From a virus (lineage: Duplodnaviria > Caudoviricetes), in the IMG/VR virus record IMGVR_UViG_3300012172_000008, positions 1-40,754 of that record: a stretch of DNA of 40,754 bases. One strand, written 5' to 3'. The stretch's first letter is position 1, and each line of letters starts with the position of its first letter. Both the position numbers and the translations under genes were made by a program. A model generated the notes under the pieces. That model ran no database searches. It had not been told where the DNA came from and saw nothing but the letters and a program-made list of their open reading frames with translations. Below, piece by piece: positions 1 through 40,754 of this stretch.

Positions 1-123
1 CTCGCCACGGCCTACAACCGCCTCTCCGGGATCACGGCCGCGCAGCGGCAGGCGATGGAGTTCGCCGAGCGGCTCGGCTTCTCGGGCGACCTCGCCGGGC
101 AGGCCGTGTCGGTCTACGAGGGC
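1..123. repeat. Terminal direct repeat, copy 1 (123 bp); probably circular-assembly overlap
   Basis: 1-123 is identical to 40632-40754, and the tape-measure reading frame runs unbroken across the junction. Confidence 0.97.
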
Positions 124-921
124 TGGGAGGCGACGGTCAAGCGGCTGGCGGCCACGTTCAACCAGGCCGCCGAGGCGCGCGCCAAGCTCGAGCAGGACCA
201 CGGCGACGCGATCATCGCCCAGCGGCGGGGCGTGGCCGACAAGTACCTGAGCATGAAGGAGGCCAGCGCGGCCTCCGTCGCCAACATCGGCAAGGCGCCC
301 GACGCCATTGCCCGCGAGTCGGAAATCTCGACCTTCAAGGCCCAGGCTCAGGCGTACTACGGAAACAACGCCGCCGCCATCGAGCGCGACACCGCGGCCT
401 TCACGACCAACTACGACAAGGTCAGCGCGGCCAGCAAGGCGGCGGACGCTGCGGCCAAAGCGGACCAGGATCGGGCCGAGTCGATCTCGACGCTGAGCAA
501 CTCCCTCGGCGCCGGCATGTCCACATTCATCGACAGCCTCGGCAGCGGCGGCGACGCGGTCCGCGCGTTCGCGATGTCGCTGGCGAATTCCCTGGCGCAG
601 AAGGGGATCGACCAGCTCGCCACGAGCGCAGCCACCTCGTTCTTCGCCGCATCGTCCAGCACGCCGGGCGCGCCCGCGCCCAGCTACCAGCACGGCGGCT
701 ACAACCCCGTCACGCAGATGGCTCTGATCCACGCGGGCGAGCGCGTGCTCAACGTCGAGCAGACCAAGGCGTACGACACCGGGCGTGCCGCGCCCACGCA
801 GGGGCGGGCGGGCGGTTCCATCCAGGTCCACCTGCACGGCATCACCGACGCCGGCGGCGTGCGGCGCTCGGCCTATCAGCTCGCGCGGCAGCTCGAGCGC
901 AGCCAGGAGCGCCGCAGTTGA
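1..921 (+). CDS. Tail tape measure protein, 3' part (gene starts at 39513 and crosses the junction; about 679 aa in total)
   Basis: Ala-rich helical protein in frame with the 39513 ORF; C-terminus YQHGG...ALIHAGERVLN typical of TMP ends; lies between the tail chaperone and DUF2460 genes. Confidence 0.9.
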   Translation, partial: LATAYNRLSGITAAQRQAMEFAERLGFSGDLAGQAVSVYEGWEATVKRLAATFNQAAEARAKLEQDHGDAIIAQRRGVADKYLSMKEASAASVANIGKAPDAIARESEISTFKAQAQAYYGNNAAAIERDTAAFTTNYDKVSAASKAADAAAKADQDRAESISTLSNSLGAGMSTFIDSLGSGGDAVRAFAMSLANSLAQKGIDQLATSAATSFFAASSSTPGAPAPSYQHGGYNPVTQMALIHAGERVLNVEQTKAYDTGRAAPTQGRAGGSIQVHLHGITDAGGVRRSAYQLARQLERSQERRS

Positions 922-1895
922 CGCTGCACGACGATCTCTTTCCGACCGACGTCAGCTACGGCAGCGTCGGCGGCCCGGGCTTCTACACCAACCTGATCAC
1001 GACCGACAGCGGCGTGGACGAGGCGGTGGCGCGCTGGTCGCGGCCGCGGCGCAGCTACGACGTCAGCTACGGGATCAAGAACTACACCCAGCTGCAGACG
1101 GTGCGCAACCACTACAACGCGCGCCTGGGCTGCCAGAACACGTTCCCGTACAAGGACCCGCTCGACTTCTCGACGAACACCGCGGCGACCCCGAAGCACT
1201 ACACCAACAGCGCCGCCGTGCCCCCGAGCAACGCCGACGCGCTGCTCGGCGTGGGCGATGGGACGACGACGACCTTCCAGCTGCGCAAGCCCTACGCCAG
1301 CGGCAGCCAGACGGTCTACGCGCCGATCGCCATCGTGAAGACCGGGACCACGGTCGTCTCACTCGACCTGGTCAACCAGGCCAGCGGCTGGTCGGTCAAC
1401 CTGCTCACCGGGCTGATCACCTTCACGAGCCCGCCCGGCGCCGGCGTGGTCGTCCGGGCCGGCTGCGAGTTCTACATCAAGCTGCGCTACGGCAAGGACG
1501 TCGATCGCGTGCTGCCGCTGCGCTGCGACGACTTCTCGACCGGCTCGCTGCCGAGCATCCCGCTGATCGAGGACATCGACGGGAGCACCATCGACGAGGA
1601 CCGCCTGCCGATGGGCGGAGGCCGCAAGGCCTTCAGCGCGAGCATCAGCATCGCGCAGTCGGAGGGCGTGTCCTGGGAGCTCGTGCCGGCCTCGTCCGGG
1701 CTCACGGTGACCGTGGAGGCCGCGGCCGACATGCCGAGCGGCGGGCCGCACTACGCCCTCTACAACGCCGGCGCCGACTCGCTGACGCTCAAGGGCAGCG
1801 CGACGACCATCGGCACGCTCGCCGCGGGCGCCTACGTGCGCCTCGACATCTGGAAGGTCGGCGGCAGCAAGACCTGGAAGGGGATGTACGTGTGA
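918..1895 (+). CDS. GTA-like distal tail protein (DUF2460/TIGR02217 family) with extra C-terminal beta domain
   Basis: FPTDVSYGSVGGPGFYT...DSG...ARWSRPRRSYDV, FPYKDPLDF, GDGTTTTFQL, GLITFTSPP motifs; TTG start overlaps the TMP stop. Confidence 0.88.
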   Translation: MTLHDDLFPTDVSYGSVGGPGFYTNLITTDSGVDEAVARWSRPRRSYDVSYGIKNYTQLQTVRNHYNARLGCQNTFPYKDPLDFSTNTAATPKHYTNSAAVPPSNADALLGVGDGTTTTFQLRKPYASGSQTVYAPIAIVKTGTTVVSLDLVNQASGWSVNLLTGLITFTSPPGAGVVVRAGCEFYIKLRYGKDVDRVLPLRCDDFSTGSLPSIPLIEDIDGSTIDEDRLPMGGGRKAFSASISIAQSEGVSWELVPASSGLTVTVEAAADMPSGGPHYALYNAGADSLTLKGSATTIGTLAAGAYVRLDIWKVGGSKTWKGMYV

Positions 1896-2212
1896 TCACC
1901 AAGGAGCGCTTCTTCGGCGGCACGTACAACAACGAGGCCTTCTCGGGCAACATCAACGTGCACCCGCTGGCCGGCAAGACCTGGCGCCTGGCGGGCACGA
2001 GCACGCCGTCGGTCACGCTGCCCGACGCGCGCACGCTGCGGCCCGATGAGATCGCCGCCATCTGGAACAGCGGCGCGGCGACGATCGCGGTCAAGGACAA
2101 CGCGGGCGGGACCATCGGCACGATCCTCGCCGGGGCGGTCGCGCTGCTCTACCTCTTCGACACCTCGACCCAGGCCGGCGGCTGGCGCCTGCTCGCGCGG
2201 AGCTTCCTCTGA
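1892..2212 (+). CDS. Small tail-tip protein (106 aa), paralogue of the DUF2460 C-terminal extension
   Basis: GTG start in GTGA overlap; MITKERFFGG...; the longer 785-2212 ORF is an upstream shadow extension. Confidence 0.75.
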   Translation: MITKERFFGGTYNNEAFSGNINVHPLAGKTWRLAGTSTPSVTLPDARTLRPDEIAAIWNSGAATIAVKDNAGGTIGTILAGAVALLYLFDTSTQAGGWRLLARSFL

Positions 2213-3213
2213 TGCCCATGCCGGTTGTGTGGTGCGACGGCTTCGACTCGACGGACTCCACGCACGAGTCGACGTGGTACACGGCGGCAGACTTCAACGT
2301 CGGCACGCCTGGGCGCCTCGGCGTCGGGCAGTACGCCACGGTCGGGACCTCGGCCTTCAAGACGATCCCGGGCGGACCGTACACGTACATGGGTGCTGCG
2401 CGCGCCGTTCGCTGGGGCACGATTGCAGGAGAACCGATCCTGTTCGAGTTCGGTGGCACCTTTCAGCATTGCCGCATGCTGCGCAACGCGTCCGGCTTCG
2501 TCTTCATGAAGGACGCCAACAACGCCACCATCCAGACCTACCTCGGTGCTGCCCTGCAGGCGAGCATCTGGTATCACGTCGCCTTCTACGCCAAGTGGGA
2601 CGGCGCCGGCAACGGCCAGCTGCGCGGCTTCCTGAATGGCAACCTCGTGCTGTCGATGGACGGCGTCGACACACACAGCGCCGCGCCGAACGAGTTCTCG
2701 TACTTCCTTATTGGCGGCGGTGACGTCGATGACCTGTATGTCCAGGCCGCCGACTCGATCGTCGGCAACCTCGAGGACCAGTTCAAAGGCGATCGGATCG
2801 TGCGCGACCACTTCCCGCAGAGCGACGGCGACCACCAGCAGTGGGCGCAGAGCACGGGCGGCACGAAGTTCGGTGTGGTCGATGAAGTCGGCCCGAATGA
2901 CGACACGGACTACCTGTCCGACGCCACGCCAGGCAACCGGGTGTGCTTCGGTGTGGGCTCGCTGGCCCCGGAAATCTCGTCGATCGATGCCGTGCAGCTC
3001 ATGTCGGTCGGCCGCTTCGACACGACCGGCCCGCACGCGATCAAGAACTACGTGCGCGAGGTCGGCGTCGCCAACCACGACCAGGCCAACCAGGCGCTCA
3101 CGGTCACCCATGCCGGCTACCACGACGTGCTCGAGGTGGACCCTGTGACCGGCAGCGGGTGGAGCAAGCCGGGCTTCGAGGCGCGCCAGTACGGCGTGAA
3201 GGACGAGAGCTGA
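2212..3213 (+). CDS. Tail-associated protein with LamG/concanavalin-A-like beta-sandwich (candidate receptor binding)
   Basis: CDGFD N-terminus, WYHVAFYAKWDG...GFLNGNLVL...DDLYV pattern; tail-tip context. Confidence 0.6.
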   Translation: MPMPVVWCDGFDSTDSTHESTWYTAADFNVGTPGRLGVGQYATVGTSAFKTIPGGPYTYMGAARAVRWGTIAGEPILFEFGGTFQHCRMLRNASGFVFMKDANNATIQTYLGAALQASIWYHVAFYAKWDGAGNGQLRGFLNGNLVLSMDGVDTHSAAPNEFSYFLIGGGDVDDLYVQAADSIVGNLEDQFKGDRIVRDHFPQSDGDHQQWAQSTGGTKFGVVDEVGPNDDTDYLSDATPGNRVCFGVGSLAPEISSIDAVQLMSVGRFDTTGPHAIKNYVREVGVANHDQANQALTVTHAGYHDVLEVDPVTGSGWSKPGFEARQYGVKDES

Positions 3214-3216
3214 GCG

Positions 3217-6200
3217 ATGGCCGCCGGCGACCGTCGCGTCACGCAGGTCGTCACCCGCGTGCTGGGGGCCACCCCTTCGGTCGAGCGGATCACGCAGTAC
3301 GTCGTGCGCGTGCTGGGCACCTACAACCCCTGCACCGACGTGGCCTGCCCGGAGTGGGTGGCCGAGACCCTGGAGCGGCGCGGGCACCGCAACGCGCGGC
3401 TGTGGGAGATCGAGCGCAGCGACGGCGACACGCTCTACCTCACCGACCACTGCGGGGCGCTCGAGTACGAGGGCAACGACTACACGCCGGTCGGCGGCCC
3501 CGCGGCTTCAGCCGCCGAGCACGAGTCGGGCGAGAAGGAGCACACCCGCGAGCTGACGGGCGCGATCGTGCTGGGCGGCTTCGAGATCTCCGAGCTGGAG
3601 GCCAACCTCTGGGACGACGCCGCGGTCATCGAGCGCGTCGTGGACTGGCGCTACCCCTGGGCGGGCTGCAAGAAGCACGGCCGCTGGTACCTGCGCAACA
3701 TCCAATGGGACGGCGAGCGCTGGACGGCGCAGCTCGCCGGGATCACCAGCCGCTTCCAGCGACCGCGCGGCGACTTCTACAGCCACGACTGCACGCGCGA
3801 CCTGGGCGACGAGTTCGGGACGACGAACCCAGGCTGCAAGTTCGATGTCGCGGCCACGAGCGAGACCGGCACCGTCTCGGCCGTGATCGTCGGGCAGCGC
3901 CGCTTCCGCGCGACGGGGCTCACGCCTGCGCACATCGCCGAGTACTTCGTCAACGGCACGCTGACCTGGGCCGCCGGCGCCAACGTCGGGAAGACCGCGG
4001 TCGTGAAGGAGGCGACCGAGGGGGCGGGGTACTACGAGATCGAGCTGGAGCTGTCCGAGAGCGAGGCGATCCAGATCGGCGACACGTTCGACCTGGTGCA
4101 GGGCTGCCAGAAGCGCTTCATCGAGGACTGCCAGCCCAAGGCCATGGCCACGCACTTCGGCGGCGACCCCTACATGCCCAACGACCTGGGCCTGTCGCTG
4201 CAGATCGGCGCGCCCGAATCGCCCAAGGGCACGTGGACCACGGTCCTGGGGCTGACCGGCGCTGTCATTGGCCTCTTCACACCCCTCGGCCCGCTGATCG
4301 GCGCGGCCATCGGCACCTTCCTCGGCGCCATGATCGACGGCAACAACCTCGACGCCCCCACGGTCGAGGAGATCAAGCAGCAGGGCAGCTCCGAGGGCGA
4401 CCCGATGCAGCGGTTCATCGGACGCGAGCCGCGCCTGGCCGGCCAGATCATGTGGCGCGGCCCCTTCGACAGCTTCACCAACGAGCACAAGGGCGAGACG
4501 CACGCCTGGCTGCCGCTCGCGGTGTCCTTCGGGCACTCGTTCAAGGGCACGGCCAGCAAGAAGCTGGTCAAGCTCTTCGCCAACGACAAGCTGATCTACG
4601 AGGACCGCGACGAGCTCTCGCTCACGGGCACCGACATCTCGGCCGACGCCGTGTCGAAGACGGACTTCGACCCGGCCACCGGCACCACGGTGACGACGCA
4701 GACCTACCTCGACCTGATCAGCATCTCGACGGACCTGTCCGGGATCAGTGCCGGCGGGCTGCTCACGGTGGGCGGCTACAGCGGCGGCGGCGCGGTGAAC
4801 AACGGCACCTGGATGGTCGTCTCGACGAGTCAGAACAAGGTGCGCTGCAGGGACATGAACATCGCGACCTACGCCTTCGCCGATGCGGCCGCGGGCCCGA
4901 CGGTGTCGCTGTTCCAGGCGGCCAAGCAGTACAGCTTCTACCCGCTCACCGACTTCACCGTGTACCTCGGCTCGGCCGACCAGCAGCCCGACCCGACGAT
5001 GGAGGCCCTCGAGGGCTCGGGCAACGTGCCCGGCTACACCGGGCGCTTCTACATCGTCTACAGCAGGTTCGGCGTCGACTGGTGGGGCTACGCGGTGCCG
5101 CGGTTCGAGGCGATCATCCGCGAGCGCGACAGCGCCGACCTGGCCGAGGTGCTCAAGGACCTCGCCGTCGGCCACGGGATCGACCAGTGCGAGATCGACA
5201 CCGGCGACGCGGTGGGGCTGTTCCGCGGCTACGCGGCGCGCGGCCCGAAGAGCCTGGCCGGGCTGCTGTCACCGATCCTGATGGCCTACAACCTCGTCAC
5301 CCAGGAGCGGGACCTGAAGCTGCGGATCTTCCCGCGGCTCGCGGCCGACGTGAAGACCATCGACGAGGTGGACCTCGGCGCGAAGGAGGACCAGCCCTTC
5401 GACGCGACGGTGTCCTTCCTAGTGGACCGCGAGGACAGCAAGCGCCTGCCCGCCCAGGTCAGCCTGACCTTCCTCAACGTCGACACCAGCGGCGAGAACG
5501 GATCGGCGACGCATCGGCGCTCGGGGCTGCCGCTCGAGAACGTGATCGCGCTGTCGCTGCCCCTGGTGCTCGACTCCGAGCAGGCCAAGAAGATCGCCAA
5601 GCGGATCCTGTGGAGCGAGGCCGTGACCTCCGAGCGGCACGAGCTCCCGCTGCCGCCGAGCCGGCTGCTCACCTACGAGTCCGACGTGCTGCAGACCACG
5701 CACAAGGGCCGCTCGCGCGCCACGATGGTCACGCGCGCGGTCGAGGGCAACAACTACGTGATGGAGGTCTTCGGGCAGAAGCACGACCCGTACATCTACA
5801 CGAACGAGAGCGGGACGGCGGGGGAGGTCTTCCCGCCGAATCTGCTGCCCGTCGAGCAGGGCCATCCGCAGATGCGCCTGGCCGACATCGGGCCGCTCGC
5901 CGACGACGATGCGCTCGTCACGCTGCTCTACTACGGCGTCGTCCGCGAGGGCCTGCAGTACACCTGGAACGGCGTGACGGTGCACGAGAGCAGCAACGGC
6001 GGGGCGAGCTACAACGAGCTGGCGGACGTGACCGGCGAGAGCCAGGCGGGCGTCACCGCGGCCGCGCTGGGCAGCGGGCCGGTCGGCTGGTGGGACGATG
6101 CGAACACGCTCACCGTCGACTTCACCGGCGGGCAGATCCCGACGAGCCTGACCGACGAGGAGCTGCTCAACGGCGTGGGCAACTGGTACTACGTGAACGG

Positions 6201-6861
6201 CGAGATCGTCGGCGTGCGCACCTGGGCGCTCGTCTCGGCCGAGCTGAACCGCTGGGCGGGCACGCGGCTGCTGCGGGGCCTGATGGACACCGCCGACCGC
6301 GTGGCCGGGCACGGCGCCGCAGAGACGGTCGCGCGCGTGCGACCGGTCGGGGCGCTGGCGCGCCGCATCTACGCCGAGGCGCTGATCGGGCAGAGCCGGC
6401 TCTACAAGGCCGCGCCCTTCCTGGCCAACCCGACCGACTACCCCTCCAGCTCGGCGACGCTGCACGGCAACACCAAGCGCCCCTTCTCGCCGAGCCAGGC
6501 CACCGGCACGCGGCACACGCCGGCGACGAATGACTGGACCGTGGCCTTCATCCCGTGCACGCGGCTGCCGCTCACGGCGATCTTCGGACCGACCGTGCCG
6601 AGCCTGGCCGAGACGACCGAGGCCTACGAGGTCGAGGTCTACGAGGCCACCTTCACGACCCTCAAGCGCGCGATCACCGGCACGGCCTCGGCCAACGGCT
6701 CGGTGGTCACGACAGCCACGCCGCTGCTGCCCTCGGTGAAGTACGACGAGCAGGACCAGGTCGCCGACTTCGGCAGCGCGCAGGCCACGATCTACCTCCG
6801 CATCCGCCAGGTCGGCTCGACCGGCCTGAAGTCCAAGCCCTACCAGGTGACGATCTCATGA
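3217..6861 (+). CDS. Fused baseplate hub (DUF2163/BR0599-like) + megatron/central-fibre-like tail tip protein, 1214 aa
   Basis: N-part: WEIERSDG...LTDH, CTRDLGD..GC and GCQK...C...GGDPYMP. After about aa 340: hydrophobic GAVIG...IGTFLGAMID, then QGSSEG, PGYTGRFYIV, YYVNGEIV, RLLRGLMDT and IRQVG megatron-like motifs. Confidence 0.85.
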   Translation: MAAGDRRVTQVVTRVLGATPSVERITQYVVRVLGTYNPCTDVACPEWVAETLERRGHRNARLWEIERSDGDTLYLTDHCGALEYEGNDYTPVGGPAASAAEHESGEKEHTRELTGAIVLGGFEISELEANLWDDAAVIERVVDWRYPWAGCKKHGRWYLRNIQWDGERWTAQLAGITSRFQRPRGDFYSHDCTRDLGDEFGTTNPGCKFDVAATSETGTVSAVIVGQRRFRATGLTPAHIAEYFVNGTLTWAAGANVGKTAVVKEATEGAGYYEIELELSESEAIQIGDTFDLVQGCQKRFIEDCQPKAMATHFGGDPYMPNDLGLSLQIGAPESPKGTWTTVLGLTGAVIGLFTPLGPLIGAAIGTFLGAMIDGNNLDAPTVEEIKQQGSSEGDPMQRFIGREPRLAGQIMWRGPFDSFTNEHKGETHAWLPLAVSFGHSFKGTASKKLVKLFANDKLIYEDRDELSLTGTDISADAVSKTDFDPATGTTVTTQTYLDLISISTDLSGISAGGLLTVGGYSGGGAVNNGTWMVVSTSQNKVRCRDMNIATYAFADAAAGPTVSLFQAAKQYSFYPLTDFTVYLGSADQQPDPTMEALEGSGNVPGYTGRFYIVYSRFGVDWWGYAVPRFEAIIRERDSADLAEVLKDLAVGHGIDQCEIDTGDAVGLFRGYAARGPKSLAGLLSPILMAYNLVTQERDLKLRIFPRLAADVKTIDEVDLGAKEDQPFDATVSFLVDREDSKRLPAQVSLTFLNVDTSGENGSATHRRSGLPLENVIALSLPLVLDSEQAKKIAKRILWSEAVTSERHELPLPPSRLLTYESDVLQTTHKGRSRATMVTRAVEGNNYVMEVFGQKHDPYIYTNESGTAGEVFPPNLLPVEQGHPQMRLADIGPLADDDALVTLLYYGVVREGLQYTWNGVTVHESSNGGASYNELADVTGESQAGVTAAALGSGPVGWWDDANTLTVDFTGGQIPTSLTDEELLNGVGNWYYVNGEIVGVRTWALVSAELNRWAGTRLLRGLMDTADRVAGHGAAETVARVRPVGALARRIYAEALIGQSRLYKAAPFLANPTDYPSSSATLHGNTKRPFSPSQATGTRHTPATNDWTVAFIPCTRLPLTAIFGPTVPSLAETTEAYEVEVYEATFTTLKRAITGTASANGSVVTTATPLLPSVKYDEQDQVADFGSAQATIYLRIRQVGSTGLKSKPYQVTIS

Positions 6862-7496
6862 CCACGGAACTGCAGACGGGCGCCACGCACCTCTCGAGCC
6901 AGCAGGTCGCCAACGCGCACGTGCTCGTCAACGACCTGCTCAACCGCCTGGGCGCGCTGGCGCGCCTGGCCGTGGTCAACCGCACGACGACGGCGCCGCC
7001 GGCGCTCACGACGAGCTACGACCGCTACATCATCGCGACGGGCGGGACGGGGGCCTGGGCGACGCACGACGGCAAGGTCGCGGTCGACGTCGGCAGCTGG
7101 CTGATCCTCACGCCGCGCGAGGGCTGGACGGCCTGGATCGCGGCCGAGGACTGCATCGTGGTCCACAACGGCACGACCTGGGTGCGCGATAACGTGAGTG
7201 CGGCGATCACCGCCAGCACCACGCAGACCCAGGGCGCGGCCACGCAGCTCGTCAACGGGGTGAACCGGATCACGGTCTGCGCCAACGCCAACGACGCGGT
7301 GAAGCTGCCGGCGGCCGAGGCGGGGGCCCGGGTCACGGTCATCAACCGGGGCGCTCAGACGCTGCAGATCTTCCCGGCGAGCGGCGACAAGATCGACGGC
7401 GGCGCGGCGGACGCGAGCACCACGCTCGCGACCACGAAGGTGGCCATGTTCGCGTCGATCGACGGGACCGACTGGTACAAGCAGACCGGCGCCTAG
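6858..7496 (+). CDS. DUF2793-family tail fibre/virion protein (212 aa)
   Basis: HVLVNDLLNRL...TAPPA...DRYIIA.GGTGAWATHDGKVA...W...PREGW motif; ATGA overlap at 6858. Confidence 0.85.
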   Translation: MTTELQTGATHLSSQQVANAHVLVNDLLNRLGALARLAVVNRTTTAPPALTTSYDRYIIATGGTGAWATHDGKVAVDVGSWLILTPREGWTAWIAAEDCIVVHNGTTWVRDNVSAAITASTTQTQGAATQLVNGVNRITVCANANDAVKLPAAEAGARVTVINRGAQTLQIFPASGDKIDGGAADASTTLATTKVAMFASIDGTDWYKQTGA

Positions 7497-7831
7497 CCCT
7501 CGGTCGGCGGCTCGCCCTCGAGCAGCTCGAGCCGCGATGGCACGTGCCCGTTCTGTGGGGCGACGCGGGCGGCCAGGCGCGCGCGGTGCGACTCCAGCGT
7601 CTGTGCTCGCAGGTCGAGCATGATGTCGGCGACGTTCCAGCTGCGTCGGCAGGCCCACGCGATGCCGTTGGGGTTCAGGTCGGCCGGGCCCGGGGCGGTC
7701 TGGCCGTCGGGGCCGGCGATGGCCGGCTGCTGGACCTGCAGCGTCATCGGGATCAGCGCCTGCAGCACCTGGCCAGCCAGGTAGTCGCGCAGCGGCACGC
7801 CGGGGTGGACCTTCTCATCCTGCTGGGCCAC
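7493..7831 (-). CDS. Phage hypothetical protein (GxxLRDY(F/L)A family)
   Basis: GVPLRDYLAGQVLQAL...ADIML motif; GTG at 7831 preceded by GGGAG; the ORF could extend to 7927. Confidence 0.65.
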   Translation of the reverse strand: MAQQDEKVHPGVPLRDYLAGQVLQALIPMTLQVQQPAIAGPDGQTAPGPADLNPNGIAWACRRSWNVADIMLDLRAQTLESHRARLAARVAPQNGHVPSRLELLEGEPPTEG

Positions 7832-8189
7832 GAGCTCGTCTCCCAGGGCGACGGCTCCCGGCGTCGTCCTGGGCGGCCACGATGCCCCAGGCGGCCCGGT
7901 GTTTCCAGAGCGCGGCCATGGGCCCACAGAGCGCGTGGATCGGCGTGGGCGCGTCTGGGGCGTGGTCGTAGGGCACGCGGTCGAAGACCAGCCGGCGGCC
8001 TCTGGCGCGCCTGTAGGGGACGCAGGCGCCCAGGTCGAGGCTGTCGATGCGCTCCTGGGTGGCGCGGTCGGCTGCCGGCATGGCCTGGTGCGCGGCGCAG
8101 ATCAGCGACGGCGGCCGCAGCCAGTCGAGCAGCGCCCCGTCGAGCGGCCCGCCGCGCAGGACGACGAGGGAGACGAGGGGTGCGCTCAC
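7815..8189 (-). CDS. Hypothetical protein (LRGGPLDG motif), 124 aa
   Basis: GTG start overlaps the upstream TGA (GTGA); GGPxDG motif common in small phage proteins. Confidence 0.55.
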   Translation of the reverse strand: MSAPLVSLVVLRGGPLDGALLDWLRPPSLICAAHQAMPAADRATQERIDSLDLGACVPYRRARGRRLVFDRVPYDHAPDAPTPIHALCGPMAALWKHRAAWGIVAAQDDAGSRRPGRRARGPAG

Positions 8190-8362
8190 GGCTCTCTCGC
8201 CGCCTCCGCGTGCCGCGCAGCCGCCCACGTGATCACGCGACCGTACACCAGGTGCGCGGCCACCGTCGCCGCGTAGGACGTCAGCGCCAGCAGCACCAGC
8301 GAGACGGCGATCTCGCGGGCCGTGGCGGGCAGGAACAGGCGGTAGAGCAGCGGGCGGGCCAT
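8186..8362 (-). CDS. Small membrane protein (58 aa)
   Basis: MARPLLYRLF..., hydrophobic IAVSLVLLALTSYAATVAAHLVY; first gene of the leftward unit. Confidence 0.5.
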   Translation of the reverse strand: MARPLLYRLFLPATAREIAVSLVLLALTSYAATVAAHLVYGRVITWAAARHAEAAREP

Positions 8363-8411
8363 GGCGGCGGGAGCATACAGCCGCCGCAAACAACTGTCCT
8401 GGCGCTGGTTG

Positions 8412-8477
8412 CGGTCCGGACAGATTTGCCCTTGACTTGCTTGCATTCTCGCCCGATATTGTTGCCCGGACAGCAAT
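8412..8477. promoter_or_regulatory. Two imperfect palindromic operator-like sites (consensus CTGTCCGGACAG)
   Basis: CGGTCCGGACAG 8412-8423 (11/12) and TTGCCCGGACAG 8462-8473 (10/12, inside the 20-bp imperfect palindrome 8458-8477); extra half-site CTGTCC at 8394. Confidence 0.5.
8432..8460 (+). promoter_or_regulatory. Putative sigma70 early promoter
   Basis: TTGACT-17 bp-GATATT in the AT-richer divergent intergenic region upstream of the HTH gene. Confidence 0.6.
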
Positions 8478-8505
8478 GCACTCGATCAGGAGCAGAAAGG
8501 CATGC

Positions 8506-8778
8506 ATGGAACGGACGACGGAAACGCACTACCCTTCCGGAGTGGCGGGCCGCAAGCGACACGAGCCGGGCGAGTTCCCGGCGAACCTGAAGGCGCTGCG
8601 AGAGCAGCTCGGGCTGACGCAGTTCGAGGCGGCCGTGCTGCTCAACATGCAGCCACGCACCGTGGGGCGCTACGAGGCAGGGGATTCGGTTCCGCACCCG
8701 GCCCAGCAGGCCGGCATGCTGTCGATCCTCCGCGCCGAGCTGAAGAAGCGCGCCCGCCGGAAGCCCTCCGCGGGCTGA
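8506..8778 (+). CDS. XRE-family helix-turn-helix regulator (Cro-like, 90 aa)
   Basis: LKALREQLGLTQFEAAVLLNMQPRTVGRYEAG..P; AGGAG/GAAAGG upstream. Confidence 0.88.
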   Translation: MERTTETHYPSGVAGRKRHEPGEFPANLKALREQLGLTQFEAAVLLNMQPRTVGRYEAGDSVPHPAQQAGMLSILRAELKKRARRKPSAG

Positions 8779-8847
8779 CGCTCCCGCCCCTCGGGGCGGC
8801 GCTGGCGTGGGTGCTGACCGGCCAGCTGCCGGCCGAGCGGCGGGCTC

Positions 8848-8877
8848 TTGATTCCGCCGCCGCGCCCGCGGTAGGGT
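8848..8877 (+). promoter_or_regulatory. Possible second early promoter
   Basis: TTGATT-18 bp-TAGGGT in the intergenic gap before the HNH-like gene. Confidence 0.3.
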
Positions 8878-8924
8878 CCGGGCCAGCAACGCGATCGCCC
8901 GCTCTCCTTGGCAAGGGGGAGCGA

Positions 8925-9311
8925 GTGGTCCAGTACGACAGCTCGAAGACCGATTCTGGAGCCCGGCGGGAGTCCCCTGTCCGGGCTCCGGCCGTCTGCT
9001 CGCGGTGTGCGCGCGAGCACCAGCGAAGCCACCGGTACTGCACCGAGTGCTTCGCCGCCTACATGCGGGTCTACCGCCAGGCGCACCCCGACCAGCAGGA
9101 CGAGCGCCACCGCGCGCGGCGGCGAATGGGGATGCGCAAGACGCGGGGGCGGATCGCCCCTCCGCCGGCGTGCACGAGCTGCGGCGCCGCCCGCCGGCTG
9201 GAGATGCATCACCCGGACTACGGCCAGCCGACGGATGTCGCCTGGCTCTGCCGCGCGTGCCATCTGGCCGAACACGGCAAAGCGCCAGCCCCTGGCCAGG
9301 AGGCGTCATGA
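8925..9311 (+). CDS. HNH-like zinc-binding protein (128 aa)
   Basis: CSRC, CTEC, CTSCG...HHPDYGQPTDVAWLCRACHLAEH; GGGGGAG RBS before GTG. Confidence 0.7.
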   Translation: MVQYDSSKTDSGARRESPVRAPAVCSRCAREHQRSHRYCTECFAAYMRVYRQAHPDQQDERHRARRRMGMRKTRGRIAPPPACTSCGAARRLEMHHPDYGQPTDVAWLCRACHLAEHGKAPAPGQEAS

Positions 9312-9766
9312 AGACCCCCGCCAAGGTCACTGAATGCCCCGACTGCAACGGGGAGGGGCGCCGCAACTGCGGATCGTGTGACGGGACTGGCCTGCCTTAC
9401 GGCTGGAACAGCAGCTCCGTCTGCACGAGCTGTTACGGCTCGGGCAACGGCGAGGAGTGCGAGGCGTGCGGCGGGTCCGGCCAGGTGGAGCTGCCCGCCG
9501 ACGACGAGCTGGACGCTGACCAGGCCGCCGCCGACGCCGCCGACGCCCCGCGCGCGCCGCGCGCGCTGCTGCCCGAGCGCGCCGCCGCCTTCGTGCGCGA
9601 CGAGCGCGGCCTCGAGGTCGTCGAGCGCGCGATCCTGACCGGCCTGATCATCGGCCTGCTGGCCATCGTGATCTGGATCGGCATGTGGGCCGTCCGCAAG
9701 ATCGGCGTGCTCGAGTCGGGCCTGTCCGGGCAGCCGACGGTCGTGCGCGAGAGGGGGGTCCATTGA
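9308..9766 (+). CDS. DnaJ-type zinc finger fused to an Flp-prepilin-like membrane segment (152 aa)
   Basis: Four CxxCxGxG motifs, acidic linker, then FVRDERG|LEVVERAILTGLIIGLLAIVIWIG; ATGA overlap. Confidence 0.7.
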   Translation: MKTPAKVTECPDCNGEGRRNCGSCDGTGLPYGWNSSSVCTSCYGSGNGEECEACGGSGQVELPADDELDADQAAADAADAPRAPRALLPERAAAFVRDERGLEVVERAILTGLIIGLLAIVIWIGMWAVRKIGVLESGLSGQPTVVRERGVH

Positions 9767-10038
9767 ACCCACTCGAGCGCGCCGTCGCCGTCGAGGCCGA
9801 GGCCTGGAGCCAGCACATGCTGCGCCCCGAGGACCCCGGCGCCTACCAGGCCTGGGTCGCGGCCGCGCAGGCCAAGCGCGCCGCGCTCAAGGCCGACCGC
9901 GGCGCGCGCGTGCTCTCCGACCCGGCGAGCAACGTGCTGTTCATGGTCGTCTGCTCCGCCCTCGCGACGCTGGCCCTGGGCTCCATCGTCGCGCTCGGCT
10001 GGCAGACCGCGGCGCGGTGGTGGGGAGGCGGCCCGTGA
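9763..10038 (+). CDS. Membrane protein (91 aa)
   Basis: TTGA overlap start; C-terminal TM segment VLFMVVCSALATLALGSIVALGW. Confidence 0.6.
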   Translation: MNPLERAVAVEAEAWSQHMLRPEDPGAYQAWVAAAQAKRAALKADRGARVLSDPASNVLFMVVCSALATLALGSIVALGWQTAARWWGGGP

Positions 10039-10224
10039 CCGCCACCGACCCCGACCGCGCCGCGCTGCCGCGGTGCCCACGCTGCAAGGGTGAAGGCCGC
10101 ATCGACCAGCTGAAGCAAGCGGCGTCAACGTGGGAGATCGAGCACGGCCTGCTCTGCGATGTCTGCCTAGGCCGCGGCGAGCTGCGTCCACTCGCGAGGC
10201 GGGAGAGTGGCCCGTGACCGCCAC
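10030..10224 (+). repeat. 16-bp direct repeat GGCCCGTGACCGCCAC bracketing the 60-aa Zn-finger gene
   Basis: Exact copies at 10030-10045 and 10209-10224, each containing the GTGA stop/start junction. Confidence 0.85.
10035..10217 (+). CDS. Small DnaJ-like zinc-finger protein (60 aa)
   Basis: CPRCKGEG...CDVCLGRG; GTGA overlaps at both ends. Confidence 0.65.
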   Translation: MTATDPDRAALPRCPRCKGEGRIDQLKQAASTWEIEHGLLCDVCLGRGELRPLARRESGP

Positions 10225-11179
10225 ACTCGATCCCAAGCTGCGCAACGGCATCGGCAGCAGCGAGGTCGCGATGCTCTTCGGCTGCTCGCCATACGGCGGG
10301 CCGCTCGAGCTGTTCATGCGCATCGTGCACCCCGAGCGGCGCGCGGCCACGAAGGCGCAGCGCCGCGGGATCGCCGCCGAGCGCTTCCTCGCCCAGGAGT
10401 ACGCCGAGCGGCACGGGCTGTGGATCGCCGACGAGCAGGCGTTCCCGGACCCGGAGACGAACGAGCGCAACGGCGACTTCCTGTGGTGTCCGCCGACGCA
10501 GCGCCACCCGGAGCACGCCCGGCTCATCGCCTCGACCGATCGTGTGGCTGTTCGCGGCGGGCGCGTCGAGCGCCTGGTCGAGATCAAGACTGGGCGCTGG
10601 GGCGATGGGTGGGAAGACCCGGACGAGGTCCCCGACGGCGTGCCCATGCACTACGCCTGCCAGGTGTTGCACCAGCTGCTGGTCGGCGTCGATGTCGATG
10701 GCCAGCACCACTGGCCCGAGGAGGCCACGCTCGTCGCCTCAATCGGGCACCTCGACGACTACCGCGAGTACACGTTCCGCCGCGCGCCGAAGTTCGAGGC
10801 CGAGGTCGTGCGACGCGTCGAGGCCTTCTGGCGCGACCACGTCGAGCCGCGGCGCCCGCCTGAATACGACGGCAGCGCCGCCGGCGAGCGCCTGCTGAAG
10901 ACGGCCTATCCATTCAACCGCATCGCGTCGATGCCCACGCGCGTGCACCCAGGCTCGCCGGCCGCCGCAAAGGCCGCCGCGCTGCGCCGCGCCGAGCTCG
11001 CCAAGGAGCGTGCCGCGCACGGCTACGCCGTCGCCGAGCAGCTCGTGCGCGACGAGATCGGTGACCGCGCCGGCATCGATGGCGAGGGCTTCCGCATCAC
11101 CTGGCGCGCCAACCGCGCCGGCGTCCGCGCCTTCCGAGCCGAGTTCGACCCCAGCTTCCCCGATGGAGTTCGCCCGTGA
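10214..11179 (+). CDS. YqaJ/lambda-exonuclease-like recombination nuclease (321 aa)
   Basis: RNGIGSSEVAMLFGCSPY, RGIAAE, ASTDR...VEIKT, VPMHYACQVLHQL, FWRDHVE..RPP. Confidence 0.9.
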   Translation: MTATLDPKLRNGIGSSEVAMLFGCSPYGGPLELFMRIVHPERRAATKAQRRGIAAERFLAQEYAERHGLWIADEQAFPDPETNERNGDFLWCPPTQRHPEHARLIASTDRVAVRGGRVERLVEIKTGRWGDGWEDPDEVPDGVPMHYACQVLHQLLVGVDVDGQHHWPEEATLVASIGHLDDYREYTFRRAPKFEAEVVRRVEAFWRDHVEPRRPPEYDGSAAGERLLKTAYPFNRIASMPTRVHPGSPAAAKAAALRRAELAKERAAHGYAVAEQLVRDEIGDRAGIDGEGFRITWRANRAGVRAFRAEFDPSFPDGVRP

Positions 11180-11853
11180 CCACGACCACCACACCCGCCG
11201 CCGTCGAAGTCGTCGAGCGGCAGCTCCCTCAGGTCGCCGAGAAGGCCAAGGCCTTCGTCACGATCACGGACGACGCGACCATGGAGCGCGCGGGCACCTT
11301 CCTGGTGCACGAGGTCAAGGCGATGCTGAAGCTCGCAGACGAGGCCTTCGACCCGATCATCAGCGCGGCCCACAAGACCCACAAGCTGGCCGTCGAGAAG
11401 AAGAAAATCAGCACGGCCGGCTTGCTCGAGGCCGAGCGCGTCGTCAAGGCCGCCATCGCGCGCTACGCCGAGACGAAGCGCGCGGCTGCTGCTGCCGAGC
11501 AGCGCCGCATCGAGGCCGAGGCGCGGCAGCGCGCCGAAGACGAGCGCGAGAAGCAGGCGCTCGCACTCGCGGAGGCCGGCCACGCCAAGGCCGCCGACGC
11601 GCTGATCGAAGCGCCGCTGGTCGTCGAGCAGCCGGCGCCCGTCGTCGCGCCGGTCGCGCCGAAGGGCGTGTCTGTGCGCACCGTGTTCAAGTTCAGGATC
11701 GTCGACCCCAGCAAGATCAACTCGGCCTTCATGACCCCGAACGAGACGGCCATCGCCACGATGGTCCGCAGCCAGGGCGTGGGGGCCATCGCGATCGTCG
11801 GCGCCGGCATCGAGGTCTACGAAGAGTCCGTCGTCAGCTCGCGCGCCTCGTAG
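11176..11853 (+). CDS. Coiled-coil protein of the recombination module
   Basis: Long E/A/R-rich helix, then GVSVRTVFKFRIVD...GIEVYEE C-terminal motif; sits between the exonuclease and SSAP genes. Confidence 0.75.
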   Translation: MTTTTTPAAVEVVERQLPQVAEKAKAFVTITDDATMERAGTFLVHEVKAMLKLADEAFDPIISAAHKTHKLAVEKKKISTAGLLEAERVVKAAIARYAETKRAAAAAEQRRIEAEARQRAEDEREKQALALAEAGHAKAADALIEAPLVVEQPAPVVAPVAPKGVSVRTVFKFRIVDPSKINSAFMTPNETAIATMVRSQGVGAIAIVGAGIEVYEESVVSSRAS

Positions 11854-11880
11854 CGCCGAGCCCTTTCCCCGGGAGCAGCA

Positions 11881-12606
11881 ATGAGCAATCCAGCAGCAGC
11901 AGCCGCGGCGCCGCCGGCCACCATGGCCGTCGCGCGCACCGCGCAGAACAGCGTCCTCGTCCGCATGGCCGAGCGCCTCGGCATCGAGCCGAAGGTGCTC
12001 GAGGGCATCGTCAAGCAGACGCTGATGCCCAACGGCAAGAACGACCCGCCAGCGACGAACGAAGAGATCGCGGCCTTCCTGATCGTGGCCGACCGCTACC
12101 AACTCGACCCGATTCTGAAGCAGATCTACGCCTTCCGCGGGCAGAACGGGAACATCGTCCCGATCGTGCCCATCGACGGGTGGATCACGATCGTGAACCG
12201 GCACGCGAAGTACCGCGGCGTGGAGCAGTTCGACCAGATCGAAGAGGGCGAGCTGATCGCCGTCAGGACCAGCTTCCACGTCGACGGCCTGGTCGCGCCG
12301 GTGACGGTCACCGAGTACATGGCCGAGTGCAAGCGCAACACCAGCCCGTGGGGGCAGTGGCCGGCGCGAATGCTGCGGCACAAGTCCTACATCCAGGGCG
12401 CGCGCTACGCCTTCGGGATCTCGGGGATCTACGACCCCGACGAGGGCGAGCGACTCATCGAGGCCACGGCCGTCGTGTCGAAGCCCGCGCCTGGCCAGAG
12501 CCGCGTTGCGCAGCTGGAGGCCACGCTGGCCGAGCCCGAGCCCGACGCGGCCGCGCCGGCCGAGGGCGACCTCGACGAGGTGCGCGAGTCGGGCAGCGAC
12601 GGCTGA
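11881..12606 (+). CDS. bet: Single-strand annealing protein, Bet/RecT family
   Basis: FLIVADRYQLDPILKQIYAF, IVPIVPIDGWITIVN, PWGQWPARMLRHK..IQ.ARYAFG.SGIYDPDE match lambda Bet motifs. Confidence 0.93.
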   Translation: MSNPAAAAAAPPATMAVARTAQNSVLVRMAERLGIEPKVLEGIVKQTLMPNGKNDPPATNEEIAAFLIVADRYQLDPILKQIYAFRGQNGNIVPIVPIDGWITIVNRHAKYRGVEQFDQIEEGELIAVRTSFHVDGLVAPVTVTEYMAECKRNTSPWGQWPARMLRHKSYIQGARYAFGISGIYDPDEGERLIEATAVVSKPAPGQSRVAQLEATLAEPEPDAAAPAEGDLDEVRESGSDG

Positions 12607-14087
12607 TGCTCATCCGAGCGGCGGACCTCTTCTGCGGCGCGGGCGGGAGCAGCACCGGTCTCGCCCGCGCGTGCGAACGCGCCGGCGCGCGTCTCCAGCT
12701 GACGGCGATCAACCACTGGGACGTGGCGGTCGAGACGCACGCGACCAACCATCCCGACGCGCGGCACCTGTGCACGACGCTCGACGCAGTCGACCCGCGC
12801 AAGGCGTGCCCAGAGCGGCTCGACCTGCTCATCGCGAGCCCCGAGTGCACGCACCACAGCAACGCTCGGGGCGGCAAGCCGCGTCAGGAGCAGAGTCGCG
12901 CGTCGGCCTGGAAGGTCGTCGACTGGGCGGCCGCGCTGCGCCCGCGCGAGATCCTGGTCGAGAACGTGCCGGAGTTCCGGACGTGGGGGCCACTGAGCGA
13001 GCGCGGCGCGGTGCTCAAGCGCCGCCGCGGCGAGACCTACCAGGCGTGGCTCGCTGCGCTGCGCAGCCTCGGCTACGTCGTCCAGGAGCGGCTGCTCATC
13101 TCGGCCGACTACGGCGACCCGACGACGCGGCGACGGCTCTTCGTGCGCGCCAGGCTCGGATCGCGCGCGCCGACCTGGCCGATTCCCTCGCACGCCCGGC
13201 CGGGCGTCGACCCGGTCCTCGGACTCCCCGCCTGGCGCGCGGCACGGCAGGTGATCGACTGGCAGCTGCCCGGGCGCTCGATCTTCGGCCGGAGGAAGCC
13301 GCTGGCCGAGGCGACGCTTCGCCGGATCGAGGAGGGGCTGCGCCGATTCGGTGGTGCGGCCGCCGAGCCGTTCCTCGTGCTGCTGCGTGGCACCTCGAGC
13401 GCGCGCAGTGTGGACGCGCCCGTGCCGGCGCTGACGGCCGGCGGTGAGCACGTCGGCTTGGCGCGGCCTTACCTCGTGCCCTTCTACGGCGAGCGCGACG
13501 GTCAAGCGCCGCGGACGCACGACGTCGAGGCACCGATCCCCACGTTGCCGGCGTCTCCGAAGTTCGGCCTGGTCGAGCCCTTCCTGCTCTCGCAGGGTGG
13601 GGGTGGCGTGCCGCGCCCGGTCTCCCAGCCATCACCGACCATCGTGGCGAAGGGAGCCGTGCAGCTCGTGCAGCCATTCGTCCTGCACGTCAACCACGGC
13701 GACAATCCGGCTGGCAGCGGGCGTGGCAACGGCGGTCGCACGCGCTCGATCGAGCAGCCGCTGCCGACCGTGACGGGCGGCTCGCGTGGACTGGCGGTCG
13801 CGCAGCCCTTCCTCGTGCCCTACTACGGCACCGGGGTCCCGCGGCAGGTCAGCGAGCCAGTGCCCACGGTGACGGCGAAGGACCGCTACGGCCTCGTCGA
13901 ACCGGCGCGCCTCGACATCCTCTTCCGGATGCTGCAGCCGCACGAGCTGGCCGCGGCCATGGGGTTCCCCGTCGACTACCGCTTCGCGGGTCGGCGTGAG
14001 GACGTGGTTCGACAAATCGGAAACGCCGTGAGCGTGGGCTTGGCCGAGGCCCTGTGTTCGGCCGCAATCGCTGAGCGCGCTGCGTGA
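12606..14087 (+). CDS. DNA cytosine-C5 methyltransferase (orphan, 493 aa)
   Basis: DLFCGAGG (motif I), SPEC (IV), ENV (VI), RRRLF (VIII), AMGFP..Y (IX), QIGNAV (X); TGATG overlap. Confidence 0.93.
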   Translation: MLIRAADLFCGAGGSSTGLARACERAGARLQLTAINHWDVAVETHATNHPDARHLCTTLDAVDPRKACPERLDLLIASPECTHHSNARGGKPRQEQSRASAWKVVDWAAALRPREILVENVPEFRTWGPLSERGAVLKRRRGETYQAWLAALRSLGYVVQERLLISADYGDPTTRRRLFVRARLGSRAPTWPIPSHARPGVDPVLGLPAWRAARQVIDWQLPGRSIFGRRKPLAEATLRRIEEGLRRFGGAAAEPFLVLLRGTSSARSVDAPVPALTAGGEHVGLARPYLVPFYGERDGQAPRTHDVEAPIPTLPASPKFGLVEPFLLSQGGGGVPRPVSQPSPTIVAKGAVQLVQPFVLHVNHGDNPAGSGRGNGGRTRSIEQPLPTVTGGSRGLAVAQPFLVPYYGTGVPRQVSEPVPTVTAKDRYGLVEPARLDILFRMLQPHELAAAMGFPVDYRFAGRREDVVRQIGNAVSVGLAEALCSAAIAERAA

Positions 14088-14146
14088 CAGCGCGTCTCTA
14101 GGTCAGGCCGGCCGTGGCGGCCGGCGTTCAACGTGGAGGGGACGGA

Positions 14147-15004
14147 GTGGCAGTCAAATCGAAGGCGACCGACGAGCAAGTACTCGCTGCGTACCGCACG
14201 CACCGCAGCGTCTGGAAGGCCGCGCGGGCTCTAGGCCTGTGCGGTCAGTCGGTTCACGAGCGGCTCGTCAAGCTCGGCGCGAACGTGCCGGTGCGCACAA
14301 TCACCGAGGACGAGCTCGAGCTGCTGCGGCGCGAGTACCTGATCTACCGCGACGCCGGGAAGCTGGCCGACCTGGCGAAGCGGATGGGGCGCACGAAGCC
14401 GCTGCTGTGCAGGGCCGCGCGTGCGCTGGGGCTGACGGACCGGCGTCATGCGCGCCGCTACTGCGCCGTGTGGAAACACCTCAGCGTCGAAGCCGCGGAC
14501 GTGATCTGGCAGGACTTCAAGGCGGCGCGGGCCGGGCTCGGCGCCTACTGTCGAACCAAGGGCTACGACGACCTCGGGTTCTCGCGCTGCATGAAGCTGC
14601 ATTTCGCCGACGAGTACGAGAGCGTGATCGAGGCCAAGGCGCCGCGACAGAGTCTGTATCGCTACGGCAGGCAGTTCGAGTACCGGGTGCGCGACGAGCT
14701 GCGAGGCCACGGCTACGTGGCGCTGCGCTCGCCGGCATCGAAGAGCCCGCTCGACCTGATGGTGGTGGGGCATGGGCAGGTGCTGTTCGTGCAGTGCAAG
14801 CGGCACGGCGCACTTCCGCCGGGCGAGTGGAACGAGCTGCTCGACCTGGCAGCGTCGTGCGGCGCGACGCCAATTCTCGCCCTCATGCCAGCCTCCCGCG
14901 GCATCGCCTACTTCCGGCTTACCGGACGCAAGGATGGATCGAAGCGCCGGCAGCCGATGGAGGCGTGGCAGCCAGCCGGCGCCGCGGCGGGGGCCGCTCG
15001 ATGA
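14147..15004 (+). CDS. N-terminal HTH-like repeats fused to an archaeal-type (Hjc) Holliday-junction resolvase, PD-(D/E)XK fold
   Basis: C-terminal YGRQFEYRVRDELRGHGYVALRSPASKSPLDL...LFVQCK; N-terminal SVWKAARALGLCGQSVHERL and LADLAKRMGRTK. Confidence 0.72.
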   Translation: MAVKSKATDEQVLAAYRTHRSVWKAARALGLCGQSVHERLVKLGANVPVRTITEDELELLRREYLIYRDAGKLADLAKRMGRTKPLLCRAARALGLTDRRHARRYCAVWKHLSVEAADVIWQDFKAARAGLGAYCRTKGYDDLGFSRCMKLHFADEYESVIEAKAPRQSLYRYGRQFEYRVRDELRGHGYVALRSPASKSPLDLMVVGHGQVLFVQCKRHGALPPGEWNELLDLAASCGATPILALMPASRGIAYFRLTGRKDGSKRRQPMEAWQPAGAAAGAAR

Positions 15005-15945
15005 GCAAGCTGCCACGCAGCGGCCGCGCCGCTGACCGCGCGCCGCCGGCGTTCCAGTTCTACCCCGACGACTTCCTGAACGACGACAAGGTGGCCGGGA
15101 TGTCGCTGCAGGAGATCGGCGCCTACGTGGTGCTGCTCTGCCACGCGTGGACGAACCGCGGCATCCCGTCTGACCAGGATCGGTTGAGCCGCATCCTGGG
15201 CGTCAGCCGCCCGGCGCTGGCCAAGCTCTGGCCCGCCCTGAAGCCGTGCTGGCAAGCGGCCGACGACGGGCGCCTGGTCAACCCGCGGATGGAGCGCGAG
15301 CGCGAGCTCCAGGCCGCCTACCGCGAGCAGCAAGCCGACTCCGGCCGGCGCGGTGCTCAGAAGCGATGGCATGGCGACCCCATGCGTTCGCCATCCGCAC
15401 CCGATGGCGAGCCCATCGTTTCGCCAATGGCGAACGGCATGGCGAACGATAGCTCCGCGTCCTCGTCCACTTCCGCTTCGACCGACTCGCTTCGCTCGTC
15501 GGCTGTCCCGCGCGCGCCCGCGCGGTCCCAACCTGGTCGACGGAGTGTCCCGTCGAGTCCAGGAGACCCGGGCTCCCCGACGCGGGCGTTCACCGACGGC
15601 TGGTGCGCCCGCTTCCAGGCCGCCAAGGGTGCGCCCTACGGCTTCGACGGCGCCAAGGACGGGCGGCACGCCGCGGCGATCCTGGCCCTCGCAGGGCTGC
15701 GCAAGGAGCCCGAGAGCGCCCCCGAGGAGGCCGCGGCCGCGGTCGCCACGGCGCTCGAGCGGGCCGACCGGCTGCTGGCCTCGACGGACCCCTGGTTCAT
15801 CGACAAGGGCATCGACCTGGGGACGCTGCACTCGCAGTGGAACCGCCTGGCGAGCGCCGGCCGCGGGGCGCGCGACGTGCGCGTCGGCCAGGCGCAGCCG
15901 TCGCCGCACGAAGCGTTCAAGACCACCGGGAGGGTAGACCTGTGA
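15001..15945 (+). CDS. Replication initiator, DUF1376/YdaU family (314 aa)
   Basis: PAFQFYPDDFL...MSLQEIGAYVVLLCHAW...LVNPRMERE...SGRRGAQKRW; precedes the helicase loader. Confidence 0.85.
   Translation: MSKLPRSGRAADRAPPAFQFYPDDFLNDDKVAGMSLQEIGAYVVLLCHAWTNRGIPSDQDRLSRILGVSRPALAKLWPALKPCWQAADDGRLVNPRMERERELQAAYREQQADSGRRGAQKRWHGDPMRSPSAPDGEPIVSPMANGMANDSSASSSTSASTDSLRSSAVPRAPARSQPGRRSVPSSPGDPGSPTRAFTDGWCARFQAAKGAPYGFDGAKDGRHAAAILALAGLRKEPESAPEEAAAAVATALERADRLLASTDPWFIDKGIDLGTLHSQWNRLASAGRGARDVRVGQAQPSPHEAFKTTGRVDL
15366..15448. repeat. Iteron-like repeats (ATGGCGA) inside the initiator gene; putative replication origin
   Basis: ATGGCGA at 15371, 15404, 15427, 15439; inverted TCGCCA(T) at 15388 and 15421; 23-bp unit repeated at 33-bp spacing. 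Confidence 0.6.
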
Positions 15946-16649
15946 CCGACGAACCCCTGCAGGGCCGCATCGACCACCAGGAGCGCCGGGTCGCGGCGAT
16001 CGGATCCGAGTACGACGTCGCCGGCATGGACGAGCTCACGGCGGAGGCGCTGCGCCGCATCGGCGCGCGGCAGCGCGGGCCGCGCGAGCCGGACCCGGCC
16101 GCCACGCGCGACGAGCACCGCCGGTCACTAACCGACGCCGGCGTCGTCGCCGGCCTGGCCGAGCTCGCGGTCGACGGCAACTACACCCGCACCGACGCGC
16201 TCCGGTCGCTCGACCAGCAGTTCGACGCCGGGCTGTGCTTCGTCGTGCTGTCGGGCGGAGTCGGGGTCGGGAAGTCAGCCGCGGCCGCGGTGTGGCTGCG
16301 AGAGCGCCTCGTGGCGCACGGCCGAATCTGGATGCGCTGGCTGCACGCGCACCACCTGGCGCGCGCGGCGCGCAGCGACGACGGCGACCAGGTCGCGCTG
16401 CTCGAGAAGGTCGACTTCCTGGTGCTCGACGACCTGGGGACCGAGTTCCTGGACGCCAAGGGCTGGCTCTCCGCGACGCTCGATTCGATCGTGCACCAGC
16501 GTCACGGCGCGCGGCGGCCGACCGTGGTCACGACCAACCTCGACGTCGAGGCCTTCCGCGCGCGCTACGGCGAGCGCGTGGCCGACCGGATCCGCGAGTG
16601 CGGCGCCTTCGTGCACGTCGCCGGCGGAAGCATGCGTGGCCGCGCTTGA
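15942..16649 (+). CDS. DnaC/IstB-like AAA+ helicase loader (235 aa)
   Basis: Walker A LSGGVGVGKS, Walker B LVLDDLG, TTNL...RYGERVADRI...GGSMR. Confidence 0.9.
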   Translation: MTDEPLQGRIDHQERRVAAIGSEYDVAGMDELTAEALRRIGARQRGPREPDPAATRDEHRRSLTDAGVVAGLAELAVDGNYTRTDALRSLDQQFDAGLCFVVLSGGVGVGKSAAAAVWLRERLVAHGRIWMRWLHAHHLARAARSDDGDQVALLEKVDFLVLDDLGTEFLDAKGWLSATLDSIVHQRHGARRPTVVTTNLDVEAFRARYGERVADRIRECGAFVHVAGGSMRGRA

Positions 16650-16674
16650 CTCCATGAGAGCGCAGGAGTACACC
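16646..16674 (+). promoter_or_regulatory. Putative promoter upstream of the recombinase gene
   Basis: TTGACT-17 bp-TACACC at the start of a 280-bp non-coding gap. Confidence 0.4.
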
Positions 16675-16930
16675 CGCAGTCGCGTGGTCGATCCGCAGCT
16701 CGCTGCTGCGGGTGGGCCGGCCACGCGGCAGGCGGTTCCCGGGAGCAGCGAGCGCGTGATCGCGATCAGCCCTTTTCAGCGCTCTGCCGTGCCCGCGCAA
16801 CGTCCGATAATCGTTACACCCGCTGGTACGGCGGCTGTCAGGGTTTCGCCGACAGACGCCGGAGGCGAGTGCGCGCAGAATCCGTCGCGGCATGGGGGGG
16901 CGGCGGTTGGGGGCTTGCAGGAGCGCCCTC

Positions 16931-17842
16931 GTGCCGTTGCGTGCACCGTCTTGCCCTCACCTGGACGACTGGCTGCTGTGGCTCGATGCCGCGCAGCAGG
17001 CCAGCCCGAACACGACCAGAGCCTACCGAAGCGACTGCCTCGCGTTGCTCACCTGGTCGACCAGGCATACCGGAATCACCGATCCCGCGCTGTTGCAGCC
17101 GGCTCACGTGCTGGCCTGGCTGCGCAGCCTGTCGGGCCTGGCCGTGAGCAGCCGCGTGCGCAAGCTCGCCGCGACGCGCTCGTGGTTCCGGTGGCTGATA
17201 ACGCACGGCCGAATCAGCGCCGACCCGACGGTGCACATGACCAAGCCGCGCCGGCCGTACCGGCTGCCGCGCGTGCTGTCGATCGACGAGGTGACAGCGC
17301 TCATCGAGAGCCAGCGCGGGACGGGCTTCGAGGCCTGCCGCGCGCGGGCGCTGCTCGAGCTGCTGTACTCGACCGGCTGCCGGGTCTCCGAGGCGGCCGG
17401 CCTGCGCCTGAGCGCGCTGAACTTGGACCGCGGCGACGCGATCGTGTGCGGCAATGGGCGGCGCGAGCGGGTCGTCTACCTGGGGAGCGAATGCCGGGCC
17501 GCCGTCGCGCGCTGGCTGGTGGTTCGCGAGGGGTTGCTCAGGGAGTCGAGCTGGCGGGACTCCGGAGCCCTCTTCGTGAACGCGCGCGACGGTGGCCCGC
17601 TGTCGGTGCGGAGCATGGGCCGGATCGTGAAGGCCGCGGCGAAGGCGGCCGGGCTGCGGATCCGCGTGCACCCGCACATGCTGCGGCACAGCTTCGCGAC
17701 GCACCTGTTGGACCGCGGCGCCGACTGCCGCTACGTGCAGGAGCTGCTCGGGCATCGCAGCCTGAGCACGACGCAGATCTACACGCACGTCTCGATCGTG
17801 CGACTCAAGGACATCTACAGCGTCGCGCACCCGCGCGCCTGA
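16931..17842 (+). CDS. XerC/XerD-like tyrosine recombinase (303 aa); catalytic Lys position is Asn
   Basis: SPNTTRAYRSD, LLELLYSTGCRVSE, HPHMLRHSFATHLL, VQELLGHRSLSTTQIYTHVS; CAGGAG RBS before GTG 16931. Confidence 0.93.
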   Translation: MPLRAPSCPHLDDWLLWLDAAQQASPNTTRAYRSDCLALLTWSTRHTGITDPALLQPAHVLAWLRSLSGLAVSSRVRKLAATRSWFRWLITHGRISADPTVHMTKPRRPYRLPRVLSIDEVTALIESQRGTGFEACRARALLELLYSTGCRVSEAAGLRLSALNLDRGDAIVCGNGRRERVVYLGSECRAAVARWLVVREGLLRESSWRDSGALFVNARDGGPLSVRSMGRIVKAAAKAAGLRIRVHPHMLRHSFATHLLDRGADCRYVQELLGHRSLSTTQIYTHVSIVRLKDIYSVAHPRA

Positions 17843-18076
17843 CCACGAGCTGTGGCGGAGCGGGGCCGGCCAGTGAATCCCGCCCCGCTCTAACAGCTGC
17901 TCCCGGTCAGCTGCGGGGTGCGCCTTTGCCGGCGCGCCTGGTCGGCCCCGCGACGCTTTCCCTCATTGCCACGCCGCGCGGGGTTGCACCCGGCCCGCTC
18001 GGCGCACGAACCCCGGGTGCGTTCTACGAGCCCGCAGTGAGCGGGCGATCGCGTTGCTAAAAGCCGGGAGGGCTGA

Positions 18077-18775
18077 ATGAAGTTCGAGATCAAGAGCCGC
18101 TGGAGCGGCGCGCTGCTGTTCGAGTGCGAGGCGGATTCACTGCGCATCGCCGTGCAGCTCGCCGTCAAGAAGAAGACCAACCTGGAGGGCGCGTACCTGG
18201 AGGGCGCGGACCTGAGGGGCGCGGACCTGGAGGGCGCGGACCTGGAGGGCGCGTACCTGGAGGGCGCGTACCTGAAGGGCGCGCACCTGGAGGGCGCGAA
18301 CCTGAAGGGCGCGGACCTGAGGGGCGCGTACCTGGAGGGCGCGGACCTGGAGGGCGCGGACCTGGAGGGCGCGTACCTGGAGGGCGCGTACCTGAAGGGC
18401 GCGCACCTGGAGGGCGCGAACCTGGAGGGCGCGTACCTGGAGGGCGCGAACCTGAAGGGCGCGTACCTGCACCCGTCCACGCGCCTCGACACGGGCGAGA
18501 CCTTCGAGGAGTACTTGCGCGACGTGCTGCCCGCGCTGTGCACCGCGGGCGGCCGCGCGTTGGCGGACGTGATCACGCGTGAGCACTGGGAGTGCCACGA
18601 GTGGGCCAACTGCCCGATGGCCGCGGCGTTCGGGGTGAAGGATCCGAACGGCTGTCCGGTGCTGCTGCGGCCGCGCGTGGACCAGTTCGTGAAGCTGTTC
18701 GACTCGGGCCTGATCCCGCTCGCAGCAGCGCGCGCGGCAGCGGGGCTGCCGGCGCTGGCGGAGACGCCGGCATGA
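18077..18775 (+). CDS. Pentapeptide-repeat protein
   Basis: MKFEIKSRWSGALLF leader, then 19 (E/K/R)GA(Y/D/N/H)L units and a Cys/His-containing C-terminal domain. Confidence 0.92.
   Translation: MKFEIKSRWSGALLFECEADSLRIAVQLAVKKKTNLEGAYLEGADLRGADLEGADLEGAYLEGAYLKGAHLEGANLKGADLRGAYLEGADLEGADLEGAYLEGAYLKGAHLEGANLEGAYLEGANLKGAYLHPSTRLDTGETFEEYLRDVLPALCTAGGRALADVITREHWECHEWANCPMAAAFGVKDPNGCPVLLRPRVDQFVKLFDSGLIPLAAARAAAGLPALAETPA
18179..18469 (+). repeat. 15-bp coding tandem repeat with 120-bp higher-order duplication
   Basis: Unit CTGGAGGGCGCGTAC and variants; 18241-18300 is identical to 18361-18420. Confidence 0.95.
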
Positions 18776-19087
18776 GCGCGACCACGACCGCCCCCCCCCG
18801 TAGAGGTCGGGAAGATCCTCAGCGCGGCGTCACTCAAGCTCAAGCCGCGCGGCGGCGAGAACCGCGGCACGGAGAGCGAGACGCTCACGTGGATGCGCGC
18901 CGCCGTGCAGGCTCTCAAGGTCGGCCAGGCCGTCGCTGTTCCGGGCTTTGGCTGTACGGAGATGAAGACCCGGAGGAGCCGCGCAGCGCTCGCCAAGAAG
19001 AAGCTGGCGCTGTCAAGGTGCGAGTGGGTCATGCGCATGTCCGCCACCACGCCCACGCTCTACCTGATCCGGCTGCCTGACCCGTGA
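18772..19087 (+). pseudogene. Basic hypothetical protein interrupted by a C9 tract (frameshifted, phase-variable or assembly error)
   Basis: The ATGA-coupled start MSATTTAPP is out of frame with the protein-like VEVGKILS...LYLIRLPDP frame unless the C9 run at 18791-18799 is C8 or C11. Confidence 0.55.
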
Positions 19088-19260
19088 GCGACCAGCTGCT
19101 CTGCCGCTGCGCGCTGCCCGACCCGAAGGTCGCGCCGGGCATGCGCTCGAGCTGCGCGCGGTGCGGCCGGCGGATCTTGGAGACCGACTACGAGCACCGC
19201 AGGGTGCGAGCTGAAGGCAGGCGGGCCCGCGTCGAGCGCGCCAGGAGGGCCAAGGGATGA
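19084..19260 (+). CDS. Small Cys-containing basic protein (58 aa)
   Basis: MSDQLLCRC...CARCGRRIL...RRAKG; GTGA and ATGA overlaps at both ends; not in the ORF track. Confidence 0.6.
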   Translation: MSDQLLCRCALPDPKVAPGMRSSCARCGRRILETDYEHRRVRAEGRRARVERARRAKG

Positions 19261-19556
19261 AGACGACCGAGAAGTTGAAGCTGTCGATGCCCGACTTCAT
19301 CGGGTGGTGGCATGACGCACAGAAAGATCCGCCACCCTACGGCGAGCTGGTCCTGACTTACGACCCAGGCGACCCCTACGAGATCTGTCTCGCTCGGCGT
19401 GATCGCACGGACTGGGAGGGGGAGTGGTTCGAGTACTGGCATCCCAACGACGCTGGCCAGTTCGAGGACCAGCTGGCGCGCTTCTGGATGCAGCTGCCGC
19501 CGGCGCCGTCACCGTCGCGCAAGAAGAAAGCTCCGAAGCGGAGGGCCAAGGGATGA
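19244..19556 (+). repeat. 17-bp direct repeat GGAGGGCCAAGGGATGA bracketing the DUF551-like gene
   Basis: Exact copies at 19244-19260 and 19540-19556, each carrying RBS+ATGA. Confidence 0.88.
19257..19556 (+). CDS. DUF551-like phage protein
   Basis: WHDAQKDPPPYGELVL...FWMQLPPAP pattern. Confidence 0.65.
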   Translation: MKTTEKLKLSMPDFIGWWHDAQKDPPPYGELVLTYDPGDPYEICLARRDRTDWEGEWFEYWHPNDAGQFEDQLARFWMQLPPAPSPSRKKKAPKRRAKG

Positions 19557-21199
19557 GCATCACGCTGACGTGGAAGCCCGACGACGGGGCCAAGATCACG
19601 GTCGCGACGCCGGGGACGGGTTTCTACAAGGGCGGCCCCGGCCAGCCGGACGTGTTCGCGAGCTTCGAGGCGCAGCGCGGCGAGCTCGTGATCAGCAATG
19701 GCTGGTCGGACGCCGACAACCCGAAGCTGGGCGCGCCGGTCTCAGGCACGCTGCGCGTGTTCGGGGCCGAGCCGAAGCTGGCCGAGCCGCGGCACGTGAC
19801 GATCCAGTTCGGCTGCGCGGAGGTGATCCGCATGGGCGAGCCCTGCGCCTACAGCCCGCCGCGCGAGTGGAGCAACTGGCACACCCGCAACATGCCCGAC
19901 GACCCGGCTGCCGTCGCGCACGTCATGGAGCGGCTGGCGGAGACCGACTTCTTCTTCGACGACACGCCCTACGCCAACCCCGAGCAGAGCAAGACGAGCG
20001 AGGGGCGGGTCTGCCAGGCGCTGTGGGCCGGCAGCCTCGCGGCCGCGCTGGGGATCGAGCAGGACCGCGTGCGCGACGCGGCGCAGGCCTTCGTGGACTT
20101 CCAGCTGCGCTGGCGGCACTACTTCTTCTACGACACCGCCGGCAAGCAGCTCACGGCCGCCGGCAACCCGTGGTGGCGCGTGGGGCCCTCCGGCTGGGAC
20201 GGCCAGGTCAAGCTCGACCTGACCGACGAAAGCAACCCGTACCTGTTCGAGGCCGTGCTGCAGCACCTGGCGTTCGACCGGCTGTTCGAGCTGGCGATCG
20301 GCTTCAACAGCTTCAGCGGGCGGCTGTGCACCGAGGCATACATCGAGGCCGTGCTGACACGGCCCGAGTTCAGGAGCGGCACGCTGGCGCAGCAGCAGCG
20401 CACGCACGGCTACTGCGCCGAGCTGTCGGCGCGGATCATCCTGGCGGGGATGCAGAACGCCGAGCGCGAGGCGGCGATGCAGCGCATGGTCGGCGGTTGG
20501 CGCGAGGCGAACGGCACGAGCGCCGCGCTGTTCCCCTACCCATCGATCTCGCCGCCCAAGACCGGCAAGTGGCCGCACGGCTACCCGAGCCTCGTGGACT
20601 GGGAGGTCTACAGCAAGCACTGGAAGCTGTTCCTGCCGCCGGGAACGATGCCGCCGCTCCCCGGCGAAACGTGCGACCACCTGATCCCGTGGCTCGAGCA
20701 GCAGGCCCTCGGTCGCGGGCTGGCGAAGACCGCCTTCACGTTCGGCCCGGACGGGCTGTGGCAGGGCAGCGCGATCGTGTGGCAGACGGCGATCGCGCTC
20801 GGCGGGCTGTGCGACCTGCGCGACGTGGGCGCGCCCATCGAGGACATCGACAATCTGATCGCGCACGCGGCGCGCTGCATCGTGGGACCCGGCGCCGTGT
20901 CGGGCGGGATCGGTGCGACGGGGACGCCGATCACGCCGAACCCGGTCTACAACAGCTACATCGCGCGCTTCCCGAGCCGGGTGACGCCGGGCCCGGGCAA
21001 GAACAGCACCACGCGATTCATCTGCGAGCGGCTGCTGCGGGCCGAGCAGTCGTTCCCGGAGTCGAACCTGGCGGAGCTGTGCCGGCAGCTGGCGAAGGTG
21101 ATCTGGACGGCGACGGACTACCCGAGCGCGGACGCGCCGATCAACCTCGAGACGATGGGCGTGCTGCCCATCAAGGTGTTCGGGGTCAAGGCGACGTGA
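19553..21199 (+). CDS. Large hypothetical protein (548 aa), Trp/Tyr-rich
   Basis: ATGA-coupled start MSITLTWKPDD; strong GC3 codon bias; no recognised family. Confidence 0.8.
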   Translation: MSITLTWKPDDGAKITVATPGTGFYKGGPGQPDVFASFEAQRGELVISNGWSDADNPKLGAPVSGTLRVFGAEPKLAEPRHVTIQFGCAEVIRMGEPCAYSPPREWSNWHTRNMPDDPAAVAHVMERLAETDFFFDDTPYANPEQSKTSEGRVCQALWAGSLAAALGIEQDRVRDAAQAFVDFQLRWRHYFFYDTAGKQLTAAGNPWWRVGPSGWDGQVKLDLTDESNPYLFEAVLQHLAFDRLFELAIGFNSFSGRLCTEAYIEAVLTRPEFRSGTLAQQQRTHGYCAELSARIILAGMQNAEREAAMQRMVGGWREANGTSAALFPYPSISPPKTGKWPHGYPSLVDWEVYSKHWKLFLPPGTMPPLPGETCDHLIPWLEQQALGRGLAKTAFTFGPDGLWQGSAIVWQTAIALGGLCDLRDVGAPIEDIDNLIAHAARCIVGPGAVSGGIGATGTPITPNPVYNSYIARFPSRVTPGPGKNSTTRFICERLLRAEQSFPESNLAELCRQLAKVIWTATDYPSADAPINLETMGVLPIKVFGVKAT

Positions 21200-21776
21200 G
21201 CAGCTCGGACTCGATTCACATGCGACGGTTTCGGGGGGTTCTCTTTTCGGAGGTTCCGATGAAGTCGTTGTGTCTTCTGTTCTCTGTGCTCCTGCTGACG
21301 ACCGCGGCGATGCCGCTGTCGCCGGCCATGCCGGTTGCAGCTCGAGCAGTGCCGCTCGGCGTGCTCGACGTGACGACCTGGGGCGGCGAGCACGCGCTCG
21401 TCCACTTCAGCAACGGCGCCTACCTCGTCACCAACGACGAGGCCGGCGCGCTGTTCGCTGAGTACGGCAACCCGGAAGTGGTGGCCCACTTCTCGTGGCT
21501 GTCGGACGGCATCGAGGTCGTGCTCGACGTCCGCATGCAGGCCGGCGAGTCCGAGGCCAAGTTCGGAGCCCGCTGCGCGAAGACGGTCGAGGTGATGAAG
21601 GCGGCCTTCCCGCCCGACCCGTCGACGCCGCCGGCCGAGGGCTGATTCACATGCGGCGCGTGCAGACTCTGCCGAGGCGCGTTCCTTCCCGCGGGCCCAA
21701 AGCTTTCCCGCAGATCGCTTCTCATCCGCGGCCGTCGCCCGGCGCCTGCACGCGCCGCCTTTCCTCGTGAGCAGCT
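21195..21776 (+). repeat. Nested direct repeats around the secreted-protein gene
   Basis: CGTGAGCAGCT at 21195-21205 and 21766-21776; GATTCACATGCG at 21213-21224 and 21644-21655. Confidence 0.75.
21259..21645 (+). CDS. Secreted protein with Sec signal peptide (128 aa), moron-like
   Basis: GGAGG RBS; MKSLCLLFSVLLLTTAAMP signal; T-rich 5' region. Confidence 0.75.
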   Translation: MKSLCLLFSVLLLTTAAMPLSPAMPVAARAVPLGVLDVTTWGGEHALVHFSNGAYLVTNDEAGALFAEYGNPEVVAHFSWLSDGIEVVLDVRMQAGESEAKFGARCAKTVEVMKAAFPPDPSTPPAEG

Positions 21777-21910
21777 TCTGCAAGGCCTGCAACGCCGAGC
21801 TGCTGTGGGCCAAGACCGCCACCGGCAAGGCCAAGCCGCTCAACCACGACCCCGACAGCGGTGGCAACGTCGAGGAGCAGCGCTGTGTACAACCGCAAGT
21901 GGATGCGTGA
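21767..21910 (+). CDS. Small CxxC phage protein, probably C-terminally truncated (47 aa)
   Basis: MSSFCKACNAELLWAKTATGKAKPLNHDPDSGGNV resembles the common CxxC...W.KT..GK..P family but lacks its distal H..C pair. Confidence 0.5.
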   Translation: MSSFCKACNAELLWAKTATGKAKPLNHDPDSGGNVEEQRCVQPQVDA

Positions 21911-21988
21911 GGTGGGCGCCCGCTGGCGACCCGGAGCGCTGATGCCGTAGCTGTGGGCTGATGGCCCAGCCGGTGGGGACCGGCAACG

Positions 21989-22618
21989 ATGGGGAAGAAG
22001 ACGACCGGCACGACAAAGCTGACGGGCAGGGGTCCGCGTCGCAGGCGCGTCAAGAACTGGCGCCCCGCCTTCCTGCGCAAGCTCAGCCAGACCCATCACG
22101 TCGGCAAGGCCTGCGAGCACGTGCGCGTCTCCCGTGCCTCGGCCTACGCGATGCGCGAGACCGACGCCGACTTCGCCACCGCGTGGGACGCGATCATCAA
22201 CGAGCGCGTGGCGGTGCTCGAGGACAGCATGTTCCAGCGCGCGACGCGCGGCGTGCGCAAGCCCGTGTGGCAGGGCGGCAAGCTCATGGGCACGGTCTAC
22301 CTGCCGAGCGACCAGCTCGCGGTTCACCTGTCGCGGAGCTGGGCGCCCGACCGCTACAACCTCGGCCCCGGCGACGGGGCGGCGAGCTCGGTGTCGGCGC
22401 GCCAGACCGCCCTCGAGATCCGCCAGGCGCTGCAGGAGATGGAGGCCGCGGCGGCCCCGGCTGCCGTGGGAGGAATTGCAGCAGCGGCAGCCGGAACAGC
22501 AGGGGGCGCGCAGGAGAGCGCAGGGCGGTCGGACGGGACAGAGCCCGACCAGCGCGCAGGGGTTGTACATCCCCCTACCAACGGCGAGGGCGCAATTCAA
22601 GCCGAGGGGCCTCCATGA
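21989..22618 (+). CDS. terS: Terminase small subunit
   Basis: WRPAFLRKL...VGKAC...VSRASAY..RE.D.DFA.AW...LEDSMFQRA..G..KPV.QGG...SDQL; upstream of TerL. Confidence 0.8.
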   Translation: MGKKTTGTTKLTGRGPRRRRVKNWRPAFLRKLSQTHHVGKACEHVRVSRASAYAMRETDADFATAWDAIINERVAVLEDSMFQRATRGVRKPVWQGGKLMGTVYLPSDQLAVHLSRSWAPDRYNLGPGDGAASSVSARQTALEIRQALQEMEAAAAPAAVGGIAAAAAGTAGGAQESAGRSDGTEPDQRAGVVHPPTNGEGAIQAEGPP

Positions 22619-22923
22619 GTTGCCTGGCTGGCGACGAGTGGAAGGGTCCGCGGCGCACGCGGCGCTGCCGGTGCGCGGCGCCCAGGTCGGTGCAGCGCTC
22701 CCTGGTGCGCGCCGAGGCCATGGTCTGCGCCCGCTGCGGCGCGGCGGGCCAGTGCGTGTCCGGCTTCCACCCGTGCTCCGGCTCGTGGCGCGGGACGATC
22801 AGGCCGATGCGCGGCTGGCGCACGCGGTGCACCGGTTGCGGGCGGTTCGGCTGGGAGCTGCCCCGGGGCTGCGCCTGGTGCACGCGCGCGGACCTTCCGC
22901 GGCGACGCCGGCGGAGCTGGTGA
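22615..22923 (+). CDS. Cys/Arg-rich zinc-binding protein (102 aa) between terS and terL
   Basis: CRC, CARC, CTGC, CAWC; ATGA overlap. Confidence 0.55.
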   Translation: MSCLAGDEWKGPRRTRRCRCAAPRSVQRSLVRAEAMVCARCGAAGQCVSGFHPCSGSWRGTIRPMRGWRTRCTGCGRFGWELPRGCAWCTRADLPRRRRRSW

Positions 22924-22927
22924 CGGC

Positions 22928-24283
22928 GTGATCCTGTCCCCGCGGTGGACGCCGATGCGCCACCACACCGAGCAGGACCGCCTGCGCCGCTCGCGGGCCT
23001 CGCGCAAGGTCGTGTGCGCCGGCCGCCGCTCGGGCAAGACCGAGATCATGAAGCGCGAGGGCAACGAGCAGACGCTCGCGGGCGGGCCCGAGCACCTGGT
23101 CGACTTCCGGGCCTACTTCGGCGCGCCCACGCGCGACCAGGCCAAGGAGATCTACTGGGAGGATCTCAAGGCGCTCATGCCCGAGCGCTTCGTGCGCCGC
23201 TACCGCGAGAGCGACCTGGCCATCGAGCTCGTGCACGGGCCGAAGCTGCGCGTCATCGGCATGGACAAGCCGCACCGCGCCGAGGGCGGGCCCATCGACT
23301 GGATCTGCCTCGACGAGTTCGCCGACATGAAGCCCGACGCGCTGGCGAAGTCGATCCTGCCGGCGCTCTCGACGCCCGGGCGCCGCGCGGGGCAGCTGCG
23401 CCTGATCGGCAAGCCCAAGCTCGGCGCGCGCCACTTCCGCGAGGCCTTCAACAAGGCCCGCGCCGGCGAGCTGGGGCCCGACTGGGACGCGTTCTGGTGG
23501 CCCTCGCGCGACATCATGGACCCGGCCGAGATCGAGGCCCTGCGCAAGAGCATGGACCCGCTGTCCTTCGCCCAGGAGATCGAGGCCTCTTGGGTCAACG
23601 CCGAGGGGCGCGCCTACCAGCAGTTCACCCGCGAGGAGCACGCGCGCGAGAGCCTGCGCCCCCTCTACGACCCGACGCGGCCGCTCGTGATGGCCTTCGA
23701 CTTCAACGTCGACCCGGGCGTGGCCGAGGTCGCCCAGGAGATCCGCTACCACGTGGACAAGCCGCTCCACCGGCCCGAGGTCGACCGCTACCCGACGGCC
23801 TGGCTGGGCGAGGTCTGGATCCCGCAGAATGGCTACGTGCCCAACGTGTGCCGCCGGCTGCTCGAGGACTGGGGCAGCCACGCCGGTGAGGTGCACCTGT
23901 ACGGCGACCCGTCCGGCGGCGCGCGCCAGGCCACGCAGACCGAGGGCACGGCCTGGCAGATGATCAGGAGCTACCTGCGCCCGGTGTTCGGCGACCGGCT
24001 GCGCGTCATGGTGCCGCGCAAGGACCCCGGCCAGCGCGCGCGCGTCGACGCGATAAACACCCGGCTGCGCACCGCCGACGGCCAGCTGCACACGCTGATC
24101 GACCCGACGGGTTGCCCGCATCTGGTCGAGGACCTCGAGTCGGTCGTGCTGGTCAAGGGCGGCACCGGCGAGCTCGACAAGAGCGACCTGGCGCTGACGC
24201 ACCCGAGCGACGCGGCCTGCTACTACCACGCCGAGAAACACCCGCTCTCACCCTTGACTCTGGTCGAGGAGACGTTCTACTGA
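22928..24283 (+). CDS. terL: Terminase large subunit
   Basis: Walker A AGRRSGKT, APTRDQAK, Walker B ICLDE, nuclease AFDFNVDP, YGDPSG, HPSDA. Confidence 0.95.
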   Translation: MILSPRWTPMRHHTEQDRLRRSRASRKVVCAGRRSGKTEIMKREGNEQTLAGGPEHLVDFRAYFGAPTRDQAKEIYWEDLKALMPERFVRRYRESDLAIELVHGPKLRVIGMDKPHRAEGGPIDWICLDEFADMKPDALAKSILPALSTPGRRAGQLRLIGKPKLGARHFREAFNKARAGELGPDWDAFWWPSRDIMDPAEIEALRKSMDPLSFAQEIEASWVNAEGRAYQQFTREEHARESLRPLYDPTRPLVMAFDFNVDPGVAEVAQEIRYHVDKPLHRPEVDRYPTAWLGEVWIPQNGYVPNVCRRLLEDWGSHAGEVHLYGDPSGGARQATQTEGTAWQMIRSYLRPVFGDRLRVMVPRKDPGQRARVDAINTRLRTADGQLHTLIDPTGCPHLVEDLESVVLVKGGTGELDKSDLALTHPSDAACYYHAEKHPLSPLTLVEETFY

Positions 24284-24290
24284 GGGCCGT

Positions 24291-24335
24291 GCCGGGGGGA
24301 TCCCGGCGTGCGTGTGTGGGGCGAGGGGATCTTGT
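24291..24335 (+). promoter_or_regulatory. Two GGGAU-loop RNA hairpins in the leader of the membrane-protein cluster
   Basis: GCCGGG-GGGAT-CCCGGC (24291-24307) and GCGAG-GGGAT-CTTGT (24321-24335). Confidence 0.55.
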
Positions 24336-24396
24336 GGCCACGCGCGCGGAGACCTCACGCACCTGAGCGTCCGGTCGCCAGCAGCATCAGGCGACC

Positions 24397-24885
24397 GTGG
24401 AGACGCGCGTGGCAGGCGACGAGCCGAGGCCGTTCCTGTTCAGGGTCCAGAGCACCTTCGTCCCGGCAGGCCTCGTCGTCTCCGCGCTGATCCTGGGCTT
24501 CACGGGTCGCTCGATCCTGCAGAGCGAGCGCGACGCGACCAAGGCCTCGATCGAGGCCGTGACCACGAGCACGGCCGCGGCGCTCAAGGAGTGGCAGCTG
24601 CAGCAGGACGCGCGCGAGCGGCAGTACCGCGAGCAGCAGGACAAGCAGAACCTAGACTTCCAGTCGAGCGTGCTGCTGCAGATCAGCCAGATGCGCGGCG
24701 AGCAGTCGGCTGTGCAGGCCTCGGTCTCGCGCGTCGAGCAGACGCTGGCCGTGCTCACCGCCACGCAGTCGCAGCTCGCGTTCACCGCCGACCTGCGGCT
24801 GTGGGCCGCCGACATCGCGCGCGAGAACCCGACGATGAAGATCCCGCCCTTCGTGCCCACCGCCCAGTCGAACGAGAAGAGGTGA
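24397..24885 (+). CDS. Single-TM coiled-coil membrane protein (candidate lysis protein)
   Basis: TM segment FVPAGLVVSALILGFTG followed by a Gln-rich coiled coil. Confidence 0.7.
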   Translation: METRVAGDEPRPFLFRVQSTFVPAGLVVSALILGFTGRSILQSERDATKASIEAVTTSTAAALKEWQLQQDARERQYREQQDKQNLDFQSSVLLQISQMRGEQSAVQASVSRVEQTLAVLTATQSQLAFTADLRLWAADIARENPTMKIPPFVPTAQSNEKR

Positions 24886-24888
24886 CCC

Positions 24889-25191
24889 ATGGCCGACTTC
24901 CCCGCACAGCCCGCCGCACTGAACTTCCGCGACAAGCCCACGTTCGGCTCCTCGGCCGCGGTCAACACGACCGGCCTGCAGATCCTCGCCGCCGATCCGC
25001 TGCGGCGTATGGGGACCTGGATCCGCAACACCGGCGGCACCAACGCCCTGCTCGTCGGCGACGCTTCGGGCACGGCGGTCTACAGCCAAGCGGCCTCGGC
25101 CGCTGCGCCTCCGGTGTTCATCCCGGGCACGGGCGCGATCTTCGTCAAGGCCGCGGCCTCAACCACGGACGTCTGCTGGATGGCCTACTGA
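24889..25191 (+). CDS. Small beta-rich protein (100 aa), possible virion decoration
   Basis: ILAADPLRRMGTWIRNTGGTNALLVG...GAIFVKA; GAGG RBS. Confidence 0.7.
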   Translation: MADFPAQPAALNFRDKPTFGSSAAVNTTGLQILAADPLRRMGTWIRNTGGTNALLVGDASGTAVYSQAASAAAPPVFIPGTGAIFVKAAASTTDVCWMAY

Positions 25192-25216
25192 GTTCTCGTT
25201 CCGGAAGGAGTTCGTC

Positions 25217-25729
25217 ATGCCCATGTCGAAGCCGCAGAAGCTGTTCACGCTCATCGTGGTGACAGTGGCGCTCGCGCTCGGCGCGGGTGCCTTGCTCGCG
25301 GGCTGCACGCCCGAGGAGGCCGACGCGACGCGCCAGGAGTGGCAGCAGCGCACCGTCGCTGCGATGCAGGAGGCGGGCGTCGATCCTGCCGAGGCGAGCA
25401 CCGACGAGTGGAAGGAGTACGGGGGCGCGACGCTCACCGCGATGCTGGCCGAGGGCAAGGAGGTCCCGGCCGAGCCCGCACAGGACTGGCTCGACTTCGG
25501 GCTCAACGCCCTGATGAGCTTCCTCGGGGTGAAGGGCTCGATCCTCGGCGCGCAGGCCGTGGCCGCGATCATCCGCGGCCGACGCACGCGCGGCACCGAG
25601 AACCTCGGCACCTTGGTCAATCCCGAGACGAGCTGGCCGGACACGCTCAAGGCGCTGGCCGCGCTGACGCTTGACACGCACTCGCCGGCGGCGGCTGCGC
25701 CCGCACCTGGGCCCGGGCCCACCCCGTGA
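25217..25729 (+). CDS. Lipoprotein with C-terminal hydrophobic helix (u-spanin-like architecture)
   Basis: AAGGAG RBS; lipobox LLAG-C30; hydrophobic LDFGLNALMSFLGVKGSILGAQAVAAII followed by RGRR. Confidence 0.75.
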   Translation: MPMSKPQKLFTLIVVTVALALGAGALLAGCTPEEADATRQEWQQRTVAAMQEAGVDPAEASTDEWKEYGGATLTAMLAEGKEVPAEPAQDWLDFGLNALMSFLGVKGSILGAQAVAAIIRGRRTRGTENLGTLVNPETSWPDTLKALAALTLDTHSPAAAAPAPGPGPTP

Positions 25730-25866
25730 ACGCCACCAGCCTGCTCGTCTTCGTCGCGGGCCTGGCCACCGGCATCGGCATCTGCCGCTGGCCGGACAAG
25801 GCCGGCGTCGCGCTGTGCGGTGTGATCGCCGTCATCGCGCTCGTGGTGGCCGGCCTGCTGCCGTGA
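25726..25866 (+). CDS. Two-TM peptide (46 aa), holin-like
   Basis: GTGA overlap; MNATSLLVFVAGLATGIGICRWPDKAGVALCGVIAVIALVVAGLLP; not in the ORF track. Confidence 0.55.
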   Translation: MNATSLLVFVAGLATGIGICRWPDKAGVALCGVIAVIALVVAGLLP

Positions 25867-26009
25867 CCGATCTCTCTCACCCGCACCGCCTTGCCCAGGG
25901 CGCTCTGGGGAAACTCCTGGCCGTCGCTCCTCCCGCGACCGCGCAGGGAAGGGGAAGGCCGCGCACGGCGGCCTGCGCTCGTCTCGGGTGTGGCGCCCGT
26001 GCACGTCCG

Positions 26010-26049
26010 GGTCGTGGTCGAGTCCCGAGCTCGGCCACGACCAGCTTTT
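26010..26049 (+). terminator. Possible intrinsic terminator/attenuator upstream of the portal gene
   Basis: 13-bp stem GGTCGTGGTCGAG / CTCGGCCACGACC (one G.U) followed by AGCTTTT. Confidence 0.4.
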
Positions 26050-26064
26050 CCGTGAGCTGACCCG

Positions 26065-27888
26065 ATGGCCAAGGTCAAGCGCCCGCCGCCAACGCCCACC
26101 GAGACCAACGCGTGGGTGGGCAAGGAGTCCGCCGTCTACCGGCGGATGGCCGAGCGCACCAAGCTGATCGACGCGCTCATGGGTGGCACCGAGGGGATGC
26201 AGAAGGCCGGCGAGGTCTACCTGCCGAAGGAACCGGGCGAGGAGAGGCCCGCCTACGACACGCGCCTCAGGCGCAGCACGTGCCACGGCTTCCTGCGCTC
26301 GACGGTGCGGCGGCTCTCGGCCCGGCCCTTCGGCAAGCCGGTCACGATCCGCATCGGCCGCGACCTGGGGACGCTGCCCGAGCTGCTCGCGCCCATCGAG
26401 AGCGACGCCGACTACAGCGACTCCAGCCTGACGCAGTTCGGCCGCCGGCTCATGGCCGACGCGCTGCAGCGCGGCCTGGTGCACTTCCTGGTCGACATGC
26501 CGGGAGACGTGCGCGAGCTGTCCACCAAGGACGAGCGCGAGGGGCGCGTGCACCCCTACTTCGTGCACGTCTCGGCCAAGGACCTCATCGGCTGGAAGGC
26601 GCAGCGCGGCAAGGGCAACCGCCTCGAGCTGACGCAGATCCGGATCCGCGAGTGCCACGTCGTCGAGGTCGACGGCGAGGAGACCGAGGTCGAGCACGTG
26701 CGCGTGTGGGACGCGCCCAGCGAGGCAGCCGAGGGCGTCGACGCCGTGCCCGGCACCTGGCAGCTGTACCGCAAGAACAAGGACGCCGACGGATACGCGC
26801 TCGTCGAGAGCGGTCCGCACACCTTCCCTGGCATCCCGCTCGTCACGGTCTACTTCAACCGCACGGGCTTCATGGAGGCCGAGCCGCCGCTCGCCGACCT
26901 GGCCGAGCTCGAGCGGGCGCACTGGGCCAGCCGCAGCGACCAGACGAACATCCTGCGCTACGCGCGCGTGCCCAAGATGGCCATGGCCGGCGTGAGCGAC
27001 GAGGAGAGCCGCAAGCCATCGCTGCTCGGCGTGCAGGCGGTGTGGAAGCTCAAGGACCCGAACAGCAAGGCCTGGTGGGTCGAGATCCAGGGCAACGCGG
27101 TCTCAGCCGGCCGCCAGGACATCCTCGACCTGCAGGCCGAGATGAACGTGCGCGCCCTGCAGCCGCTCATGGAGCGCACCGGCGACGAGACCGCGACGGG
27201 CCAGGAGATCTCGGACAAGAACACGACCAGCGACCTCAAGGCCTGGGTGCGCGCCATCGAGGCGGGGTTCCTGCAGGGCTTCGGGTTCGCCGCCCTGTTC
27301 GCGCGCACGAAGCTGCCCGAGAAGTTCGGCGTCGACGTGTTCGACGACTGGGCGCCGCCCTCGCTCACGCTCGACCAGGTGCGTCTGCTCAAGGAGATCC
27401 GGCAGGCGGGCGAGCTCTCGCGCACCACCTTCCTGTCGCTGCTGAAGGGGCTGATCCTGCCCGAGGACCTCGACGTCGCCAAGGAGGCGGACGCGATCGA
27501 GGACGAGGGGCCGTCGCTGGCCGAGTTCGGCGCGCCGTCGATGGAGGTCGACGTCGAGACCGGCGAGCCGACCGAGCCCGCTGCCGCCGAGGCGGGCGCT
27601 GCGGCCGAGGAGGGTGGGCAAGTGAAGCCACGCGTTCCGGCCACCGGCAACCTGGCCGACACGGCGCTCACCGGTGCGCAGGTGCAGTCGGCGCTCAGCA
27701 TCGTGCAGGAGGTCGGGGCCGGGAAGCTGCCGCGCGACTCGGGCGTGTCGATGCTCGTCGGCTTCTTCAACCTCGACCCGACGGAGGCCGAGGCCATCAT
27801 GGGCTCGGTCGGCAAGGGCTTCACGCCGAAGGCCGACCAGGCGCCCGCGGAGCCGACGCCAGGTGACGACGACGAGCGACCGGTGTGA
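26065..27888 (+). CDS. Portal protein (DUF4055 family) with acidic linker and C-terminal extension
   Basis: LMGGTEGMQKAGEVYLPK...YDTRL, LVDMP, GIPLV, PPLADLA...HW.S.SD..NIL..ARVP, ETAT. Confidence 0.9.
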   Translation: MAKVKRPPPTPTETNAWVGKESAVYRRMAERTKLIDALMGGTEGMQKAGEVYLPKEPGEERPAYDTRLRRSTCHGFLRSTVRRLSARPFGKPVTIRIGRDLGTLPELLAPIESDADYSDSSLTQFGRRLMADALQRGLVHFLVDMPGDVRELSTKDEREGRVHPYFVHVSAKDLIGWKAQRGKGNRLELTQIRIRECHVVEVDGEETEVEHVRVWDAPSEAAEGVDAVPGTWQLYRKNKDADGYALVESGPHTFPGIPLVTVYFNRTGFMEAEPPLADLAELERAHWASRSDQTNILRYARVPKMAMAGVSDEESRKPSLLGVQAVWKLKDPNSKAWWVEIQGNAVSAGRQDILDLQAEMNVRALQPLMERTGDETATGQEISDKNTTSDLKAWVRAIEAGFLQGFGFAALFARTKLPEKFGVDVFDDWAPPSLTLDQVRLLKEIRQAGELSRTTFLSLLKGLILPEDLDVAKEADAIEDEGPSLAEFGAPSMEVDVETGEPTEPAAAEAGAAAEEGGQVKPRVPATGNLADTALTGAQVQSALSIVQEVGAGKLPRDSGVSMLVGFFNLDPTEAEAIMGSVGKGFTPKADQAPAEPTPGDDDERPV

Positions 27889-28421
27889 ACGCGCAGTCTG
27901 CAGCGCTGTTCGACGCCCACCTCGAGCTGCCGCGCGCGGTCGTCTTCAAGCGCTTCGCCCGGATCCGCGGCGTCGGCTGCGATCCCGATGACCTCGAGGC
28001 CGTGGGCCTGGTCGCGCTGTGGAAGGCTGCACAGGAGTTCGACGGGCGCGGTCGCTTCAGCGGCTTCGCGTGGCGCTCCATCGAGTACGCGATCCTCGAC
28101 CGGCTGCGCGACGGACGCGTCATCCGCAGAAAGCGCGACCGGACCAAGCCCTGCCCCAAGCAGATCCCGGCGAGTGTGCTGGCCTCGCGTGGGGATATGG
28201 TTCCGTTCGATCCGCCCGTCCCCGACGAGACGGTCGAGCAGCGCGAGCGTGCCGCGGTGCTGCATGCCGCCATCGAGCGGCTGCCGGCCTACCTGCGCGT
28301 GACCGTGCACGCGCGCCTGGCGGGCCGGTTGATCACCGGGCGCTACCGTCGGCTCAACGCCGCCCTGCGGGTGCTGAGCACCGACGCGCGCCTGATGCAG
28401 GTCGCCGGTGGCTGTAGGTAA
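27885..28421 (+). CDS. Sigma-70-family (FliA/WhiG-like) protein; region 2 intact, region 4 shortened
   Basis: DDLEAVGLVALWKAAQEFD...FSGFAWRSIEYAILDRLR; LHAAIERLP start of region 4. Confidence 0.75.
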   Translation: MNAQSAALFDAHLELPRAVVFKRFARIRGVGCDPDDLEAVGLVALWKAAQEFDGRGRFSGFAWRSIEYAILDRLRDGRVIRRKRDRTKPCPKQIPASVLASRGDMVPFDPPVPDETVEQRERAAVLHAAIERLPAYLRVTVHARLAGRLITGRYRRLNAALRVLSTDARLMQVAGGCR

Positions 28422-28437
28422 CACGCCGCGAGGCCGC

Positions 28438-28647
28438 ATGAAGCACCCCGCGCCCAAGCTGCCGCCCTTCCCGCTGGAGTGGACCTGCGACGTCTGCCAG
28501 ATGAAGGGCCTGACCGTGCAGCGCATCGACGACCACCAGGCGGTGGCGTGCCCGCTGTGCGAGCGGATCTTCTGCGCGCAGTGCAGCAGCCGGCACTTCA
28601 TCGGCGGGCAGCTGTGCCGGCGCCCGGCCGGCGGCAAGGCGGCCTGA
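28438..28647 (+). CDS. Small zinc-finger protein (69 aa)
   Basis: CDVC...CPLC....CAQC...H......C; GAGG RBS. Confidence 0.65.
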   Translation: MKHPAPKLPPFPLEWTCDVCQMKGLTVQRIDDHQAVACPLCERIFCAQCSSRHFIGGQLCRRPAGGKAA

Positions 28648-29763
28648 GTGGGCAAGGTCCCGAAGATCGACGAGCGGCTGCTGCGGGCACTGGGCGGCAA
28701 GCCGGCCGACCAGGTGCTCATGGCCCGCGGGATCCGCCACGCGCTCTACCTCGAGCGCTTCAAGACGCACGAGGTGGGCCGGGTCCTGGGCTTCCTGAAC
28801 GAGCAGCTGCTGCCCGACGTCCTCGCGCGGATCGAGGCGCGACTGCGGCGTGTCGAGGAGCGGGGCTTCGACACCGGGGTGCACTCCACCAAGCGCCTGC
28901 TCAGCTTGGCGACGGAGCTGCGCGGCGTGCTGGCCGGCGGGGCGGTCCGGGCCAGCGAGCGGCTGCAGGAGGACCTCTGGGCCATGGCCGCGTCCGAGGC
29001 CCAGTGGCAGCGGACGCTGCTGACCAAGACCGTGCCGCTGCAGATCGAGTGGGGCGCGCCGAGCCCGGCCACGCTGCGGTCGATCGTGACCGCTAGGCCG
29101 ATGGCCGGGAAGCTGCTCAAGGACTGGTTCAGCGACCTGGCGGTCGACACCCAGCGGCGGGTCACCCAGCAGATCAACCTCGGCATGGGCAGCGGCGAGA
29201 CGGTCTCACAGATCGTCGCCAGGCTGCGCGGGACGCGCGAGAACCGGTTCACCGACGGGGTGCTCAACGCGACCCGGCGCGAGGCCGAGCGGGTCGTGAG
29301 GACCGCGGTGGGGCACGTGTCCAACCACGCGGCCGAGGCCACGATGGAGGCCAACCCCGAGGTGATCGAGGGGGTGCGCATCCTGGCCACCCTCGACACG
29401 ACGACCTGCCCTCAGTGCGGCGAGCTCGACGGCCAGGTGTTCCCGCTGGGCGAGGGCCCGCGGCCGCTGTTCCACCCCAACTGCCGGTGCAAGGCGACGC
29501 CCAAGATGAAGACCTGGAAGGAGCTCGGGATCGACCTCCGCGAGCGCAAGCCTGGCGAGCGCGCGGCGATGGGCGGGCCGGTCAAGAGCACCCTGAGCTA
29601 TTCCCAGTGGATCAAGGACCAGCCGGCCTGGGTGCAGGAGGAAGCGCTCGGCCCCGCGCGCGCGACGCTGCTGCGCGAAACCGACCTCGAGATCGGCGAT
29701 TTCACCGACCGGCGCGGCCGAATGCTCAATCTGCAGCAGCTCGAGGCGCTGGTCGACGCGTGA
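28648..29763 (+). CDS. Minor head protein, MuF/SPP1 gp7 family
   Basis: AERVVRTAVGHVSN, ATLDTTTCPQCGELDG, PLFHPNCRC. Confidence 0.92.
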   Translation: MGKVPKIDERLLRALGGKPADQVLMARGIRHALYLERFKTHEVGRVLGFLNEQLLPDVLARIEARLRRVEERGFDTGVHSTKRLLSLATELRGVLAGGAVRASERLQEDLWAMAASEAQWQRTLLTKTVPLQIEWGAPSPATLRSIVTARPMAGKLLKDWFSDLAVDTQRRVTQQINLGMGSGETVSQIVARLRGTRENRFTDGVLNATRREAERVVRTAVGHVSNHAAEATMEANPEVIEGVRILATLDTTTCPQCGELDGQVFPLGEGPRPLFHPNCRCKATPKMKTWKELGIDLRERKPGERAAMGGPVKSTLSYSQWIKDQPAWVQEEALGPARATLLRETDLEIGDFTDRRGRMLNLQQLEALVDA

Positions 29764-29894
29764 GCGCGGCGCAGCGCGCGCCGCGGCGTGCCGGCCGCGC
29801 GGCCCGCAGTTTGCTCGCTGGCGGCGTGAGCACGGGGCAGTGGGCGCCCTTCTCCCCCTCCCCTCCCGCGGCAGTCCCTGCCCCGTGCTTTCTC

Positions 29895-29923
29895 TTGAAT
29901 CAGCCCTGGTGGCGATGTAGCAC
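29895..29923 (+). promoter_or_regulatory. Putative promoter upstream of scaffold/capsid genes
   Basis: TTGAAT-17 bp-TAGCAC in a 220-bp intergenic gap. Confidence 0.4.
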
Positions 29924-29986
29924 TGTGGCCACAGCAGCCGCTGCGCAGGGAACGGGAGCCCGGCGCCGCACCGATGGGCGAGCTTC

Positions 29987-30727
29987 ATGGGGAAGTTGAA
30001 GCGGGTCGTCGACTCGCTGGACGCGATCGCGGAAGCGCACCGCGAGCTCTACGGCAAGGGGCAGGACGGCAAGTACTACCTCGACTACGAGGGCTCGGAG
30101 GAGCAGCACCGCGCGCTCCAGGCCGAGCGCCAGCGCGCCGACATCGCCGAGGGCCGGCTGCGCGCCTACGGCGACCTGACGCCCGAGACGGCCAAGGAGA
30201 CGGCGCAGCGCCTGGCCGCGCTCGGCGACCTGACCGACATGAAGCAGAAGGCCGCGGACGCCGCGGTGTGGAAGGCCAAGCACGACGAGCTGCTGCCGCG
30301 CGTCAGCGCCCTCGACGCGGAGAACACCAAGCTGACGTTGGCCGAGATGGCCAACGCGGCCTTCGACGCGCACAAGGTGACCGGCCGGCGCGCCGTGATG
30401 CTCGCCGTGAAGGACGCCGTGCGTCCCGTCGTCGAGAATGGCGTGCGGTCCTTCCGCGTCTACGGCCCCGACGGCAAGCCGCTCGTGACGAAGCGGCCGG
30501 GCGCCTCCGATCCGTACATGACCCCCGACGAGTACATCGGCGAGGTCCTCCGGGGCGACCCGGAGTTTTCAGCGCATTTCGGTGGTTCAGGCGCCGCGGG
30601 AAGCGGCGCTGGTGGGAATGCTCGCGGGGGATCCGCCGGCAGCTCTCGAACCATTTCCGGCGACGCCGAGTCGCTGGGGGCCAACCTCGAGAAGCTCGCG
30701 ACCGGAGAGGTCACGGTCAGCTCGTAG
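29987..30727 (+). CDS. Capsid scaffolding protein
   Basis: LKRVVDSLDAI...LY....GKYYLD, coiled coil, F..SGAAGSGAGG tail; directly before the MCP. Confidence 0.82.
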   Translation: MGKLKRVVDSLDAIAEAHRELYGKGQDGKYYLDYEGSEEQHRALQAERQRADIAEGRLRAYGDLTPETAKETAQRLAALGDLTDMKQKAADAAVWKAKHDELLPRVSALDAENTKLTLAEMANAAFDAHKVTGRRAVMLAVKDAVRPVVENGVRSFRVYGPDGKPLVTKRPGASDPYMTPDEYIGEVLRGDPEFSAHFGGSGAAGSGAGGNARGGSAGSSRTISGDAESLGANLEKLATGEVTVSS

Positions 30728-30730
30728 TCG

Positions 30731-30854
30731 GTCGGTGATTCGGCAGGCGGGCCCGATGGGGGATCCAGAGGCTCGCCAACGCGCGGGGGATCTGCGCGCT
30801 GGTGATCGCTTCTAACACTCCGCACCTCGTGCGGGCCGGTGATGCCGAGCCCGC
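30731..30854 (+). promoter_or_regulatory. Array of five (G/U)GAU motifs, four in clear hairpin loops, in the capsid-gene leader
   Basis: GTCG-GTGATT-CGGC 30731; TGG-GGGAT-CCA 30757; GCGCGG-GGGAT-CTGCGC 30781; GGTGAT 30801; CGG-TGATG-CCG 30837 inside a GCGGGC/GCCCGC stem. Confidence 0.65.
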
Positions 30855-30872
30855 CATCAAGGGGAAGTCCTC

Positions 30873-32015
30873 GTGGCCAACGACCTGTCAGCAATCATGC
30901 CCAAGATCCTCGCGCGCGGGCACATGCTCCTGCGCAAGACGCTGGTGATGCCGCGTCTCGTCAACCTCGACTACAACGCCGAGGCCCGCATGCCCGGCGA
31001 CACCATCGACGTGCCGCTGCCGGTGTCCTACACCGCGGTCGACGTCACGCCCGCGGGCACGCCGCCGACGCCGAACCAGACCACCCCCGAGAAGGTCCAG
31101 GTGGTCATGGACAAGCACAAGCACGCCGACTGCGTGCTCACCGATCCCGATCTTATGAAGATCGACAAGGACAAGCACTTCCTGCCGATGCAGCTCGAGG
31201 CCGCGATCGACGCGTGCGGCAAGATCATGAGCACCGACATCTGGTCCGAGTACAAGGGCGTTTTCGGCTACGCCGGCACGGCGGGTACCACGCCCTTCGC
31301 GTCAGCGATCACGCAGGCCACCGATGTCCGCAAGGGCCTGAACAAGCAGCTCTGCCCGAAGGGCACGCGCCGCTTCGTGCTCGACCACGATGCCGAGGCC
31401 AACGCGCTCAACCTCGCGCCCTTCCGTGACGCCAGTCAGAGCGGCGACGGCACGGTGATCACCGAGGGCGAGATCGGTCGCAAGCTGGGCTTCGACTGGT
31501 ACAGCGACGACGACGTGCCGACGCACACGGCCGGCACCGGCGCGAGCGCGACCACGAACACCGCCGGTTACGCGGCCGGCGTGAAGACGGTCACGCTGGC
31601 CTCGGCCGGCACCGGCACGATCCTGGTCGGCGACATCATCACGTTCGCTGGGCACAGCCAGACCTACGCGGTCACGGCGGGCGACGCCGACGTGAGCAAC
31701 GGCGGCACGATCAGCTTCTACCCGGGCCTGCAGGTGGCCCTGGCGGCGAGCGCGATCGCGATCACCCTGAAGGCGAGCCACGTGGTCAACCTGGCCTTCC
31801 ACCGCGACGCGTTCGCGCTGGCGACCCGGCCGATCGCCGACGCCGTGAGCTTCTTCACCGGCGGCAGCACGATCAGTTCGGTGACCGACCCGAAGACCAG
31901 CGTCACCCTGCGCCTCGAGGTCATGCGCCAGTACAAGCAGACCGTCTGGGACGTGGACTTGATGTACGGCAAGAAGCTCGTCCGTCCCGAGCTCGCCTGC
32001 CGCCTGGCTGGCTGA
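30873..32015 (+). CDS. Major capsid protein, P22 coat (gp5)-like with insertion domain
   Basis: GDTIDVPLP, GEIGRKLGFDWY, NLAFHRDAFALATRP, DLMYG..LVRPELACRLAG. Confidence 0.93.
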   Translation: MANDLSAIMPKILARGHMLLRKTLVMPRLVNLDYNAEARMPGDTIDVPLPVSYTAVDVTPAGTPPTPNQTTPEKVQVVMDKHKHADCVLTDPDLMKIDKDKHFLPMQLEAAIDACGKIMSTDIWSEYKGVFGYAGTAGTTPFASAITQATDVRKGLNKQLCPKGTRRFVLDHDAEANALNLAPFRDASQSGDGTVITEGEIGRKLGFDWYSDDDVPTHTAGTGASATTNTAGYAAGVKTVTLASAGTGTILVGDIITFAGHSQTYAVTAGDADVSNGGTISFYPGLQVALAASAIAITLKASHVVNLAFHRDAFALATRPIADAVSFFTGGSTISSVTDPKTSVTLRLEVMRQYKQTVWDVDLMYGKKLVRPELACRLAG

Positions 32016-32016
32016 G

Positions 32017-32093
32017 TCCCTCTGCTGGACCGGTCGTCGGGAGCATGCGCGCCTCCCGGCGGCCGGTCATCTGCAGCGCGCAACGGAGAGGGA
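32017..32093 (+). other. Large RNA stem-loop after the capsid gene that can occlude the next RBS
   Basis: 16-bp stem 32028-32043/32053-32068; outer TCCCTCT (32017-32023) pairs with AGAGGGA (32087-32093). Confidence 0.5.
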
Positions 32094-32097
32094 ACCC

Positions 32098-32352
32098 ATG
32101 CCATTCAAGCCGATCACGCCCGACCCCGACCCCAGGCCGTGGATGCGGCGCGACATCAAGGTCAGGAACGTGCAGCTCATCAAGACCATCGAGCTCGTCG
32201 GACCCAAGGGCGACAAGGTCGTGGTCAACGAGTGCGACCAGGAGAGTTGGACTGGCCGCGGCTACAAGGCCACGGGCAAGGCCTCGCCGCAGGATCCGGT
32301 GACGGCCAACTCGCTGCAGACCGCCGGCGCGTTCGCCGACGACGAGTCCTGA
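32098..32352 (+). CDS. Hypothetical head-associated protein (84 aa)
   Basis: GGAGAGGG RBS; position directly after the MCP. Confidence 0.7.
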   Translation: MPFKPITPDPDPRPWMRRDIKVRNVQLIKTIELVGPKGDKVVVNECDQESWTGRGYKATGKASPQDPVTANSLQTAGAFADDES

Positions 32353-32361
32353 TCCGCAGCC

Positions 32362-32877
32362 GTGGTGCACGTGGTCGAGACCGGCGCGGGGCTGAGCGAC
32401 GCGAACGCGTACCTGTCACTCGCGGACGCGGTGCTCTACTTCGCCGACCACGCGAACGCGGCGTGGACGGGCACGGACCCCGCGAAGGAGCTGGCGCTGC
32501 GCCAGGCCACGCAGTACCTCGACGCGTACTACCACCCGTTCTGGAAGGGCGACAAGAAGCTCTCGACGCAGGCGCTCGACTGGCCGCGCGCCGGCGTGTG
32601 CGACGAGAACCACTACCCCATTGCCAGCGACAGCCTGCCGACCAAGCTCAAGGAGGCGTGCGCCGAGATGGCGGTGCGCGCGCTCACTGAGTCGCTGCTG
32701 CCCGACGTCGCGCCGGCCAGCTCGGGCGCGCTGATCTCGAAGTCGGTGGAGGTGGGCCCAATCAGCGTCAGCAAGACCTGGTCGGGCTCGGGCCAGAGCA
32801 CGACCAAGTACTACCGGATCGCGGACCTGCTGCTCGCCGACCTGGTGCTCGACTCCAACGCGCTGATCCGAGCCTGA
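32362..32877 (+). CDS. Head-tail adaptor, DnaT-like (DnaT_2) family
   Basis: VETGAGLSDANAYLSLADA, ALRQATQYLD, QALDWPR, LKEACAEMA, VGPISV. Confidence 0.85.
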   Translation: MVHVVETGAGLSDANAYLSLADAVLYFADHANAAWTGTDPAKELALRQATQYLDAYYHPFWKGDKKLSTQALDWPRAGVCDENHYPIASDSLPTKLKEACAEMAVRALTESLLPDVAPASSGALISKSVEVGPISVSKTWSGSGQSTTKYYRIADLLLADLVLDSNALIRA

Positions 32878-32880
32878 GCG

Positions 32881-33249
32881 ATGCCCACCGAACTCGACCT
32901 CGAGCTGCTGCCGGAGGCGCTGGACGTGATCGCGACCTACGGGCGCGACGCCGCGTTCACGAGCGCGCCGACGGGCTACTCGCCGACCACCGGCGCCGCG
33001 ACCGCGGGCACGTCGCTGGGCACGGTGAAGGTCTCGCCGCCGGCCGTCGACCGCAAGCTCATGGACGAGGACCTGATCCAGCAGGGTGACACCGCCGTGC
33101 TCGTGGCGGCCTCGGGCCTGGCCTTCACGCCGGCGGTGAACCAGACGCTGACGATCAGCGGCCAGGTGTGGGGCGTGGTGGCCGTGACCGAGTTCCACAG
33201 CGGCGAGCAGATCTGCGCCTGGGGCCTGCACCTGAGGCGCGGCGGATGA
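32881..33249 (+). CDS. Head-closure/stopper protein
   Basis: IATYG...YSPTTG...LIQQGD...W.V......W.LHLR; neck position. Confidence 0.75.
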   Translation: MPTELDLELLPEALDVIATYGRDAAFTSAPTGYSPTTGAATAGTSLGTVKVSPPAVDRKLMDEDLIQQGDTAVLVAASGLAFTPAVNQTLTISGQVWGVVAVTEFHSGEQICAWGLHLRRGG

Positions 33250-34550
33250 GCTGCCCCCGCCACGTCGTGCTCGTGGTCCTCGACGACGTCGGGGTCGACA
33301 AGGTCGGCTGCTACGGGCACCCGACGGCCGGCCCGACGCCGACGCTCGACGGCCTGGCCAGCGGCGGCATCCGCTTCAGCCGCGCCTACGTGAACCCCAG
33401 CTGCGCGCCCACGCGCTGCGCGTTCCTCACCGGGCTCTACGGCAGCCGCACCGGCATCGACACGGGCGTGCCCACCTACGAGCCCGACACCAACCCCAAC
33501 GGCGACTTCCTGCCGGCCGACGAGCTGCCCTGGCTGCCGCGGCTGCTGTCCGAGCAGATCGTGCACTGCGACCTGGTGGGGAAGTGGCACCTCACGCACA
33601 TCGCGGCGCCCGACTACCACCGAGACCCGATCGCCAAGGGCTACAGCAACTGGCGCGGGCACCTGAGCAACATCCTCTCCGCGCAGGGTGAGGGGCCCTA
33701 CAGCTGGAGGAAGCAGTACGCCGACGGCGCCGGCTGGACCGAGGCGACGCAGACGGTCTTCTGCACGGTCGACAACTGCTACGACGCGAGCCAGGCGCTG
33801 GCCGCCTCGATCAGCCGGCCGTCGTTCCTGTGCCTGAGCTTCAACGCGCCGCACCCGCCCTGGGACCAGCTGCCGCCCGCGGGCAGCTACACGCCGGTCG
33901 GCGGGCTGCAGACGCAGCCCAAGAAGCAGCAGTACGCGCTGCAGGCCGTCGACACCTACCTCGGCCAGCTCATGGCCTACTACGCCGCCCAGCACCCCGC
34001 GGCGGCCGCCGAGACGCTGTGGCTCGTGCTGGGCGACAACGGGACCCCGGCGGCGGCCATCGAGCCGCCCACGGCCGCGCACCAGCACAAGGCCACGCCC
34101 TACGAGGGCGGCGTGCACGTGCCGCTGATCGCCTGGGGCGCCGGCGTCGACCAGCCCGGCCGCGTCGACTCGCGGCTGATCCATGCCGTGGACCTGCACA
34201 CCACGCTGCTCGAGCTGTTCGGCGCGCCGGCCGTGGCCGGCACCGACGGCCTGAGCTTCCTGGCGGCGCTGGGCAACCCGGCCGCGCCGGCCGCGCGGAT
34301 CTCGGCCTACTGCCGCCACGCCCAGCCCAACGGCTTTGGAGCGAAGGACTGGGTCGAGGAGTGCGCGGTCGAGGCGCGCTGGAAGCTCGTGCGCAAGACC
34401 ACGGGCGCCACCGTCGTGCTGCAGCTGTTCGACCTGGTGGCCGACCCGGCCGAGCTGACCAACCTGTACCCGGGCAGCACGCAGGAGCAGGCCGACGCGA
34501 TCGCGGCGCTCACGGCGGTGCTCAACGCCGGCACGGCGGGCCCGCCGTGA
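33246..34550 (+). CDS. Formylglycine-dependent (S1) sulfatase, 434 aa, no signal peptide
   Basis: HVVLVVLDD, TPTLDGLA..GIRF..AY, C53-A-P-T-R..LTG, GKWHL, FNAPH, GDNG, KATPYEGGVHVPLI, QLFDLVADPAE. Confidence 0.92.
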   Translation: MSCPRHVVLVVLDDVGVDKVGCYGHPTAGPTPTLDGLASGGIRFSRAYVNPSCAPTRCAFLTGLYGSRTGIDTGVPTYEPDTNPNGDFLPADELPWLPRLLSEQIVHCDLVGKWHLTHIAAPDYHRDPIAKGYSNWRGHLSNILSAQGEGPYSWRKQYADGAGWTEATQTVFCTVDNCYDASQALAASISRPSFLCLSFNAPHPPWDQLPPAGSYTPVGGLQTQPKKQQYALQAVDTYLGQLMAYYAAQHPAAAAETLWLVLGDNGTPAAAIEPPTAAHQHKATPYEGGVHVPLIAWGAGVDQPGRVDSRLIHAVDLHTTLLELFGAPAVAGTDGLSFLAALGNPAAPAARISAYCRHAQPNGFGAKDWVEECAVEARWKLVRKTTGATVVLQLFDLVADPAELTNLYPGSTQEQADAIAALTAVLNAGTAGPP

Positions 34551-35107
34551 ACGGCAACTTCGACGAGTTCAACCGCCAGCTCGAGGGCCTCATCGAGAAG
34601 CAGCTGCCCGAGCGCGCACTGAAGTTCCAGCTCAAGGTCGCGGGCGACGCGATCGACGGCGTGATAAAGCGCACGCCGGTCCTCGACGGGCTGCTGCGCT
34701 TCAACTGGCAGGCCTCGGTCTACGGGCCCATCGACACGGTGCGCGACGGCAGCGATGCCGAGGGCGAGGGCCAGGCGACGAGGGCCGAGGCGAAGGCAAC
34801 GCTCAAGGCGCAGCTGCACCCCTACGGCACCGCCTATCTGAGCAACCCGACGCCATACGCGTCCGTGATCGAGGACGGCGGCTACCCCAGCCCGGTCAAG
34901 CGCGGCACGCGCATCCGCAACGCGCGCCGCCGGCAGCGGCGCCGCGGGCTGCTCGATCGCAGCGCCGAGGCGCGCGAGGCCTTCCTGCTGGCGGGCGAGA
35001 CCGCCGACTACGAGATCCGCAGCGCGGGCGGCTTCAGCAAGCGGGCGCCGCAGGGCATGGTCGGCGTGACCGTGCTCGAGCTCCAGGATTACTTCGAGAG
35101 GGACTGA
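34547..35107 (+). CDS. Tail completion/neck protein (HK97 gp10-like, 186 aa)
   Basis: RTPVLDGLLRFNWQAS, YLSNPTPYASVIE.G, SKRAPQGMV; GTGA overlap. Confidence 0.8.
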   Translation: MNGNFDEFNRQLEGLIEKQLPERALKFQLKVAGDAIDGVIKRTPVLDGLLRFNWQASVYGPIDTVRDGSDAEGEGQATRAEAKATLKAQLHPYGTAYLSNPTPYASVIEDGGYPSPVKRGTRIRNARRRQRRRGLLDRSAEAREAFLLAGETADYEIRSAGGFSKRAPQGMVGVTVLELQDYFERD

Positions 35108-35110
35108 GCG

Positions 35111-35809
35111 ATGTCGATGTCGAACTCCGCCGAGACCAACCTGGGCAAGCTGCTGCTGCAGAACGTGACGTGGGCCAACGTCGGCGACGCGACGGGCCTG
35201 GTCGGCAGCGCCGTCGCGGGCAGCTGGTACTGCGGCCTGGCCACGGCCTTCCCCGGCGAGGGCGGCACGCAGGCGACCAGCCAGGCGGCCTACACCGGCT
35301 ACGCGCGCGTCGCCGTGGCGCGCTCGACCGGCGGCTGGGCGATGGCCAACAACATCGGCGACAACGTGGGCGCGATCACGTTCCCGGTCTGCACCGGCGC
35401 GCCCGAGACCGAGTTCTGGTGGACGCTGGGCCGCGACTCGGGCACCGGCGCCGGCGAGCTCTTCGCCTTCGGCCCGCTGATCCAGTCGGGCGCCGACTAC
35501 TTCGTGTTCGTCGCGGCGACCTCGGACACGCTCACCGTGCCGGGCAACCCCTTCGCGGTGAACGACGAGATCTGCTTCCTCGCGATGGCTGGCGGCTCGG
35601 CGCTGCCGACCGGGATCACCGAGGGCACGCGGTACTTCGTCAAGACGAGCTCGGGCAACGACATCACGATCTCGACCACGCAGGGCGGCTCGACGCTCGA
35701 CATCACCGCGGCGGGCGCCGGGTTCTGCATCAAGATGACCCACCTGGCGGTGGACGTGAACATCACGCCGTCGTTCGCGGCCGGGGTGCTCGACCTCGTG
35801 TTCGCCTGA
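35111..35809 (+). CDS. Virion structural protein (neck/fibre-type)
   Basis: SNSAETNL..LL..., YTGYARVAVAR, ITFP, ITPSFAAGVL; internal LPTGITEGTRYFV beta-domain insert. Confidence 0.72.
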   Translation: MSMSNSAETNLGKLLLQNVTWANVGDATGLVGSAVAGSWYCGLATAFPGEGGTQATSQAAYTGYARVAVARSTGGWAMANNIGDNVGAITFPVCTGAPETEFWWTLGRDSGTGAGELFAFGPLIQSGADYFVFVAATSDTLTVPGNPFAVNDEICFLAMAGGSALPTGITEGTRYFVKTSSGNDITISTTQGGSTLDITAAGAGFCIKMTHLAVDVNITPSFAAGVLDLVFA

Positions 35810-37167
35810 TGGGACTGTGGATCTGCAAAGCGGCGGACTCGGACATCCTCCCGTCGGGCAACGTCCTGGTGTCCAAGAATCTCGCGCTCGACACCGAGAC
35901 GCCGTCCAACGTCAATATCACGGTCCCCGGCAGCTCGACGCGCAACATGCGCTTCCGCACGGTGCTGAACGTGCCGAACGACCCGGCCATGTGGGCCTCG
36001 GGCAACGCGACCGCCACGGTCAACGTCGTGACCGGCTTCTCGAATGTGCGCGTGGCCTGCACGCCGCACCGCGAAGACTCGGCCGGCAACAACGTCGAGC
36101 AGCTCGCCACCACGGCTGAGCAGACGCCGGTGTCGGGCAATGTCCTGACCTTCACGTGGACGCCCCTCACGTGGGCCGTCTCCGCCGTCGCCCAGACCGA
36201 TCGCCTGCGGCTGCACATCGCCTGGCGCACGACGAACGCGACGGCCCGTACCTGCACGATCCAGGTCGGTGACGCCAACGCGTCCTTCGATCTCCCCGTG
36301 GCCTGGCTGGGCGAGCTGCGCGGCCGGGCGATGATCAGCCTGGCGGGCCTCGGGCAGCTCGGCGGCGCCGGCGGTCTGGTGGGGCGCTCGCTGCTCAGCG
36401 TGTCGGGTCGCGGCGGGCCGCTCGCGGGCGCCGGCGCGGCGCGCGGGCGCGCCCTGATCGGCATCGCAGGGCGCGCGGCGGCGGGTGGCAGTGGAGCGCT
36501 GCGCGGGCGCGCCATCGCGTCGCTCGCGGGTCGCGGCGTCGCCGGTGGGACAGGCGTGCTGAACGGCCGAGCGGTCGTGTCCGCGGCGGCGCGCGGCGGC
36601 CCTCCGGCGGGGGCCGGGGCGCTGGCCGGACGCGGCCTGGTGGGCGCCAGCGGCCGCGCCACGCCCTCCGGCGCCGGCGCCCTGGCCGGCCGGGCGCTGC
36701 TGCAGCTGCTCCCGCGTGGCGTGCTGGCCGACCTGCAGGCCGCCGTTGGCGGGTGCGTCGAGACGATCCTCGCTGCGGTCCGGAGCCGCTACGCGACGCT
36801 CGTGGAGGGCGCGCACGCCGTCCCCACGCTGCACGACAACGAGGGCGAGGCCATGCCGGACAGCTCGGCCTGGGTGCGCTTCTCGCTCGAGCTCGACCGC
36901 TCATTCCAGATGGACTTCGGCGGCGCCGAGCAGAGCCGCCGGCTGCTCGGCCAGGCCACCGCGGCGATCTACCTGCCCTTCGGGACGGGCGACGGCGAGG
37001 CCTGGGAGCTGGCCGACATCATCAACGACGCCTTCCGCGGCCAGGCCGCCGACGGCGTGATCTACAGCCCGCCGCCCTACCCGATCCGGCGCGGGCTCGT
37101 GGACGACCGCTGGGTGCTCGAGGTCGTCGTGCCCTTCTACGCGCAGTGCGCGGAGCCGGTCGCATGA
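35809..37167 (+). CDS. Fusion: beta-sandwich domain + Gly/Ala/Arg repeat stalk + tail-terminator-like (DUF4128-like) domain (452 aa)
   Basis: TGATG overlap; C-terminal HDNE....SAWVRFS...G.....IYLPFGTG..E...LAD.I..AF...W...V.VPFY. Confidence 0.72.
   Translation: MGLWICKAADSDILPSGNVLVSKNLALDTETPSNVNITVPGSSTRNMRFRTVLNVPNDPAMWASGNATATVNVVTGFSNVRVACTPHREDSAGNNVEQLATTAEQTPVSGNVLTFTWTPLTWAVSAVAQTDRLRLHIAWRTTNATARTCTIQVGDANASFDLPVAWLGELRGRAMISLAGLGQLGGAGGLVGRSLLSVSGRGGPLAGAGAARGRALIGIAGRAAAGGSGALRGRAIASLAGRGVAGGTGVLNGRAVVSAAARGGPPAGAGALAGRGLVGASGRATPSGAGALAGRALLQLLPRGVLADLQAAVGGCVETILAAVRSRYATLVEGAHAVPTLHDNEGEAMPDSSAWVRFSLELDRSFQMDFGGAEQSRRLLGQATAAIYLPFGTGDGEAWELADIINDAFRGQAADGVIYSPPPYPIRRGLVDDRWVLEVVVPFYAQCAEPVA
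36310..36735 (+). repeat. Seven 20-21 aa repeats GxLxGRAxxSxxGRGxxxGx
   Basis: GELRGRAMISLAG, GGLVGRSLLSVSG, GAARGRALIGIAG, GALRGRAIASLAG, GVLNGRAVVSAAA, GALAGRGLVGASG, GALAGRALLQL. Confidence 0.75.
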
Positions 37168-37550
37168 CGAGCTGGACCGAGATGGCCGCCGCCGTGCGCA
37201 CCCGGATGAGCACGGCGCTGCCCTCGGTGGCGGTGCAGTACGACAACCACGCCCTGACGCCGCCCGACGTCGCGCCCTGGGTGCGCTGGACGCTGCAGCC
37301 GGCCGGCGTGCGCCAGCCCGAGTTCGGCACCTACCGCACCGACGGCCGCGCCGTGGCGTCGATCTTCACGCCGATGGCGATGGGTGTGCAGGCTGGCCTG
37401 GCGCTGGCCGACACGATCAGCGCGGCCTTCCGGCTCGTCGCGGCGTCCGGGGTGACCTGGCGCTCGCCGGCGGTGCGCACGATCGGCCGCGCGGGGAAAT
37501 GGTGGCAACTAAACGTCGAGTGCCCGTTCTACACTGAGGACCAAGCCTAG
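37164..37550 (+). CDS. Tail terminator (DUF4128-like, 128 aa)
   Basis: VQYDN....PPD..PWVRWT...G....SIFTP...G......LADTI..AF...WWQLNVECPF; directly before the tube gene. Confidence 0.78.
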   Translation: MTSWTEMAAAVRTRMSTALPSVAVQYDNHALTPPDVAPWVRWTLQPAGVRQPEFGTYRTDGRAVASIFTPMAMGVQAGLALADTISAAFRLVAASGVTWRSPAVRTIGRAGKWWQLNVECPFYTEDQA

Positions 37551-37565
37551 CGGGGTGATGCCCGC
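37550..37565 (+). promoter_or_regulatory. GUGAUG-loop hairpin in the tail-tube leader
   Basis: GCGGG-GTGATG-CCCGC just upstream of the AGGGGAAG RBS. Confidence 0.5.
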
Positions 37566-37583
37566 GCAGCAGGGGAAGAAGAC

Positions 37584-38759
37584 ATGTCCGACACCAATCG
37601 GCTGACGCTGTATTCCAAGAAGCAGTCCGCCTTCGGGACGCAGGCGACCGGTAACTACCAGACCTACCGCTTCGCCGGCGAGAGCCTGGCGACGATCACG
37701 GGCGCGACGCCCTCCGACGAGATCGAGAGCGGGCGCATGGTGACGGACGTCGCGCAGACCGCGCGCCACACCGAGGGCCCGATCCGCGCGCGCTTCAGCT
37801 ACGGCGCGTACGACGAGTGGCTGGCGGCCGGGCTGCAGGCCGATCAGGCCGACACCTGGCAGGCCGTGCAGACCGACACGCTCGCCGCGGGCAAGACCCT
37901 GCAGGCCGTCGCCGCGGGCAACATCCTGCGCACCGCGGGCGCCAGCAAGATCGTGTGGGCCAACCACGGCCTCGGGCGGTGGATCCGCGTCAAGGGCTTC
38001 GCCACCAACCCGGCGACGATCTGGTGCCGCATCACCGCGATCGCGGGCGACGACGCCACGGTCGACCACGTGACCCTGGTCGACGAGGCCGCGATCAGCA
38101 CGGGCGAGGTCGAGCGCGGCCCGTACATCACCAACGGCGTGACCGAGCGGCTGTACTCGCACGAGATCAAGTACGGCGACCTGTCGAGCAACTTCGTGCT
38201 GTGGCGCGACCAGACGATCGCGGGGATGAACTTCGCGGTGGCGGCCGACGGCCTGGTGGACCTGGGCTTCAACTGGATGGGCGCGCAGGAGATCTCCAAC
38301 ACCTCGACGCAGGCCGGCACGCCGGTGGCGTCGACGGACAAGCGAATCATCAACGGCGTCTCTCACATCAAGGCCGTGATGCTCGACGGCACCACCTTCG
38401 GCATGAGCAAGCTGAGCTGGCAGCTCTCCAACGCCGTGCGCCAGCGCCTCGAGCTGGGCTCGCTGGGCCCGGTGTCGTTCGGCTACGGGCGCATGACCTG
38501 CGAGGTCGACCTCGAGGCCTACTACGCCAACAACACGAACCTGGCCAAGCACCTCAGCTTCGCCGATGTCGGCCTGGCCTTCCGCGTGGTGGACATCGAC
38601 GGCAACGCCTACGTGATCCACTGGCCGGCGGGGAACTTCACCGCGGGCACGCGCCAAGGCGAGCGCACCGACGACGACGTGTTCCAGAAGCTGCACTTCA
38701 TGAGCAAGAAGCACAACACGTGGGGGTACCAGATGCAGATCGCGAAGTGGGACGTCTGA
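37584..38759 (+). CDS. Major tail tube protein (Phage_tube_2-like) with insertion domain
   Basis: RFAGESL....SDEI..GR..D, G.I...FSYGAYD, DIDGNAYVI..P motifs. Confidence 0.85.
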   Translation: MSDTNRLTLYSKKQSAFGTQATGNYQTYRFAGESLATITGATPSDEIESGRMVTDVAQTARHTEGPIRARFSYGAYDEWLAAGLQADQADTWQAVQTDTLAAGKTLQAVAAGNILRTAGASKIVWANHGLGRWIRVKGFATNPATIWCRITAIAGDDATVDHVTLVDEAAISTGEVERGPYITNGVTERLYSHEIKYGDLSSNFVLWRDQTIAGMNFAVAADGLVDLGFNWMGAQEISNTSTQAGTPVASTDKRIINGVSHIKAVMLDGTTFGMSKLSWQLSNAVRQRLELGSLGPVSFGYGRMTCEVDLEAYYANNTNLAKHLSFADVGLAFRVVDIDGNAYVIHWPAGNFTAGTRQGERTDDDVFQKLHFMSKKHNTWGYQMQIAKWDV

Positions 38760-38762
38760 TCC

Positions 38763-39185
38763 ATGCCGTCACTGCACTGCATGGACCTGAGGGCCGAGCA
38801 GGAGGGCCTCGAGCTGCCCTACGACCCGCAGCCGGGCATCGTCGTGCGCATCGCGCGCATGAACAACCCGGCGATGGTGGCCTGGAATAACAGCCACGAG
38901 GGCAAGGAGCGGCTGCGCCAGCTCAAGCTGCAGCTCGGCCATGACAAGGGCGTCGACCGCTGGTACCGCGAGAGCGTCGCGCAGTGGGTCGTTCGCGGCT
39001 GGTCCGGCATGCACGTGCGCGCGACGCAGCAGGAGCAGCCCTACGGCGTCGAGGCCTCGATCGAGTACATGGTCGAGCCTCGCTACTACCAGTGGCAGGA
39101 CTGGGTGGCGGCGCGCGCGGGGGAGACCGAGCGCTTCGTCGAGCGCGAGAAGGAAGACGCCTCAAAAAACTCACCGCCTGCCTGA
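38763..39185 (+). CDS. Tail assembly chaperone (gpG-like, 140 aa)
   Basis: RIARMNNP...VRGWSG...QPY...; ends just after the slippery site. Confidence 0.82.
   Translation: MPSLHCMDLRAEQEGLELPYDPQPGIVVRIARMNNPAMVAWNNSHEGKERLRQLKLQLGHDKGVDRWYRESVAQWVVRGWSGMHVRATQQEQPYGVEASIEYMVEPRYYQWQDWVAARAGETERFVEREKEDASKNSPPA
39164..39170 (+). promoter_or_regulatory. -1 programmed frameshift site A AAA AAC
   Basis: XXXYYYZ heptamer in frame with the chaperone ORF (TCA AAA AAC); -1 frame open to 39544. Confidence 0.85.
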
Positions 39186-39544
39186 CGTGGGAGCTGCGGT
39201 GGAAAGCGGACCCTCGGCGCCTGCGCGTGGCGGAAATCGCCGCGAGCGAGGGGCAGGGGCCGGATCCACTGAACGACCGCCCCGAGCTGTGGCCGGAGCT
39301 GTCGGACGTCTGGGCGGGCTGGTGGCAGCTTCATACGGGGCGCGGCCAGGGCGTGAGCGGGCCGCTGCCGATCACGCTGGTCGAGATGGTCGCGCTGCTC
39401 GACGTCACCCGCGTGACCGATCACGAGTCGCGGGTCGATCGGTGCCGGTGGTGGCGCGAGATGGACGGGGCCTTCTTCGAGCGGGTGGCTGCGCAGCGCG
39501 AGGACCGAGGCCGTGACCACCCTCTACCTGGAGATGAACGCTGA
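39170..39544 (+). CDS. gpT-like frameshift extension of the tail chaperone (gpGT about 260 aa, 38763-39544)
   Basis: PELWPELSDVWAGWWQLHTGRGQGVSGPLPIT...MD..F motif; no suitable start of its own. Confidence 0.8.
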   Translation, partial: LTACLTWELRWKADPRRLRVAEIAASEGQGPDPLNDRPELWPELSDVWAGWWQLHTGRGQGVSGPLPITLVEMVALLDVTRVTDHESRVDRCRWWREMDGAFFERVAAQREDRGRDHPLPGDER

Positions 39545-40754
39545 CAAGGTGAAGTCGGGGGCCGAGCAGGCCGCCGGCGCGCTGCGCAAGGTCCAGGCCG
39601 AGACGAAGGCCACCGAGCGCACATTTGCCGACGCCGCGCGCAGCAACCAGGCGTTCGCGCTCACGATGGGGCAGCTGCCCAATGCCTTCACGCCGGCGAA
39701 GAAGGTCTTCGCCGACATGGCGGCCGCGATCGACGCGACGGGCAAGAGCAACAAGGCCTTCGCGGTGACGCTGGCCGACCTGCCCGCGGGCTTCCAGAAG
39801 GTCAAGGCCGGGTTCGCCGACATGGATCGCTCGGCGAGGGTGATGCAGCAGGCCAGGCTGAGCAACCGCGCCTTCGGGCTCGAGCTGCGCGACCTGGCCG
39901 GCAGCTTCGTGCCGGTCAGCGCCGCCTTCACCGACGTCGCCACGAAGAGCTCTGTCGCTGGCGGCTTCCTTGGCAAGATCGGCACCAAGCTCACCGACGT
40001 GGGCAGTTACGCCAGGAGCTTCGCGACTCACCTCAAGGGCATGCTGATCATGGCGCCGGCCTTTGCCCTGCTCGGGGCCGGCGTCGCGCTCGTCGGCGAC
40101 GCCATCGTGGGCCTGTTTCAGCCGACGGAGGAAGAGACGAAGCGGATGGACGCGCTGAAGCGCGCCACCGAGGGCTACGCCGGCTCACTCGAGCAGCTGC
40201 GCAGGCAGCGCGACGTCGGGCTGGCGAACAAGGCCGCGACTGGCACGTCCGGCGGGGCCATCGATCAGCAGATCGAGACGCTGAAGGGCATGCGCGAGGG
40301 CCTGATCCCGGGCGCGATGGTGCCGTCCGGCGCCGTGAAGCAGCTGCTCGACATGGGCGTTAAGATCAAGGATCTCGGCGAGGTCGGCGAGAAGGCGTTC
40401 GGCGACCTCGCGCGACGCACGGCCGAGTGGGAGGCGATGCTGCGCCAGGCCGGCAAGACGGCCGAGGAGGCGCAGTACCTCAAGCAGTTCCCGCAGGCGC
40501 CGCAGCTGGTGGTCACACCGGAGATCGCCAAGGCCGCGATCGAGGCGCGGATCAAGGCGTTGCAGGAGGAGCAGCGCGCCGAGAAGCAGCTGCTCGACCA
40601 GCAGAAGGCGCGGCTCGAGCTCGTCGGCCAGCTCGCCACGGCCTACAACCGCCTCTCCGGGATCACGGCCGCGCAGCGGCAGGCGATGGAGTTCGCCGAG
40701 CGGCTCGGCTTCTCGGGCGACCTCGCCGGGCAGGCCGTGTCGGTCTACGAGGGC
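39513..40754 (+). CDS. Tail tape measure protein, 5' part (continues into 1-921)
   Basis: GAGG RBS, GTG start, MTTLYLEMNADKVKSG...; Ala/Lys-rich helices, hydrophobic segment MLIMAPAFALLGAGVALVG; open to the window end. Confidence 0.9.
   Translation, partial: MTTLYLEMNADKVKSGAEQAAGALRKVQAETKATERTFADAARSNQAFALTMGQLPNAFTPAKKVFADMAAAIDATGKSNKAFAVTLADLPAGFQKVKAGFADMDRSARVMQQARLSNRAFGLELRDLAGSFVPVSAAFTDVATKSSVAGGFLGKIGTKLTDVGSYARSFATHLKGMLIMAPAFALLGAGVALVGDAIVGLFQPTEEETKRMDALKRATEGYAGSLEQLRRQRDVGLANKAATGTSGGAIDQQIETLKGMREGLIPGAMVPSGAVKQLLDMGVKIKDLGEVGEKAFGDLARRTAEWEAMLRQAGKTAEEAQYLKQFPQAPQLVVTPEIAKAAIEARIKALQEEQRAEKQLLDQQKARLELVGQLATAYNRLSGITAAQRQAMEFAERLGFSGDLAGQAVSVYEG
40632..40754. repeat. Terminal direct repeat, copy 2 (123 bp)
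   Basis: Identical to 1-123. Confidence 0.97.

Follow-up and report, generated by a model that had tools for sequence, protein, structure and literature searches.

An S1 sulfatase gene between the neck genes of a temperate siphophage: a possible particle-borne enzyme

The phage record and its neck block

The window, by which we mean the whole stretch of DNA analysed, covers an entire virus record, 40,754 bases long, about 71% GC and flanked by direct terminal repeats of 123 bp. By PHROG and Pfam scans the phage is a temperate siphophage, and an integrase, RecE/RecT, terminase, portal, P22-type capsid, Type 1 neck, tube, tape measure and a tail tip of the DUF2460/BR0599 type were recognised in it. 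It was present in freshwater-sediment and groundwater sequencing runs, and no RNA run was listed among them. Among the record genes scanned no endolysin was recognised, and the 548-aa protein of 19553-21199 had no Pfam, PHROG or NCBIfam match. Between terminase and portal (24397-25866) there are membrane-type genes that have, by eye, the look of a spanin/holin cassette; one of them carries a lipobox-like LAGC and another encodes a two-helix protein of 46 aa. Two genes at 27885-28647, one for a sigma-70 region-2 protein and one for a small protein rich in Cys, separate the portal gene from the head-morphogenesis genes; in the close relative L003 a different sigma-type gene occupies this slot.

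The canonical order of a Type 1 neck, in the available text of PMC4362835, is Ad1-Hc1-Ne1-Tc1. The sulfatase gene lies within this block (Table 1), in the late operon, as the preliminary description had stated. Its upstream neighbour is the head-closure gene named there; the downstream one, previously called a tail-completion gene, is Ne1, and the terminator proper is the gene at 37164-37550. Two further inserts follow Ne1. The product of 35809-37167 has 452 aa, with an N-terminal domain without assigned family, a Gly/Ala-rich linker and a C-terminal tail-terminator domain. This second terminator domain stands just before the ordinary terminator, a possible route for display on the neck.

Table 1. 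Coordinates of the neck-block, sulfatase and tail-tip features in the window
Feature	Position	Strand	Basis
Stand-alone tail-tip domain, gp10/TSP4-type attachment fold	1892..2212	+	after DUF2460 distal-tail gene
Head-tail adaptor Ad1	32362..32877	+	phrog_477, E 1e-43
Head closure Hc1	32881..33249	+	phrog_161, E 5e-10; stop overlaps sulfatase ATG
S1 formylglycine-type sulfatase, 434 aa, without signal peptide or extra domain	33246..34550	+	motifs, Pfam, AlphaFold model
Formylglycine motif C53-A-P-T-R57	33402..33416	+	C, P and R invariant in alignment A2
Neck protein Ne1	34547..35107	+	phrog_169, E 2e-22; GTG overlaps sulfatase stop
Second neck-block insert, Gp80-like, fibre-type protein; candidate carrier	35111..35809	+	PF23140, E 5e-7; weak tail-fibre PHROGs
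Third insert, candidate display platform	35809..37167	+	phrog_179 at residues 318-448, E 1e-13
Tail terminator Tt1	37164..37550	+	phrog_179, E 3e-19; PF13554

The sulfatase and the borders of its gene

The S1 sulfatase gene is intact and its family assignment is clear, as first described. The product carries D13 D14, C53-A-P-T-R57, G112-K-W-H115, A-P-H203, G-D264-N265-G and K282-x3-YEGG, and 11/11 catalytic positions are kept. Pfam gave Sulfatase at E 1.5e-35 and SGSH_C at E 5e-8. The AlphaFold model (pLDDT 95.8) shows the alkaline-phosphatase-type alpha/beta fold and C-terminal sheet of S1 sulfatases, and its predicted fold matches solved members at TM 0.70-0.80 and 17-25% identity. The lysine of GKWH is K113, which we take to belong to the catalytic set. 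D13, D14, C53, H115, H203, D264, N265 and K282 correspond in the alignment to the Ca ligands, the formylglycine and conserved positions of PyuS (7stt), as these are named in the available text of PMC8746622: the Ca ligands D13, D14, D264 and N265 are PyuS D15, D16, D276 and N277, and H115, H203 and K282 match PyuS H113, H195 and K293. In the same text (C/S)xPxR is the motif for formylglycine formation in S1 sulfatases. The best solved matches belong to S1_16, S1_19 and others at 20-25% identity; because identity to solved enzymes is below 30%, neither substrate nor S1 subfamily can be transferred. The NCBIfam models for PehA, choline sulfatase and PRK13759 arylsulfatase stayed below cut-off (41.5/900, 51.5/433 and 88/481 bits).

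By hydropathy there is no signal peptide, in agreement with the first reading, and a signal overlooked upstream of the ATG was ruled out, the 56 in-frame residues there not being hydrophobic. Pfam, the AlphaFold model and structure comparison detected no anchor or attachment domain in the chain; residues 5-429 are entirely sulfatase fold. Neither FGE (PF03781) nor anSME (TIGR03942) had a match in the record, which bears out the claim that a host maturase is needed. PF03781 was found in 4/4 candidate host-class genomes, and Cys-x4-Cys, presumably the FGE core motif, was present in 2/3 of the top hits.

The gene is coupled to both neighbours within the morphogenesis operon by 4-base overlaps, ATGA with the Hc1 stop and GTGA with the Ne1 start. 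Its codon score is 0.41 per codon, against 0.34-0.53 in 16 core genes, and its GC3 is 0.99, so the genome-typical codon usage noticed earlier was recovered. A classical moron has its own promoter and terminator and an atypical base composition. Here, both neighbours are overlapped, GC3 is high, and neither a promoter-like (sigma-70-like) site nor an upstream terminator was found in a promoter scan of limited power at 71% GC. The same kind of 4-base overlap joins the sigma-factor insert at 27885 to the portal gene.

Contigs from four runs span both borders, namely X1 (possibly the source), X2 and the diverged variants X5 and X6; the right border is also spanned in X3. Among the runs with border contigs, none joined Hc1 to Ne1 without the sulfatase gene. 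The relatives L003 and L021 carry the sulfatase at the same place with 93-94% identity, while the neighbouring genes range from 45% to 98%. These bridging contigs and same-place copies rule out a chimeric assembly at the borders, which had been raised against the first reading.

Insertion, origin and selection

An arrangement without the sulfatase was found in L157, a 4.3 kb contig from a genome in the class of a Planctomycetota MAG. It reads Ad1-Hc1-Ne1-Tt1-tube, lacks a homolog of 35111-35809, and its Ad1 and Hc1 share 42% and 39% identity with those of the record; there, Hc1 overlaps Ne1 by ATGA. On sequence comparison L157 is an empty insertion site, the sulfatase having entered exactly at the Hc1/Ne1 junction, with coupling retained at both its ends. 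For the best 80 of at least 364 confirmed Ad1 relatives, we surveyed a fetched flank of up to 5 kb on each side. A sulfatase was present in 1/80, the contig of the close relative L003, and the Hc1-to-Ne1 gap was shorter than 250 bases in 51/64 of these loci with Hc1 before Ne1. A core Type 1 neck component is present throughout related necks, and the sulfatase is not. It is a lineage-specific insertion, an accessory gene that would not be needed for building the neck. The positional conservation expected of a neck gene thus stands among close relatives (L003, L021 and the border contigs) and fails in the other 79 of these best 80 loci. Together with the likewise coupled sigma factor, this leaves a virion role without support from neck position or coupling in itself.

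The neck block accepts candidate display cargo, because the inserts of the record are accompanied elsewhere by terminator fusions in L171 (at least 1407 aa, two terminator stretches) and L174 (290 aa), and by an inserted lectin/Ig protein in the L238 neck. Single-protein viral scans with Ad1 and with the tube matched only close relatives.

In the tree, the phage sulfatase falls in a clade with strong support (100/99), together with some 24 proteins that are 45-76% identical to it. The closest, P0002 (76%), also lacks a leader. Named members come from Planctomycetota MAGs and are described as 'arylsulfatase A/B-like' (the P0011 cluster, P0015 and the P0020 cluster, 45-62% identity). A hydrophobic leader is present in 17/24 members, 16 by hydropathy plus P0018; among those without it, four look truncated or mis-started, and P0001, P0002 and P0006 begin at the first strand. 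Clade copies lie among chromosomal genes in L027-L030 and L036, and two other phage types hold copies that retain the signal peptide and lie outside the neck. In L024 the copy is flanked by a repressor-type gene and terminase; in L022/L023/L026 it precedes a homolog of the 19553 protein and nucleotide-metabolism genes, and in L023 and L026 some 900 bases separate this homolog (37%) from the sulfatase upstream of it. A grouping of the phage copies as one clade against the chromosomal copies was rejected (AU p 3e-5, the group having been named after seeing the tree), so at least two moves of the gene have occurred. The sulfatase likely came from a Planctomycetota host; since it has moved repeatedly, the host is one that we infer. 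Clade members of at least 46% identity were not found in 42 candidate-class genomes (best 41%) or in a GTDB scan (best 37%). Six homologs of the TPR gene from the chromosomal TPR-sulfatase-MetRS site were examined with 1.5 kb of flank, and none had the sulfatase or MetRS gene beside it.

This mobility bears on the possibility that the enzyme is metabolic or lysogen-benefit cargo, which would free sulfate from esters for sulfur supply or for the lysogen, its neck position being incidental. The phage has an integrase and lives in freshwater, the clade is mobile, with members on chromosomes and, at varying positions, in at least three phage types, and chromosomal copies neighbour a CysZ/EI24 gene (L027) or Cys/Met genes (L030). 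Loss of the leader, however, removes access to periplasmic substrates, each candidate host-class genome already has its own members of the sulfatase family (6-8 or 2), and such a role fits the signal-bearing homologs better than the record copy. A silent prophage would not express the sulfatase, whose gene overlaps both neighbours and for which the scan revealed neither a promoter-like site nor a terminator upstream. For the record copy we judge the cargo explanation unlikely.

The dN/dS of the sulfatase was 0.51 against L003 (p 0.007) and 0.45 against L021 (p 0.002), below neutral; none of the 31 differences to L003 falls at a catalytic position. Values for Ad1, Hc1, tube and Dit were 0.15-0.26, and for capsid, scaffold and Ne1 0.47-0.73. 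In two clade proteins, P0016 and P0017, the reading frame is complete and C53, K113 and K282 are lost; these proteins are possible binders of sulfated sugars. P0017 sits on a 108 kb contig. Such proteins, and a dN/dS of about 0.5, would suit a recently inserted passenger under weak selection or a gene of changed function, that is, binding of sulfated or phosphorylated sugars or phosphoesterase activity; PyuS, the top match by sequence in the PDB, cleaves aryl phosphates as well, according to the available text of PMC8746622. Against this are the full codon adaptation, the preservation of the motifs in every neck copy and in P0002 (76%), a dN/dS significantly below 1, and the PehA score of 41.5 bits where the cut-off is 900. 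It is the least likely reading, and we consider it very improbable.

Sulfatases among other virion genes and the proposed role

Two pattern-limited viral scans returned at least 25 distinct sulfatase contigs, and context was read for 22 (L006, L008 and L015 were excluded as apparent repeats of others). Of these loci, 7 are fused, 5 stand-alone and signal-less, 3 leader-bearing among virion genes, and 7 elsewhere or unclear. The fusions (7/22) are to baseplate or tail-tip proteins, with the 11 catalytic residues kept in all. They lie between distal-tail and hub genes in L016/L017 and in the myophage baseplate block in L009/L011/L138, where the scanned block of L009 has a gp5-like gene before and gp25 and wedge genes after; in L010/L018 the sulfatase is preceded by a domain that has a paralog in the next gene. 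The proteins of L009 (5166-10349), L011, L138, L010 and L018 are low-GC myophage baseplate proteins of 1,050-1,750 aa with an intact sulfatase at the end; two different fusion partners occur inside one sulfatase clade. Stand-alone signal-less copies in packaging or morphogenesis blocks are those of L003, of L007, L013 and L137 (just before terminase genes), and of L122, 32% identical and three genes before a phrog_477 Ad1 and a phrog_161 Hc1. The leader-bearing copies among virion genes are in L004, L120 and, on the opposite strand, L005. A single origin of the record copy and the fused and other signal-less copies was rejected (AU p 0.0004, with groups named after seeing the tree), and because of this the placement of sulfatases among virion genes is recurrent. 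By Pfam, no virion domain was present in the long proteins P0148-P0150 and nine others, which hold sulfatase repeats or cellular domains. A tblastn search of 50,697 cultured-phage-set records with the sulfatase gave 3 weak matches (24-29%), all unannotated metagenomic entries.

Two of these loci show further features. The signal-bearing sulfatase of L005 (3875-6229), between tube and chaperone genes, is a moron-like contrast case; its phage shares tube and terminator families with the record. The genes after the sulfatase in L120 (8222-11797) and L122 (1538-3091), from unrelated phages, have in common an N-terminal region of 310 residues (31%, E 2e-13) without Pfam or PHROG match, possibly a carrier protein.

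The fusion partner in L016/L017 is homologous to the product of 1892-2212 over its full length and occupies the same gene slot (28% over 106 aa, pairwise E 1e-8). The four-sequence model of this product had a pLDDT of 70.5 and matched a capsid spike, a tailspike, a baseplate protein and CBA120 TSP4 79-179 with modest Z scores of 8.1-8.7; Foldseek gave TM 0.53-0.57. Modest as these scores are, the matches are all phage attachment parts. No tblastn match to 1892-2212 was obtained among the 50,697 cultured-phage-set records and, in a weak search, no longer fusions among 2,059 candidates; a viral scan with A3 returned just two close relatives and the two known fusions. Coupled to 1892-2212 is the gene of a 333-aa protein (2212-3213) with weak lectin/LamG and polysaccharide-lyase matches, in the slot held by the sulfatase domain in L016/L017.

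Taking these observations together, we propose tentatively that the sulfatase is made late, matured by the host and carried on the particle, where it would desulfate a host surface glycan; this is possible and somewhat short of probable. The enzyme would be made late in the cytoplasm with the neck proteins, and the host formylglycine-generating enzyme would activate it by conversion of Cys53. It may then ride non-covalently on the particle, attached to one of the two neighbouring fibre-like inserts or to the tail-tip domain 1892-2212, and strip sulfate from the host sugar coat, its presumed substrate. Sulfate removal would lower the charge of the coat or unmask a receptor. Display seems to gain indirect support from other phages, in which enzymes of this family are fused to virion proteins. 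The virion role first suggested for this enzyme retains, then, the indirect backing of those fusions and of the signal-less L122 copy near Ad1-Hc1; the missing anchor domain and the signal-bearing nearest phage homologs outside the neck speak against it.

The observations that oppose carriage on the particle are several. The 434 aa include no anchor or linker, and gp84 of phi24B and the fused sulfatases all have one; 79/80 of the best Ad1 loci lack a sulfatase within the fetched flank; among phage homologs whose context is known, the closest retain a signal peptide and are found elsewhere; 4-base coupling also occurs in the head block for a sigma factor, which is not a virion protein; the sulfatase dN/dS is above that of Ad1, Hc1, tube and Dit; and P0016/P0017 lost C53, K113 and K282. 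Sulfated coats are also less established in freshwater sediment and groundwater than in the sea, which counts in the same direction.

The lack of an anchor would suit a soluble late enzyme that stays cytoplasmic, is freed at lysis and desulfates capsule or biofilm matrix for escape or spread of the progeny, never being part of the particle. The signal-less copies before terminase genes in L007, L013 and L137 would fit late timing without a fixed virion site, the signal-bearing late-block copies of L004 and L120 suggest action at the envelope or outside, and the lysis genes of phage M6, between capsid and Ad1, indicate that non-virion late genes occur at this boundary. The tail-tip and baseplate fusions, on the other side, show that phages do display this family, and a free enzyme would be quickly diluted after lysis. 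We regard release at lysis as rather improbable. Returning to the particle-borne enzyme, a wider proposition is that phages whose hosts are rich in sulfatases have, time and again, taken up formylglycine sulfatases as enzymes that are carried on the particle and edit the coat. There would be two routes: fusion to baseplate or tail-tip anchors in some phages and, in this one, non-covalent docking on neck or tail of a stand-alone enzyme that lost its signal peptide. This we regard as doubtful, a conjecture more than a conclusion.

If the enzyme is on the particle, it would bring new chemistry to phage entry, tie infectivity to a host post-translational modification and mean that an uncultured Planctomycetota lineage has sulfated glycans on its surface. 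Were it a docked stand-alone enzyme, infectivity would depend on a catalytic residue made by the maturase of the previous host. Sulfatases called auxiliary metabolic genes in viromes may likewise be structural or surface-acting. As a single soluble domain of 434 residues, the enzyme of this phage is the easiest of the phage sulfatases to co-express with FGE and to assay.

Comparison with known systems

The nearest solved enzymes are S1 sulfatases (PF00884), PyuS (7stt, E 1e-24) and PsS1_19B (6psm/6prm, TM 0.78-0.80, 21-22% identity). The phage enzyme has in common with them CxPxR, the D-D/D-N metal ligands, the Lys/His set, the two-domain fold and the need for FGE or anSME; unlike them, it is phage-encoded, inside a morphogenesis operon and without signal peptide. 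In the secreted Planctomycetota clade most members have a leader, and the known contexts are chromosomal or elsewhere in other phages. PHROG phrog_19870, of unknown function, also matches the phage sulfatase, and the giant-virus sulfatases in BFVD are of the same superfamily at 11-16% identity to it.

Known virion enzymes cut or deacetylate glycans, and we found no report of one that desulfates them. A full-text search found no virion sulfatase in the literature, where supplements (AMG tables) and subscription papers may list phage sulfatases. The available portions of PMC11986028, PMC12724379, PMC13477221, PMC6359870, PMC10232697 and PMC9853417 contained no phage sulfatase protein, and that of PMC10232697 lists phage FGE-type genes. 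DNTV-1 has two sulfatase-superfamily genes, ORF68 and ORF120, listed as auxiliary with no substrate given and no virion role stated in the available text (bioRxiv 10.1101/2025.02.15.638363).

The closest functional parallels are enzymes displayed on virions. In the tailspikes of CBA120 (PDB 7rej), we assume the role to be that of a virion-associated depolymerase. The NanS-like esterase gp84 of phi24B was first read as lysogen cargo and is a capsid decoration, according to the accessible part of bioRxiv 10.64898/2026.04.10.717836. As in these cases, to the extent that their sources describe them, the phage sulfatase is a host-type glycan-modifying enzyme among late genes with a proposed action on surface or matrix glycans. 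It differs from both in its predicted sulfate-ester hydrolysis, in a catalytic residue made by the host and in having no anchor domain. As a virion-associated or late glycan-modifying enzyme it is real and rare, and less conclusive than the fused cases.
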